NCBI GenBank assembly: GCA_963666055.2
Contig: CAXWPH010000015.1
Location: 2,112,001-2,176,000, forward strand
Source of the DNA: Acidobacteriota bacterium
GTDB taxonomy: Bacteria > Acidobacteriota > UBA890 > WLXD01
Direction of reading: 5' to 3'
DNA length: 64,000 bases
Part shown: piece after piece, positions 1-64,000 of the stretch
How the letters are laid out: the number at the start of each line of letters is the position of its first letter
How positions within the stretch are numbered: the first letter of the stretch is position 1
Program-made: the position numbers and the translations under genes
Notes under the pieces: model-generated
The model's input: only the letters and a program-made list of their open reading frames with translations
What the model was told of the DNA's origin: nothing
Databases searched by the model: none

Positions 1-880
1 TGACGGCCAAGTCGAGCTGCCGCCCTTCGAGCCGCGTTCGTTTTTCTACTTGGACCTGTCGCCGGATGGGCAGCACATCGCGCTCGACATCCTTGGAGAT
101 GATGGAAAGTGGGACATCTGGATCTACGAGGTCGAACGAGGAGGCAGCGGGGTGCTGCTGACCACGGAGGGCAACAACGACACCCCTGTTTGGTCGCCCG
201 ATGGAGAGTGGGTTTTCTTCGCGTCGGATCGGAATGGCAATTTCGACATCTGGAAGCGCCGGGCTGACTGGAGTCTCGCCGCCGAGCTGGTGTTGGATGC
301 AGAGGCTAACGTGTGGCCGGAGTCGATCTCGGACGACGGTGAGATGCTTCTGTTTGACAGCGGGCTCCTCGGGGAGCCCCTCGACGTGGGGGTCCTGGCT
401 CTCGATACAGGTGATGCGGAAATGCTCGTCGCTACCGCCGTCAATGAGCTATCGGGCAGTTTCTCGCCGGACGGTCGCTTCTTCGCCTTTGCTTCGAATG
501 AGACCGGGCAAATGGAGGTGTACGTGCGGGAGGTATCGAGCGGGCGGACATTTTCGGTCTCAACCAGTACCCGTGGTGGTGCTTCCCCTCGCTGGTCGCG
601 GGATGGAAGGGAGATTTACTACGTCTCCTCCAACAGCTCAGGCATCCTCGTTGCGGAAGTGGATTTGGAGTCGTTTTCCGCATCCGACCCTGTCGAAGTC
701 TCGGACATCGTCCTCCGTAGCGAGGGCAACTTCGATGTCACCGCCGATGGCCAGAAGTTCCTGGTGACGGTGCCCGCTGGTACTGATGAGACTGGGGGCA
801 CGGCACCCAACCCACGACTCAATGTCGTCCTCAACTGGTTCGAGGAATTGAACCGGCTAGTGCCGACGGGCGGCTCCTGA
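1..880 (+). CDS. TolB-like/PD40 beta-propeller C-terminal part of a Ser/Thr kinase-propeller protein (5' partial)
   Basis: Repeated WSPDG/FSPDG/WSRDG motifs; C-terminal 'LNVVLNWFEEL.RLVP' signature; frame open from the window edge. Confidence 0.85.
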   Translation, partial: DGQVELPPFEPRSFFYLDLSPDGQHIALDILGDDGKWDIWIYEVERGGSGVLLTTEGNNDTPVWSPDGEWVFFASDRNGNFDIWKRRADWSLAAELVLDAEANVWPESISDDGEMLLFDSGLLGEPLDVGVLALDTGDAEMLVATAVNELSGSFSPDGRFFAFASNETGQMEVYVREVSSGRTFSVSTSTRGGASPRWSRDGREIYYVSSNSSGILVAEVDLESFSASDPVEVSDIVLRSEGNFDVTADGQKFLVTVPAGTDETGGTAPNPRLNVVLNWFEELNRLVPTGGS

Positions 881-1630
881 TGGTCGGCAAGACGCTCGGC
901 CACTACGAGATCCTCGCCCCGCTTGGTGAAGGCGGGATGGGGCAGGTGTACCGAGCACGCGACACGACGCTGGATCGTGATGTCGCCATCAAGGTGCTGC
1001 CGGAGGACTTCGCCAGTGATGCCAACCGGCTGGCTCGCTTCGAGCGCGAGGCCAAGCTCCTCGCCTCGCTGAACCACCCCAACATCGCCACCATTCATGG
1101 GTTCGATGAATCGGACGGTGTGCGCTTCATCGCCATGGAGTTGGTCGAGGGGCAGAGCCTCGCCGAGCGTATTGAAGCCTCCGGTCGCATAGATGTCGAT
1201 GAAGCACTGGAGATCGCCCGCCGGATCGCACTGGCGTTGGAAGCTGCGCACGAGGCTGGTGTCATCCACCGCGATCTCAAGCCCGCCAACGTGCAGGTCG
1301 CACCCGATGGCACCGTGAAGGTGCTCGACTTCGGTCTGGCTAAAGCCTACGCAGCGGATGGCAGCGAACCGTCGTCCGACTTGAGCCATTCGCCCACGAT
1401 GATGGCCGCCACAGGCACGGGCGTGATCATGGGGACGGCTCCCTACATGTGCCCGGAACAGGCGCGGGGACAGCCAGTCGATAAACGTAGCGACATCTGG
1501 TCGTTCGGATGTGTGCTGTACGAGATGCTGGTGGGTAAGAGAGCGTTCGACGGTAAGACCGTCAGCGACACCATGGCGGCGATTCTCAAGGAGGAGCCGG
1601 ATTGGGCATCGCTTCCGGCGGCCACCCCGC
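880..1630 (+). pseudogene. Hanks-type Ser/Thr protein kinase, truncated late in the kinase domain and fused in-frame to unrelated repeat sequence (ORF runs to 2037)
   Basis: GEGGMGQVY, VAIK, HRDLKPAN, DFGLAK, GTAPYM.PEQ, DIWSFG motifs; similarity stops abruptly after WASLPAATP. Confidence 0.85.
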
Positions 1631-1636
1631 TCTCCT

Positions 1637-1713
1637 GCCCGTCTCACCAGTGCATGGACGAACGCGACCCCTACGTGCGCCTGCTACGCGAACTCACGCC
1701 TGATCCGGTAGAG
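1637..1713 (+). repeat. Backbone block A, copy 1 (encodes MDERDPYVRLLRELTPDPVE); copy 2 at ~3729-3805
   Basis: ccgtctcacca..catggacgaacg.gacccct...ctacgcga.ct.acgcctga.ccg.tagag occurs twice. Confidence 0.85.
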
Positions 1714-1810
1714 CGTGCGCTGGTGCAGATCGAAGCCGATACGGCGCTAGCGGAAGTGCGACTCGCGGCTCTCGCGTGTCGGCGTGGCGAGTGTGCGACG
1801 ATTAGGAGTT

Positions 1811-2134
1811 GTGGGGAGGTGGGAGCTTGTGAGAGATGCGAAGGCAGCGGCGATAATGCGGCTGGCTGCCGACCGAATCATCTACAACCAGAAGCAGCAC
1901 CAAGGCCGCGTTTACCGCTGGACGATCTGCGAGAATTGTGGCCGGCTCTGGCACACGCTCGACACCGTCCGCAACGTCATCAAGCGGAATGGCTGCTCAC
2001 GTTGTCTGTGCCCCGCCTTGCCCAGGCTGCCGCCTAAGAAGATTCGCCCTCGTACCCCCGGGATGCCGGCCGGCAGACAATCTGACGCCGGAGAGACGCT
2101 CCCTCCCGTGGACCCTCGCGTGCCCCAGCGATAG
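1811..2134 (+). CDS. Small CxxC-CxxC zinc-finger hypothetical protein, copy 1 (C-terminus probably read-through)
   Basis: AGGAG before GTG 1811; CENC...CSRC; paralog at 4586-4825. Confidence 0.6.
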   Translation: MGRWELVRDAKAAAIMRLAADRIIYNQKQHQGRVYRWTICENCGRLWHTLDTVRNVIKRNGCSRCLCPALPRLPPKKIRPRTPGMPAGRQSDAGETLPPVDPRVPQR

Positions 2135-2145
2135 GCTTCATGCGC

Positions 2146-2460
2146 TCACCCACCCGCCAGCGGTGTCCAGGCTCGGCAGATCCGTTGTCGGCTCTTACCG
2201 TATGAGTAGGCGGACAGGAAGAAGTCTGAGCTGTTCACGGCCTCATCTCTCATGCGACGGTACTCGGTGTCGTCGTTGGCTGCGTGCCGTCCAGCCAGTA
2301 GCCGCCATTTGAACAACTCGTCGGCCAGTCGATCTACCACGACGCCCAGGAGATACGTGGCGACGAGACCCGGCGCGATGAGCCACACCGGCGGGCTGAG
2401 CATCGGCAACATGGGCGGAAAGAGGGCTACGACGATGGCAACGACAAGCCCACCCGCTCC
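2146..2460 (-). pseudogene. Fragment of a membrane protein
   Basis: Hydrophobic helices plus YLLGVVVDRLAD and YGKSRQRICRAW motifs; no clear start; ends abruptly. Confidence 0.4.
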
Positions 2461-2496
2461 AGGCGAGTCAGCACGGCATTGGCGCTGAACGCTGCT

Positions 2497-2700
2497 CTAT
2501 GGATCGGCGCGCATGCGGCTCTGACGGCGCCGCCACCGACGTCGCGCCGTCGCTTGCTTCGCACGCCGGCGCTCGCCCGGCTTTACGAAGTGCTGGTGGC
2601 GCCTGGCATCGCGGAGAATGTTCTCTCGCTGCACGACACGACGAAACCGCCGCAGGGCGTGTTCGATCGATTCGCCGTCCTCGATGCGGACGAAAGCCAT
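2497..2700 (-). CDS. rpsU: 30S ribosomal protein bS21 homolog (67 aa)
   Basis: MAFVRIEDGESIEHALRRFRRVVQRENILRDARRHQHFVKPGERRRAKQATARRR matches the bS21 pattern (ES.E.ALRRF, F.KP..RRR.K..ARRR). Confidence 0.9.
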   Translation of the reverse strand: MAFVRIEDGESIEHALRRFRRVVQRENILRDARRHQHFVKPGERRRAKQATARRRWRRRQSRMRADP

Positions 2701-3006
2701 GGAATGGCTGCTCATGTTGTCTGTGCCCCGCCGCGCCTGCTCGACGACAAGCGGAGGGGGCAACGGAAACCAGCTCGGGGTGGGCTGCATCCTCGAGCAT
2801 GCGAGGCCCCTCAGCACGAGACGTGCCATCGACGCTGCTCTTCGCGGGCCCGGCAGCGAATCGGCTACTGCCCAGCCCAACAGCGGCGGTACTTGCTCCT
2901 CACGCTCGTCCCGCGCCGAGAGGCAACCACATCCTAGACCCCGGCACCCAACCGGGGTAGTGCCTAGCGAACTGCGCCCTTCTTCGTGCCAACCGTCGGC
3001 TCGAGC

Positions 3007-3105
3007 CAGACCAAGCTCGGGCACCGCACGCCGGCCTCGCTGCTGGCCTACCTGGGGATCACGCGAGAAGACGTGCGGAAGGCCAGCGAGCAGATCGAAC
3101 TCTGA
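3007..3105 (+). pseudogene. 3' remnant of a tyrosine recombinase (box II)
   Basis: Translates QTKLGHRTPASLLAYLGITREDVRKASEQIEL*, with LGH and the catalytic Tyr; not in the ORF track. Confidence 0.7.
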
Positions 3106-3632
3106 GCATCCTCGTCACGGCCCTCCCCGGGGCTCTTTGGATTTGCCCTACGTGTCGGGCTCGATGACGACACGCGCACCAGCAATTCCGGCCAAGGTGA
3201 TCAGGTGCTCCAGCGTGGGTGCCCGATTGCCTCTACACCACCCGTGCAGCGACGCCGTGGACCTGATGCCGTAGTGGCTCATGTCCTTCCTAAACGCCGT
3301 GTAGCTCCTCCCATTCTTCAATGCCATAGCCAGGTGCCGAGCGTCTTCTGCACTTTCAAGGACCAGCGGCTCAGTCAGCTTGCCTAGTCCGCCGGGGCGC
3401 GTCGTCTCGTGCATCGGTATGACGTTCCAGGGAGTAAGAAGGAACACCCACTGATTGTTACACGAGTAGCATTACACAGCTACCGCTAGCCCATGAGGAA
3501 GATTCGGTCGGGCCTGCGTTCAGCGAGCGGGAAACAGCGCCGTGCTGCGGGAGATCGGGGCGTGCCTGAGCAGAGAGATACTGGCGATCTTGTCGCAGGA
3601 ACTGCGGGATCAGGAGTGACGTGTGTGGGTGG
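3028..3632 (+). repeat. ~600-bp diverged direct repeat (block D), copy 1; copy 2 at ~7725-8330
   Basis: Long colinear match, e.g. ggaaggccagcgagcagatcgaactctgagcatcctcgtcacggccctccccggggctctttgg identical in both. Confidence 0.95.
3148..3447 (-). CDS. Small XRE/Cro-like HTH protein, copy 1 (alternative start ATG 3414)
   Basis: STASLHGWCRGNRAPTLEHLITLA resembles an XRE recognition helix; near-identical paralog at 7812-8141. Confidence 0.65.
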   Translation of the reverse strand: MFLLTPWNVIPMHETTRPGGLGKLTEPLVLESAEDARHLAMALKNGRSYTAFRKDMSHYGIRSTASLHGWCRGNRAPTLEHLITLAGIAGARVVIEPDT

Positions 3633-3647
3633 CTACCGAGACCTCTC

Positions 3648-3700
3648 CACCATCGGGTCCCATCTAATGCCCCCCCCCCCCCCCCCCCCCCCGGGGGTAT
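3648..3700 (+). repeat. caccatcgggtcccatct motif, C23 homopolymer and ccgggggt; second copy with short C-tract at 4898-4934
   Basis: 18-bp exact match at 3648-3665 and 4898-4915; C-run 3670-3692. Confidence 0.85.
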
Positions 3701-3809
3701 GGGTCGCCAGGGAATCGTCGCACTCGTGGCCGTCTCACCAAGGCATGGACGAACGGGACCCCTTCGACCGCCAGCTACGCGACCTTACGCCTGAGCCGAT
3801 AGAGGGGTC

Positions 3810-4402
3810 TTATCCGTCGCCCGTTCCCGGCCCGCTCGATTGCTCGGCTCCATTGCCAGTTTCCGCGCCCCCGCCATCGCTCGAGGCATCCGGCTCCGGC
3901 GGTGCTTCATCTTCGTCCTCCAACGGAATCGGAGCCTCGCTATCCGGGGGCTCGATGTCAGCGGAATCGGAACTCCCATCGGCACGTTGTCCTGTGCCCA
4001 TCCAGGCGTAGACAGCGCCCAGGATTGCGCCGTAGACCAGATGACCCATGAGGCTGGGCATCATGCTGCCGGCGGCCTCTAGGTTCCAGTTGACACCCAT
4101 GCCCATCCCCATGAACAAGGGCATGAGCGTGAGCGGGCCCAACAACCACCAGATCACGCCGTAGCCGAGCCCATACCCCAAGCCGCTTCCCATCCCGCTC
4201 ACCATCGAGCCCAAGACGATGCCAAACGCGGCTCCGATGATGGCACTGTTAACCATGTGGACGAGAAAGCCTGCGAAAGCCGATGGAGACTCAACCATGC
4301 TGCCGATCATTGGCAGCATCCCCATCATTCCCATCATGGCTCCGAACACCACGCCCCGGCCAGGCCGCCGTAGATGCCCTTCTTGATGTTGTCCGCGTTC
4401 AT
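3810..4402 (-). pseudogene. Met/Gly-rich multi-pass membrane protein (DUF1440/DUF6789-like) with acidic tail; 1-nt frameshift near 4356
   Basis: GGGAGG RBS and ATG 4402 give MNADNIKKGIYGGLAG, which joins VVFGAMMGMM if one G is added to a G-run; H-containing TM motifs (FLVHM, LMGHLVYG). Confidence 0.7.
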
Positions 4403-4479
4403 CCGAAGCACCTCCCTTGGATGGTTAATTAACAGCCGGCGGATTCCGTCGCCCGTGAGAGTGATCCAAAGACCCCCAC

Positions 4480-4512
4480 GCGAACTTATGAAGTTTGCCT
4501 GCCCTCTGTCAA
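4480..4512 (-). promoter_or_regulatory. Putative sigma70 -35 (TTGACA) with an overlapping palindromic operator upstream of the membrane-protein gene
   Basis: tgtcaa at 4507-4512; gcgaactt-atg-aagtttgc imperfect inverted repeat at 4480-4498. Confidence 0.45.
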
Positions 4513-4585
4513 CGGAACGGCTATCGCCAAGCGTATGCGGCGTCCTTCCCGACCAGCGTGGCGGGGTGTGCGACGATTAGGGGTT

Positions 4586-4825
4586 ATGGGTGAGCGGTGG
4601 CAGCTTACGAGGGATCCGAGGGCAGCGGCGATAATGCGCCTGGCTGACGACCGGATCGTCTACAAGCAGAACCAGCACCCAGCCCGCGACTACGTGTGGA
4701 CGATCTGCGACGCCTGTGGTCGGCTCTGGTACACGCTCGAGATCGTCCGCACCATCATCAAGCGCGATGGCTGCTCACGTTGTCTGTACCCTGGCGGTCG
4801 CAAGCGCGATCAGACTGCCGCCTAA
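4586..4825 (+). CDS. Small CxxC-CxxC zinc-finger hypothetical protein, copy 2 (79 aa)
   Basis: AGGGG before ATG; CDAC...CSRC; colinear with the 1811 copy. Confidence 0.65.
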   Translation: MGERWQLTRDPRAAAIMRLADDRIVYKQNQHPARDYVWTICDACGRLWYTLEIVRTIIKRDGCSRCLYPGGRKRDQTAA

Positions 4826-5311
4826 GATCCCGTAGGGCCTCGGTCCTCAGCACACCGCGTGCGTGCGAAACCCCTCAACGCGAGACGAGCGGTTCCTCAC
4901 CATCGGGTCCCATCTGTACTCCCCCACCGGGGGTGCGTCGCGTACGTTGCTTCGCGAAGCGACAGCAGGGGAGCGAGCCGATCTGCTGCTGCATTGACGC
5001 ATCTCGGCTCAGGTAGAAGTGAACAGAATATAGGGGTGCGGCGCAGGGGCTTGGGCAAGTCCGTGTCGGGGTCGCCCCCAACGACTTTAGCGTCAGATTT
5101 CGATCTTCTCGCTGGCCTTTCTCACGTCCTGGGTGCGTGGTATCTGCTGTAGACACGGATGGCGATTCCTTCACTTACGGCAGGGCCGAGCAGCTTGTCT
5201 TCATGTCGTGGCGACGATTCCTTCTACCTTCCGGTGGCGCTCATGCAGGCACACCGAAATGACCCCCACCACCTACCGAGCCCGATGAGAGGCGAGCCCT
5301 AGAAGGGCCCG

Positions 5312-5752
5312 CTACGTGAGTCGCTCGGGGTCAGGAGACAGGCTCATGGGCCGCGCCTCCACGACCATGAGTAGGGTCTCAAACTCTACAGCCACGACGA
5401 AGCTGCGTGCTCCTTCTCCGGTCCGCAACACCCTTCCCTTCAGCGTCTGTCGCGGGATCTCCAGCGTCCGGAGGGTGTACCCGCACTGCGGGCACTTGCT
5501 GTCGGGGTCCAGAGGAAGAGGATGTCTCTCTTCGAGGATCTGCACGACACAACGAGTCCCTTCGGCCAGCCTCTCGTTGATCTGCGCCAGCATGCCACCA
5601 CGGCTCACGTTGACCATGTGACCGTGCAGCGGTGCCCGACGGTTCATCCTGAGCTCGATCGGGATGGAGACGTCGGCTCGCGGATGCTCGCGACGAGTAG
5701 AATTACTCCAACCGCTAATGTGCATGGGCGTGCCCGTTCCTTTTCCCACCAT
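5312..5752 (-). CDS. PilZ domain protein with a CPQCG insertion
   Basis: RREHPR (RxxxR) and NVSRGG (D/NxSxxG) c-di-GMP-binding motifs; C-terminal VAVEF. Confidence 0.8.
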   Translation of the reverse strand: MVGKGTGTPMHISGWSNSTRREHPRADVSIPIELRMNRRAPLHGHMVNVSRGGMLAQINERLAEGTRCVVQILEERHPLPLDPDSKCPQCGYTLRTLEIPRQTLKGRVLRTGEGARSFVVAVEFETLLMVVEARPMSLSPDPERLT

Positions 5753-6264
5753 GCTTCGCTGGTACTAATTGCTCAAGCGCGGGCTCAATGAGACTCAGCT
5801 TCTATGCTGTGAAACGTATCGAACACGTTGGATCAGTTCAACACATTGTTCATATGCCCAGCTAATCTGGATTGTTCAACATTAATCAATAGTAACTTCC
5901 AAGGGACGAATAGGGTCACGAAGGCCGTGCCCTTTCCCTCGGGCAGGCCCAAGGCGCATCAGATCGCCGGCCTACCCCCAAGGAGACGGCATGCCAGCCT
6001 CTCCGAGGCCATCATCCTGAGCGGCCGCACGCGGTTCTCGTAATCTCCTTGAGCTCCTCGATCTCGGGTGGCCCGGCTGCTCTCCCGTGGTGAGAGCCGA
6101 TCTATTCCGCTAGGCTGAGCAGCCTTGCGGAGCACCGCCGACGGTAGGCCGGATCAGTGATGACCGCAGACCCCTTCCCGGACCTGCGAGCGAAAGGGAG
6201 CAAGAACGAAACATGACTGCGGTCGCTTCGTAGTTGGCGACCGAAGGACTAGCGGGAGGTAGCA

Positions 6265-6498
6265 ATGGCACTCATTCAGTGTTGGGGTTGCGGGCATCAA
6301 GTGTCGGATAAGGAGAAGAGGTGCGCCGGTTGTGGGACCCCGATCGCCAAAGAGGAACCCATCGCGGCGCCCGTTGAGACCACCGCTGGGCCGCGCGACA
6401 CGGACAATGCGTCCGAGCAAAAAACCCCGCACGCTCTTTCCGCGAGACTCGCCAAGCGTCTAGCAGGGCTCCGCGCCAAGGCCCGCAAGAGCGAATGA
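6265..6498 (+). CDS. Zinc-ribbon domain protein (possibly internally deleted)
   Basis: GGGAGG RBS; MALIQCWGCG..VSD....CAGCGTPI. Confidence 0.75.
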   Translation: MALIQCWGCGHQVSDKEKRCAGCGTPIAKEEPIAAPVETTAGPRDTDNASEQKTPHALSARLAKRLAGLRAKARKSE

Positions 6499-6540
6499 CC
6501 CCGACCACCCACCGAGTCCCCGAGTGAGAGGCCGCCGCGC

Positions 6541-6870
6541 ATGAGCAAGCCGAGCTTCGTCGCTGGCGGGCACTACTCGGCCTACGTGGAGGTTCGTCAC
6601 CTCAAGCGGATGAACGACCTCGATGGCGCCAAGGAGCTTCTCCTGCGCCTGGTGGACGCCACAGAGGCCGAGGCCGCCGCCGAGGGCGAAGGCTGCGGGG
6701 TTGATCCGTGGTACTACGAGCAGCTTGCAATGATCTACCGGAAGAAGAAGCAGCCAGCCGATGAGCTCGCGATCCTCGAGCGGCACGAACGACAACCGAA
6801 GGCCCCTGGGACGGTTTCAGAGAGGCTGGCCAAGCGCCTGGCCGGCCTGCGACCCAAGGCGGACGAGTGA
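6541..6870 (+). CDS. Helical TPR-like hypothetical protein
   Basis: PWYYEQLAMIYRK...ELAILER helical-repeat pattern; GAGG upstream. Confidence 0.6.
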   Translation: MSKPSFVAGGHYSAYVEVRHLKRMNDLDGAKELLLRLVDATEAEAAAEGEGCGVDPWYYEQLAMIYRKKKQPADELAILERHERQPKAPGTVSERLAKRLAGLRPKADE

Positions 6871-6944
6871 GAGGCCGTTCCGCCGCCACCCCGCGCCCTG
6901 TCGCCTACCCCCGCTGCCAGTTCGGCTCCTACCTCGGCGAGATC

Positions 6945-7057
6945 AGCGTTTCGTGATGTTCCCAGGCAGCAACGAGAGCCAGACCGGCAGCGGCCATGTG
7001 ACGCTGATCACCAACTGGTTCGACGAGCTGAAGCGGCTAGTGCCGACGGACCCGTAG
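6945..7057 (+). pseudogene. C-terminal remnant of a kinase-TolB propeller gene
   Basis: QRFVMF...VTLITNWFDELKRLVPTDP* is homologous to the C-terminus at 820-880. Confidence 0.7.
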
Positions 7058-7422
7058 CGCCCTCAGCCGAGTCTCGCGAGCCACCCAGCGACCTCCGATT
7101 CCGCTCGTCCCCAATGCCCGAGCAGACACCAGTCATATGTCTTCTTAAGAGGCCGGAGAAGGCCCGCTAAGGGCCGCCGGCAGCCTCTACGTGTTCGGCC
7201 ACGAAATGTGCGCCGTGGGCGTTAGAAGGGCGCTGAGGGGGGCTGGGTCGTCCTTACTTCCAGGCTCCCTCGAACGGCGGCTGGGGAAACATGAGGTGCG
7301 CTGCCCTCCGGCGTTTGTTCGTCGAAAACTCGTTGTTTCCTCAGAACTTCTTCAGGACTCCTGGCCCTAGAGTTGGCACCCTCTGGGGGTTCTTTGGACG
7401 AGTCTGCAAAGGAGGTCAGAGG

Positions 7423-7654
7423 TATGCAGAAGCGAGTGGCAACACTAGTCGCCGTGCTGATGCTCTTGGCGTTGGTGACGCTGATCGTGCCGACCACAGC
7501 AACAGCAGGACCGCCCCAAGTGATCATCGTGCAGCCGGGCGAGCCGATGCCGGAAATCTTGTTTACCGGCGGCGATGGTCAATCACCTCCGCCAATCATC
7601 CAAATCGTAGATGAAGACGGCAACATAGTCAGGCTCATCCAAATACGACCTTAG
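7423..7654 (+). CDS. Small secreted protein (76 aa)
   Basis: GGAGG/GAGG RBS; signal peptide MQKR-hydrophobic-ATA; Pro/Ile-rich mature part. Confidence 0.65.
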
Positions 7655-7724
7655 CTACGGAACCCTGAGCCTGGTGCCGGGAGGGAAGCTGTCTCCCCAC
7701 TGGCAGGAGCGATATCGCGATGAC

Positions 7725-7802
7725 ACGCCTGCGTCGCTACTCGCCTATCTGGGGATCACCCGAGAGGACGTTAGGAAGGCCAGCGAGCAGATCGAACTCT
7801 GA
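7725..7802 (+). pseudogene. 3' remnant of tyrosine recombinase, copy 2
   Basis: TPASLLAYLGITREDVRKASEQIEL* is the same peptide as the 3007 copy, with synonymous changes. Confidence 0.7.
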
Positions 7803-7811
7803 GCATCCTCG

Positions 7812-8141
7812 TCACGGCCCTCCCCGGGGCTCTTTGGCGTGCGCGCCGTCGGGCTCGATGACGACACGCGCTCCCGCAATTCCGGCCAACGTGATCAGGT
7901 GCTCCAGCGTGGGCACTCGGTTACCTCTACACCACCCGTGCAGGCTGGCTGTCGACCTGATGCCGTGCGCAGCCATGTCCTTCCTGAACGCCGTGTAGCT
8001 CCTGCCATTCTTCAGCGCCATAGCCAGGTGCCGAGCGTCTTCTGCACTTTCGAGGAGCAGCGGCTCAGTCAGCTTGCCTAGTCCATCGGAGTGCTTCGTC
8101 TCGTGCATCGGTATGACGTTCCAGGGAGTAAGAAGGAACAC
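7812..8141 (-). CDS. Small XRE/Cro-like HTH protein, copy 2
   Basis: Paralog of 3148-3447. Confidence 0.65.
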   Translation of the reverse strand: MFLLTPWNVIPMHETKHSDGLGKLTEPLLLESAEDARHLAMALKNGRSYTAFRKDMAAHGIRSTASLHGWCRGNRVPTLEHLITLAGIAGARVVIEPDGAHAKEPRGGP

Positions 8142-8389
8142 CCACTGATTATTACACGAGTTACATTACACGCCTACCGTTAGCCCACGAGGAAGATTCG
8201 GTCGGCCGGCGTTCAGCGAGCGGGAAACAGCGCCGTGCTGCGGGATATCAGGGCGTGTCTGAGCAGGCAGATTACTGGCGATCTTGTCGGGCGGGCTGGG
8301 GGACCAGGGGTGACGTGTGTGTGGGGCGGCATGCGGCGACTACAAGGGGGACGAATTCGACGCGCCGCCGGCACAGGGACGGGCCGTCA

Positions 8390-8839
8390 TCACTTTGCCG
8401 GGTACCTCTTCCGAACGACGCTGGCAAGGCTTACGCCGATCTCAAGATCGTCCGCGTGCAAGCCGCGGATCTCGGAGTGCGAAGCTGATCCAGGCTGAGG
8501 GTCGTGCATCGTCTGGACATCCAATTGATTGCTTTCTGCAAGGTTGCGCTCCAGCGTGCCGACCCTCAACAAGGCCAAGACGGCGCTAACGCGGCGCGTT
8601 ATCCCCTGGCCGTCGAGATCCTGGCGGATGCTCTCGACTTTTGCATCGTCATCGGAGAGCGTGCTGTAGTACTCAAGCCAATTGACCGAGAGACAACCTT
8701 GGTCCTGCGAACGAGGCATGAATGCACCCGGACCGGGCTTGCCGTCTTTCTCAAGGTGGCTTCCACCGCAGTAACGAATCACATGATCCTTCGACGGTAT
8801 TCTGCCTGCCGAAGGGACAACGTTGGTGGACTCGATCAC
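8390..8839 (-). CDS. Hypothetical protein, putative ADP-ribosyltransferase-fold toxin
   Basis: VIRY...AF.PR....LSVNW...H.P....SHSEI.G pattern resembles ART R-S-type strands; ATGA overlap with the upstream gene. Confidence 0.55.
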   Translation of the reverse strand: MIESTNVVPSAGRIPSKDHVIRYCGGSHLEKDGKPGPGAFMPRSQDQGCLSVNWLEYYSTLSDDDAKVESIRQDLDGQGITRRVSAVLALLRVGTLERNLAESNQLDVQTMHDPQPGSASHSEIRGLHADDLEIGVSLASVVRKRYPAK

Positions 8840-9636
8840 GATTGAACAACTCCCAGTCGACCTAGCCGCTCCACGAGTTCGCGCTGATCCACGGTGCCGG
8901 CGACACGAGTCTCGGGACGGGATCTACGGCGCTGGATCAGCACGAATCGGGCACGACCCTCGGCTTGGAACTCGACAACCAACTGCTGGCGTCTCCCCCG
9001 CCACTCGGCAATCCAGCCACCATGAGGACTCAAAGTAACCTCGGGCTCGCCAAACCCTGATCGCACTAGGAAGGTCAGGAGAGCACGTAGGCCCGGGGGA
9101 CTAGGCTCCACGTTATCGGCCTCTTCAGCCTGCATCTCCATTAGGCATCGAAGGCGATCTGGAAGATCCTGAGAGAGGCCAGGTGCAGTCAAGGCGTGTT
9201 TCTTCGCCCACCCGACAAGCTCCACACACGCGATATTCGCCCCGGGTATCAACGTTGCTTCAAGAGTCTCCCAGGGAGCGGTGAGCAGTCTCCGCCAGGT
9301 AACGCCCGTACTTCGCACCGCATGTAACGCCCTTCTGACAAGGGTCAGTGCGCGAAGCCATGTGACGGCAGAACGTGCTAGGACACCCGGGTCACTCGGC
9401 AGGCGCTCCGCGACGTAGACTGACTGGTCTGTCCGGATTGGCTCCCAGGGGCGTTCTTGCCGCTGCCCCGATATCTCGGGCGCCCACTCTCGCAGTCGCG
9501 TGACCGACCTCGTGTTTAAGGACACTCCGAGGCTCATGAATCGCTGTCCCGCGACCTCGTACGTAACTCGTGGGTATCCAGTGTCGAATGGGGCCACATT
9601 GATATGTGTCGAAGATGTGTCGGCGGCGGGACTCAT
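8836..9636 (-). CDS. Hypothetical protein, putative antitoxin
   Basis: 266-aa ORF coupled by ATGA overlaps on both sides; C-terminal domain RL..L...PS..LRALL.FL...EP.VTLSP.GG..AEW...LVVEF. Confidence 0.6.
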   Translation of the reverse strand: MSPAADTSSTHINVAPFDTGYPRVTYEVAGQRFMSLGVSLNTRSVTRLREWAPEISGQRQERPWEPIRTDQSVYVAERLPSDPGVLARSAVTWLRALTLVRRALHAVRSTGVTWRRLLTAPWETLEATLIPGANIACVELVGWAKKHALTAPGLSQDLPDRLRCLMEMQAEEADNVEPSPPGLRALLTFLVRSGFGEPEVTLSPHGGWIAEWRGRRQQLVVEFQAEGRARFVLIQRRRSRPETRVAGTVDQRELVERLGRLGVVQS

Positions 9637-9986
9637 GCTTCCTTCGGTGCGACTTCGTCACCGCCGGGATCGTGCTTTTGTTGTTTGGCCTGGAGGAACC
9701 GAGCGGTGTTGTCCCCCAGAGCAGCCATTATCTTCAACATAGCCTCTGGACAAATCACCAAACGCGCTACGGGCTTTACGGAGATGTGATCTGGAACGTC
9801 ATCTGGTCGCTTCGACAGGTCGGGGATGTGCGGAGAGAACGCTTGGCCGAAGACGATGTAGAACTCTCCATTCCCGTGCGAGACGATGACTTGGTTCGCG
9901 CATTGCACATCGAGGTCGCTGCCATCCTCCCAGCGAAGCTGGACCTGGATGCCCGCCGGCTCTTTGGGCGATTCTTGATCTGCCAT
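9633..9986 (-). CDS. DUF3467-like protein (117 aa)
   Basis: GAGGT RBS before ATG 9986; ANQV.VS...EFYI.FG...PVARLVI.P....I..AL..N pattern. Confidence 0.65.
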   Translation of the reverse strand: MADQESPKEPAGIQVQLRWEDGSDLDVQCANQVIVSHGNGEFYIVFGQAFSPHIPDLSKRPDDVPDHISVKPVARLVICPEAMLKIMAALGDNTARFLQAKQQKHDPGGDEVAPKEA

Positions 9987-10328
9987 CTGAGACCTCATCA
10001 AGTTAGGAGCCGGGGCGAGACGTGTCAGGCACGAGCGAATCGTGGAATTCATGCCCTGACACCAGGGTGTCAGTCTAGAGGAGAAGGACCGGCAAGAAGT
10101 CAAGCCTAGTGTCTCGGATCGGTCGATTCCAGGAGTCGAATACCGTGGGGAGGAGGGGGAGCGAATCGCCCGCACCCGGAATGGTTACTCCAGGGTGCGT
10201 ATAGGGTGCACTTCTCGTCACCACAGGCCACAGAGCCCCTTGGTATAAGGGCTTGTCGCGGGTGGCGAAATAATGTTCCACAATCACCCGTATCGACGAT
10301 TCGGCGACGAGTCGAGAGGACGTCGGAA

Positions 10329-10646
10329 TCACCTGGCAGATCCCGCAAGCCGGTAAAGGACCTCGTCTGCCTCGCGACGGGCGTCGTTGTCATCGTTTAC
10401 TCGTTCCATCCAGTCCAGCAAATCGCCCCACAGGACACGGACCTTGCCCCCGCCTGGCGGTCGACGCGCCGGGAGCGGACGGCTGGGTCGGCGTGTCCAC
10501 TTGTGTACGGTCGACGGGTCGCATTCACAAAGCTGGGCGATCCGCGCCACCGGCAGGAGCGATTGGCGCGACACGGGAGGAGGTCCGTCAAGGTCGTCGG
10601 CGAGAGATCGGAGACCGTCTGCAAGCCGCTTGAATTCCGTGCTCAA
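10329..10646 (-). CDS. Excisionase-like HTH DNA-binding protein
   Basis: GAGGGG before TTG 10646; LLPVARIAQLCECDPSTVHKW...LPA.R..GGG.VRV...DLLDW. Confidence 0.7.
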   Translation of the reverse strand: MSTEFKRLADGLRSLADDLDGPPPVSRQSLLPVARIAQLCECDPSTVHKWTRRPSRPLPARRPPGGGKVRVLWGDLLDWMERVNDDNDARREADEVLYRLAGSAR

Positions 10647-10719
10647 CAGCCACCCCTCGTTGATTGAGGCCCAGCTGATCTGGCGGGCTGCTCTCCGGAC
10701 GCACCGGCGTGCAAGGTTC

Positions 10720-11400
10720 TCACGATGCTGGGCGCAATCTGTGGTCAGGTGCGATGACTTCAACGCAACGGCAAACGTGCTTGATCCTCGACATGAGCCG
10801 CGTCCCGATGTAGCCGACGAGCTGCTCCTGGCTCAAGTTCGTTGTCATCATTACTGGGCTCGCTTGCTCGTACCGAAGACCCAACAAGTCGGTCAGCTTT
10901 TCGAATTTCCAGTCGGTCGTTCGCTGCGCCCCGACTTCATCGAGGACGAGAACATCCACGCCGAGGAGTTCGTTGAATACTTCCGTCTCCGACTCGATCA
11001 CGCTTGGCTGCATCGCGTCCTTGAGCCGTCGGAAGAGTGCCGGTGTCGAGATGAACCTTCCCGAAGCGCCCTTCTCGATGAGAGCATGTAGCGTACTTAC
11101 CAAGAGGTGCGTCTTGCCCCCGCCCGGTGGGCCGTGAAGCAACAATCCACGGTCCACACCCGAACCGTAGCTGTCGACTACTTCGAGACAGGCTGCGTGC
11201 GCTGATCTAGCGGATTCGGATACGCCCGTGTCGAAATTGTCGAACTGCATCTGCGCATACATCGGTGGGATGCCGGCAGCGTGGCAACGCCGCGCAGCGA
11301 TGGCAAGCAGACGGCATTCGCAGCGCCTGACAGGCTGGCCAGCCGATTCGAGACCCACAAAGCCGGTGTCGCCGCATTTTCGACAAGTGTCGTCGCTCAT
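10720..11400 (-). CDS. DnaC/IstB-like AAA+ helicase loader
   Basis: N-terminal CxxC..CEC; Walker A GPPGGGKT; Walker B LVLDEVG; MMTTNL; ATGA overlap with rep. Confidence 0.9.
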   Translation of the reverse strand: MSDDTCRKCGDTGFVGLESAGQPVRRCECRLLAIAARRCHAAGIPPMYAQMQFDNFDTGVSESARSAHAACLEVVDSYGSGVDRGLLLHGPPGGGKTHLLVSTLHALIEKGASGRFISTPALFRRLKDAMQPSVIESETEVFNELLGVDVLVLDEVGAQRTTDWKFEKLTDLLGLRYEQASPVMMTTNLSQEQLVGYIGTRLMSRIKHVCRCVEVIAPDHRLRPAS

Positions 11401-12152
11401 GTGTAGTACTCGCGTGAGATGGTGAGGCCATCCGGGCCCTGAACTGGTAAAGCGGGTTCGATCTCGTCCTCCCAACGGCGCTGGTTCAGCCAGGAGGCGG
11501 GGCGCGGAACGTAGCGTCCGCTGTCTCTTTGCCATTCCCTCTGTTTGCTCTGCTGGGCGACGGCCTCGAGCAGGTCAACTATGGGGGGACGTAGCTCGGC
11601 AGTCTTGCCCCACGCCTTCTGCGCTGCGCCCCTCCCCTGCCTGCGCGGGTACGAGCTCCAGAACCGATCAAAGCCTGAACTTTGATTCCGCGCACCAAGA
11701 GAGTCTTTCTTCTTTCGTCTCGGTTCTTTCTTCTTACTTAGGGTGCCGCCGGTAGGGCCGTCGGTCGTTACCTCGGTAGTGCCGTCGGTGGTGCCGTCGG
11801 TCTGCCGTTGGTCCTCATCGACTGCCTGGAATCCCAAGAAGTTACAGACCGTTACGAGGTTACCGCGGTTTGCCCTCGGCTCGGTCGTCAGCATCCCCGC
11901 TGCGGCGAGCTTGTCGGCCGCTCGGCGGAGCTGCTTCACGGTCAATCCGGTGGTGTCGGCCATTTCGCGCCAACACGCGAAGTACTGGCCCGGCTGTAGC
12001 ACTAGAATCTGCCCGGCTACATCCCAAGGAGTCGGTTTGTACGCGGCGCGTTCAATCGAGTAGCGGAAGAAGAGGCTGGCCGCCGCATCGCCACGCAACA
12101 CCGGGTTCTGAATGATGCGGCGGTGCATCTTCACCCAGCCACCATGGCTCAA
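11397..12152 (-). CDS. Phage-type replication initiator (replisome organizer)
   Basis: N-terminal GWVKMHR.I; C-terminal FDRFWSSYPRR...YVPRPASWLNQRRWEDE. Confidence 0.85.
   Translation of the reverse strand: MSHGGWVKMHRRIIQNPVLRGDAAASLFFRYSIERAAYKPTPWDVAGQILVLQPGQYFACWREMADTTGLTVKQLRRAADKLAAAGMLTTEPRANRGNLVTVCNFLGFQAVDEDQRQTDGTTDGTTEVTTDGPTGGTLSKKKEPRRKKKDSLGARNQSSGFDRFWSSYPRRQGRGAAQKAWGKTAELRPPIVDLLEAVAQQSKQREWQRDSGRYVPRPASWLNQRRWEDEIEPALPVQGPDGLTISREYYT
11743..11802. repeat. Five 12-bp tandem repeats (putative iterons) inside the rep gene
   Basis: gtgccgccggta / gggccgtcggtc / gttacctcggta / gtgccgtcggtg / gtgccgtcggtc, next to a T-rich tract at 11704-11740. Confidence 0.7.
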
Positions 12153-12400
12153 GTCCCGCCGCGCCCGGCGTCAGACGATGAGAGAGGCTCGGCGTAGAAC
12201 ACCTCGCCGATCTCACGATCCAGCGCGCCAGCGATCCGAAAGGCCGATTCCAATCGCATCGCCGGACGGTGCCCGTTGGCGATGCGCGACAAAGCCGGCT
12301 CCGTGATCCCGGCCCGGTGGGCGAGTATGCGAAGGGGGGTGTTCCCTCGTAGTAGGTGGATTCGGTTAGAGATTCGAACGGCTGCTTCCAGATTCGTCAC
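12149..12400 (-). CDS. Cro-like XRE HTH regulator
   Basis: LAHRAGITEPALSRIANG...IAGALD; divergent from the cI-like gene. Confidence 0.85.
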   Translation of the reverse strand: MTNLEAAVRISNRIHLLRGNTPLRILAHRAGITEPALSRIANGHRPAMRLESAFRIAGALDREIGEVFYAEPLSSSDAGRGGT

Positions 12401-12423
12401 CGCGAGCGCCTTCCAAGTGTTGA

Positions 12424-12481
12424 TTTAAGAGTAACGATAAGCCATACTCTTAAAGCTATGACGGAATGATGATACTGTCAA
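12424..12481 (-). promoter_or_regulatory. Switch region: perfect 10-bp inverted repeat operator and leftward sigma70 promoter
   Basis: tttaagagta (12424-12433) N11 tactcttaaa (12445-12454); minus strand TTGACA-N17-TAGCTT (12481 to 12453). Confidence 0.7.
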
Positions 12482-12528
12482 GGCTAATGCCTCTTGTATC
12501 TGTGTGACGAAACAGGGAGGTTCCCGAA

Positions 12529-13086
12529 TTGCCAAGGGATTCGGCGGTTGGAAAGCGGATCAGAGAACTTCGAGGTAGCCGGACCGTGCGGGAACTCGCC
12601 GGAATGGCGCGGATGAGCCCTTCGGCGCTCTCTCGTATTGAGAACGGTCACGTGAAGCCTGAGTACGGAACGCTCGAGAAGATTGCTGGAGCGCTGAACC
12701 TCGAAGTCTCCGACATCATCGGCGCACAACCTGACCGGGTCGTATGGATGGAGGTGCCCGAGAACGCTCCACCCGAGTTCCAGGAGTTCCTGCGGGAAGC
12801 GCTCCGCAGCACGCCGTTACTGCCTGTCGATCGCCTGCTGCTGGAACACGAACTCCGGAGCTCCACGGCTCCGACGACCGTCGGCGAATGGCATATGAAA
12901 CTCGCCGATTTGCGTCGGACACCCCGTTACAACCTTATGCAACTGATTCTCGACAGCGACGCCTTTCCAGAGTCGATTTGGCCGATGGCGCTAATGATGG
13001 TCCAGACTTTGAGAGATGTTTCCACGGGGGCTATCGAGATCGGCAAGGGGGGAGCATTCGATAAGGCTACAGTCTTCCGCACTTGA
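12529..13086 (+). CDS. CI-like XRE repressor (no recognisable S24 peptidase domain)
   Basis: GGGAGG RBS; VGKRIRELR...ELA...MSPSALSRIENG...TLEKIAGAL. Confidence 0.85.
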   Translation: MPRDSAVGKRIRELRGSRTVRELAGMARMSPSALSRIENGHVKPEYGTLEKIAGALNLEVSDIIGAQPDRVVWMEVPENAPPEFQEFLREALRSTPLLPVDRLLLEHELRSSTAPTTVGEWHMKLADLRRTPRYNLMQLILDSDAFPESIWPMALMMVQTLRDVSTGAIEIGKGGAFDKATVFRT

Positions 13087-13108
13087 CGTAAGTAGCGATG
13101 AGGAGGGG

Positions 13109-13765
13109 ATGAAGGCGTACACGGTGGATCAACTCGATCGACTGTTGAGCGCCGTACCGGAGGTCTGTCCCGACACCGATCGCCGACTGCTGATCGAAAC
13201 GCTTGCCGCTTCAGCATGTCGGATCTCCGAGGTGCTTGGCCTACAGCATGATGACCTCGACAGGGTGGCGTGCGAGCTTACGGTCCGTCGTCAGTTGTAC
13301 CAGGGGCAGGAGACTACGCCGAAGGGGCGCCGCTCGAGGGTGGTATTGATGCCCGACCACTTAGTGGCTCGGTTGCGGCAGTTGCGCGTTGAGCAGGAGC
13401 AACGAGCCCTAGCTCAGGGTCGTGTCATGACGCCGTGGATGTTTCAGCAGCACAACGGTCGTCCGTTCCTCGGTGGGCCTCTGAGGGTTCGCTCTTGGAA
13501 GCGTATCGTCCGCCGCGCAGGGGTGCCCGACCACGGGTTCCACGGTCTGCGCCACACTCGCATTTCTTTGTGGATGGAGGCGGGCGTCAACCCCCGTCGC
13601 ATTGCCTCGATGGCAGGCCACCGGAACATGACGTACACGATGCAGAAGTACGGTCACGTAATCCCCGATGCCGACATGTTGGTGCACCCGGCCAAGGTGC
13701 CCTACAGAGGTCGAAGCACGGCGCGGAGCCGGGAAATGCAGTCGGGAGACCAACTAGCCCAGTAG
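13109..13765 (+). CDS. Tyrosine recombinase, catalytic domain only (218 aa)
   Basis: AGGAGG RBS; ACRISE (R), TPKG (K), HGLRH, AGH, KYGH (Y). Confidence 0.9.
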   Translation: MKAYTVDQLDRLLSAVPEVCPDTDRRLLIETLAASACRISEVLGLQHDDLDRVACELTVRRQLYQGQETTPKGRRSRVVLMPDHLVARLRQLRVEQEQRALAQGRVMTPWMFQQHNGRPFLGGPLRVRSWKRIVRRAGVPDHGFHGLRHTRISLWMEAGVNPRRIASMAGHRNMTYTMQKYGHVIPDADMLVHPAKVPYRGRSTARSREMQSGDQLAQ

Positions 13766-13861
13766 CTAGATGTGCCCCCGCTGCACCCTATATGCGACCA
13801 TCGGAAACGGGATGTCGATAGATGGTCCTCATAAGTCTTTTATGATCAGACTGTTAAGGGC

Positions 13862-16135
13862 CTAGAGCATGATCAAATACGTAAACTTCAAGATGATTGC
13901 CCGGTTCAGGGGCCGGAGCGGAGTGCCGGTGCCCCAGTCCTGGTTATAGACCAGGAATATGTCGGCGCCGGGTCGGTAGATCCAGTTGAGACGCGAGTTC
14001 AAAGTCAGCAGATCACTCGAGCTGTTGTATTGCACCAGCGTGTTCCAGAACAGGTCGGGCGAGAACGCCAGCTTGAAACGCTGCCGTAACACGCTGGCCT
14101 TAAAGGAGCCCCCGGGCAGGTCAACGTTGTTGTAGCTCCAGGCGGTCTCGGCCGACAGCAGTCGGCTCAAGCGCAGGGTCAGCGTGCTGTTGCCCATGAA
14201 GCGTGTGCCGCCGAAGAAACTGCCCTTCGTGTAGAAGCCGAAGAACGAGACCGGGCGGCTGCCATCGGTTCGCAGGAAGACGCCCACGTCGGTGAACTTG
14301 TAGTCGCCCGACGGGATGAAGATGCCGTCCTGGATCTCGAAGTCCTCGAACAGCCGTTCGAAGTTGTAGCTGGCAAAGACCGAGACACGGTCGCCGGCGC
14401 GGGTGTCGAAGCCGAAGAAACGAAAGGTGGAGTCGACGGTCTCGACCGTTCCATCCGACAGCGTGACAACCCCGGTGCGCTGACTGAAGGTCAAGTTGCG
14501 CACCCCGAGGTTGTTTGCAGGGCGGGGCTCGAAGTCGACGTTGTAGTCATAGCGGCGGATTCCGTCGCGCAGCAGGAATCCCATCTCCGGTCGGAAGTTG
14601 TCGCGAATCTCGGTAATGCTGGCGCGCGCCCTCAAGACGCGACCGCGGTAGTTGAAGCCAGCGCCGCCAGCCCAATCGGTGACCGCGTCGCTGCCGAGCT
14701 CCTTGTCGCGGCTGGCAGCGAAGAAGCCCGTAAGGTTCACACGGCGCGAGGGGTTGAAGTCGACATCGATGCCGGCGACGCGGTTCCACTGGTCGCCGCT
14801 AACCTGCTTGTTGGTGTAGATGGCACCGATGCTGGATCGCTCACCGATGTTGCGCTTGACTCTCGCAACGCCCCAGTTTGTCGCCCCTACATCGATGTCA
14901 CCGTCGTCGCCTAGACCGCTGACGGCGCTGGTCTGCACGTCCATCAACCCGAAGTTCCAGCCGCCGCCGCGACCCGTAAAGCGAGCTCCGACGCGAAGCG
15001 GGATGATGCCACCTTCGTCAAGGCCGATGCGCCGCGAGAAGAACATCCTCAGCAGGGGAGCTCGCATCCCCCCACCCTGTTGACGGCTCGGGCCAAAATT
15101 GAAGATGCCGGCGTTCTCGAGGAAGAACTCGCGCTTCTCGGGGAAGAACAGCGAGAACCGAGTTAGGTTTATGCGCTCGTCGTCGGCCTCTGCCTGGGCG
15201 AAGTCGGTGTTGGCTGTGAGGTCGAGCGTCATGTTGTTTGTCACGCCCCAGCGCAGCAGATCCAGACCGCCGTCGAAATCCTCGCCGGGACTGTCGGCGG
15301 GAGTCTCGAAGTCGCGTCCGCTACTGGCGACGCCGAACGGCTTGGCGCGCAGGTTGACGCCGGGCTGGAGGCCTCCCATTCCCGTCAGGTCTCCGGCCAG
15401 TGACATCCGCGGCAGGTTGGCGTCGCGCCCGACTGGCGCCCAGAGCGCCTCTTCGTTGTTGCGCCGGATGAGGCGACGGATGTTCAATCCCCAGGTGTCG
15501 TTGTCGGGGTCGAAGCGCAAGGTGGAAAACGGGATCGAGAGCTCGGCGCTCCATCCGTCCGGCGTGCGCCTCGCCGCAACGGTCCAAACGCCATCCCACT
15601 CGAAGTCCGGGTTGCGCTCGTTCTCGATGAGCGCGTCGGCGCGGGCGCCGTTCGGGTTGGTCTCGAAGTAGAACGCATTGCGTCGGTCGAGGAAGGTGTC
15701 GAGAACTATGATGATGGAGTCGTCGTTGCCGTAGGCGCCCTGGACGCCACGAAACCCACCGAACGAGCCTGAGCCGTCGCGCTGCATCTCCTTGGCGACG
15801 ATTGAACCCGGTGCGCTGTCGAAGGCCATCACCCCCACGTAGAGTCGGTCGCCGTCGCGTGCGACGCGCACCTCGGTACGTTCGGTCGCCGGCGCCCCCG
15901 TATCCGGATTGCGCTGCTCAAAGCCGGTGGCCACGGCGGCGCGTTGCCAGAACGGCTCATCGAGGTGACCGTCGAGTGCGACGCGCTCGTCGATGACTAG
16001 CGCTTCGAGCGAGCGGGAGCGCGACTGCGCGGCGGCCGGTGCGCTGGCAAGCGTCAACAGGGCGACCACCACGACGAGGCGGACCCATGGGCTCAGCGTC
16101 AGGGGCGCGCGCTGCGCGCAGGCGGCGATGTTCAT
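13862..16135 (-). CDS. CBM9-like/DUF5916 outer-membrane protein
   Basis: Signal peptide; LDG.LDE..W, NTDFAQ.EAD..INLTRFSLFFPEKREFFLE, FFSRRIG; beta-barrel-like C-terminus. Confidence 0.85.
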   Translation of the reverse strand: MNIAACAQRAPLTLSPWVRLVVVVALLTLASAPAAAQSRSRSLEALVIDERVALDGHLDEPFWQRAAVATGFEQRNPDTGAPATERTEVRVARDGDRLYVGVMAFDSAPGSIVAKEMQRDGSGSFGGFRGVQGAYGNDDSIIIVLDTFLDRRNAFYFETNPNGARADALIENERNPDFEWDGVWTVAARRTPDGWSAELSIPFSTLRFDPDNDTWGLNIRRLIRRNNEEALWAPVGRDANLPRMSLAGDLTGMGGLQPGVNLRAKPFGVASSGRDFETPADSPGEDFDGGLDLLRWGVTNNMTLDLTANTDFAQAEADDERINLTRFSLFFPEKREFFLENAGIFNFGPSRQQGGGMRAPLLRMFFSRRIGLDEGGIIPLRVGARFTGRGGGWNFGLMDVQTSAVSGLGDDGDIDVGATNWGVARVKRNIGERSSIGAIYTNKQVSGDQWNRVAGIDVDFNPSRRVNLTGFFAASRDKELGSDAVTDWAGGAGFNYRGRVLRARASITEIRDNFRPEMGFLLRDGIRRYDYNVDFEPRPANNLGVRNLTFSQRTGVVTLSDGTVETVDSTFRFFGFDTRAGDRVSVFASYNFERLFEDFEIQDGIFIPSGDYKFTDVGVFLRTDGSRPVSFFGFYTKGSFFGGTRFMGNSTLTLRLSRLLSAETAWSYNNVDLPGGSFKASVLRQRFKLAFSPDLFWNTLVQYNSSSDLLTLNSRLNWIYRPGADIFLVYNQDWGTGTPLRPLNRAIILKFTYLIML

Positions 16136-16262
16136 CGTCAGGCGGGGGAGGAGGCCAGGACCCTGAGCAGCGACCTTGTATCTCAGGGAAGTTCAGGCGC
16201 GGCGCAGCCTACCATGGTGCGGTCGGGCGGGCGGGACATCCTTACATATCCTTACAATCGGG

Positions 16263-16901
16263 CTAACGGGCCCGCCGGGGCACGTAGACCTGACGCCCGG
16301 CCTCCATGGCGTCGATCTGCGCCATGAGATCATCGAAGTCGTCGGGGTCCTGGACGAAGTCGATTTCAGTCGTGTTGATGACCAGCAGCGGCGATTCGTC
16401 ATACTGCAAGTAGTAGCGTGCGTAGGCTTGGTTCACCTGCTGCAGATAGTCGTGCGAGATGTTGCGCTCTTCGGGGCGATTGCGCAGCTCAACTCGTCGC
16501 AGAAGTATTTCGGTCGAGCCTTGTAGATAGACGATCAGATCCGGTTTTGGCACCTGCGGTGCGAGCACGCCGTAGAGCTTCTCGTACAGAAGCAGCTCGC
16601 TGTCGGTGAGCGTGAGATAAGCGAAGACCTGGTCCTTTTGCAGAGTGAAATCGGCCACCGTGAACTTCGCGAACAGGTCGCTCTGCCGAGCTTGGGTCAG
16701 CAGCTGGAATCGCGACAGCAGGAAGTAGAGCTGTGCCTGGAACGCCGCCCCGGTCTTCTCCTGGTAGAAGGACTCCAGAAACGGGTTCTCCGGGTCCTCG
16801 AGGATCTTGGTTGCCCCGAGCCGCTCCACCATCAGGTTGACCAGGCTCGTCTTGCCTACGCCGATGGGGCCGTCGAGGGCCAGGTAATTCTTGCGCATCA
16901 A
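16263..16901 (-). CDS. Deoxynucleoside kinase
   Basis: GPIGVGKTS, FQAQLYFLLSR, PKPDLIVYL. Confidence 0.9.
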   Translation of the reverse strand: MMRKNYLALDGPIGVGKTSLVNLMVERLGATKILEDPENPFLESFYQEKTGAAFQAQLYFLLSRFQLLTQARQSDLFAKFTVADFTLQKDQVFAYLTLTDSELLLYEKLYGVLAPQVPKPDLIVYLQGSTEILLRRVELRNRPEERNISHDYLQQVNQAYARYYLQYDESPLLVINTTEIDFVQDPDDFDDLMAQIDAMEAGRQVYVPRRAR

Positions 16902-17392
16902 GCAGGTGGCGGCGATAGCAACCAGACGCGCTCAGCGGCGTCCAGTCGCAGGAAAAGGTCACCGATGGACGCGCCGTAGGCCGGATGCAGGAGATCCGCC
17001 GCGAGCTCGGCCAGCGGGCGCAGAACGAATCGCCGCGTGTGCATCCTGGGATGTGGGATCTGCAGTCCGGTTTCTTCCACGACGCGAAGATCATAAAGCA
17101 GAACGTCAACGTCGAGTGTTCGCGCCTCGATCGCAGCACTCGATCGCCGCCGCCCGCAGGCCTGCTCGACCTGTAGCGCGGCCTCCAGCAGCGCCCGCGG
17201 TGCCGGTGGATGAAGAACCTCGGCGACACAGTTAACGAACCAGGGAAGCGCCGAGTTCCCGACCGGCTCCGTCAAATAGAACGAAGACACTGAGCCGAGC
17301 TGGAGTCCGGCGTTGCGCAGTCCGTCGAGGCCTTGGCGGAGCCAAGCCGTACGGTTGCCCACATTCGAACCCAGTCCCAGGTAAGCTCTCAT
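16898..17392 (-). CDS. folK: 2-amino-4-hydroxy-6-hydroxymethyldihydropteridine pyrophosphokinase
   Basis: YLGLGSN, RTLDVDVL, IPHPRMH.RRFVL.PL. Confidence 0.95.
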   Translation of the reverse strand: MRAYLGLGSNVGNRTAWLRQGLDGLRNAGLQLGSVSSFYLTEPVGNSALPWFVNCVAEVLHPPAPRALLEAALQVEQACGRRRSSAAIEARTLDVDVLLYDLRVVEETGLQIPHPRMHTRRFVLRPLAELAADLLHPAYGASIGDLFLRLDAAERVWLLSPPPA

Positions 17393-17568
17393 CGTCTCCA
17401 ACAAACGTGCTCGAGGGTGCGCCTGGTTCGCGTGCTCGGTCAGTTGGCCGGCGGAACGCGCACCGCGGCATCGTCTCATGCCGTGCTTGCCTGCTCCGAA
17501 GCCTGCTACCTATACTGCCAGCCGGCATCCTTCCTTCTGCGCACGGTCGCGCGCATCCTGCCGGGTGA

Positions 17569-18873
17569 ATGTCCGATCTCCTCACTCGTATCCAAGATCG
17601 CAGCGCACGTGTCTGCGTCATAGGGCTCGGCTACGTCGGCCTGCCGCTGGCCGTGAACTTTGCCGAGGCCGGCTTCCGGGTAACCGGGCTGGACCTCGAC
17701 AATTCCAAGGTCGAGGCGATCCGACGCGGTGAGTCGTACGTATCCGACATCGCTACAGAGCGCCTGCGCGCTCAGGTCGAGGCTGGACGGGTCGAGGCAA
17801 CCAACGACGCGGGCGTCATCGCCACCGTTGACAGCGTCCACATCTGTGTGCCGACGCCGCTAAGCAAGACCCGCGACCCTGATATCTCGTACGTCGTCGC
17901 AGCGGCCGATCGTGTAGCCGAGGCGATGCACGACGACATGCTCGTGGTGCTCGAGAGCACCACGTACCCGGGTACCACGGAAGAGGTGCTGTTGCCGAGG
18001 CTACAGACCGAGGAACGCCAAGCCGGGCGCGACTACTTCCTCGCCTTCTCCCCCGAGCGCATCGATCCCGGAAACAAGACGTTCACGCTCGAAAACACGC
18101 CCAAGGTCATCGGCGGCATGACGGCTGAATGTACCCGGGTGGCGACGGCGCTCTACGGCAGCATCGTGGGCACGGTGCATCCGGTGTCCTCGCCGCGTGC
18201 CGCTGAGCTTGTGAAGCTGCTCGAGAATACGTTTCGCGCCGTGAACATCGGCTTGGCCAACGAGATGGCGCTGATATGCGACCGGCTTGGCATCGATACG
18301 TGGGAGGTGATCCGCGCTGCCGCCACCAAGCCGTTCGGCTTCATGCCATTTTACCCGGGGCCAGGACTCGGTGGACACTGCATACCGATCGATCCGCATT
18401 ACCTGACCTGCAAGGTACGCACCCTCGACTATCATGCCCGCCTCATCGAGGTGGCCTCCGAGATCAACTCGGGCATGCCGCGCCACGTTGTGCAGAAGGT
18501 TGTCGACGCGCTCAACGACCGCCGCAAGAGCGTCAACGGCTCACGCGTCGTGATGATCGGCGTGGCGTACAAGCGGGACGTTGATGATACGCGCGAATCG
18601 CCCGCCATCGACATCATGCAGTTGCTCGCCGCCAAAGGGGCCGACATCTCGTACCATGATCCGTTCGTGCCGGCGCTCGAAAACGTCGAAGGTCTCGATG
18701 CGCTGCGTTCCATCGGCGGGCTGATCGAAGCCTGTGCCGAGGCGGACTGTGTCGTCGTGGGCACCGACCATAGCGATATCGACTGGGCGGGCGTTGTCGC
18801 TGTGTCGTCGCTTGTGGTGGATACGCGTAACGTCGTCAAGGGGAAAGCGCCGCCGAACCTCGTGCGTTTGTAG
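17569..18873 (+). CDS. Nucleotide-sugar (UDP-GlcNAc-type) 6-dehydrogenase, WbpA/WecC family
   Basis: GLGYVGLP, ICVPTP, ESTTYPG, SPERIDPG, GLGGHCIPIDP, D.RESP. Confidence 0.92.
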   Translation: MSDLLTRIQDRSARVCVIGLGYVGLPLAVNFAEAGFRVTGLDLDNSKVEAIRRGESYVSDIATERLRAQVEAGRVEATNDAGVIATVDSVHICVPTPLSKTRDPDISYVVAAADRVAEAMHDDMLVVLESTTYPGTTEEVLLPRLQTEERQAGRDYFLAFSPERIDPGNKTFTLENTPKVIGGMTAECTRVATALYGSIVGTVHPVSSPRAAELVKLLENTFRAVNIGLANEMALICDRLGIDTWEVIRAAATKPFGFMPFYPGPGLGGHCIPIDPHYLTCKVRTLDYHARLIEVASEINSGMPRHVVQKVVDALNDRRKSVNGSRVVMIGVAYKRDVDDTRESPAIDIMQLLAAKGADISYHDPFVPALENVEGLDALRSIGGLIEACAEADCVVVGTDHSDIDWAGVVAVSSLVVDTRNVVKGKAPPNLVRL

Positions 18874-18877
18874 GCTC

Positions 18878-19339
18878 ATGGCCGAGGACTTGAAGGTCGT
18901 CGCGAACAATCGTCGGGCGCGCAAGAACTACGAGATCCTCGATACGTATGAAGCCGGCGTGGTCCTGCTCGGCTCCGAGGTGAAGTCGCTGCGTCTCGGA
19001 AACGCCAGCCTCAAGGATGCCTACGCCTCGATCAGAGACGGCGAGGTCTGGCTACACAACCTCCACATTGGTCCCTATCCCGCAGCCGGCAAGCACAATC
19101 AGCACGACCCGGAGCGCGTCCGCAAGCTCTTGCTGAAGCGGCGTGAGATCGATCGTGTGTTCGGTCGCCAGATCGAAAAGGGCTTGACCCTCGTACCTCT
19201 ACGCATCTACTTCCGCAACGGCCGCGCCAAGATAGAGATCGCGGTGGCGCGGGGCAAGAAGAACTACGACAAGCGCGACATCCTGAAGCGCGAGGCGGTG
19301 GAGCGGGATGTGGAGCAGGCTCTGCGACGCCGGAGGTAA
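18878..19339 (+). CDS. smpB: SsrA-binding protein
   Basis: NRRARKNYEI..EAG..L.GSEVKSLR, R.RKLLL, GKK.YDKR. Confidence 0.97.
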   Translation: MAEDLKVVANNRRARKNYEILDTYEAGVVLLGSEVKSLRLGNASLKDAYASIRDGEVWLHNLHIGPYPAAGKHNQHDPERVRKLLLKRREIDRVFGRQIEKGLTLVPLRIYFRNGRAKIEIAVARGKKNYDKRDILKREAVERDVEQALRRRR

Positions 19340-19421
19340 CTGCGCCGCACCCTCGGCTCGCGAATCGCCGTGCGAGAGACGCGAGCAATAACGAGCATCA
19401 ACTACATGCGGTGACGTTGCC

Positions 19422-20426
19422 CTAAGAGGATGAGTGTGTGCTCCGGCCCCCGCCGATCGCCAATTCGGCCGCCAGCTCCATCGCCGCTAGCATCGGTCGA
19501 TGGTCGGCTTTGCCAGACGACGCAAGGTCGTACGCCGTGCCGTGATCCGGCGAGGTGCGGATGTATGGCAGGCCCAGCGTCAGGTTCACCGTGGGCCCGG
19601 GGGCGCGCTTCGCCAGGATGGTTCCTTGGTCATGGTAAAGCGCGAGTATCACGTCGAGCTCGGAGCGGAGAAAGATGGAGTCGGCGGCGTAGGGGCCTCG
19701 AGCTTCGATGCCGTCGGCACGAGTGGCAGCGATGGCCGGATACAGAATGCGGGCTTCCTCGGTGCCCAGCCGGCCCTGCTCGCCGGCGTGCGGATTGAGC
19801 GCTGCGACGCCGATCGTCGGCGGCTTTCCGAAGCACGATGACCAGCGCTCGTGCAATCTACGGAGCATCGCATCAACGGAGTCGGTTCGAATAAGGGAGA
19901 TGGCTGCCGCGGTGGGCAGGTGGGTGGTGAGCAGCGCGATATGCGGACGGGGCCCGGCGAAGAGCATGATCGGTGTGTCCACGCCGGCGCGCTCAGCGAG
20001 ATACTCGGTATGGCCTCGGAAGCGCGGCTCGACGGTAGCGATGAGGTCTTTGTTGACCGGGCCGGTGACCAGGGCATCAACCTCGCCGCTGCGTGCCAGG
20101 CGCTCGCCCTGGTTGATGCTGTCGAGTGCCGCGGGGCCCTGCGTTCGCTGAGGGTGCCCGGGGCGGAAGCCCTCCGCGGCGACGGTGCAGGGGAGCATCC
20201 AAGGACCGCGATCGCCGGTGCTGCGGGCGCGCTGCGCGGCGTCGATCCCGTCGATCACGCGGAAGCTGTCAGGGTCCAGTCCGGCGCACTCGGCGTGCTT
20301 GGCGAATACGGCAGCATCACCAATAAGGAGGCAGTCGGCGGCCTTGAGCTCGGCGGCCGCGCGGAGCAGGATCTGGGGGCCGATCCCGGCAGGATCGCCC
20401 ATGCTGCAGCCCAGCAGGGGCTTCAT
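19422..20426 (-). CDS. pdxA: 4-hydroxythreonine-4-phosphate dehydrogenase
   Basis: MGDPAGIGP, GHTEYL, LNPHAGE, YHDQG, RTSPDHGTA. Confidence 0.93.
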   Translation of the reverse strand: MKPLLGCSMGDPAGIGPQILLRAAAELKAADCLLIGDAAVFAKHAECAGLDPDSFRVIDGIDAAQRARSTGDRGPWMLPCTVAAEGFRPGHPQRTQGPAALDSINQGERLARSGEVDALVTGPVNKDLIATVEPRFRGHTEYLAERAGVDTPIMLFAGPRPHIALLTTHLPTAAAISLIRTDSVDAMLRRLHERWSSCFGKPPTIGVAALNPHAGEQGRLGTEEARILYPAIAATRADGIEARGPYAADSIFLRSELDVILALYHDQGTILAKRAPGPTVNLTLGLPYIRTSPDHGTAYDLASSGKADHRPMLAAMELAAELAIGGGRSTHSSS

Positions 20427-21604
20427 GAGACCGACACGTGACGGTCACCGAGTCGCTCGCCGACTGCGATCAGCGTGTGTTCGAGTGACAGCTTTACGTT
20501 GGGTTGAATACCCGTGGTCAACCGATCGATGCCGTCGTTGAGCGACTCGAGCGCTCGCGCCACCGCGTCGGGGTCCAGGTCTTGCGCCCAGGCGTTCCAG
20601 ACCTCGAATCGATCGGCGTTCACCAGACTCGAGCGGTCGCCTCCAGCAGATACCACGAGGAGGTCGCGGAGGATGTCACGACCAACCACCAACGTGCTGG
20701 CCGCCCGCTGTGTCGCCGTCTCGCCGGTACCGATTGATGACAAGCTCTCGGCTGCGGCAACCACGCCGGCGCCGCCAAGCTGCGCCAATCGCAGCGCCTC
20801 GACCACCGTCTCGAGCAGGTCTCCGTAGCCGTCCAGATCGATGCACAGGGCGCGTCCGATGCTTCCCGGGGCGAGGGCCGCCCGTAACCTCGCCTCGTCG
20901 GGGTCGAGCCCGCGCCTGTCAGCCAAGTAGGCGCGCACCAGGGGCTGTGGCAGAGGCGAGAAGCGCAGCGACGGGCACCGCGACCGAACGGTTGCCAACA
21001 AGCTTCCTGGCGCCGGCGTAACCAGCACGATCGACGAAGAGGCCGGCGGCTCCTCGAGTGTCTTGAGGAACGCATTCTGGGCCTCGGTAGTGAGCGTGTG
21101 GGCTTCATCCACCACTACCAGACGGTGGTACCCTTCGTACGGACGATAGCCCGTTGCAGCCACGGCGCGACGCACCGCCTTGATCCCGATCGTACGAGGC
21201 GCTGGCGCCATCCACAGTACGTCGGGATGCAGACCGCGCTCGACCTTCCGGCACGATACGCACTGTCCGCAGGCATCACCCGGCCCCTGCTCGGGACAAT
21301 TGAGCGCCTGCGCTACGACGCCCGCGCAGGTCGCCTTGCCTACCCCGGGGGGACCGACGAAGAGCAGCGCGTGTGGTAGCCGCGCACCGCTAAGAGCTCG
21401 CCGGAGGGCGCCGACCACAGCCTCCTGACCGACGATGGCATCGAAGCCGTGGCCGTAGGTGCTCGGCGGTGGAGTGGTCAGCGAGAGTGGCGCCTTAACG
21501 GCGGAACGTGCGGTCACGGTACATCCGGCTGATGATGGCGCGCGGGCGGAGGCTCCAGGATTGTATCCGCGGCTCACCTCGCACTCTCGCAGGATGGGAA
21601 CCAC
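20423..21604 (-). CDS. holB: DNA polymerase III delta' subunit (start uncertain)
   Basis: HALLF.GP.GVGK, C..C.SC..HPD, AQNAFLKTLEEPP, TVRSRC. Confidence 0.88.
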   Translation of the reverse strand: MVPILRECEVSRGYNPGASARAPSSAGCTVTARSAVKAPLSLTTPPPSTYGHGFDAIVGQEAVVGALRRALSGARLPHALLFVGPPGVGKATCAGVVAQALNCPEQGPGDACGQCVSCRKVERGLHPDVLWMAPAPRTIGIKAVRRAVAATGYRPYEGYHRLVVVDEAHTLTTEAQNAFLKTLEEPPASSSIVLVTPAPGSLLATVRSRCPSLRFSPLPQPLVRAYLADRRGLDPDEARLRAALAPGSIGRALCIDLDGYGDLLETVVEALRLAQLGGAGVVAAAESLSSIGTGETATQRAASTLVVGRDILRDLLVVSAGGDRSSLVNADRFEVWNAWAQDLDPDAVARALESLNDGIDRLTTGIQPNVKLSLEHTLIAVGERLGDRHVSVS

Positions 21605-21618
21605 CGTACAATGCTCGT

Positions 21619-23487
21619 CTACTGATCATCGCCCAGCGGTAGCGCCATCCCTGCGAGAAGCGCTTTGAAGCGGGTCTTGTCGCGTAGCTGACGCAGGTAG
21701 GGATCCTCCAGAATCGCGGCAAGGCGCAACGATCGTCGTTCGGCAGCTAGCTCCAGCAACGTCAGCGCCGCGTCGGTCTCGCCCAACCCGAGGCGGATCG
21801 TCGCTGCGGCGAGGGCAGTGACCGTCTCGTCGCCAGCTCCCCACAACTCATCCATCACCCCCAGAGCGCGCTCCGGCTGAGCCGCTCTTGCGTAGGCGTA
21901 CCCCAGCGCCCCCAGATCGAGATCGTGTCCGGGAGCTGCCGCGGCTCGCCGGCAGGCGCTGAGCGCGTCCTCGTATCGCTCCTGCAGGTTCTGGATAGAA
22001 CAGAGGACCGTGTAAACCTGGCCGCTGTCATCGTCCAGCTCCAGCGCGCGTCCGACGAACTCGAGCGCCGCGTCGTACTCCCCCGACAGTACCAGGCTCC
22101 ACGCATGGCTCAGTAGCAGCGGGATTGTCGCGTTGTCGCTGTCGACCGCGCGTCCGGACAGCTCGAGGGCCTCCCCGATCCGGTCTAACCGGCGGAGGTA
22201 TCGACCGTAACGCTCGAGCACGACTGGCGAGCGAGGGTCGAGCTGTAGCGCGGTAAGGAATTGTCGCTCCGCCTCTGGCCAGTCCTGGTTCAGCTCCGCC
22301 GCAACTGCCGCCAACACTGCGTGCGCTGACGCGATCCGTGGATTTCGGTCGAGCGCCGCGTATGCGGCGGCGCGTGCCTCCGCGTACGCCGTGGCCGGGT
22401 CGGACCAGTTGTTCCAACCCAGCATCGCTTGGACCTCGGCGAGCTCCGCCCAGGCCTCCGCGTACTCGGGGTCGATCGATAGGGCCTGGCGAAACTCCTG
22501 CAGGCTGCGGATGGCGTCCACCGGCGTTGCGCGTGCGGCGAGCCGGCGACCACGGTCCAGGGCTTGGCGTGCCTCGGCAACTTCCACCGTGGGGCGTTCC
22601 GGAGCGCCGGCGCGCAGGGTGAGTGCCAAGGTGATCTCTCGTGTCGCCTGGATGGCGATCTCCTGCTCGATCTCGAGAAGATCGCCGCGCGCCTCCTGGT
22701 AGGTCCCGGCCCATACGATCTCGTCAGTGCTGCCGTGCGCGAGCTCCAGGCTCACCAAGATGCGACCGCTCGATTGTTGCACCGTGCCGTCGATGATCGC
22801 ATCGACACGCAGCGATGACGCGATCGAGCGCAACGGCGCGTCGGCGTCGCGTGCCTGACGCGCCGCCAGGCCCGACACGACGCGCAGCATCCGTACGGTG
22901 GCAAGCTGTGTGATCAGCTGGTTCGTGAGTCCCTCCGCAAAGAATCGTTGCTCGGGGTCATCCGAGAGCGCTCGTAACGGCAACACGGCGAGCGTTTCGA
23001 TGTTTCCCGGCGCTCTCGACGGCGGCCGAGCCGCCCACCAAGCGGCGAACAGCGCCGCTGCGATCGTGCCGGCCAGCAACACTTGCCGCGACCGACTACT
23101 GCGTAGCGGTGGTGCGACCGCCTTGCGGGCAGGTTCGCGCCCGGGCACCGCCCGCACACCCGCCAGGAGCCGGTACCCGCGCTTGGGCAATGTCTCGATG
23201 TATTGCGGCGCCCGCGCGTCGTCGCCGAGAGCCCGGCGCAGCTCCGAGATACAGCGGCTCAGCGCCGCTTCGCCGACGATGCTGTCAGGCCATACGGCGT
23301 CGATCAGCTCGTTCTTGGAGAGCACTTCTCCAGGACGGCCGGCGAGCTGCAGGAGCACCTCCATGACCTTGGGCTCCAGTCGCACGTTCGCCTGGCCGCG
23401 GGTGACGGTGCCGGAAGACGGATCGACCGACCAATCCCCCAACCGAAATGGGTCGGCGGGCGGGCGTGGCTCCTGGCCGTGGGTCAT
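21619..23487 (-). CDS. CadC-like winged-helix / TolB-N / TPR transcriptional regulator
   Basis: LEPKVM..L, LRRALGDD...YIETLPKRGYRL; TM segment; LAVLPL; TPR repeats. Confidence 0.85.
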   Translation of the reverse strand: MTHGQEPRPPADPFRLGDWSVDPSSGTVTRGQANVRLEPKVMEVLLQLAGRPGEVLSKNELIDAVWPDSIVGEAALSRCISELRRALGDDARAPQYIETLPKRGYRLLAGVRAVPGREPARKAVAPPLRSSRSRQVLLAGTIAAALFAAWWAARPPSRAPGNIETLAVLPLRALSDDPEQRFFAEGLTNQLITQLATVRMLRVVSGLAARQARDADAPLRSIASSLRVDAIIDGTVQQSSGRILVSLELAHGSTDEIVWAGTYQEARGDLLEIEQEIAIQATREITLALTLRAGAPERPTVEVAEARQALDRGRRLAARATPVDAIRSLQEFRQALSIDPEYAEAWAELAEVQAMLGWNNWSDPATAYAEARAAAYAALDRNPRIASAHAVLAAVAAELNQDWPEAERQFLTALQLDPRSPVVLERYGRYLRRLDRIGEALELSGRAVDSDNATIPLLLSHAWSLVLSGEYDAALEFVGRALELDDDSGQVYTVLCSIQNLQERYEDALSACRRAAAAPGHDLDLGALGYAYARAAQPERALGVMDELWGAGDETVTALAAATIRLGLGETDAALTLLELAAERRSLRLAAILEDPYLRQLRDKTRFKALLAGMALPLGDDQ

Positions 23488-23521
23488 TGCGTTGACCGGT
23501 TCGGCGGGACGGGCACCTCGT

Positions 23522-24055
23522 TCATTCGATGATCGCCAAGACGGCACCGCGCTCCACGCCCGCCCCTTCTTGGACGGTCACGTCGACCACGGTGCCGTCG
23601 CGCGGCGCCTTGAGCTCGTTCTCCATCTTCATAGCTTCGAGAACGATGATGCCATCGCCACGCTTTACGGCGGTGCCGGGCGCAGCGAGCACCTTGATCA
23701 CACGCCCCGGGATCGGCGCCGTTACGGAGACCGTGCCGTCCGGGGCGGCGTCCGTCGGGGCGTTGCGGTGCCGGCGGGCGTCCGAGGCCCGCGCGCGTAC
23801 CACATCGCCTAGCAGGTGCAGCTCCAGCAACTCGGGATCTTCCTCGGCCTCGTCGACATGCACATCATATGAGTGGCCGTCGACGATCAGGGAGTAGTTG
23901 CCCGGCTCGGGCATCCGCCAATCGATGTGAACGACAGAAGCGTTGTCGTCGGAGTCCGCGACGGAAAGCCGCCACATGCGGATGGTGCCGCGGTCCCGCC
24001 GTACGCGGTACCGACGCACCCGGTCTTCACCTTCGATGTCGACCTCGATGATCAT
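23522..24055 (-). CDS. Biotin carboxyl carrier protein
   Basis: APIPG.V, EAMKMENE biotinylation motif. Confidence 0.9.
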   Translation of the reverse strand: MIIEVDIEGEDRVRRYRVRRDRGTIRMWRLSVADSDDNASVVHIDWRMPEPGNYSLIVDGHSYDVHVDEAEEDPELLELHLLGDVVRARASDARRHRNAPTDAAPDGTVSVTAPIPGRVIKVLAAPGTAVKRGDGIIVLEAMKMENELKAPRDGTVVDVTVQEGAGVERGAVLAIIE

Positions 24056-25578
24056 CGGGGGAATCCTCGTAAGCCTCGTTCTCGCCCCGCTACCTTCCAA
24101 GCTGACGATCCGCCGTCGCGGATCTGGAAAGCGCCAACCTCCTGGCGTCGAAAGGCGTGCAGCGCAGCGCTGATCGCGGCAATGTCGGTAAGCTCCGCAT
24201 GGCGCTGATGACGCGATCCGAGGGGGCTCGAATCGCCGAGGAGGGCGTCGAGGTAGCCAGTGTCGAAGTTCCCCTCGACGAATGCTGGCTCCTGCATGAT
24301 GTGTTGAAAAAGCGGGATCGTCGTCGAGATGCCGACGACCTTGTACTCCTGCAACGCGCGTCGCATGCGGCTCAGCGCGGCCGGTCGATCCGCGCCCCAG
24401 GCGATCAGCTTGGAGATCATCGGATCGTAGAAGATCGGTACCTCGTAGCCCTCGTATAAGCCAGAGTCGTCGCGCACTCCAGGACCGCTGGGAGCGCGGA
24501 GTCCCTCGATGCGCCCCGGTGAGGGGGCGAAGTTGTTGGACGGATCCTCGGCGTAGATTCGGCACTCTATGGCGTGGCCCCGCACGCGCACGTCGTGCTG
24601 CTCCCAGGGGAGCTGCTCGCCCCGGGCGATGGTGATCTGGGCGACGACGATGTCGATGCCGGTGACCATCTCGGTGACGGCATGCTCGACCTGAAGCCGC
24701 GCGTTGAGCTCGATGAAGTAGAAACTGCCATCGGTATCAAGCAGAAATTCGACCGTACCGGCGTTGGTGTAGTCGACCCTGGCGGCGATCGCCAACGCTG
24801 CCCTCCCCATCCGGTCGCGTAGGTCGTCGTCGAGTGCCGGCGATGGAGCTTCTTCAACGACCTTTTGGTGTCGGCGTTGTAGCGAGCACTCGCGCTCACC
24901 GAGATGGATACGATTACCGTGCTCGTCGCACAGCAGCTGGATCTCGACGTGGCGTGGCTGAAGTATCATTTTCTCGACGTATACTCGCCCGTCGGCGAAC
25001 GCGGAAGTCGCCTCGCTGGTAGCGGCGAGGAAGGCCGATCCCATCTCGTCGGGGCACGCTACCTGGCGCATGCCTTTGCCGCCGCCGCCGGCGACCGCCT
25101 TCAACAACACCGGGTAGCCGAGCTGCTCGGCAACAGCGAGCGCCGCGTCGGTGGTTTCGAGGGGTCCAAGGCTGCCCGGTACCGTCGGTGCGCCGACTTC
25201 GCGGGCGATCTCGCGTGCGCGGTTCTTATCGCCTACCGCCGCCATGACCTCGGGTCGGGGGCCAATGAAAGTCAAGCCGGCATCACCGACGGCGCGCGCG
25301 AAGTCGGGATTTTCAGCTAGGAAACCATAACCCGGGTGCACCGCATCGGCGTGCGCCTCGATGGCGATCGCAATCAACCGATCGATGCGCAGATAAGACT
25401 CGGACGCCGCCGCGGGCCCCAGCCGATAGGCGCGGTTCGCTAGGCGAACATGCAACGCCTCGCGGTCGGCGTCCGAGTAAACCGCTACTGCTTCTATGCC
25501 GAGATCGCGGCAGGCACGGATGATGCGCACTGCGATCTCGCCTCGGTTCGCAACGAGGATACGCCGGATCTCCTTCAT
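24052..25578 (-). CDS. accC: Acetyl/propionyl-CoA carboxylase, biotin carboxylase subunit
   Basis: ILVANRGEIA, HPGYGFLAEN, GGGGKGMR, ECSLQRRHQK, RLQVEH. Confidence 0.9.
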   Translation of the reverse strand: MKEIRRILVANRGEIAVRIIRACRDLGIEAVAVYSDADREALHVRLANRAYRLGPAAASESYLRIDRLIAIAIEAHADAVHPGYGFLAENPDFARAVGDAGLTFIGPRPEVMAAVGDKNRAREIAREVGAPTVPGSLGPLETTDAALAVAEQLGYPVLLKAVAGGGGKGMRQVACPDEMGSAFLAATSEATSAFADGRVYVEKMILQPRHVEIQLLCDEHGNRIHLGERECSLQRRHQKVVEEAPSPALDDDLRDRMGRAALAIAARVDYTNAGTVEFLLDTDGSFYFIELNARLQVEHAVTEMVTGIDIVVAQITIARGEQLPWEQHDVRVRGHAIECRIYAEDPSNNFAPSPGRIEGLRAPSGPGVRDDSGLYEGYEVPIFYDPMISKLIAWGADRPAALSRMRRALQEYKVVGISTTIPLFQHIMQEPAFVEGNFDTGYLDALLGDSSPLGSRHQRHAELTDIAAISAALHAFRRQEVGAFQIRDGGSSAWKVAGRERGLRGFPR

Positions 25579-25711
25579 GCGCGAAAGGTATCGTTCGCGT
25601 CCGTCGTCTGCCAACGTGACCGTCGGCCACGGGGTGTCAGCCTGGCTGGGCCTGGCGGAGCGGCGAGGCCGCATCGCCGTGATGCTCGAGGGACGACAGC
25701 TCGGTCTGAAC

Positions 25712-27100
25712 CTAGCTGCCCCGGGCGGCGGTGGTCACCCAAGCGTCGACCTGGTCGTCGAGCGATTGCAGCAGAATAGCGCCGTAGGCCAGCACCGCAT
25801 CGTGAAATGCCGCAAGATCGAAGCTCGCTCCGAGCGCCTTCTCGGCGCGATCCCGAAGTTCGCGGAACTTCAGCTCGCCCACCTTGTAGGCGACTGCCTG
25901 GCCAGGGTTTTCCTGGTAGCGGCGCACTTCGATGCGAATCTGGTCGTCGGGTAACGCGGTGTGCTTGCGGAACAGCTCCTCGCCTCGACGACGATTCCAA
26001 TCGAAGGCGTGCAGCCCGGTGTCCACCACCAGCCGAATGGCACGCCACATTTCCAGGTTCAGGCGGCCGAACTCGGTCATCGGGTGGCGATAGATACCGA
26101 GGTCCGCTCCGAGGCTCTCGGCGTACAGCCCCCAACCTTCGACGAACGCAGTCATCGCGAAGCGACTGCGCCAGCTAGAGTCCTCGGTGTGAGCGGTGGC
26201 CCACGACGCCTGCAGGTGATGGCCGGGCATGGCCTCGTGCAACAACAACGCTTCGAGCATGAAAAGCGGTACCTGGCGAGGATCTGAGTTCAGCAGAACG
26301 TAGCCGACGGCCCGCCCCCGGATTCCTTCCTTGCCTTGGCGATACTGGGCCATGAACCCGCTCTCTCCTCTGCGCAGCAGCTCGATGCTGTAGGGGATAG
26401 TCGGAGTGCCGTTGAATGCCGAGCCCAGTCGGCGGTCTATGCGAGCGGCGATCGTCCTGGCGATTGACCTGAGCTCTTCGCGCGAGCCGGCGAAGAGGCG
26501 GCTGTCGGTTCTGGCTGCCTCGAGAAACGCGTCGAGATCGGCGTCAGGATTCTGTGCATGAACGAGATCCAGCATTGCCTGGCGGATTCGCTCGATCTCT
26601 CGCAGCCCGAGCTCGTGCAGCTCATCGGGGTCGCGCTCTTGTCCGGTGTGGCGCAGGAGGTGCGCCGCGTAGCCGAGCTGGTCAAACCCGTTGGAGTCGA
26701 GTTCGAGGTACCGTGCCACGGCGAGCTGCGACCGCCACTCCAGCACATCCAGGTCGATCCTGCCTGATGGGCTCAGCTCGTCTCGCTGGACTGCCCGCGT
26801 GCGGCCAAGCAGATCAACATACAGCGCCCCCACGCGGGCGAGGTTCACCTGACATCGTTGTGAGTGCAGGTCGCGACAGCCCAGGTCGGCGCGTCGTTGC
26901 GGAGCTTCGGAGAGCTCCTTGAAGGTGCTGACCAGTGCGGCGAGCTCGAGTTGCGCCGCCTCCGCCTGCGCCCGCGCCGCTGTGGGTGCGGCTGACGCCA
27001 TGTCCTCAGCGCTGAGTCGCGCTTGCGGGGTCAGCACCGTCACGGTCAGGATCGCCGCGACCGATGTCCGAGTAGCAGCGCTCCGTGCCTGCCACTGCAT
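25712..27100 (-). CDS. DUF885 family protein (secreted metallopeptidase-like; appears shortened)
   Basis: HEAMPGHHLQ, EGWGLYAE, RLVVDTGLH, PGQA.AYK.G, FHD.VL..G. Confidence 0.85.
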   Translation of the reverse strand: MQWQARSAATRTSVAAILTVTVLTPQARLSAEDMASAAPTAARAQAEAAQLELAALVSTFKELSEAPQRRADLGCRDLHSQRCQVNLARVGALYVDLLGRTRAVQRDELSPSGRIDLDVLEWRSQLAVARYLELDSNGFDQLGYAAHLLRHTGQERDPDELHELGLREIERIRQAMLDLVHAQNPDADLDAFLEAARTDSRLFAGSREELRSIARTIAARIDRRLGSAFNGTPTIPYSIELLRRGESGFMAQYRQGKEGIRGRAVGYVLLNSDPRQVPLFMLEALLLHEAMPGHHLQASWATAHTEDSSWRSRFAMTAFVEGWGLYAESLGADLGIYRHPMTEFGRLNLEMWRAIRLVVDTGLHAFDWNRRRGEELFRKHTALPDDQIRIEVRRYQENPGQAVAYKVGELKFRELRDRAEKALGASFDLAAFHDAVLAYGAILLQSLDDQVDAWVTTAARGS

Positions 27101-27329
27101 CGTTTTGCCTCCCGTGCGGAGCGCGCGTGCACCCGAGCGCAGGCCCACCGAACGCTTCCCGCGCCCGGGCACAACGCGTTCTCTGCACGGTAAGAGCCCC
27201 GGCCGGCGTGTTTCGTCGAGGTTTTCTGAGCGCCCCCGTCAGCTAGCAGGCCCGCAGCACTTCCACCCCAGCCTGGTAGTGGCCTGTAACAGATGATCGA
27301 CTTGGTCGGCCCTATGATGAGGCTGCCAG

Positions 27330-28880
27330 CTAGAGCGGTATGTTGCCGTGCTTCTTGGGAGGGTTGCTGTCGGCCTTGGTGTCGAGCGCCAGAAGTGCCC
27401 GTATGAGCTTCGGCCGAGTATCACGAGGATGAATCACCTCATCGATCCAACCGCGCTCAGCTGCGATGTAGGGGTTGGCGAACTTGTCGCGCAACTCCTT
27501 CACCTTGGCCGCCCGTAGCGCTTCCGCATCCTCGGCGGCCGCCAGCTCGCGGCGGAACAGCACGTTTACCGCGCCTTCTGAACCCATCACTGCAATCTCT
27601 GCCGCCGGGTAGGCGAAATTCACGTCGGTGCGGAGGTGCTTGGAAGCCATCACGCAGTAGGCGCCGCCGTAGGCCTTCCGGGTGATCACCGTCAGCTTCG
27701 GTACCGTGGCCTCGGCGAAAGCGTAGAGCAGCTTGGCACCGTGCTTGATTATGCCGGCGAACTCCTGCTCTGTGCCGGGCAGAAAGCCCGGCACGTCTTC
27801 GAACACCACCAGCGGGATGTTGAAGGCGTCGCAGAAGCGCACGAACCGCGCGCCCTTGACCGAGGCGTCGATATCCAGCGTGCCGGCCAGGTGGTCCGGC
27901 TGGTTGGCGACGATGCCCACGGGCATGCCGTGCAGCCGCGCGAACCCGGTGACCAGGTTGCGTGCGTAGGCTTCGTGTACCTGTAGGAAATTGCCGTGGT
28001 CAACGACGCGAACGATCACGTCGACGATGTTGTACGGGCTGTTCGGGTCAATGGGCACGAGCTCGTCGAGCTCGACATCTGCACGTCGCGGATCATCCGT
28101 CGGATCCAATCGTGGCGCGTCTTCTCGATTGTTGCTCGGCAGGTAAGAGAGCAGCTCGCGGATCAGCGCCAGGCACTCTTGATCGTTGGCCGACGAGAAG
28201 TGCGCCACGCCGCTACGCGTGCTATGGACCTCTGCGCCGCCCAGATCCTGCGCCGAGACGTCCTCGTGCATCACCGTCTTGATGACGTCGGGGCCAGTCA
28301 GAAACATGTACGAGCTCCCCTCGACCATGGCGACGAAATCGGTGATCGCCGGCGAGTAGACGGCGCCGCCGGCACACGGGCCCATGATTGCCGAGATCTG
28401 CGGAATTACCCCGGAGGCGAGCGTATTGCGAAGAAAAATCTCTGAGTAACCGGCCAACGCCGCGACCCCCTCCTGAATCCGCGCGCCACCGGAATCATTG
28501 AGGCCGATGACCGGTGCCCCAGTCTTGATCGCCAGGTCCATTACCTTGCAGATCTTCCAGGCGTTGCTCTCCGAAACCGAGCCACCGAAGACCGTGAAGT
28601 CCTGTGCGAACACGTAAACGAGCCGACCATCGATACGCCCAAAGCCCGACACCACGCCGTCGCCTTCGATTTGTTGCTCCTCCATGCCGAAGTCGCGACA
28701 TTGGTGCCGAACGTGTACGTCAAGCTCCTGAAAAGACTCTGAATCGAGCAGGTATTCCAGCCGCTCGCGGGCGCTCAGCTTGCCGGCGTTGTGCTGGCGC
28801 TCTATGCGAGCTGCACCACCGCCGGTGCGTGCGGTCTGTCGCCGGCGTTCGAGCTCGGCTGCTGGGTCGTCGTACGACAC
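27330..28880 (-). CDS. pccB: Acyl-CoA (propionyl/methylmalonyl) carboxylase carboxyltransferase subunit
   Basis: [46 protein letters not shown]. Confidence 0.9.
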
Positions 28881-28900
28881 GGCGATCGGTCTGCGGGTGG

Positions 28901-29584
28901 TCAGCCCTTGGCTCCGGCCGGGAGCGCCAGGTCGGCGACGAGCTCGCGCGCCCCTTCCCAGTCGGCGAGGAAGGCGGCGAGCCCCTTGTCGGTGAGTGGG
29001 TGCTTGAACATCGAGTCGAATACCTTGGTCGGTATCGTGACGATGTCGGCGCCCATGAGGGCCGCGTCGAGAACATGCTTCGGGTTGCGCACGGAGCCCA
29101 CCAGCACTTCCGTGGCGTAGCCGTAGTTCTCGTACATTTGGACGATCTGTCGGACTAACTCCATCCCGTCGTGCCCGACGTCGTCGAGGCGGCCTACGAA
29201 CGGCGAGATAATCGTCGCGCCTGCTTTCGCAGCGAGGAGTGCTTGTAAGGGCGAGAAACAGAGCGTCACGTTGGTGCGGATGCCCTCTTGGGACAGCGTC
29301 GCCACCGCCCGAATGCCCTCTCGCAGCAGTGGGATCTTGACCACGACGTTGTCGTGTATGGGCGCTAGGCGACGGGCCTCGTCGACCATACCGTCGTAGT
29401 CGGTGGATAGCACCTCGGCGCTGATTGGGCCGTCCACGATGCCGCAAATCTCCGCGATGACATCTTCGAACGGACGCCCTTCTTTGGCCACGAGTGACGG
29501 GTTCGTGGTCACTCCATCAAGCACGCCGGTTTCTCCGGCCGCACGGATCTCGTCGATGTTCGCGGTGTCGAGGAAGATCTTCAT
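28901..29584 (-). CDS. Transaldolase / fructose-6-phosphate aldolase family (TalC)
   Basis: [34 protein letters not shown]. Confidence 0.93.
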
Positions 29585-29742
29585 CGGATAGCCTCCCGAG
29601 AGATTTGTGGCGCCGCCGAAAGCCCCATGTCCCCGAATCGGCAGCCGCAGCGCGGCTAGTCTAGCAGGTCACGCACGAACCCAGGTGGTTGCCGGCCGCC
29701 GAGCACGGTGCGGCAGGCTCGGTCGGTGGCGCGGGCCCTCGC

Positions 29743-31035
29743 TTACCGCAGGCGCCAGTCGTAGACCGGATAGGCGTCCGTGAGCTCGCTCACCTGTGCG
29801 GCGACGTCGATGATGACATCCGGGTTGCCGCGCGACTCGAGCACCCGCGCCATCCAACCGACGATCTGACGCATGTGCTCCTCCGTGAGGCCCCGCGTGG
29901 TGGTGGCCGGCGTGCCGATGCGCAAGCCCGAGGTGACGAACGGCGAGCGCTGATCGAACGGAATCGTGTTCTTGTTGACCACGATACCCGCCTCGTCGAG
30001 CCACGCCTCGGCTTCCTTCCCGGTGACACCCTGCTTGCCGACGTCGATGAGGACGAGGTGAGTATCGGTGCCGCCTGACACGCAGCGAAAGCCCGCGTCG
30101 CTGAACTCCGCGGCGAGGGCCTTGGCGTTGGCGATGATCTGCGCGGCGTACGCGCCGAAGCTCTCGTCCAGAGCTTCTGCCAGGCACACTGCCTTGGCGG
30201 CGATCAGGTGCTGAAAGGGCCCGCCTTGGATGCCAGGAAACACTGCCTGGTCGAGCCGGGCAGCGTGCTCCTTGCGGCACAGCACGATGCCGCCACGCGG
30301 TCCACGCAACGTCTTGTGGGTTGTCGAGCTGACGAAGTCGGCGTGTGGGCACGGATTGGGGTGCAGCCCCGCTGCCACCAACCCGGCCGGGTGCGCGATG
30401 TCCGCGTGTAGTATTGCGCCGACCTCGTCGGCGATCTCCCGGCAGCGGGCGAAGTCGATGTGGCGCGGGTAGGCCGAGAACCCGACAACGATGAGCTTGG
30501 GGCGATGCTCTCGGGCGATCATCGCCATGGCGTCGTAGTCGAGCAGTTCCGTTTCCTCGTCGACGCCATGAGTGACGACGTTGTACAGCTGGCCCGAGAA
30601 CGACATCCGATGGCCGTGCGACAGATGCCCGCCTTCCGACAACCCCATGCCCATCAGCGTGTCGTCAGGCTCTAGCGCTGCGTAGTACACGGCCATGTTC
30701 GCTTGTGTACCGCTGTGCGGCTGAACATTGGCGTGCTCGGCGCCAAACAGTCGTTGCGCACGCTCGATCGCGAGCGTTTCCGTCATGTCGACAAACTCGC
30801 AACCGCCGTAGTATCGGTGGCCTGGATAGCCCTCGGAGTACTTGTTCGACATCACCGAGGCGCACGCCTCCAATACCGCCTCGGAGCTGTAGTTCTCGCT
30901 GGCGATCATGATCAATTTGCGCGATTGTTTCTCGGTTTCCTTGCGAATGACGCTCGCAACCTCGGGGTCGACTTCATCAAGACTTCGAGCGAGACGCGCG
31001 CCGGTGTGGGGCGTGGAAAACGGAGAGTCGACCAT
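29743..31035 (-). CDS. glyA: Serine hydroxymethyltransferase
   Basis: IASEN, NKYSEGYPG.RYYGG, GGHLSHG, TTHKTLRGPRGG. Confidence 0.97.
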   Translation of the reverse strand: MVDSPFSTPHTGARLARSLDEVDPEVASVIRKETEKQSRKLIMIASENYSSEAVLEACASVMSNKYSEGYPGHRYYGGCEFVDMTETLAIERAQRLFGAEHANVQPHSGTQANMAVYYAALEPDDTLMGMGLSEGGHLSHGHRMSFSGQLYNVVTHGVDEETELLDYDAMAMIAREHRPKLIVVGFSAYPRHIDFARCREIADEVGAILHADIAHPAGLVAAGLHPNPCPHADFVSSTTHKTLRGPRGGIVLCRKEHAARLDQAVFPGIQGGPFQHLIAAKAVCLAEALDESFGAYAAQIIANAKALAAEFSDAGFRCVSGGTDTHLVLIDVGKQGVTGKEAEAWLDEAGIVVNKNTIPFDQRSPFVTSGLRIGTPATTTRGLTEEHMRQIVGWMARVLESRGNPDVIIDVAAQVSELTDAYPVYDWRLR

Positions 31036-31234
31036 TCCGGAGCTCCGGGTTCTGCGGCAGAGATGGTGTCGGGCTAGGCTCGAAGACGGCCATTATAGGT
31101 CCGCGCGATGAACACGCTGACACAGGTGGACGCCGTACGTGTGGGCGTATAATCGATCAAACAGGGCGATACCGGGCGGGGGGCGCCGGGCGACCGCGTC
31201 TCGGTCTGGTGGGTCGCCCTGAGGGGAAGGTGGG

Positions 31235-32477
31235 ATGACACCATCTCGACGCACCCTGGCGCGCCCGTTGCTGGTTGTGCCCATGGCCCTCTTGGCACTG
31301 GGCATCAGCTTTCTGTGGGGCTATCAGAGCCATCGCGGCGAGACTTTTCCCTACTCCATCATCTCGTGGTTCCTGGCCGACACTGATAACAAGCCCTATA
31401 GCTGGATCCGCCCCCAGGGACGCCCGCTGAGCGACCTCCGAGCGCTTGCCTATGTCGGTGCGAACTTCGATCCGGACTCCGATCGTCGCGGCGTCCAGGT
31501 CCACGACGCGCAACGCGCCTGGGACGGTCTGAATTTCTATTACTCGGCCTTCCAGGCACCGTTTCTGCTAGTAGACCATGGAAGGACGCGAGGTGCGACG
31601 CTGGTCGGACCCCGGGACGCTGATCGCGCACGCCGAGCTGTTGCCGGACGCCGGCCTGATCTTGGTGAGGTTCGACAAACAAGTCGTGCGCCTCGATCCC
31701 GACTCCCGCCCGCGCTGGGTCGCCGACGTGCGGGCTCATCATGGTGTAGCGATTCACGGGGACGAGCTGTGGGCACTCTCGAGACGAGAGAGATCGATTC
31801 CTGAAGTGCATCCGACTCAGCAGATCCTCGAAGACACGCTGACCCTGCTGTCGCTGGAGACGGGGAAGGTGCGCGAGGAGTTCTCGTTGCTCGACGTTGT
31901 GCGCTCCTCGCCCTACGGTTTCTTGCTCGCCAGTGTTGCGAGTCGCCAGTTCGTCGCCGCCGACGGTCCGTTGGATACTCTGCATACGAACCATGTGTCG
32001 GTGCTCGACGGATCGCTCGCCTCAGTCTCGCCGTTGTTCCGTGCTGGCAACGTTCTTCTCTCGATGCGCCACCTGAACGCCATCATGATTCTCGACGGCG
32101 CCACCCACGATGTGTTGTGGGTCTGGGGCCCGTCGAACCTCTACGCGCAACATCATCCAACCCTCTTACCCAACGGGCGGCTCCTGGTGTTCGACAATGG
32201 GGTGTCGCGCTCGCGCGTATTGGAAGTCGATCCGCGGTCCAACGAGATCGGTTGGAGCTATGCGTCCGAGGAGTTCCATACGCCGTTGCGTGGGAGCGCT
32301 CAGCGCTTGCCGAACGGCAACACGCTGATCGCGGAGTCGGATGCGGGCCGTGTGTTCGAGGTAACCGAGGGAGGTGACATCGTGTGGGAGTTCGTCAACC
32401 CCGATGTTACGGAGGCCGGCGAGCGCCGCGTGATCTGGCGTATGACGCGTGTGTCGAGCGGCAACGGGTCCGACTAG
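31235..32477 (+). pseudogene. Arylsulfotransferase-family protein, +1 frameshift near 31577
   Basis: LRALAY N-terminus; AHH, D.LHTN, QHHP, FDNG, GSAQRLPNGNTLI; an extra C in gtagaccatggaa splits LLVD|MEG. Confidence 0.75.
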
Positions 32478-33335
32478 ATGGGACGCGCCACAGGCGGATC
32501 AGCCGCTGTAGTGGCTCTGGGCCTCGTGGCGATCGGTTGCGCCGGTAACGGCTGGATCCGCGATCAACCGGAGCTCGCTGAACGAGTGCGTCAGCACCCC
32601 GGCAGCTTCCTGGAGCCGGCGCTCAAGCTGACGGCACCGCTCGAGAGTCTCGTCGGGTCGTACACCATGCGTTTTTCGAGGGGGATCGGTCGGCGTTCGG
32701 TCGACACCTTCGTGTCGGTCCGCCGGCCGGCGGACCTCGATATCCTGGTGCTCGATCCGACTGGCGGCACACAAGCCTATCTACGCGCCAATGCCGTGGA
32801 AGTCGGTCTGTTTCTGAGCCAGGAACAGCTCCTCTATCGTGGACCGTCGACGCGTGCGTCCTTCGAGCAAGCGCTTGGTTTCGGGCTGTCCGCCGCAGAC
32901 GTAGTGGCGGCCCTGCTGGGATACGCAATCGATCCAGCCGGCCATCCACCCGGTCGGCCGAGTTGGGACGAGAGTGCGCAGCGGGTGCGGATCGACTACG
33001 GCGAGGAGGCCAGCGTGTGGCTATTGCCGCCTACGCTGTGGTTCGATCGGATTGAGCATCGGCGCGCCGACAACACTGTAGCGATCGATGCGCTCGATTC
33101 GATTGCCACCGAGGTCGACGGTCAGACGTTGCTGGTCCCCTCGAGCCTGCAGTTGCGCATCGAACCCGAGGGGTACGGGATCGCGATGCAGCTGCTGGGT
33201 GAGCCGTCGACCAACTTGGAGTTCCCGCCGGCGCATTTCGAGCTCGAAGTCCCGGCGGGGGTATTACAGCTACCGATCTCCGACCTGGGTCGAGAAGGTG
33301 GTTTGTTCAGGCGCGAGGTACCGAAAGAGCAGTAG
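32478..33335 (+). CDS. Lipoprotein, LolB/DUF4292-like
   Basis: Lipobox AIGC; beta-rich; occupies the lolB position upstream of tRNA-Gln-prs. Confidence 0.55.
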   Translation: MGRATGGSAAVVALGLVAIGCAGNGWIRDQPELAERVRQHPGSFLEPALKLTAPLESLVGSYTMRFSRGIGRRSVDTFVSVRRPADLDILVLDPTGGTQAYLRANAVEVGLFLSQEQLLYRGPSTRASFEQALGFGLSAADVVAALLGYAIDPAGHPPGRPSWDESAQRVRIDYGEEASVWLLPPTLWFDRIEHRRADNTVAIDALDSIATEVDGQTLLVPSSLQLRIEPEGYGIAMQLLGEPSTNLEFPPAHFELEVPAGVLQLPISDLGREGGLFRREVPKEQ

Positions 33336-33506
33336 ATCGCAAGCGCACCCGAAGCGTCGGCCGAGCTGACGCGAATGCGCCCCGGCATTGTTTGATGCAC
33401 GAGAAAGTGCGGCGCCTATAATAGTGCGTGTCTGAAACGCGGCCCTTGTGTGGGTCGCGTCCCGGAGACACTGCTCGGGACCTCTGCGTCCACAGGCAGT
33501 TGGTTT

Positions 33507-33580
33507 TGGGGCGTCGCCAAGTCAGGCAAGGCACCGGTCTTTGGATCCGGCATTCGCAGGTTCGAATCCTGCCGCCCCAG
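33507..33580 (+). tRNA. tRNA-Gln (TTG), CCA not encoded
   Basis: TGGGGCG/CGCCCCA acceptor stem; anticodon loop CT-TTG-GA; GGTTCGAATCC T-arm. Confidence 0.97.
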
Positions 33581-33658
33581 CTTTAGGCCTGCCAGTCCGT
33601 CGAGGCGAGCATCGCCCCGAGTTTCGGCTCACCGACCGCACCTCAGCCGCACAGCTCG

Positions 33659-34606
33659 ATGTCCAATACCGACCGCAAGATCAAGATTTTCGCCGGCAAT
33701 GCCTGCCCGGGGTTGGCGGAGGCCATCGCGGGGTCGATGGGTTTGTCCCTGAGCGCCATCGACATCGGGCTGTTCGCCGACGGCGAGGTGCGCTGCCAGT
33801 TCGGAGAGAACGTGCGCGGCGTCGAGGTGTTCCTGGTCCAGTCTACATGCCGGCCGGTGAACGACAGCCTCATGGAGTTGCTGGTGATGATCGACGCGGC
33901 CAAACGCGCTTCAGCCCATCACATCACCGCTGTGATCCCGTACTTCGGATACGCGCGGCAGGACAAGAAAGACAGCCCACGGGTCCCTATCTCGGCCAAA
34001 CTCGTCGCTGACTTGTTGACCACCGCTGGAACCTCGCGGGTGCTAGCGATGGATCTGCACGCCGGTCAGATCCAAGGCTACTTCAACATCCCGCTCGACC
34101 ACCTCTTTGCAGCACCAGTCGCGGTGCGTCGGATCGGCGCCATCGACAGCGATCTGGTCATGGTCTCGCCTGACGCCGGTGGCGTGGAGCGCGCTCGTGC
34201 CATCGCCAAGCGGCTCGAAGCCGGCCTGGCAGTGATCGACAAGCGTCGTCGTGTCGCCAACAAGGTCGATGGTATGACCGTCGTCGGCGACGTTCGCGAC
34301 GCGGTGTGCTGCTTTTACGACGACATGGTCGACACCGCCGGCACCCTGACCACCGGGGCCGCGGCGGTGCTCGACGAGGGAGCACGCGAGGTCTACGCGT
34401 TTGCCACTCACGCGGTACTCTCCTCACCGGCCATCGAGCGCATCGAGGCGAGCCCGCTGAAACGAGTCTTTGTGACGGATACGATTCCGCTGCTGCCCGA
34501 AGCCGCCGCCTGCGACAAGATCGAGGTGCTCTCGGTCGCAGGGTTGTTCGGTGAAGCGATACGCAGCATCTACGAGGAAACCAGCATCTCGAGGCTGTTT
34601 ATCTGA
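33659..34606 (+). CDS. prs: Ribose-phosphate pyrophosphokinase
   Basis: F.DGE, PYFGYARQD, DLHA.QIQG, SPDAGGV.RA, DDMVDTAGT. Confidence 0.97.
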   Translation: MSNTDRKIKIFAGNACPGLAEAIAGSMGLSLSAIDIGLFADGEVRCQFGENVRGVEVFLVQSTCRPVNDSLMELLVMIDAAKRASAHHITAVIPYFGYARQDKKDSPRVPISAKLVADLLTTAGTSRVLAMDLHAGQIQGYFNIPLDHLFAAPVAVRRIGAIDSDLVMVSPDAGGVERARAIAKRLEAGLAVIDKRRRVANKVDGMTVVGDVRDAVCCFYDDMVDTAGTLTTGAAAVLDEGAREVYAFATHAVLSSPAIERIEASPLKRVFVTDTIPLLPEAAACDKIEVLSVAGLFGEAIRSIYEETSISRLFI

Positions 34607-34640
34607 TCTCGACGGCTGCTTACTCCGAGAGGAAGCAACG

Positions 34641-35312
34641 ATGACGGACTCACAGGTACTCGAAGTCGAGCTCCGCGAGCCGGGTTCGAGCAACAAGGCG
34701 AAGCGGCTGCGCCGCGCCGGCAAGGTTCCTGCTGTGCTGTACGGTGGAGGTCGCGAGACGCGTTCGATCGCCGTGAATCCGCGGTCGCTGATCGAGATTC
34801 TGCGATCCGAGCACGGTCAGAACTCGATTCTCAGCTTGAAAGTCGGAGAAGGAGCCGAGCAGACGGCGCTAATCTACGACTACCAGGTAGATCCGATCTC
34901 TCGCAAGCTTCAGCATGTCGACTTCCGTCGCATCGATCTGGCGACCCAGATCGAGGTGAATGTTCCGGTCGAGATTGTCGGCGAGGCGGTCGGCGTAAGG
35001 GTCGATCGAGGCATCCTCGACATGATCCTTCGAGAGGTACACGTGAAGTGCCTGCCAACCGACATCCCTGACTCCCTCCAGGTCGACGTGACCGAGCTCA
35101 ACATCGGCGACGTGGCACAGGTGTCTGATCTCGAGCTGCCCGACCGCGTCGAGCTGATGGTGGATCTGGATCAGACGGTGCTAACCATCGCCCCGCCGAC
35201 GGTCGCGATTGAGGATGAGGTTGTCGAGGAAGACGAGGATTTGCTAGCGACCCCAGAAGAGCCAGAGCTCATTGGCCACGAGGACGAGGAGGAATCCGAG
35301 GACAACGAGTAG
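34641..35312 (+). CDS. rplY: 50S ribosomal protein L25/Ctc
   Basis: RLRR.GKVPAVLYG, HVDF, acidic tail. Confidence 0.95.
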   Translation: MTDSQVLEVELREPGSSNKAKRLRRAGKVPAVLYGGGRETRSIAVNPRSLIEILRSEHGQNSILSLKVGEGAEQTALIYDYQVDPISRKLQHVDFRRIDLATQIEVNVPVEIVGEAVGVRVDRGILDMILREVHVKCLPTDIPDSLQVDVTELNIGDVAQVSDLELPDRVELMVDLDQTVLTIAPPTVAIEDEVVEEDEDLLATPEEPELIGHEDEEESEDNE

Positions 35313-35321
35313 CCACGCCAA

Positions 35322-35924
35322 ATGCGCGCTCTAGCCGGGCTCGGAAACCCCCGGAGCGAGTACGTGTCCACGCGTCACAACGCCGGCTGGATGCTTCTTG
35401 ACCGTCTGAGTGCCGCGGGCAAGGTCGTCGAGACACGACAGAAAGAATCGGTGCAGCTCGAGCGAGTCAAACTGGGACCGGCAGTGCTCTGGTTGATGCG
35501 TCCACTGTCGTTCATGAACAACAGCGGCGTGGGAGTCTCCCACGCTTGTCGGACGTTATCTATCGATCCCGGTGACCTGCTCGTGGCGTACGACGAAATC
35601 GATTTGCCGTTGGGCGCGTTGCGTCTGCGACCGGCGGGCGGCGACGCTGGTCATCGTGGTCTGAGATCCGTGCTGGAGGAGCTCGGGACGCAGCAAGTAC
35701 CACGTCTCCGGCTCGGCGTGCGGGGCCAAGGCCGCGGACGCGACACAGCTGGATACGTCCTCGAGGCGTTCGACAAGACCGAGCTGGCGGCGCTCGACGA
35801 GATGCTCGACCGCGCCGTCGAGGCGGTGCGGATGATCCTCCGGCGCGGTCTGAGCGCCGCGATGAACACGTACAATCAGCCACCGCAGAGCGAGACAGCG
35901 AATCCAAAAGAGACTCCCGATTAA
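35322..35924 (+). CDS. pth: Peptidyl-tRNA hydrolase
   Basis: GLGNP..Y..TRHN.G, FMN.SG, GH.GLRS, YVL. Confidence 0.95.
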
Positions 35925-35937
35925 CTGGAGCACGAGC

Positions 35938-37989
<2,052 letters not shown>

Positions 37990-38067
37990 GAGGAGTTCCC
38001 TGCAGAACGGGCACTCTGAGCGTGCGCTCCTCGCCCCTCCGGGGGCCAATTGTCCGAGAGGAGAACT

Positions 38068-38850
38068 ATGCACAACTTGTACGAGATCCTGGTGATCGCG
38101 TCTCCCGACGAGACTGACGAGGGAATCGACGCGATCATCGGCGGGCTACGACAGCAGCTCGCTGCGTCCGGTGGCGAGGTCATCGACGTCAACAGGTGGG
38201 GGCGTCGCAAGCTTGCGTACCCCATCGGCAAGCACACCGAAGGCGTCTACCTGCTGATCTATGCAACGGGACCCGCAACGCTGTCAGGCGAGTTCCGCGC
38301 CTATACCAAGATCCGCGAATCGATCCTTCGGGAGATGCCGGTCCGTCTGAGCGATGCGCAGGAGACAGCTGCGCGGCAGGCGCTCTCTGAGCGGGGCCCT
38401 GTAGATGAGGAGTTGGCCAAGGCGCAGATGGAAGCAGCCGATCAGCGCGCCGCAGCGAAGCGCGCCGAGGCGGAAACGTCGGTGTCGGAGCGCGATGAAG
38501 TGGTGGAGCCTGAGGACGCCGTTACCGTTGCTGACGACGAAACAGCTACGGCTGACGAGGCGGTCGCAGGCGACGATGATGATACGGCTACGGCTGACGA
38601 GCCTGTCGCAATCGACGGCGCTGACACGGGTTCGGCTGACCAGACTGTCGCAATCGACGGCGATGACGAGGCTCCGGCTGACCAGACTGTCGCACCCGGC
38701 GGCGACGACGCGGCTGCGGTTGACGAGGCAGTCGCGGTTGACGACAACTCGACCGCCGATGATTCCGATGACGAGTCGGCAGGCGAAGCTGCGCCGGCTG
38801 ATGATAGCTCCGATGGCGTCGCCGAAGGCGAGCCGCGGAAGGAGGACTGA
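38068..38850 (+). CDS. rpsF: 30S ribosomal protein S6 with a long acidic repeat extension
   Basis: [17 protein letters not shown]; AGGAG RBS. Confidence 0.93.
38506..38757 (+). repeat. Six degenerate 42-bp (14-aa) tandem repeats in rpsF
   Basis: [14 protein letters not shown] / [14 protein letters not shown] / [14 protein letters not shown] / [14 protein letters not shown] / [14 protein letters not shown] / [14 protein letters not shown]. Confidence 0.85.
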
Positions 38851-38853
38851 GCG

Positions 38854-39078
38854 ATGCGCTCCTTTCGTCCCCGACGCAAGAAGGTCAGCAAGCTCACCAA
38901 GTCGAACGCTCAATACGTTGACTACAAAGACGTCGAGCTGCTGAGGCAGTACATCGACCCACGCGGCAAGATCATTCCGCGTCGAACGAACGGTAATTCT
39001 GCGCGCCATCAGCGCATGTTGAGTCGCGCCGTGAAGCGCGCGCGCTACATGGCACTGTTGCCGTACGTCTCTGAGTGA
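38854..39078 (+). CDS. rpsR: 30S ribosomal protein S18
   Basis: DYKD..LL, GKIIPRR, AVKRAR.MALLPY. Confidence 0.97.
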   Translation: MRSFRPRRKKVSKLTKSNAQYVDYKDVELLRQYIDPRGKIIPRRTNGNSARHQRMLSRAVKRARYMALLPYVSE

Positions 39079-39136
39079 GGTTGCCGACATCCGCGCCACA
39101 TGACCGCCGGGTGTCGGACTCATCGAGGACACGACC

Positions 39137-39718
39137 ATGAAGCTGATTTTGAGAGCGAGCGTCACCCACCTGGGCGAGCCAGGTGACCTCGTAGAAGTCA
39201 AGAAAGGTTACGCCCGCAATTACCTTCTACCGCAGCAACTGGCCATCCGCGCTACCGAGGCCAACCTTCGCTCGATCGACCATGAGCTCACGCGACTTCG
39301 CGCCGAGGCTGCCGAGAAGCGTGCCCAAGCCGAGATCGTCGCCAAATCGCTGGCCGGCGTGTCGCTGAGCTTCGGGCGCAAAGTGGCCGACGTTGGTGCG
39401 GGAACGCTCTACGGGTCGGTGAGCGTCGCCGATATCGACGACCGGCTGGCGGAGCGGGGCTTCACGATCCAAAGAGGCGAGATCCATCTCGAGCAGCCGA
39501 TCAAGCACCTCGGCGAGTACGATGTGTCGCTGTCGCTGGCGCACGGCGTTGCAGCAGCGGTGCGTGTGATCGTGTCCAGTGAGGATGACGCGGCCGCCGA
39601 ACCCGCTCCGGGCGACGCCGTCGACGAGGTGGTCGAGCCGGTCGAGCGGGTCGATTCCGCCGCCACCGAGGACAACTTGACCGCCGACGAAACTTCCTCC
39701 GAAAACGAGGACGCCTGA
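39137..39718 (+). CDS. rplI: 50S ribosomal protein L9
   Basis: LG..GD.VEVK.GYARNYLLP, LYGSVS, PIK.LG. Confidence 0.97.
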   Translation: MKLILRASVTHLGEPGDLVEVKKGYARNYLLPQQLAIRATEANLRSIDHELTRLRAEAAEKRAQAEIVAKSLAGVSLSFGRKVADVGAGTLYGSVSVADIDDRLAERGFTIQRGEIHLEQPIKHLGEYDVSLSLAHGVAAAVRVIVSSEDDAAAEPAPGDAVDEVVEPVERVDSAATEDNLTADETSSENEDA

Positions 39719-39806
39719 GCGGCGGCGTTAAGCGAAGTGCTCGTAGCAGCGGCTCAGTTGTACCGGCCGCTGATCTCGGCCTAGCGTCTGGGTGAACCGT
39801 GCCGCG

Positions 39807-41626
39807 ATGAACATCCTCGGGATCTCGGCTTTCTACCACGACTCGGCGGCGTGCTTGGTGCGCGACGACACCATCGTGGCGGCGGCCCAGGAAGAACGCT
39901 TCACGCGCAAGAAACACGACTTCCGTTTTCCCGCCCACGCCATCGAGTACTGTCTGAGGGCCGGCGATATCGACGCGTCGGATCTCGACACGGTCGCCTT
40001 CTATGACAAGCCGTGGGCCAAGTTCGAGCGTCTGCTGGAGACCTACCTGGCATTCGCTCCGCAGGGCCTCAACTCGTTTCTGAAGGCCATGCCGCTCTGG
40101 CTCAAGCAGAAGCTCTGGATAGGGGAGCTGATAGCCAGGGAGACGGGTTTCGAAGGCGACATGCTCTACCCGGAGCATCACCAATCACACGCCGCCTCGG
40201 CGTTTTTTCCCTCGCCTTTCGAATCGGCTGCGATCCTCACGATGGATGGGTAGGCGAGTGGGCGACCGCCTCGTGGGGTGCTGGGGTGGACAACAGCATC
40301 GAGCTTGCCGCCGAGCTCAGGTTCCCGCACAGCCTGGGCCTGCTGTACACCGCGTTCACCTACTACACCGGCTTTCGCGTGAACTCCGGTGAGTACAAGG
40401 TCATGGGCCTCGCACCCTACGGCGAGCCCAAGTACGTAGGCCTGATCCTCGATGAGTTGATGGACCTGCGTGAAGACGGTTCCTTCCGGCTCGACATGAA
40501 GTACTTCAACTACTGTCAGGGGCTGACCATGACCTCGGAGGCGTTCCACGAGCTATTCGGCGCCCCTCCCCGGCAGCCCGAGAGTGAGCTTACTCAGCGC
40601 GAGATGGACCTGGCGCGGTCGATCCAGGAGGTTTGCGAGGAGGTGATGCTGCGGATGGCTAGGCACGTCCGCACCCAGACTGGTGAGCGTAATCTGGTTA
40701 TGGCCGGTGGCGTGGCTCTGAACTGCGTCGGTAACGGCAAGATCCTGCGAGCCGGTATCTTCGACGATGTCTGGATCCAGCCTGCGGCAGGCGACGCCGG
40801 CGGCGCCTTGGGCGCGGCGCTCTTCGCAGCCCACCAGGTTCACGCCGTGCCGCGCTACACCGCTGCCAATGGACGCGACCTCCAGAGCGGGTCCTACCTG
40901 GGGCCGTCGTGGAGCGGTGACGAGATCGAACAGTGGCTTCTCGAGCAGCGTTACCCCTACGAGCGTCATACCGAGGAGACCATCCCCGATGTCACCGCCG
41001 ACTTGTTGTCGACGGGAAATGTGGTGGGCTGGTTCAGCGGACGCATGGAGTTCGGTCCGCGGGCGTTGGGCGCGCGAAGCATTATCGGAGACTCACGCGA
41101 TCGACAGATGCAGCGCAAGCTCAACCTGAAGATCAAGTATCGCGAATCGTTTCGACCCTTCGCACCCAGCTGTCTGGTCGAGGACGTGTCGGAGTACTTC
41201 GACCTCGATCGGCCATCGCCCTACATGTTGTTGGTTGCCCCGGTGCGAGAGGAGCGTCGGGTGGCGATGACCGAGGAGCAGACGCAGCTGTTTGGGATCA
41301 GCAAGTTGAACGTACCGCGTTCCGACATTCCGGCGGTAACCCACATCGACTACTCTGCCCGCGTGCAGACGGTCGACGCACGCGATCATGCGCAATACCA
41401 CCGGCTTATCGAAGCGTTCAAGGAGCGCACCGGCTACGGCATTATTGTCAACACGTCGTTCAACGTTCGCGGCGAGCCGATCGTTTGCACGCCCGCGGAT
41501 GCTTATCTCTGTTTCATGCGCACGGAAATGGACGTGCTGGTGCTGCAAGATTGCATTCTGATGAAGTCCGACCAGCCGCCTCTCGGTGACGACGTCGACT
41601 GGCGCGACCTTTACGAGCTGGATTAG
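39807..41626 (+). pseudogene. O-carbamoyltransferase (NodU/CmcH/SxtI family), frameshift near 40248
   Basis: ILGISAFYHDSAA, EHH.SHAAS, GGVALNC, GRMEFGPRALG.RS, NTSFN.RGEPIV; one G missing in gatggg|tag. Confidence 0.88.
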
Positions 41627-41680
41627 CAGGGCAAGTTCCACCACGGCCTGCTCGCGTCCCGCACGGAGCACCCACGAATC

Positions 41681-42085
41681 GTGGCCTTGAAGAAGCAGCA
41701 AACTGACGCGCAGCGGCTGCCCAAATTCGGAATCGTGATGGCGGTGGCATTTGCGCTGCTGGCGTCGTTGCTGTTGTGGAGAGAGCGGCCGGCGGGCCCG
41801 TATCTGCTCTACGTGAGCGCGGCGTTCCTTGTTGCCGCACTGATCCTGCCGCCGGTTCTGGCACCGATCGAGCGTGTCTGGATGGCGTTGGCGCGCCTTC
41901 TACAGGTTGTCATGACGACGCTGATCTTGACGCTGACGTTCTTCGTTGTGATGACCCCGATGGGCTTCTTGCTGCGGCTGTCAGGAAAGGACCTCCTGGA
42001 CATGCGACGAGATCCCGATGCTGAGAGTTACTGGGTTCCGGTGGATCCGGACGGCCCCGTGTCGCGCCCCGATAAGCCCTATTGA
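41681..42085 (+). CDS. SxtJ-like membrane protein
   Basis: KFG..., WM.LA..L, FFVVMTPMG..LRL.GKD.L, SYW. Confidence 0.8.
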   Translation: MALKKQQTDAQRLPKFGIVMAVAFALLASLLLWRERPAGPYLLYVSAAFLVAALILPPVLAPIERVWMALARLLQVVMTTLILTLTFFVVMTPMGFLLRLSGKDLLDMRRDPDAESYWVPVDPDGPVSRPDKPY

Positions 42086-42163
42086 GGCCTCACCGCGAAA
42101 GCCGCGGGCGATACTGATATTCTCCGTGACGAGTCGCAGGACGTTGGAGCAGGAGGTGCAGAG

Positions 42164-42313
42164 ATGTCGAGGCTAGGGCTCGTCTGGGGTTTTCTGAGAT
42201 CCCGCAAGAAGTGGTGGCTGACGCCCATCGTGGTGTTCCTCGTGTTGCTCGGCTTGTTGATCGTGCTCTCGGAGGGCTCCGCCGTCGCCCCCTTCATTTA
42301 TGCGCTTTTCTAG
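42164..42313 (+). CDS. DUF5989/SxtK-like small membrane protein (49 aa; not in the ORF track)
   Basis: AGGAGG RBS; MSRLGLVWGFLRSRKKWWLTPIVVFLVLLGLLIVLSEGSAVAPFIYALF. Confidence 0.88.
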   Translation: MSRLGLVWGFLRSRKKWWLTPIVVFLVLLGLLIVLSEGSAVAPFIYALF

Positions 42314-42368
42314 CGAGTGGCGTAACACAAAACTCGCATTTGTCGTCTCGTAGTGTCGGAGGTCGATC

Positions 42369-43718
42369 TTGCCGCAGGAGCTCAGCACCGAGCGCTCGTT
42401 ACCCCACAACGTGGAGGTAGAGCGCTCCATCCTCGGCGCCGTGCTGCTGGACAATCAGGCGTTTAACGCCGCCGCCCAGACCATCTCTCCTGAGGATTTC
42501 TTCGGTGATGCCAACCGGCTGATCTACGAGGCCATGACCTGGCTATCGGAACGCTCCGAAGCCATCGATACGGTGACCCTGCGCGAGGAACTAGCACGGC
42601 GTGACGTGCTGGAGCGGGCTGGCGGAGCGGCATATATCTCTAGCCTGATCGATGGGTTGCCGGCGGCGGCCAACGTCGATCAGTACGCGCGTATTATCAA
42701 GGACAAGGCGGCGCTCCGGAGTCTCATCGGGGCGTCCAACTCCATCATCCGCATGGCGCTGGAGGGCGCCATCGAGACCGACGATTTGCTCGATCGCGCT
42801 GAGCACTCGATCTTCGCGATCAGCGAGAGCAACATCCGGCGCGGGTTCCTCTCCGTTCGCGACGTCGCTTTCGACGCCATGAAGGAGATCGAGGAGCTGA
42901 TGGAGCGCGGTGACTATGTCACCGGCGTGCCGACGGGTTTCAAGCGACTCGACGCCTTGACCGCCGGTTTGCACCCGGGCGACCTGGTGATCCTGGCGGG
43001 GCGCCCGTCGATGGGCAAGACGTCCTTGGCGCTCAATGTCGCCCAACACGTAGCGCTCGAGGTAGGCGGCACCGTCGGGGTGTTCTCGCTCGAGATGTCC
43101 GTCCAGCAGGTTGTCCGCCGGCTGGTCACCGCCGTCGCCCAGGTGGATGCTCACAAGCTCGCGACCGGGTTCTTGTCGAGCGGCGACAAGGACCGGTTAC
43201 TCGACGGCCTGCACAAGCTGTCCGAGACCAAGATCTTCATCGATGACTCCGCCTCCCTCACGGCGCTCGAGATGCGTGCCAAGGCGCGCCGACTGAAGGC
43301 AGAACACGGCCTCGATTTACTAATCGTCGACTACTTGCAGCTGGTTCGCGGTAGCACCCGTACCGATAACCGCAACCTCGAGCTGGGAGAGATATCACGC
43401 TCGCTCAAGGCGCTCGCCAAGGAGCTGCAGGTGCCCGTGCTGGCACTTTCGCAGCTCTCGCGTGCCACCGAGACACGGTCGGGCCACCGCCCGCAGCTGT
43501 CGGACTTGCGCGAATCCGGCAACCTGGAGCAAGACGCTGACGTGGTGGCGTTTATCTTCCGCCCCGAGGTGTACAACCAGGAGGATCCGGAGCTCGAGGG
43601 TCTCGCCGAGCTGATCATCGCCAAGCAGCGGAACGGTCCGACCGGCAGCGTTCCGCTCGCCTTCCTGAAGCCCTACACGCTCTTCAAGGATCGCGCCGAC
43701 GTCGAGGGTGCCTTCTGA
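42369..43718 (+). CDS. dnaB: Replicative DNA helicase
   Basis: PH..E.E.S.LG, GRPSMGKT, FSLEM, IVDYLQL, SDLRESG.LEQDAD, KQRNGPTG. Confidence 0.97.
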   Translation: MPQELSTERSLPHNVEVERSILGAVLLDNQAFNAAAQTISPEDFFGDANRLIYEAMTWLSERSEAIDTVTLREELARRDVLERAGGAAYISSLIDGLPAAANVDQYARIIKDKAALRSLIGASNSIIRMALEGAIETDDLLDRAEHSIFAISESNIRRGFLSVRDVAFDAMKEIEELMERGDYVTGVPTGFKRLDALTAGLHPGDLVILAGRPSMGKTSLALNVAQHVALEVGGTVGVFSLEMSVQQVVRRLVTAVAQVDAHKLATGFLSSGDKDRLLDGLHKLSETKIFIDDSASLTALEMRAKARRLKAEHGLDLLIVDYLQLVRGSTRTDNRNLELGEISRSLKALAKELQVPVLALSQLSRATETRSGHRPQLSDLRESGNLEQDADVVAFIFRPEVYNQEDPELEGLAELIIAKQRNGPTGSVPLAFLKPYTLFKDRADVEGAF

Positions 43719-43754
43719 TCGGTGCGTCGTTGAGCGCGCAGCTAACATAGGCGC

Positions 43755-45110
43755 ATGCGCGAAGCTTCTTCGGCGATGCCAAGCTCCTGCCGACCGACCG
43801 TGGCGGAGATCGATCTCGGCGCCTGTGTGCACAACCTGCGGCGCCTACGTGACAAGGTGGGCGCCATCGATGTCTGGCCTGTGGTCAAGGCCGACGCGTA
43901 CGGACATGGAGCCGTGGCTGTAGCCAAGGCTCTCTGCGCCGAACGCGTAACCGGGTTGTGCGTGGCGACCGCGAGCGAAGGTCGTCAGCTGCGGCAAGCG
44001 GGCATCGAAGTGCCTGTTCTGGTGATGGCCGGGCTCGCCCTTTCAGCAACGGAAGACGCCTTTCGATTGGTCGTGGAGTATGGCCTCGCGGCCGGTATCC
44101 AGGCCGCTACCGTCGGCGCTCGACTGTCGGATACGGCTCGAGAGCTCGGCATCGGGCCGGCCTCGGTCCATCTCAAGGTCGACACCGGTATGGGGCGGCT
44201 CGGCATCGTGCCGGATCAGGTCACCCACCTGGCGCGGGCGCTGGCCGACGAGCCGACGTTGTCGTTCGATGGGCTTTTTTCGAACCTTGCGAGCAGCGAC
44301 AGCTTCGCCGACGATGATCCAGGAACGGACTTCGTGCGTCAGCAGATCGACATCTTCGATCAGGTTTGCGCCGTGCTCGAACAGGACGACATACTGCCGG
44401 TGCATCGCACCCTGGCGAATAGCGCTGGCCTGATGCACCACGCGGAGTCATGGCGTGGTCCGACGTTTACCGGAGTACGACCGGGCCTGGCAATTTACGG
44501 AGCCTCCCTCAACCCGGGAAAGGGCATTGGCGGCCTACGCCCGGCGATGCGGCTGGTAACCGGCATCATGGCGATCCGCGACCTTCCGAAGGGGGTCACG
44601 GTGGGATACGGGATGACCGCGACCACCTATAAAGCCACTCGGGTGGCAGCGTTGCCCCTCGGGTACCATGACGGCCTTCCGCGCGCCCTGGGCAACCGTG
44701 GCTGGGTTTCGATAGGCGGCCGTCGGGCTCCGATCATCGGCAGAGTCAGCATGGACCTCACCCTCGTCGATGTCACCGATGTGCCGGCGGCGCGGGTCGG
44801 CGACGAAGTCGTCGTGTTCGGCAACACCGAGCCCTTGGCGGGCTCCCCCAGCGAGGCCGAGGCCGAATCGACGGGCTATTCCGACACCCTGTCGATCGCA
44901 GTCGCGGCTGCCGATGGGGACGCCGACGAGGGCCCCGTCGAGGCGCAGACTGCCGCCACGGAAACTGCCAGGCAGGCGTGCATCAGCGTCGAGGAAGTTT
45001 CGGAATGGGCGGAGACCATCCCGCACGAGATTCTCAGCCGTATCGGCTCTAGAGTGCCGCGACGCTACTCGACATCTGCCGGCAACGATGCCGCCGAGGT
45101 GCTGCGATGA
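43755..45110 (+). CDS. alr: Alanine racemase
   Basis: VVKADAYGHG, HLKVDTGMGRLG, ANSA, GRVSMD. Confidence 0.95.
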   Translation: MREASSAMPSSCRPTVAEIDLGACVHNLRRLRDKVGAIDVWPVVKADAYGHGAVAVAKALCAERVTGLCVATASEGRQLRQAGIEVPVLVMAGLALSATEDAFRLVVEYGLAAGIQAATVGARLSDTARELGIGPASVHLKVDTGMGRLGIVPDQVTHLARALADEPTLSFDGLFSNLASSDSFADDDPGTDFVRQQIDIFDQVCAVLEQDDILPVHRTLANSAGLMHHAESWRGPTFTGVRPGLAIYGASLNPGKGIGGLRPAMRLVTGIMAIRDLPKGVTVGYGMTATTYKATRVAALPLGYHDGLPRALGNRGWVSIGGRRAPIIGRVSMDLTLVDVTDVPAARVGDEVVVFGNTEPLAGSPSEAEAESTGYSDTLSIAVAAADGDADEGPVEAQTAATETARQACISVEEVSEWAETIPHEILSRIGSRVPRRYSTSAGNDAAEVLR

Positions 45111-45892
45111 GCCGATTGGTGGCCGGCATCGGCCGGTTCGCAATCGGATCCCTCGAATCGGCGGGGGAGGCGTCGCTGCTGCTATGGCGTTCGCTCGCTA
45201 GCCTGACTCGTCGACCGTGGTACCTGCGCAATTGGTTCGAGCAGATGGTCGAGCTCGGCAATCGCTCCTTGCCGGTCATCGTCGTCACTGCGGTGTTCTC
45301 GGGTGCGGTGTTCGCCCTGCAGATCTGGGAAGGCTTCGAGCAGTTCGGTGCTACGACGCTGGTTGCTTTCTCGGTTGCCTTGGCGATGACGCGCGAGCTC
45401 ATCCCGGTGCTGGGCTCATTGATGGTCGCCGGCCGTGCCGGTGCCGCGATGGCGGCGGAGATTGGCACGATGCGCGTCACGGAGCAGATCGACGCGATGG
45501 AAGCTATGGCGACCGACCCGGTGAAGTACCTCGTCGTGCCGCGCGTTGTCGCGGGGGCGGTGATGTTGCCGGTGGTCGTGGTGATCGGCGACCTGTTGGG
45601 CATCTTGGGTGGCTACGTGGTCTCCGTGTATATGAACGACGCGCGGCCGGTCGCCTACTGGGATGCCAGCTTCGCCTTCATGACCGTCGACGATGTCGTC
45701 TCTGGGCTGATCAAAGCGTCGATCTTCGGCGTCATGATCGCCATTTTTTCCTGCATGCGCGGCTTCGGCGCCAGCGGCGGAGCCAAGGGTGTCGGCAAGG
45801 CTACCACCAGCGCCGTCGTGACCAGCAGTATGGCGATCTTGATCTCCGACTTCTTTCTCACCAAAGCGCTGCTCGTTCTGTGGGACATGTGA
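45107..45892 (+). CDS. mlaE: MlaE-family ABC permease
   Basis: REL.PV, AGRAGA..AAEIGTMRVTEQIDA, GVGKATT.AVV. Confidence 0.93.
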   Translation: MSRLVAGIGRFAIGSLESAGEASLLLWRSLASLTRRPWYLRNWFEQMVELGNRSLPVIVVTAVFSGAVFALQIWEGFEQFGATTLVAFSVALAMTRELIPVLGSLMVAGRAGAAMAAEIGTMRVTEQIDAMEAMATDPVKYLVVPRVVAGAVMLPVVVVIGDLLGILGGYVVSVYMNDARPVAYWDASFAFMTVDDVVSGLIKASIFGVMIAIFSCMRGFGASGGAKGVGKATTSAVVTSSMAILISDFFLTKALLVLWDM

Positions 45893-46650
45893 CCGAACAG
45901 TCATTCATCCGTATCAGCGATCTGCATAAGAGCTTCGGCGACCTGCACGTATTGCGCGGTGTCGATCTCGACGTTGCCCGCGGCGAATCGCTGGTGATTA
46001 TCGGCAGCTCGGGTACGGGCAAGAGCGTGCTGATCAAGCACGTGATCGGTTTGCTGACACCCGATCAGGGCGACTTGGTGGTCGATGGGTCGTCGGTTCC
46101 CGGGCTCGGGCGTGATGCTCTCTCCAGGCTCCGCCGACGCATGGGCATGCTCTTTCAGTACGCCGCACTGTTTGACTCCATGAACGTCGGCGACAACGTT
46201 GCCTTCGCGCTACGTCAACAACGCGACTGGCCCGAAGCGCGCGTCCAGGAGCGGGTGCGCGAGGTGCTCCGCTGGGTGGGCCTAAGGGGCATCGAGGACA
46301 AGGTGCCCGCCGAGCTTTCCGGCGGCATGAAGAAGCGCGTCGGGCTGGCTCGGGCCATCGCGCTCGAGCCGGAGATCATTCTCTACGATGAGCCCACGAG
46401 CGGGCTCGACCCGATTCTTGCCGACCAGATCAACGATCTGATTCTCGATCTCAACACGCGTCTCAACGCGACTTCGCTGACCATCACGCACGACATGGTG
46501 TCGGCATACAAGATCGCCGATCGAATCGCGATGCTTTATGAGGGCAAGATCGAGGAAGCCGGCACTCCGCAGCAGATCCAGGCCAGCGACAACCCGGTCA
46601 TCCAACAGTTCATCAACGGGCGCGCCGACGGGCCCATCAAGATGATGTAG
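45889..46650 (+). CDS. mlaF: MlaF-family ABC ATPase
   Basis: GSSGTGKS, LSGGMKKRVGLARA, YDEPTSGLDP. Confidence 0.92.
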   Translation: MTEQSFIRISDLHKSFGDLHVLRGVDLDVARGESLVIIGSSGTGKSVLIKHVIGLLTPDQGDLVVDGSSVPGLGRDALSRLRRRMGMLFQYAALFDSMNVGDNVAFALRQQRDWPEARVQERVREVLRWVGLRGIEDKVPAELSGGMKKRVGLARAIALEPEIILYDEPTSGLDPILADQINDLILDLNTRLNATSLTITHDMVSAYKIADRIAMLYEGKIEEAGTPQQIQASDNPVIQQFINGRADGPIKMM

Positions 46651-46680
46651 ACGTTGGGAAGCTGCCTACCCTCCGCGCGA

Positions 46681-47253
46681 TCACAGCTTTCCGCGATAGT
46701 CGAAGTTCAGGCGGGCGGACGACAGTGGTGGCAGCTCCAGATCCTTGTCCGACAGGATCACGTCGTCGCGTGGGAACGGCCACTGAAGTCCCAGCGCCGG
46801 ATCGAAGGCGTTCACTCCGGCTTCCGATTCGGGGGCATACTCGGCTGTCTGCACGTAGAGGAAGTGGGTGTCGTCCTCGAGCGCGCAGAATCCGTGTGCG
46901 AACCCCGGCGGGATCCATAGCAGGCTTCGGTTTTCGGCGCTGAGCTCGATCGCGACGTGCTGGCCAAACCAGGGCGAACCGCGACGCACATCGAGGGCAA
47001 CGTCGAACACGGCGCCGCGCAACACTCGCACCAGTTTCCCCTGCCCTTTCGGCTCTAGCTGATAGTGCAGCCCGCGCAGCACCTTGGCCTCCGAGATGGA
47101 CTCGTTCACCTGTGCGACGCGAACGTCGGCTCCCCGCGCGGCAAGCGCGGAGTGCCTGAAAGTCTCCAGGAAGCCACCACGGTCATCGCGTAGCAGCTCC
47201 GACCGGATCAAGAGCACATCGGGAATGTCGGTCGCGGCGATTTCTAGGGGCAT
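46681..47253 (-). CDS. rfbC: dTDP-4-dehydrorhamnose 3,5-epimerase
   Basis: D.RG.F.E, LRGLHYQ, DVALDVRRGSP.FG, PPGFAHGF, LSDKD. Confidence 0.93.
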   Translation of the reverse strand: MPLEIAATDIPDVLLIRSELLRDDRGGFLETFRHSALAARGADVRVAQVNESISEAKVLRGLHYQLEPKGQGKLVRVLRGAVFDVALDVRRGSPWFGQHVAIELSAENRSLLWIPPGFAHGFCALEDDTHFLYVQTAEYAPESEAGVNAFDPALGLQWPFPRDDVILSDKDLELPPLSSARLNFDYRGKL

Positions 47254-47433
47254 GAAACTCGCTGCTCCGGGATGGTCACGCGGTGAACTGGTATCGACCG
47301 TGAACCTGGGAGCTGCGCAATCTAACATGGTGCAAAGGCGGGGAAACGCGCAACGCTACCGGGCAGCCGCTATTCTTAGTCTTGCAAGCTCGCTTGAAGA
47401 ACGGACACCCGGCGACCTTGCGGAGGCAAGCGC

Positions 47434-48900
47434 ATGCGTACGGAAATCAAGGTCGGCTCGTTGGTTCTGGTGGCGATCGTCGTGCTGGCGTATTTCGTCA
47501 TCAAGGTCGAGGACATCGGTAGCTTCCGGAGCGCGGACAGCTATGTGATCAATGTCCGATTCGAGAATGCTGCCGGCCTTGGCGTAGACGACCCCGCTAT
47601 GCTTGCGGGGGTACGTGTCGGCAGGGTGTCGGCGGTGCGGCTGAACATGCGCGAGGGCGTTGCGGAGGTCGAGCTTCAACTATTGCGCTCCGTGGAGGTG
47701 CACGATGACGCGGTCGCGATCGTCGGATCCACCGGGATGCTCGGAGACCGTATGCTCGATCTGCGGCCGGGCTCACCCGAGCGTCCGCTCGTGCCGGAAG
47801 GAGGATGGATCCGCGGCGGGGATCCAGTTTCGGTCGACCAGCTGGTCGGTGTCATGTCGAGCATCGGGCGCAACCTCGAACTAACGACACGCACCTTGTC
47901 GTCGGTGCTCGGCACGGCAGAGGGTGAAGCGTCGCTACGTGAGATTCTCATCAGTGTTCAGAGTGTCACGGGACGCTTCGATGAGATCTTGTCGGCGAAT
48001 CGCGCCACCATCGACTCCGGCTTTGGCAACATGGACGCGGCGTTCGGCAACATCAACGAGCTGTCGGCAACCCTCAAGGACAGCCTGCCCCAGTTGGTCG
48101 ACGAGATGCGCAGCCTGTCGGCCAACGTGTCCGAAGTCATGGGGCGCAGCGGCGACGGACTCGGCAGCGCCGGCGCCAACCTACGCGAAGTCACCGAGCG
48201 ACTGAAACGCTCCGCGGCCGATCTGGAGGAGATCCTCGCCAAGGCGAACCGCGGCGAAGGGACGGTAGGAAGATTGGTCAACGAGTCGGACACCGTAGAT
48301 CGACTCAACCGGGCTCTCGACTCGGTCGATGACAGCCTGGCCGCCGCCGACACGTTCTTTCGTCGCGTTGGCGAGGCACAGTTCAGCTTCGAGTGGCGCT
48401 CGGAGTTCTATCAGCGCCTCGAGTCCAGCAAGAACTACTTCGGGATTCGCATGGAGCTCGGCGATCAGCGATCGGGCCGCGGGTTCGAGTTTCATCTCGT
48501 CGACGACAACATCGGGGGCATCACCGAGACCAATATCACGACGCAGACATTCGACCCATTCAACGGTGACCTGCTCACTACGACGCTCGAGCGCAAGCTT
48601 GTCCGCAGCGAAGGGTTTCGGATCAGCGCCGTGATGACGCAACGCTTCGGTCGGGTACAGGTGCGCGGCGGCATTCTCGAGTCGCAGGCGGGGTTCGGGA
48701 TCGACTACTTCGCGGTGGAGGATCGGTTGCGGTTCATCGGCGAGGTTTGGGATCTTGGCCGCGACCCCGATCCGCACGTCAAGCTGCGGTTTCAGTGGAA
48801 CCTGGGCGGCCGCTTCTTCTTGACCGGCGGATGGGACGACGCGCTGCGCTCGGGGCTGCGTAGCTACTATCTCGGAGGTGGATATAGCTTCACTCGATAG
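47434..48900 (+). CDS. mlaD: MCE/MlaD family protein with coiled coil and beta-rich C-terminus
   Basis: EIKVG.TM, F.NAAGL, AGVRVG.V, GMLGD, G.GTVGRLV. Confidence 0.85.
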   Translation: MRTEIKVGSLVLVAIVVLAYFVIKVEDIGSFRSADSYVINVRFENAAGLGVDDPAMLAGVRVGRVSAVRLNMREGVAEVELQLLRSVEVHDDAVAIVGSTGMLGDRMLDLRPGSPERPLVPEGGWIRGGDPVSVDQLVGVMSSIGRNLELTTRTLSSVLGTAEGEASLREILISVQSVTGRFDEILSANRATIDSGFGNMDAAFGNINELSATLKDSLPQLVDEMRSLSANVSEVMGRSGDGLGSAGANLREVTERLKRSAADLEEILAKANRGEGTVGRLVNESDTVDRLNRALDSVDDSLAAADTFFRRVGEAQFSFEWRSEFYQRLESSKNYFGIRMELGDQRSGRGFEFHLVDDNIGGITETNITTQTFDPFNGDLLTTTLERKLVRSEGFRISAVMTQRFGRVQVRGGILESQAGFGIDYFAVEDRLRFIGEVWDLGRDPDPHVKLRFQWNLGGRFFLTGGWDDALRSGLRSYYLGGGYSFTR

Positions 48901-49783
48901 GGTCCTCGTCTTCGGCGGCTACGGCCAGGTAGGGGAGGCGCTTGCCGCCACCGCTGAGGTCGCCGGGCGTGATCCGGCGCGTATCGTGCAGCTCGGTCGT
49001 GGCGATGCCGATATCACCGACCAGACACGCGTCGAGGAGCTGCTTCAGGAGCATCGCGCCGGCACCGCCATTAACTGCGCTGTTTTCCACCCCGTCGACC
49101 TGTGTGAGACCGAGCCTAGGCAGGCCTTCCGCGTGAATGCGGTGGCGGCCGGCACGCTGGCTCGCGCCTGCAAGCGAGCGGCGACGCGACTGGTTCACCT
49201 GTCGACCGACTACGTGTTCGGTGGCCCGCGTCGCGTGCCGTTCCGCGAGACCGACCTGCCGGCGCCTCAGAATGTCTATGCAGCCTCCAAGCTGGCCGGC
49301 GAGCACCTCGTGCTGGCGGCTTCGGAGATACACACCGTGGTGCGTACCTCGGCGGTATACGGGAGAGCTCGCTCGGGACACGGTGCCCCGCCGTTCATCG
49401 AGCGTATGCTCGAGCGCGCCCGGCAGGGAACAGAGACGCGAGTAGTGAACGATCAGGTCGTCAGTCCCACGTACGCGCTCGACCTGGCGTCGGCCATCTG
49501 GGGGCTGCTGGACTGCGGCGCTTGCGGTCTGTTCCACGTTGCCAACAAGGGAGAAGCCACCTGGTTCGAGATCGCAGAGATTGCTTTCGAGGCGGTCGGC
49601 GCGCGGCGCCGGCTGGGGCCGACGACAGCCGCCGAGTTTGGTGCGCCCGCCAAACGCTCCGACTACACCGCTCTGGATAACGCCGCGCTGCGCCACCTGG
49701 GGTTGCCGGATCTGCCGCACTGGCGGGATGCGATGCGGCGGTATTTCGCCGCCAATCACCCGGGCCTGAAGTCGTCCCGCTGA
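48878..49783 (+). CDS. rfbD: dTDP-4-dehydrorhamnose reductase
   Basis: GG.GQVG, STDYVF.G, YAASK, V.DQ..SPT. Confidence 0.9.
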   Translation: MDIASLDRVLVFGGYGQVGEALAATAEVAGRDPARIVQLGRGDADITDQTRVEELLQEHRAGTAINCAVFHPVDLCETEPRQAFRVNAVAAGTLARACKRAATRLVHLSTDYVFGGPRRVPFRETDLPAPQNVYAASKLAGEHLVLAASEIHTVVRTSAVYGRARSGHGAPPFIERMLERARQGTETRVVNDQVVSPTYALDLASAIWGLLDCGACGLFHVANKGEATWFEIAEIAFEAVGARRRLGPTTAAEFGAPAKRSDYTALDNAALRHLGLPDLPHWRDAMRRYFAANHPGLKSSR

Positions 49784-49904
49784 GCGCCGACCACCGAAGC
49801 GTTCCTGCCCACGGCGACAACTCCTTGTTTCCCAGTGTCTTACACGCCGGGCCGCCCAGTGTCTCGCTCCATGTCTATTAATCTTAGTACTAATAGTAAT
49901 AAAA

Positions 49905-49934
49905 CTTGACTGTAATACAATCAGGTTTTATGAT
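49905..49934 (+). promoter_or_regulatory. sigma70 promoter of hsp20 overlapped by a HAIR-like (HspR) operator
   Basis: TTGACT (49906) N17 TATGAT (49929); cttgact-N7-aatcagg versus HAIR CTTGAGT-N7-ACTCAAG; AT-rich upstream element. Confidence 0.7.
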
Positions 49935-50066
49935 ACCGACAGCTGGGAACGAACGACGGGGACCGCTCAACAGGTTCGAGGTCCCCGTCGGCGTGACTCA
50001 GCTCCGGTGAATTGCTCGCCGGTGGCTCTTGCCAATCAGCTTTCAACTCCTGAAGGAGGACTACAA

Positions 50067-50516
50067 ATGCTGGTCCGTCGCACCAACACATTCCCCCACC
50101 TAACACTGCTGCAGCGCCGCTTCGGCACCATGACCGCCGGCAACTGGGGTGGCCTCTTCGAGAGCCCCGCACCCGCCGCTACGGGAAGGTGGGCGCCGGC
50201 CATGGACGTCATCGAGCAGGAGGACCAGATCCTGCTGCGTGCTGAGCTCCCCGGTCTTACCGAGGAGGACGTCGAGATCACCTTGGAGGACAACAAGCTC
50301 ACCCTCAAGGGTGAGAAGACGTTCCAGCACGACGCCTCAGATGGCCACTACCGCCGCATCGAGAGCGGCTACGGGAGCTTCCGACGCGTCTTCACCCTGC
50401 CAACCGCGGTAGATCAGGAGCACATCGACGCGCAGTTTCGCAACGGTGTGTTGGTGATCAGCCTGCCAAAGGCCGAGCAGGCCAAGCCGAAGAAGATCGA
50501 GGTGACCGTCAACTAG
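50067..50516 (+). CDS. Hsp20/alpha-crystallin small heat-shock protein
   Basis: AGGAGG RBS; WAPAMDV.E, AELPG, L..GE, YGSF.R.F.LP, NGVL.I.LPK. Confidence 0.95.
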   Translation: MLVRRTNTFPHLTLLQRRFGTMTAGNWGGLFESPAPAATGRWAPAMDVIEQEDQILLRAELPGLTEEDVEITLEDNKLTLKGEKTFQHDASDGHYRRIESGYGSFRRVFTLPTAVDQEHIDAQFRNGVLVISLPKAEQAKPKKIEVTVN

Positions 50517-50545
50517 CTGTCACCGGCGGATGCATCGGTTCCGCG

Positions 50546-50580
50546 GCCCGGGAGCGCACGCGCTCCCGGGCTTTTCCTTT
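50546..50580 (+). terminator. Rho-independent terminator after hsp20
   Basis: gcccgggagcg-cacg-cgctcccgggc followed by ttttccttt. Confidence 0.9.
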
Positions 50581-50665
50581 GCCTTACGGGCCGCTAGCCT
50601 AAACTCGTCTCCACAGTGCTCTTCCTGGTCGAACCGAGCGCCGGCCCGAAGTCTCCCAACGAGCG

Positions 50666-51748
50666 TTGTCCGTGAACAAGCGGTATCTGCAGCTGGCGGC
50701 CGGAATTGCGGTGAGCGCGTTGTTCTTGTGGGTGGTCACCCGTGACGTCTTGATGGCGGAGGTATGGCAGGCCATGCGCAGCGCGAAACCCGGGTGGTTG
50801 GTGCTGGTTGCCGGCGTCTCGGTGTTGTCGGTCTACGCTCGGGCTCAACGCTGGAAGATGCTGTTCGCGCATCTGCGGCCGGTGGCGACACGAACGCTGT
50901 TCGCCTCGCAGGCGCTAGGGTATGCCGCCAACGCCGTGTTGCCGCTGCGCGCCGGCGAGGCCGTCAAGGCATACTCGATCGCGCGCAAAGAGAAGCTGCC
51001 GCTCTCGACTGCGTTCGCCACCGTTGTGTTGGAGCGCGTGTTCGACTTGGTGACCGTCGGCGCGTTGCTGGCTATCGCCATCATATTGGTGCCGATCCCG
51101 GAAAGCGCCGGCCCGCAGGTGACCGGTGCGGTGCGGTTGCTCGGCGCGGTTGCCGGCCTGGTGACGGCGCTGATCCTGGCTCTGATCCTGTTTCAGGACG
51201 TGTCACTTCGGTGGCTCGACCGGTTCATCGACCGGTTCCCGAAAAGGATCGGCGCGCCCGTTGGTGCGACTGTCCACTCCTTTGTCGATGGCCTGCATGC
51301 ATTGACGGACTTGCGCCAACTGCTGACGCTGCTGTTGACCAGCGCCTATGTCTGGGCGACGCTCGCCGCGCCGTTCGCGCTCGTGGCGGTGGCGATGGGC
51401 ATGGACGTTGGCTATGACGTTCCCGTCCTCAGGCTTGCCATCGTCGCCACGGCGTTGGTCGCTGTGTTTGTCATGATCCCGGCGGCGCCCGGCTTCGTCG
51501 GCACCTTTCAGGCCGGCTGCATCGTTGCACTGAGCATCTTCGGGGTGCCCAAGAGCGAGGCGTTAGGCTACGCGCTCCTGGTTCACGCGCTGACGCTCGT
51601 TCCGCCGACGTTGCTCGGATTCGGGTTTCTTGCCGCCGAGGGCGTACGGCTGCGCGACGTGACATCTGCGCCGGCGCATGCAACGTCTGCGGGTTCGCCG
51701 TCTGCGGACACCGTGGAGGAGGGCCCCGAGCCGCCCGACGTGATATAG
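50666..51748 (+). CDS. Lysylphosphatidylglycerol synthase TM-domain / flippase-like membrane protein
   Basis: RA.RW, N.VLP.RAGE, ERVFD, P.APG.VG. Confidence 0.85.
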   Translation: MSVNKRYLQLAAGIAVSALFLWVVTRDVLMAEVWQAMRSAKPGWLVLVAGVSVLSVYARAQRWKMLFAHLRPVATRTLFASQALGYAANAVLPLRAGEAVKAYSIARKEKLPLSTAFATVVLERVFDLVTVGALLAIAIILVPIPESAGPQVTGAVRLLGAVAGLVTALILALILFQDVSLRWLDRFIDRFPKRIGAPVGATVHSFVDGLHALTDLRQLLTLLLTSAYVWATLAAPFALVAVAMGMDVGYDVPVLRLAIVATALVAVFVMIPAAPGFVGTFQAGCIVALSIFGVPKSEALGYALLVHALTLVPPTLLGFGFLAAEGVRLRDVTSAPAHATSAGSPSADTVEEGPEPPDVI

Positions 51749-51783
51749 AACTCGGGGGCAAAGGCTCTTTTGGGGGAGAGCCG

Positions 51784-52500
51784 ATGAAGAAAATTATCGT
51801 CACCGGGGGGTCCTCCGGCATCGGGCTGGCAATTGTGCGTCGCCTGGTGGCTGAGGGTCATGCTGTGGATGTCATCGGCCGGCGCGAGCCGGCAGTGTGG
51901 GCTGAAGGCTCGAGCGAGCTCGCCGCCAAGGTCGGCTATCACCAGGCTGACATCCAGGATCTCGACGCTGCGGCTCGCCTGCTCGAGTCGATCGTCGCCG
52001 ACCGCGCCGGCCTCGACGTGCTGATCAACAACGCCGGGGTGATGCATTTTCAGAATGCTCATGACGCTGATGCCGCGACGATCGGTAAGCAACTGCAAAC
52101 CAATCTGGCGGCGCCCGTTCGCCTCAGCGCCGCGGCTTTGAAGGTCATGAAGGCGCGCCAGACCGCGGGACTGATCGTCAACATTGCCTCGGTCGCCGGC
52201 ATCAAGGCATCGCCGAAGCTATCGGTGTACGCGGCGTCCAAGGCCGGCTTGATCCACTACACACGGAGCATCGCCGCCGAATATGCGGCGGCGGGGATTC
52301 GGGCTGTTGCGGTGGCGCCCGGCGCAGTGAAGACCAATCTCACCAGTCGAGCCATGTTCGCGATGATCGAAAAGGCCGTACCGCTCGGGAAACTACAAGA
52401 CGTCGAGGAAGTGGCCAGCCTGGTGAGCTGGTTGGTCTCAGACGACGCCGTCGGTGTCACTGGAACCGTGTTTTCTGTTGATGGCGGCATGGCCCTCTGA
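51784..52500 (+). CDS. SDR family oxidoreductase (FabG-like)
   Basis: TGGSSGIG, NNAG, YAASK, VDGG. Confidence 0.92.
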   Translation: MKKIIVTGGSSGIGLAIVRRLVAEGHAVDVIGRREPAVWAEGSSELAAKVGYHQADIQDLDAAARLLESIVADRAGLDVLINNAGVMHFQNAHDADAATIGKQLQTNLAAPVRLSAAALKVMKARQTAGLIVNIASVAGIKASPKLSVYAASKAGLIHYTRSIAAEYAAAGIRAVAVAPGAVKTNLTSRAMFAMIEKAVPLGKLQDVEEVASLVSWLVSDDAVGVTGTVFSVDGGMAL

Positions 52501-52541
52501 TGTCGGGATCGCCTGCCGACTCACCACCTGTGGAAGACAGC

Positions 52542-52778
52542 ATGGCCCTGGTTGATCAACTGGCAGCGGTATTCGAGGAGACTTTCGGTCACGATCCCGC
52601 CCGCTTCCAGCCGGATACCATCCCCGACGACGTCAGGAAATGGGATTCAATCGGACACATGAATCTGGTGGCAGCGATGGAAGATGCCTTCGGGGTCGAG
52701 TTCGAGGTCGACGAGATCATGGAGATGGTCGACGTTCGGAAGATCCTCGAGATCTTGGCGAACAAGGGAATCGGGTGA
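52542..52778 (+). CDS. Acyl carrier protein
   Basis: WDSIGHM phosphopantetheine Ser; acidic, about 78 aa. Confidence 0.9.
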   Translation: MALVDQLAAVFEETFGHDPARFQPDTIPDDVRKWDSIGHMNLVAAMEDAFGVEFEVDEIMEMVDVRKILEILANKGIG

Positions 52779-54352
52779 TCAGCGGCGCGGCTGCCGACCC
52801 CTGCGGTCATGCCCCGCAGAGAGTGCACGGCAACGTCGCTTCAGAGCTGCTCGCGGCCGGGGTGGGGTCCGATCTAGCGCTGTCGGTCGGTGCTGAAAAC
52901 GTTACCTACGGACAGCTTCGCGGCCGCGTCGACCGGGCGGCGGCGCATCTACGCGCCCGACGCCTCGCACCCGGCTCACGTGTTGGTCTGGTGGCCGAGA
53001 ACGGCGTTTTCTTCGTTGTTGCCTACCTGGCGACGATACGCGCCGGGCTATGCGTTGTGCCCTTGCCGACGATGCTACGAGTCGAGCGACTTCGTCGCAT
53101 CGCGATCGATACCAGCATGCAGTTAATGCTCGCATCGTCTCGGATGGCGCCGGATGCGGACCTAATCGGGGCCATGGCCGCCGCTGAGGTGGAGCTATGG
53201 TCCGAGGACGGGCTCGATCTCCCCCTGGAGGATGGCGCGTTCGTCGCCGAGGCCGAATCGTCGAGCACGTTCGATCCATCGAGCGCTCTCGCGGCCCTCT
53301 TTTTTACCGCCGGCTCCACCGGAGTGCCGAAGGGTGTCATGGTCACGCATCGCAACATCGCCACCAACACGCGGGACATCGTCGAGTACATGGGGCTCGC
53401 GCCTACCGACCGCGCGATGTTGGTGCTGCCACTGCACTATTGCTACGGCCTGTCGGTGCTGCATGCACATCTGTCGGCGGGCGCATCGGTGGTGATCAAC
53501 AACGCCTTCATGTTCCCGGAGAAGGTACTCGACGATATGGAGGCCAAGGCGTGTACGGGGATCGCCGGTGTGCCGTCGACCTATCAGATCCTGCTGCGCC
53601 GAAGCCATTTCAAGGAGCGCGACTTCCCGGCGCTCCGCTGGTTCCAGCAAGCAGGCGGAAGGCTGCCGGAACCATTCATACGCGAAATGCAGGAGGCCTT
53701 TCCCGAGGTACACTTGTATGTGATGTACGGTCAGACGGAGGCCACCGCGAGGCTTTCTTATCTTCCGCCGGAGCGGCTTGACGACAAGCTCGGCTCCATC
53801 GGCCGCGGCTTGCCGTCGACCGCCTTGGAGGTGCTGAAAGAGGATGGTTCGCCGGTGCGCCCCGGCTCTGCGGAAATCGGCGAGATCGTCGCCATGGGCG
53901 ACAACATCAGCCCTGGGTATTGGAACGATGTCGCCGGGACGCGGAAGTACTTCGGCGAGGGCAGGCTGCGAACGGGCGACCTGGCGCGCGTCGACGCGGA
54001 AGGATTCATCTTTATCGTCGACCGCGCCCGTGACTTCATCAAGTCGATGGGGATCCGCGTCAGCCCGAAAGAGATCGAGGAGGTCATCGCGGCGCTGCCA
54101 GGGGTGGTCGAAGTGGCCGTCATCGGTGTTCCCGATGAGATCTGGGGCGAAGCGATCAAGGCGGTTGTGGTGCCCGTACGCGAAGGGGAGCTCAGCGGTC
54201 GATCGATCGTGCGTCACTGCAACGACCATCTGCCCAACCACATGATCCCGACGACCGTCGAGCTCACCGATCACCTTCCAAAGAACGCCGCCGGTAAGGT
54301 CTTGAAGGCGCACCTGCGAGAAGCGGCAAGTGATTGCGGATCTGGAGCATGA
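52775..54352 (+). CDS. AMP-binding acyl-CoA/ACP ligase
   Basis: FTAGSTGVPKG, YGQTEA, RTGDL, PKNAAGK. Confidence 0.92.
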   Translation: MISGAAADPCGHAPQRVHGNVASELLAAGVGSDLALSVGAENVTYGQLRGRVDRAAAHLRARRLAPGSRVGLVAENGVFFVVAYLATIRAGLCVVPLPTMLRVERLRRIAIDTSMQLMLASSRMAPDADLIGAMAAAEVELWSEDGLDLPLEDGAFVAEAESSSTFDPSSALAALFFTAGSTGVPKGVMVTHRNIATNTRDIVEYMGLAPTDRAMLVLPLHYCYGLSVLHAHLSAGASVVINNAFMFPEKVLDDMEAKACTGIAGVPSTYQILLRRSHFKERDFPALRWFQQAGGRLPEPFIREMQEAFPEVHLYVMYGQTEATARLSYLPPERLDDKLGSIGRGLPSTALEVLKEDGSPVRPGSAEIGEIVAMGDNISPGYWNDVAGTRKYFGEGRLRTGDLARVDAEGFIFIVDRARDFIKSMGIRVSPKEIEEVIAALPGVVEVAVIGVPDEIWGEAIKAVVVPVREGELSGRSIVRHCNDHLPNHMIPTTVELTDHLPKNAAGKVLKAHLREAASDCGSGA

Positions 54353-55562
54353 GTACCGCGGGGCTGTCCGATGCGCGCCGCACCGAGGTCGACACAGCGA
54401 TCACCGAGTTGATCGCCGGGGATCAGTTCTCGTCGAAGCAGGCCGACAAGGATCACGACCTTCTGGCGATCCTACGGCCCCTGTGCGAGCAGATGGCAGA
54501 AGCCTGCCCACCGTATGCGCGCTTCCTCGCTCGCCTTGGAGGGAGCCCAGCGGTCTGGACGCGGGTCGCCGATGTGCCGCCCTTGCCGGTTACCATGTTC
54601 AAGCGCTTCGCACTTTCGGCCGTCGCGCCGGAACGGGTGGTTCGAGAGTTGCACTCGTCGTCGACCACCGGCCAGTCGCCCAGCCGTATCTTCATCGACA
54701 AGACCACCGCCTTCCGACAGTCGAGGGCGCTGGTATCGATTCTCAAGGACGCGTTGGGCGGCAAGCGCCGACCGTATCTCGTGGTCGACGCTGAGGAGGC
54801 TGCCGCCGCTGGCGATGTGCTGACAGCTCGCGGCGCGGCGATCCGCGGAATCGGTAGCTTCGCGAACTCCACCACCTACGCGTTGCGATCGCGAGACCAC
54901 GGTGACCTCATGCCTGATTGGGACGCAATCGAGGCATTTTTCGAACGACACGGCGACGAGCCGATACTCATCTTCGGGTTCACGTTCATCGTTTGGTCCC
55001 GGTTCGTCCGCGCGGCGGAGGCGCGCGGCGCGCGCTTCGATGCTCCCGAAGCATCGTTTGGTCCCGGTTCGTCCGCGCGGCGGAGGCGCGCGGCGCGCGC
55101 TTCGATGCTCCCGAAGCCGTGCTACTGCACTCTGGGGGCTGGAAGAAGCTCGAGGCCGACGCGGTATCGAAGGCTGTCTTCAACGAGCGCGTCAGCGACG
55201 TGTTGGGAATGGATTCCGGCGCGGTGCTTGATTTCTACGGCATGGTTGAGCAGGTAGGCACGGTCTTCGTTGACTGCGTGGCTGGTAACAAGCACGCTCC
55301 GGCCTTCGCGGACGTCGTGATCCGCAGGCCTCATACGCTCGAGCCGGTGGCGCCGGGGGAGACCGGGATCATCGAGGTGGTGAGCGTGCTGCCGACGAGC
55401 TATCCGGGCCATGCGCTCCTCACTGAGGATCAGGGAACGCTGGTCGGCGTAGACGACTGCCCGTGCGGGCGGTCCGGACAGTACTTTCGCTTCACCAGCC
55501 GTGTCGAGCGCGTTGAGGTGCGTGGTTGTGGCGACACCTTCGCAGTCAAGCAACTCAAATGA
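54349..55562 (+). pseudogene. LuxE-like acyl-protein synthetase, frameshifted by a 65-bp tandem duplication
   Basis: SSSTTG, GGWKKL, DFYGMVEQ, SYPGHALLTED.G, CPCGR.G, RGCGD. Confidence 0.85.
54987..55116 (+). repeat. Exact 65-bp tandem duplication
   Basis: 54987-55051 equals 55052-55116. Confidence 0.95.
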
Positions 55563-56827
55563 GCGGTATCTACTTCCGTCCCGACAAGCCCCCCTTATCG
55601 TTCACCGATCTGGGGGCGATCACCGCTGCTCTGCAACAGCGGCGTGCCTCGATGGCAGCGATGCCCACCGCGTCGTTGCTTGATCTCCTGGCCGCTTTCG
55701 GCTCGCGCCTGCTTGAGGACCCTCATACGCGCGGGCTCGAGGGCGTGACGTTTCTGTCCGCTTGGCTCAAGCGTTCAAATCTCGAGAAGATGCTGGCGCT
55801 GAACCTCGGTGGTCATGTAGCGGCGCTCGATGGCTTCGTCGACGTGCACGATCGGCAGCTGGCGGTGAAGCCACACGGCCTGGTGTCGATGTGGATGGCA
55901 GGCAATGTGCCCACGCTGCCGGTCTTCGCGCTGGTACCGGCGTTGTTGGCCAGGAACGTCTGTCTCGTGAAGCTAGCCGACCCTCAGCCCGGCGGCATCG
56001 ACGCGATGATCGACGTGCTGGCCGGGTGCTCGGTGGGTGGCCTCTCGGGCGCCGATCTGTGCGCTTGCTTTGCCGTGGTCTGGTACAGCTCCAGCGAAAG
56101 CGACTTGGGTACGGCGATGTCGCTGGCGGCCGACGCCAAGGTGACCTGGGGCGGACAGGCGGCTATCGAGGCGATACGTAGATTGCCGCAGAAGCCGCAT
56201 TGCGTGAATGTCGAGTTCGGTCCGAAATACTCGATCGGCCTGATCGGTAGTGCCCTTCTCGAACAGCCCGCGGCGCTCGACCGGGTGGTTGCCGCATTCG
56301 TGCGAGATATTGCCATCTTCGATCAACGTGCCTGTTCTTCGCCACAGACGATCTTCGTCGAAGCAACGAACGGTGCCCTGGCCGATGTCGGCGCGCGCTT
56401 CGCGGCGGCTCTTGAGCGCCTGCCACCGAAGCCGGCCCTCGATGCGTACACAACCGTACAGATCGCCAATACTCGAGCCGAGTGGGCGCTGGATGAGCAG
56501 CGCGACGTCATCGCCTCGCGCGATGGCGCCAACTGGACCGTGTGCATGGACGCCGACGTGTCGTTCAAGGAAGCTATCCAGTCGCGCACGGTGTTTCTCA
56601 CGGCGGTGGATTCGTGGCGTTTGGTGGTACCGCTGATCGATGCCCGGGTGCAGACGGTCGGCATAGCCTTCGGCGACGACGGCGAGGCACGCGACTTCGC
56701 CGAGGCCGCGACCCTCGCGGGAGCCGCCCGGTGCGTGCGTCCGGGGTTGATGAACGTGCAGGAGTCTCCCTGGGACGGGAAGCTGCTGATCAACGAGCTG
56801 GTGCGCTGGGTGACGTTGAAGGTATAG
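55559..56827 (+). CDS. LuxC-like acyl-CoA reductase
   Basis: AGNVP, WGG..AI, FGPKYS, FDQRACSSPQ, WDG....ELVRW. Confidence 0.88.
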   Translation: MSGIYFRPDKPPLSFTDLGAITAALQQRRASMAAMPTASLLDLLAAFGSRLLEDPHTRGLEGVTFLSAWLKRSNLEKMLALNLGGHVAALDGFVDVHDRQLAVKPHGLVSMWMAGNVPTLPVFALVPALLARNVCLVKLADPQPGGIDAMIDVLAGCSVGGLSGADLCACFAVVWYSSSESDLGTAMSLAADAKVTWGGQAAIEAIRRLPQKPHCVNVEFGPKYSIGLIGSALLEQPAALDRVVAAFVRDIAIFDQRACSSPQTIFVEATNGALADVGARFAAALERLPPKPALDAYTTVQIANTRAEWALDEQRDVIASRDGANWTVCMDADVSFKEAIQSRTVFLTAVDSWRLVVPLIDARVQTVGIAFGDDGEARDFAEAATLAGAARCVRPGLMNVQESPWDGKLLINELVRWVTLKV

Positions 56828-56885
56828 CAGGCTGTAGTGAACAGGTGGAGTCTGTCTGCGGCGCTGGACAGGGGGGAGAGTTGGA

Positions 56886-57749
56886 ATGATTGCCGGCTTC
56901 GGGTTGAGAGCGGCACCGGGTCCCGATGTGGCGCTCGGTACCGGGTGCACCTTCGACGACTCGGTTCGCTGGGGCAGCGGGGTGACGCTTGGTAACAACG
57001 TTCACGTGGGCCCCGGGGTCGTTCTGTACGATCGTGTCGCCATCGGGGACAACGTATGGGTGGGCCCGGATTGCAGTCTCGGCGAGCCGACCTACGGGTT
57101 CTTTCGTGACCGCGCCAGCTACGTTGCCGGTCGGACGCGCGTCGGCAGTGGCTCGATTCTCCGCCGTGGCACCATCATCAACGCCGGCACCGAGGTCGGG
57201 GAGAACTTCCAGACTGGTCCGTACGTCGCCATGCGCGAAGACACCCGCGTCGGAAACAACTGCTCGATCGGTAACAACTGCGACATCCAGCCGAACGTCG
57301 AGATCGGCGACTATGTACGGTTGCGATCCTATGTGACGGTCGGCTCCGGCACACGCATCGGCCCATTCGTCTGGGTTCATCCGTTCGTGGTTTTCACCAA
57401 TGACCGAGCGTTCCCGGTGTTCGCGGTGGAAGAGGCGCCGCAGGTGGCGCCGTTCTGCGCCATCGCAGTGCACGCTACGATTCTCCCGGGGACTCGACTC
57501 GGCGTGCATGCCATCGTCGGGGCGAACTCCAAGGTGGGAGGCGAGGTGCCAGCGTACGCTTTCATGGACGGATCGCCAGCCGAGAATCGCATTGATTGCC
57601 GCCGCATCATGCATAAGGTCGGCGATCAGGTGCACCAGCCCTACCCATGGATTCGTTGCGTTGACCGCGACTATCCGTGGGCCCAAATATCGCCCGACGA
57701 ACGACGGGTTGAGGACTGGGTACCAGAGGAATGGAGCGACTTTCTTTGA
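56886..57749 (+). CDS. Hexapeptide-repeat N-acyltransferase (WbpD-like)
   Basis: Left-handed beta-helix hexapeptide repeats; FTND; ILPG..LG..A.VGA. Confidence 0.8.
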   Translation: MIAGFGLRAAPGPDVALGTGCTFDDSVRWGSGVTLGNNVHVGPGVVLYDRVAIGDNVWVGPDCSLGEPTYGFFRDRASYVAGRTRVGSGSILRRGTIINAGTEVGENFQTGPYVAMREDTRVGNNCSIGNNCDIQPNVEIGDYVRLRSYVTVGSGTRIGPFVWVHPFVVFTNDRAFPVFAVEEAPQVAPFCAIAVHATILPGTRLGVHAIVGANSKVGGEVPAYAFMDGSPAENRIDCRRIMHKVGDQVHQPYPWIRCVDRDYPWAQISPDERRVEDWVPEEWSDFL

Positions 57750-58489
57750 AGGTGCTCGGTTTTTCACCGGTCTTCAACCAGCTACACGACCTCCCCCTAC
57801 TGCTGGAGGAGCTGAGCGTAACGGGGCCGGCTTGCGACGAGTTCTTGCTGGTCAACAACGGCTCCAACGACGGCTCGGAGCACATTATTCGCTCGTCAGG
57901 CTGGCCCTGCATCGAAGTGGAGCGCAATCGAGGCGTCGGCTGGGCGATCATCGCCGCGACCGAATGGGCTCGGGAGCACGGCTACGACGTGCTCGTGGGT
58001 CTGGCCTCGAACAGGAAGATGCTACCAGCGGAAATGGAGCGTGTCGTAGGGCCGATTCGCCGCGGCGAGGCCGATTATGTCACCGGCAGTCGCTATCTGG
58101 AGGGGGGTATGTCGCCCAACCTGTCGGCCTTTCGCCGTTTGGCCATCCCGATCGTCAATCTGGCCGTGCACCTGGCCACCGGCTCACGCATCACCGATGC
58201 GACCTGCGGCTATCGTGCTTTTCGTGTCGATATCTTCGACCGTGCCCGGTTCGATTGGCGTGCCGAGTGGCTGTGGACCTACGCGTTCGAGCCCTATCTC
58301 TATGGCAAGGTGCTGATTGCTGGAGCTGCGGTCCGCTGGCTCGAGGTTCCCATCACGATGCGCTATCCGAGCCGTGGTCACGGCTACACGAAGATCCGTC
58401 CCGGCCTCGACTGGTGGCGCATGGTCTACCCCTTCTTCTGGGCGCGGATAGAGCGCGGGCGGTTTGTGGAGTCCGGCACGACAGTCTGA
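57731..58489 (+). CDS. Glycosyltransferase family 2 (DPM1-like)
   Basis: PVFN, VNNGSNDGS, GSRY, DATCGYRA. Confidence 0.85.
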   Translation: MERLSLKVLGFSPVFNQLHDLPLLLEELSVTGPACDEFLLVNNGSNDGSEHIIRSSGWPCIEVERNRGVGWAIIAATEWAREHGYDVLVGLASNRKMLPAEMERVVGPIRRGEADYVTGSRYLEGGMSPNLSAFRRLAIPIVNLAVHLATGSRITDATCGYRAFRVDIFDRARFDWRAEWLWTYAFEPYLYGKVLIAGAAVRWLEVPITMRYPSRGHGYTKIRPGLDWWRMVYPFFWARIERGRFVESGTTV

Positions 58490-58591
58490 GCGCCGCGTGC
58501 CGACAACCACCCAGCGCTATAATCCAGCCTTCATCCTTCATACCCCCCCTTTCATACGCGGGCGCCCACGGGTGCCCGGAGGTCATACGCA

Positions 58592-59614
58592 ATGAGCATC
58601 ATCCGTGTGCTCTTTATCCTGGCCTGCGCGGCGATCGGGTTTCTCGGAATCCCGGGTGGTGTGGGCGGCCTGGCCGTCGGGCTACTGTTCGCAGTCGTGG
58701 TCGTCCTGCTGGAGGTCAAGCTCCACAGGCTTCACCCGAACGTCCTCATGGGCGGCGTCGTGGGCACGTTCATGGGGCTGGTGCTGGCGATGGCGCTCGG
58801 AGTCGTCGGCAGGCAGCTTGACCTGAGCACCACTGCCGAGGCCGTGATCCAGGGAGTCGCCGTCCTGACCCTGGCCTACTTGGGCATGGTCATCGGGTCG
58901 CTCAAGGGTCAATCTGGCGAATGGTGGATCCCCTGGAGGCCGTTCCTCGAGGATCAGCGCGTTGGCGTCACCGACAAGATCCTAGACACGTCGGTGATCA
59001 TCGATGGTCGGATTGCCGAGATCGCCGCCGCCGGGTTCGTCGATGGCACCTTGCTCGTACCGCAGTTCGTGCTCAACGAGCTACAGCAGGTCGCTGATTC
59101 CAGTGATGCACTCAAGCGTGCGCGAGGCCGCCGCGGTCTCGATATCCTCCGAGATCTGCAGCGCAGCGCCGATCTCGACGTTCAGATCGATGCGACCGAC
59201 TTTCCGGGTATTGCCGAGGTCGACTCAAAGCTCATCGAGCTGGCGATCCAGCGTGGCGGTGTGGTGCTCACGAACGACTTCAATCTCGCCAAGGTGGCAC
59301 AGGTGCGTGGTGTTCGGGTGCTCAACGTCAACGACCTTGCCAACGCGGTCAAACCGGCGTTCCTTCCGGGTGAGCCGATGTCGGTGTTCGTCGTCAAGGA
59401 GGGTAAGGAGGCGGGGCAGGGCGTCGGCTACCTCGACGACGGAACTATGGTGGTCGTCGACGGCGGCAGCGCGCATCGCGGGTCGACAGTCGATCTGGTT
59501 GTTACGTCGGTTCTGCAAACGAGCGCCGGGAAGATGATCTTCGGCCGGAGGACGGAGAGCTCGCGGCGGAGCGCGCCGGAGCTGGCGGAGCCTGTCTCGA
59601 TCTCCAATCCGTAG
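58592..59614 (+). CDS. PIN/TRAM domain membrane protein (YacL-like)
   Basis: LDTSVIIDGR, RGRRGLD.L, TNDFNL.K, GVGYLDDGTMVVV, QTSAGKMIF. Confidence 0.93.
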   Translation: MSIIRVLFILACAAIGFLGIPGGVGGLAVGLLFAVVVVLLEVKLHRLHPNVLMGGVVGTFMGLVLAMALGVVGRQLDLSTTAEAVIQGVAVLTLAYLGMVIGSLKGQSGEWWIPWRPFLEDQRVGVTDKILDTSVIIDGRIAEIAAAGFVDGTLLVPQFVLNELQQVADSSDALKRARGRRGLDILRDLQRSADLDVQIDATDFPGIAEVDSKLIELAIQRGGVVLTNDFNLAKVAQVRGVRVLNVNDLANAVKPAFLPGEPMSVFVVKEGKEAGQGVGYLDDGTMVVVDGGSAHRGSTVDLVVTSVLQTSAGKMIFGRRTESSRRSAPELAEPVSISNP

Positions 59615-59626
59615 CGGTGCGGCGTG

Positions 59627-60295
59627 ATGTCCGATGCGCTCACTAGGCCGTCCGATGCCAACCTGGTACGTGCTGCCGGGCGCGGCGACACAGATGCGTT
59701 CCGGCAACTGTACGAGCGCAAACATCGTCGCGTGCGGCGTATTGCCTACCAGATGTTGGGCGATCGCGGTGCTGCGGAGGATGTCGCCCAGGAGGCATTT
59801 CTGGCGCTTTGGCGACACTGCCCACGTTATCGCCCCAGGTTTTCGGTGGATGCTTGGCTCGCACGAATCGTCACTAACAAGGCGATCGATCGCTGGCGCA
59901 ACGAGCGACGTCACCCGGCGCCGCTGGGCGAGCGGCCGCCGGTGGCAGGGGCTGCACGCGGACCCGCAGCGCATTCGCTGACCCTCGGGGTGACGACTGA
60001 GACTGCGGCCCAGCGCCTGCCGGCGGACGATTCGGCCGACCCGAGCCTGGCGATGCGCTGGGAGGAAGTACAGCGCATCTGGAACGAGCTCGCCGCCGAG
60101 CTTCCGGAACGACAGCGGGCTGCGTTCGTTCTGCGGGAGATCGAAGACCTTCCGGCGCGTGATGTTGCGCGCGCGTTGGGCTGCAGCACCTCGACGGTGC
60201 GCACCCACGTGGCGCTGGCGAGGCGAGAGCTGCGCCGCGGAATTCGCCAACGCTACCCCGAGTATGCGACCGTTCCTACAGAAAGTCTCGACTAG
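59627..60295 (+). CDS. ECF RNA polymerase sigma factor
   Basis: AEDVAQEAF, WLARI..N.AID, LPERQRAAFVL, TVRTH. Confidence 0.9.
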   Translation: MSDALTRPSDANLVRAAGRGDTDAFRQLYERKHRRVRRIAYQMLGDRGAAEDVAQEAFLALWRHCPRYRPRFSVDAWLARIVTNKAIDRWRNERRHPAPLGERPPVAGAARGPAAHSLTLGVTTETAAQRLPADDSADPSLAMRWEEVQRIWNELAAELPERQRAAFVLREIEDLPARDVARALGCSTSTVRTHVALARRELRRGIRQRYPEYATVPTESLD

Positions 60296-60446
60296 CGCGG
60301 CGGCCAACGCGTCTGTTTCGGGTATCATCTGTTAGAGGCCACTAGCGTTGGGGGGCGCTGACGGCGCACGACGCGCGTAACACCGGTCGAAGCAGGACGA
60401 CACTGGCCGGTAAGGCGCCGCGCTCGTGACGCTCTTCGGGGGAGCG

Positions 60447-61466
60447 GTGATACGAGTCGCGGTGGTGGGCGCCGGTCACTGGGGTCCAAACGTCATCAAC
60501 AATCTCTACACGCATACCGACGCATGGGTTTCGTGGGTGGCCGACACCAACCCCGATCGCCTCGCCACGGTAGCAAGCCGCTTCCCCGGGGTGCAGACGA
60601 CGAGCGATGCGCTCGCCGCGATCCGCGCCGACGACGTCGATGCGGTTATCGTGGCTACTCCTACCAGCACCCACCACGAGTTTGCCACCGTTGCTCTTGA
60701 AGCCGGCAAGCATGTGCTGGTGGAAAAACCGCTCGCCGACAGCACCGAGCATGCCGAATTGCTCTGTGAGCTAGCGCAGCGCACCGATCTGGTGCTCATG
60801 GTAGGTCACATCTTCGTCTACAACGCTGCGGCTCGCCGGGCGAAGGAGTACATCGGCGAAGGGGAGCTCGGACGCGTCTATTACATCTCCATGGAACGTA
60901 CGAACCTGGGACCGATCCGGGCCGATGTCAACGCTGCCTGGGATTTGGCCGCCCATGACGTGTCGCTCGCTAACTACTGGCTCAACAGCAACCCGGTGAC
61001 CGCCTCGGCAGTGGGCGGGGCATGGATCAATCCGGGAATCGAGGACGCGGTCTTTGCGACCCTGCGGTATCCCGCCGATGTCCTCGTCCACCTGCATGCT
61101 TCGTGGCTGAACCCGCGCAAGTCACGTGCCATCACCGTTGTGGGCGAGCGTCGCATGCTAACTTTTGATGACGGAAACCTGTCGGAGCCGCTACGCATCT
61201 ACGACAAGAAAGTACGCAACGAGCGCATCGACGTACCGTTCGTGGATACCTTCGCCAGCTTCCGGATGAGCGTTCGCGAGGGCGACATCGTGATCCCACG
61301 GGTACAGATGACCGAACCGCTCAAGGTCGAAGTGAATCATTTTCTGGAGTGCGTCCGGCAGGGGAATCGCCCGCTGTCTGCCGGGGCGGAAGGGCTTGCC
61401 GTAGTGCGTACCCTGGAAGCTATCGGTCGGTCGCTCGCCGGCCGCGGCGCGGAGATGCAGGTGTGA
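60447..61466 (+). CDS. Gfo/Idh/MocA oxidoreductase (WbpB-like)
   Basis: GAGHWG, HVLVEKP, WDLAAHD, SWLNP.K. Confidence 0.9.
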   Translation: MIRVAVVGAGHWGPNVINNLYTHTDAWVSWVADTNPDRLATVASRFPGVQTTSDALAAIRADDVDAVIVATPTSTHHEFATVALEAGKHVLVEKPLADSTEHAELLCELAQRTDLVLMVGHIFVYNAAARRAKEYIGEGELGRVYYISMERTNLGPIRADVNAAWDLAAHDVSLANYWLNSNPVTASAVGGAWINPGIEDAVFATLRYPADVLVHLHASWLNPRKSRAITVVGERRMLTFDDGNLSEPLRIYDKKVRNERIDVPFVDTFASFRMSVREGDIVIPRVQMTEPLKVEVNHFLECVRQGNRPLSAGAEGLAVVRTLEAIGRSLAGRGAEMQV

Positions 61467-61467
61467 C

Positions 61468-62598
61468 ATGAGGGTCCCGCTCGTTGACCTGAAGCTGCAG
61501 CACGCCTTGATCGCCGATGAAGTTTCTGCGGGGCTGAGTCAGGTGATGGCCGACACCGCCTTCATCCTCGGACCCCAGGTCGGGGAGTTTGAGGCCGAGT
61601 TCGCCCGATTTCAGGAGGCGCCCCACTGTGTGGGGGTCGGCAGTGGCACGGACGCGCTGGAGATGGCCCTGCGCGCCCTCGGCGTGGGCGCGGGTGACGA
61701 GGTGATCCTGCCGGCAAATACGTTCATCGCCACCGCGCTCGCGGTTACCCGATCCGGCGCAATCCCGTTGCTGGTGGACTGTGACCCCGAGCATCATCTG
61801 ATCGACGTCGAGAGAGCAGAGGAAGCCGTGGGGTCGCGAACACGCGCGATCATCCCGGTCCACCTGTACGGTCAGCTTGCGCCAATGGAACAGCTGCTAG
61901 AGTTCGCTGCCCGCCACGATCTCGTCGTGGTCGAGGACGCCGCGCAGGCGCATGGCGCCCGACGCCACGGGCAAACGGCAGGTAGCTTCGGGCAGGCAGC
62001 GGGGTTCAGCTTCTATCCGGGCAAGAACCTCGGGGCGTCCGGCGACGCGGGCGCAGTGATCACCCACGACGCCGATGTGTACGACGCCGTCCGGAGACTG
62101 CGGAACTGGGGGAGCGATCGCAAGTATCATCACCCCGCGATGGGGTTCAACTCCCGCCTCGACACCCTACAGTCAGTCGTGTTGCTGGCCAAGCTCCGGC
62201 ACCTGGCGGCGGGGAATCAACATCGTCGCGAGGCCGCAGAGCTCTACGACGAGCTCCTCGTCGACATGCCCACGGTGTCGCGACCGAGCGTCCTCGACGG
62301 CAACGAGCCTGTCTGGCATCTGTACGTCGTGCGGGTGGCCGAACGGGACCGGGTGCTGCAGTACCTCAACGAGAGGGGGATCGGTGCCGGGATTCACTAT
62401 CCGATTCCAATCCATCTACAGGGTGCCTATGCCGACCTAGGGAACGGGCCGGGGTCGTTCCCCGTCGCCGAGCAGGCCGCCAACGAGGTCCTGTCGTTGC
62501 CGATGTTCGCAGGAATCACCGAGGCGCAGCAGCGACACACGATCGAGATCCTCGAACAGGCGCTGGCCGGCATGAGTCGCCGGGTCGCGGCAGGCTGA
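61468..62598 (+). CDS. DegT/DnrJ/EryC1/StrS sugar aminotransferase (WbpE-like)
   Basis: SGTDAL, PVHLYGQ, EDAAQAHG, SFYPGKNLG, NSRLD. Confidence 0.93.
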   Translation: MRVPLVDLKLQHALIADEVSAGLSQVMADTAFILGPQVGEFEAEFARFQEAPHCVGVGSGTDALEMALRALGVGAGDEVILPANTFIATALAVTRSGAIPLLVDCDPEHHLIDVERAEEAVGSRTRAIIPVHLYGQLAPMEQLLEFAARHDLVVVEDAAQAHGARRHGQTAGSFGQAAGFSFYPGKNLGASGDAGAVITHDADVYDAVRRLRNWGSDRKYHHPAMGFNSRLDTLQSVVLLAKLRHLAAGNQHRREAAELYDELLVDMPTVSRPSVLDGNEPVWHLYVVRVAERDRVLQYLNERGIGAGIHYPIPIHLQGAYADLGNGPGSFPVAEQAANEVLSLPMFAGITEAQQRHTIEILEQALAGMSRRVAAG

Positions 62599-62610
62599 CC
62601 GCGCGGGATA

Positions 62611-63375
62611 CTAGTCGCTCTCCGGGCGCCAGCCGGTGCCGACCCACAGGTCAAGGATTCCGGCCAGCTCATGCAGGACCTTCTGACCGTCGTCGGTGTT
62701 TGTCCACCATCGATCCGGATCGAATGGATCGGCGCGCGCCCAGCGCAACGCACCTTCGATCGAGGCGTCGTCCGCCTCGCTCCAGAGCAGCCTGACGCGG
62801 CGCGAATGGGCCTTCGAGGTGACCAGGATCACGCTCGTGCGGCCCAGCAACTGCATCTCAGAGCGCAGGGCATCGATCTCGTCGCGTGTAGTCAAGACCG
62901 GCGCGTCCAGCAGCCGGATCGCGCCGGCCGGTACACCCATGCGTTGCAGTACTTGACGTTGCCAGTAGTGCGGCCCGGGAATGCGAACGCCGATGCGCTC
63001 CAGGGTACGGCTTCGCTTGGTCGGGACTAGCGAGGCGATCCAGACCTCGGGCGCGCGACCTTGGCCGTAGAGCTCTGCGGCTTCCATCGCCCGGTAAGGC
63101 ACATCGCCACCGTGAACGAAGATCACGTCGGCCTGACCGATCTCGTCCTCGACGACCAGCCAACCTCCGAGCGAACCCAGCAGCCATGGCCCGGCTTGGA
63201 ACAGGACGAAGAGCACGGTGGCAATCAGCATTGGCCATCGCCGCCAGCTCTGCGCCGGCCGCCTCTCGCCGGTGCGGGCTTCCGGGTCGACGGGCGGATG
63301 GCCGTCCGTCGAGTACGGAGCGGGGACCGCTGTTGCTGAGGATTCGGGTGGGCGATCGGTCTGTTCGGACTGCAT
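62611..63375 (-). CDS. YdcF/DUF218 family membrane protein
   Basis: TM helix; ADVI.V.GG, R..EA..LY, T.DE, LVTS..HSRR. Confidence 0.85.
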   Translation of the reverse strand: MQSEQTDRPPESSATAVPAPYSTDGHPPVDPEARTGERRPAQSWRRWPMLIATVLFVLFQAGPWLLGSLGGWLVVEDEIGQADVIFVHGGDVPYRAMEAAELYGQGRAPEVWIASLVPTKRSRTLERIGVRIPGPHYWQRQVLQRMGVPAGAIRLLDAPVLTTRDEIDALRSEMQLLGRTSVILVTSKAHSRRVRLLWSEADDASIEGALRWARADPFDPDRWWTNTDDGQKVLHELAGILDLWVGTGWRPESD

Positions 63376-63459
63376 CCCCCGCAGCATAGACCACGCCAGC
63401 ACCGGTCGTCTTGGACGCTCTGACCGAAAGCAACGTATATATGCCAGGAGGGGAGTTTC

Positions 63460-64000
63460 ATGACCGACGAACATCGTCCCGAAAAGATTTTCCGTGTTCT
63501 GCGACGCAGTCGTGCGGCGGAGGCGAACTCCGAGGCGTTATGGCGTCGCATCGAGGCACGTCTGGAGCCACCGTCGCCGACGATGGCTAGCCGACTCTTG
63601 AGAGCACTGACGGCTGCAACTCGACGCCCCGGGCTGCGCTTTGCCGGTGCGGTTACGGCGATCACTGCAGTGGCGGTGGCGATTTGGTGGCAGCCGGCCC
63701 GGGTCGGCGAGATTCTTCCGCAGATCGCCATGCCGGCGCCCACTGCTGATGCCCCGGTATCGATGTGGGAGCTCGACGTTCGGTTGATTCGCGGATTTGA
63801 CGGTGCGCCGCCCGCCGACGTGCGCACGGAGGTTGTCGACGGCGCCGGCGGGGCCAGTCGGTTGGCGGATCTGCGCGCCGACTTCGCAGCGCTCGTGCGT
63901 TTCGAAGACTTCGGCCTGGTGGGCGAGTGGACCGGACAGGTACAGGTGGCAGGTGGCGACATGCCACTGTCCGCCAGTCGGGCCCTGGTGTTCGAGGTGG
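63460..64000 (+). CDS. Putative membrane-anchored anti-sigma-like protein (3' partial)
   Basis: GGAGGGG RBS; MTDEHRPEK...LWRRIEARL then a single TM helix; frame open to the window end. Confidence 0.55.
   Translation, partial: MTDEHRPEKIFRVLRRSRAAEANSEALWRRIEARLEPPSPTMASRLLRALTAATRRPGLRFAGAVTAITAVAVAIWWQPARVGEILPQIAMPAPTADAPVSMWELDVRLIRGFDGAPPADVRTEVVDGAGGASRLADLRADFAALVRFEDFGLVGEWTGQVQVAGGDMPLSASRALVFEV

Follow-up and report, generated by a model that had tools for sequence, protein, structure and literature searches.

Three small genes overlap end to end on the minus strand of a 64,000-nt stretch of Acidobacteriota DNA ("the window"), and the question they raise is whether they form a toxin-antitoxin (TA) system and, if so, what the third gene does in it. 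The gene order is helper-antitoxin-toxin: ORF1 (9633..9986; 117 aa), a DUF3467 protein and predicted helper (chaperone/sensor); ORF2 (8836..9636; 266 aa), the likely antitoxin; and ORF3 (8390..8839; 149 aa), a predicted toxin with an ADP-ribosyltransferase (ART) fold. All three ORFs are intact. An earlier note on this DNA gave both overlaps as ATGA; this is correct for ORF1 and ORF2 (9633-9636), but ORF2 and ORF3 share GTGA (8836-8839), the start codon of ORF3 being GTG. The reading frame of ORF1 stays open as far back as a GTG at 10175, but a GAGG lies 7 nt upstream of the ATG at 9986. GC3 is 0.62-0.68 in ORF1-ORF3, versus 0.75-0.83 in three host genes.

ORF3 is confidently predicted to be an ART-fold protein with the ART beta-sheet core (predicted structure pLDDT 92.6), in keeping with the ART layout that the earlier note had read from its motifs. 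The family alignment conserves R22 (8774-8776), F40, S51 (8687-8689), and H121 (8477-8479). The proposed Arg and Ser strands and late SH.EI motif are real as far as R22, S51, and H121 go, but the glutamate of SH.EI is not conserved: E occupies position 123 in 12 of 170 alignment rows, while H121 is kept in 157. A cholera-toxin-like R-S-E enzyme with a late-strand catalytic Glu is ruled out by these counts; judged by its conserved residues, the family has an R-S-H set, as in Tse2. ORF3 would be toxic through R22/S51/H121, by ADP-ribosylation or NAD cleavage, with NAD dependence read solely from the conservation of R/S/H. The best fold match is KptA/Tpt1, and because KptA, DarT, Scabin, and TreX are all neighbors in fold searches, our guess for the target is nucleic acid. 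Foldseek gave no match against pdb at E 0.001 and one match, without a name, against BFVD. Searches of PDB sequences (ORF3, A2, A4, A5, A6, A7, and A11) returned no meaningful relative, and tblastn of ORF3 against plasmid and phage collections returned none.

Among the top fold matches, Tse2, a type VI secretion system (T6SS) effector of P. aeruginosa, has the highest identity (16%). It resembles ORF3 in fold, size, and an Arg/Ser/His pocket (R14/T79/S80/H122 in Tse2), a likeness that does not come from residue-level superposition. However, Tse2 is secreted and paired with Tsi2, whereas ORF3 has neither a secretion context nor a sequence match to it. KptA/Tpt1, DarT, and the RES toxins (ParT, MbcT, and VPA0770) differ in their conserved residues and partner genes, and Pfam gave no match in 109 members of the ORF3 family. 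The family is scattered across many phyla and is present in 2 of 151 relatives. By their record titles, many toxin loci come from taxa typical of sponge microbiomes (Poribacteria, Latescibacterota, Dadabacteria, and Rhodothermales).

With the pattern SVNWLEY, we assembled 161 toxin-family loci, from 80 of 111 genome matches, 1 viral match, and 80 of 101 metagenome matches. An ORF2 homolog lies directly upstream of the toxin gene in 152 of the 161, and in 149 of the 150 that leave 300 nt or more of space for it; in the single exception (L074), a transposase separates the two. The coupling of these genes is therefore more than chance, and for the same reason ORF2 is likely the cognate antitoxin of ORF3. 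ORF2 homologs are sporadic, occurring in 7 of 301 genomes of the phylum. In one locus (L049:2649-5784), four ORF2-like genes surround the toxin gene in a tandem array, possibly of orphan antitoxins.

The earlier note had also described ORF2 as a C-terminal domain behind a long N-terminus, and the family alignment bears this out. Conservation is confined to the C-terminal ~100 residues (residues 155-256, 8869-9174, with an invariant Trp212), and the preceding variable extension (about residues 1-150, 9187-9636) is poorly conserved (median identity 13%, versus 21%). Where a third gene is lacking, the part of ORF2 before the invariant Trp is no longer than 130 aa in 15 of 30 loci; where one is present, this holds for 1 of 108, a locus with a split third gene (5 rows from short contigs were left out; p 0.015, for rows that are related by kinship and not independent). 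The window ORF2 has the long form. This joint loss of extension and third gene fits the prediction of chaperone addiction: according to the available portion of PMC5105189, the antitoxin of a toxin-antitoxin-chaperone (TAC) system becomes chaperone-independent without its extension, an element that also works when grafted N-terminally. In six long ORF2 forms from two-gene loci (L005, L017, L018, L025, L029, and L071; about 4150-5000), a conserved HTH-like N-terminal domain replaces the extension.

The slot ahead of the ORF2-ORF3 pair is exchangeable. In the 123 loci whose upstream sequence extends for 1,500 nt or more, it holds a TIGR04255-type gene in 58, an unnamed ~220-aa family (family X) in 35, and neither in 30; of 75 proteins scanned, 21 scored above the TIGR04255 cut-off. 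ORF2 and the third gene are coupled: in 100 of 107 loci the start lies no more than 40 nt away, and 51 have a 4-nt overlap. DUF3467 occupies the slot in none of the 161 loci, which counts against the trio as a conserved unit; the earlier expectation that all three genes would co-occur elsewhere thus holds for the ORF2-ORF3 pair but not for the exact trio. The commoner forms are TIGR04255-ORF2-ART and familyX-ORF2-ART (L002-L194, e.g., L019:3449-5420 and L003:3608-5450), with more distant TIGR04255-ORF2-like-ART-like operons in L209-L211. We found no internal repeat in TIGR04255 or family X, and no function described for these third genes in the literature searched. Profile comparisons among DUF3467, TIGR04255-type proteins, family X, and SecB gave nothing significant (SecB-TIGR04255 E 0.026 and TIGR04255-X E 0.016, both with a probability <3%).

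ORF1 matches Pfam PF11950 (DUF3467) with E 2.3e-5 (24.8 bits, just below the 25-bit gathering cut-off); two close relatives exceed that cut-off (L243, 45 bits; L198, 33 bits), and the ESM-Atlas clusters closest to it are DUF3467, as the earlier note had suspected. A single-copy core DUF3467 gene is present in 187 of 301 phylum genomes (a tally that takes in G166 and G047, both unpublished and used for no other claim here), and it often lies in a lexA-DUF3467-nth operon (L246-L269). The source genome has this copy too (G000:C15:919703-919978), so that ORF1 is a second, divergent one; SecB (PF02556) was not found in that genome. In a tree of 77 DUF3467 rows, ORF1 falls apart from the core copies, in a clade (support 98/95) of 21 rows, 19 labeled TA-linked and 2 solo. 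The topology is tentative, because branches are long, columns are few, and it was resemblance to ORF1 that brought the rows of the clade together. At E 1e-10 this large subfamily comprises 1,716 clusters. A search of 241 Pseudomonadota genomes did not find it: the 19 weak matches all group with core DUF3467, and none was seen beside a TA pair. Nor did tblastn of ORF1 and an L198 relative find any match in plasmids.

A neighborhood survey of DUF3467, which the earlier note had proposed, places the family repeatedly as the third gene of TA operons. In five genomes picked for extra DUF3467 copies, 3 of 11 loci are TA-linked: HigB(Gp49)-HigA with a long C-terminal tail-DUF3467 (L197:644-1821), DUF3467-HicB-like-HicA-like (L198), and DUF3467-146 aa-DUF7689 (L203). 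Thirty weak-scoring copies yielded one more HigB-HigA-DUF3467 operon (L252:1465-2794), the rest being mostly the lexA-DUF3467-nth core locus. L197 and L252 have the layout of HigBAC with DUF3467 in the place of SecB, which makes them the cleanest test cases; in the tentative tree, their DUF3467 genes fall outside the ORF1 clade, which suggests two separate recruitments to TA operons. The closest relative of ORF1 that we found lies on a viral contig, where it heads DUF3467-109 aa-RelE.

Chloroflexota were surveyed by DUF3467 likeness alone: searched with a profile built from ORF1, L198, and L203, 21 of 251 genomes yielded 24 matches, four of core type and 20 of ORF1 type. Fifteen of the 20 are followed by two coupled genes, one by a HicB-like gene only, and four by neither. 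The toxins of these operons include PIN (L274 and L295) and ParE (L278 and L294) by Pfam, a HEPN-like protein (L289; E 2e-6), and two that are RelE-like by eye (L273 and L281); the last genes of L279 and L280 have no family assignment. Five related ~100-aa proteins without a database match stand behind HicB-like genes whose best PDB matches are HicB (E 0.08), and by our own reading they are HicA-like. The HicB-like domain begins ~75 positions in, versus residue 5 in solved HicB, and the N-terminal extension so formed faces the DUF3467 gene; the HigA tails of L197 and L252 are C-terminal and face DUF3467 from the other side. In L288:400-1821, a DUF3467 gene precedes a 255-aa protein that is not like ORF2 and a distant ORF3-family member (E 4e-4). 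Because its relatives repeatedly head unrelated TA operons, DUF3467 is likely a previously unrecognized helper, which would stabilize antitoxins and might also serve as a phage sensor. One protein of 198 aa (P0124) contains two ORF1-type domains in tandem, a hint that the domain acts at least as a dimer. Structure prediction of ORF1 without an alignment gave pLDDT 43, and the fold search matched its last helix alone, which is meaningless; a predicted complex of two ORF1 chains (alignment A10) with ORF2 residues 5-82 scored 0.00, and, the fold of the partner being uncertain, favors neither side.

We favor, with some reserve, the view that the cassette is a TAC-like, chaperone-addicted system. 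ORF1, in a role modeled on the SecB-like chaperones of TAC systems, would be a dedicated helper that binds the variable N-terminal extension of ORF2 and keeps ORF2 folded and stable; the C-terminal domain of ORF2 would in turn hold and neutralize ORF3, the predicted NAD-using toxin. A phage protein or stress might then titrate ORF1 and leave ORF2 to misfold or be degraded, whereupon ORF3 would be released and infection abort; the phage step by itself is plausible but more doubtful than the scheme as a whole. The observations from which the scheme starts are the three coupled ORFs, the ORF2-ORF3 pairing, the exchangeable slot, the recurrence of DUF3467, and the association of the extension with the third gene, and from these we infer all of its biochemistry.

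The cassette shares with TAC systems (HigBAC, Mtb TAC, and CmdTAC; available portions of PMC5105189, PMC11618068, and 10.1101/2024.02.24.581848) three coupled genes and an antitoxin extension beside the third gene; in both, the toxin family is exchangeable, and CmdTAC too has an ART toxin. The differences are that the third gene is DUF3467 (TIGR04255 or family X in relatives) without detectable likeness to SecB profiles (hhalign E 0.81 for DUF3467; no SecB match to ORF1 in Pfam, all at profile level, so that the two may still share a fold); that the genes run helper-antitoxin-toxin and the extension is N-terminal, whereas TAC systems have toxin-antitoxin-chaperone with a C-terminal one; and that ORF2 ends in a conserved domain that looks folded. 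Both have a variable antitoxin extension that goes with the third gene, though it is N-terminal here; the TAC order with a C-terminal extension occurs only in L197 and L252. The earlier note had likened the cassette to CmdTAC in particular, and kinship with it was not supported. As described in the accessible text of PMC11618068, CmdT is a diphtheria-class ART with H-Y-[E/D/Q], and the unstructured part of CmdA is C-terminal; the R22/S51/H121 of the ORF3 family and the N-terminal extension of ORF2 differ on both counts, and we rejected homology to CmdT. PADLOC 2.0, whose library possibly lacks the models, gave no CmdT/CmdC (PD-T4-9) match for the three ORFs and 109 ORF3 relatives. The cassette thus likely works like a TAC system while departing from it, as far as tested, in SecB and gene order, and is likely not CmdTAC.

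PADLOC, which the earlier note had named as a check, gave no match above noise for the window proteins (ORF2 none to PDC-M32A; ORF3 E 0.024 to PDC-M32B). In the wider families, 11 of 64 ORF2 relatives match the C-terminal ~100 positions of PDC-M32A (best 6e-6), and 5 of 109 ORF3 relatives match PDC-M32B (best 0.019). True members match far more strongly (1e-153 and 1e-38; accessible part of PMC12429752), the PDC-M32A model is 375 positions long, and neither ORF2/ORF3 nor their relatives match both models at member level. The two weak matches fall on both genes of one candidate, which makes a distant kinship between the pair and PDC-M32 likely. PDC systems are themselves predictions, and M32 does not appear in the main text, as available, of 10.1101/2024.01.29.577857.

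Genomic recurrence is association, not mechanism, and DUF3467 could be a true third component of the TA pair that acts as a regulator or protease adaptor and not as a stabilizing chaperone, for example, by handing the antitoxin over for degradation or by binding nucleic acid or the toxin. The lack of SecB likeness would allow this, and the core paralog in lexA-DUF3467-nth operons of many Acidobacteriota hints at a regulatory role. We consider it unlikely, since the antitoxin extension points toward the DUF3467 gene whichever way the genes are ordered, and its loss tracks that of the third gene, the signature of chaperone addiction (PMC5105189, portion available).

It is quite unlikely that ORF3 is no suicide toxin for defense and the cassette a plain addiction/stabilization module of the element, or that ORF3 is a non-toxic, KptA-like, NAD-dependent RNA-modifying/repair enzyme with ORF2 as its partner: the family is sporadic over many phyla, has an obligate small partner gene, shares its R-S-H set with the toxin Tse2, and shows weak kinship to PDC-M32, a guilt-by-embedding defense candidate. 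What such a reading would explain is the KptA/Tpt1 fold match, the silence of PADLOC on the window proteins, and a toxin family with one viral locus and none in phage or plasmid collections. There is also a slim chance that ORF1 is a bystander, the ORF2-ORF3 pair having landed, without its former TIGR04255-type gene, behind an unrelated DUF3467 gene. The absence of DUF3467 from the toxin-family loci, the 30 of 123 loci without a recognized third gene, and the four solo copies of ORF1 type all suit this account. Against it, the ATGA coupling of ORF1 resembles the 4-nt overlap of 51 of the 107 three-gene relatives, ORF1 belongs to the TA-linked clade in a genome with a separate core copy, ORF2 retains its long form, and L288 is a second DUF3467-X-ART-like operon.

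If the chaperone-addiction reading is true, the consequences extend beyond this locus. In characterized TAC systems, a SecB-like chaperone is both stabilizer and phage sensor (PMC5105189, PMC11618068, and 10.1101/2024.02.24.581848, in the portions available); in CmdTAC and HigBAC, the competitor for the chaperone is a structural protein of the phage (the latter two sources). Such sensor modules are exchangeable among toxins. A second, unrelated, and widespread class of helpers would be a large set of new phage sensors, would give a function to two uncharacterized families (DUF3467 and TIGR04255), and would come with a new R-S-H family of ART effectors. We found no description of non-SecB third genes in literature on DUF3467, TIGR04255, PDC-M32, and TAC systems (subscription papers lay outside the scope), including the available parts of PMC11980606 and PMC6099711, and no literature under PF11950, IPR021857, IPR026349, or CHP04255.

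The cassette is cargo of an integrated element that is probably defective. Its DNA (8330-13860) was not found in any of the 5 relatives sharing the host gene from 13862; a search for an att repeat of at least 12 bp found none. Upstream of ORF1, also on the minus strand, are genes for an excisionase-like HTH_17 protein (10329..10763; Pfam E 3.6e-4), a DnaC/IstB-type helicase loader ATPase (10720..11535; Pfam IstB_IS21 6e-17, NCBIfam PRK08116 1e-32), a probable rep-like replication initiator assigned from position, without a family match (11397..12152; a paralog lies on contig C2), and a Cro-like HTH protein (12149..12400; Pfam HTH_3). These are followed on the plus strand by a CI-like HTH repressor (12529..13086; Pfam HTH_3 3e-10) and a tyrosine integrase catalytic domain (13016..13765; Pfam Phage_integrase 1.7e-18, residues 36-215), the N-terminal part of which is apparently missing from the upstream frames inspected. 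A probable replication core does lie beside the cassette, as the earlier note had it, but the label of "satellite" is dropped, as a prophage remnant would fit equally. In a second element (G000:C2, about 328000-358000), the HTH_17, rep-like, and integrase genes all have relatives, but the three cassette genes do not. Twice in the window (7724-8327 and 3027-3633; 88% identical) there is a unit of ~600 bp whose ~100-aa ORF matches no family; the genome has at least 4 copies of it, and one of the two in the window abuts the cassette. Positions 1-7200 hold pieces of genes for Ser/Thr kinases and beta-propeller proteins, which have very many paralogs genome-wide; a kinase among them (880-2037) is seemingly broken near its end.
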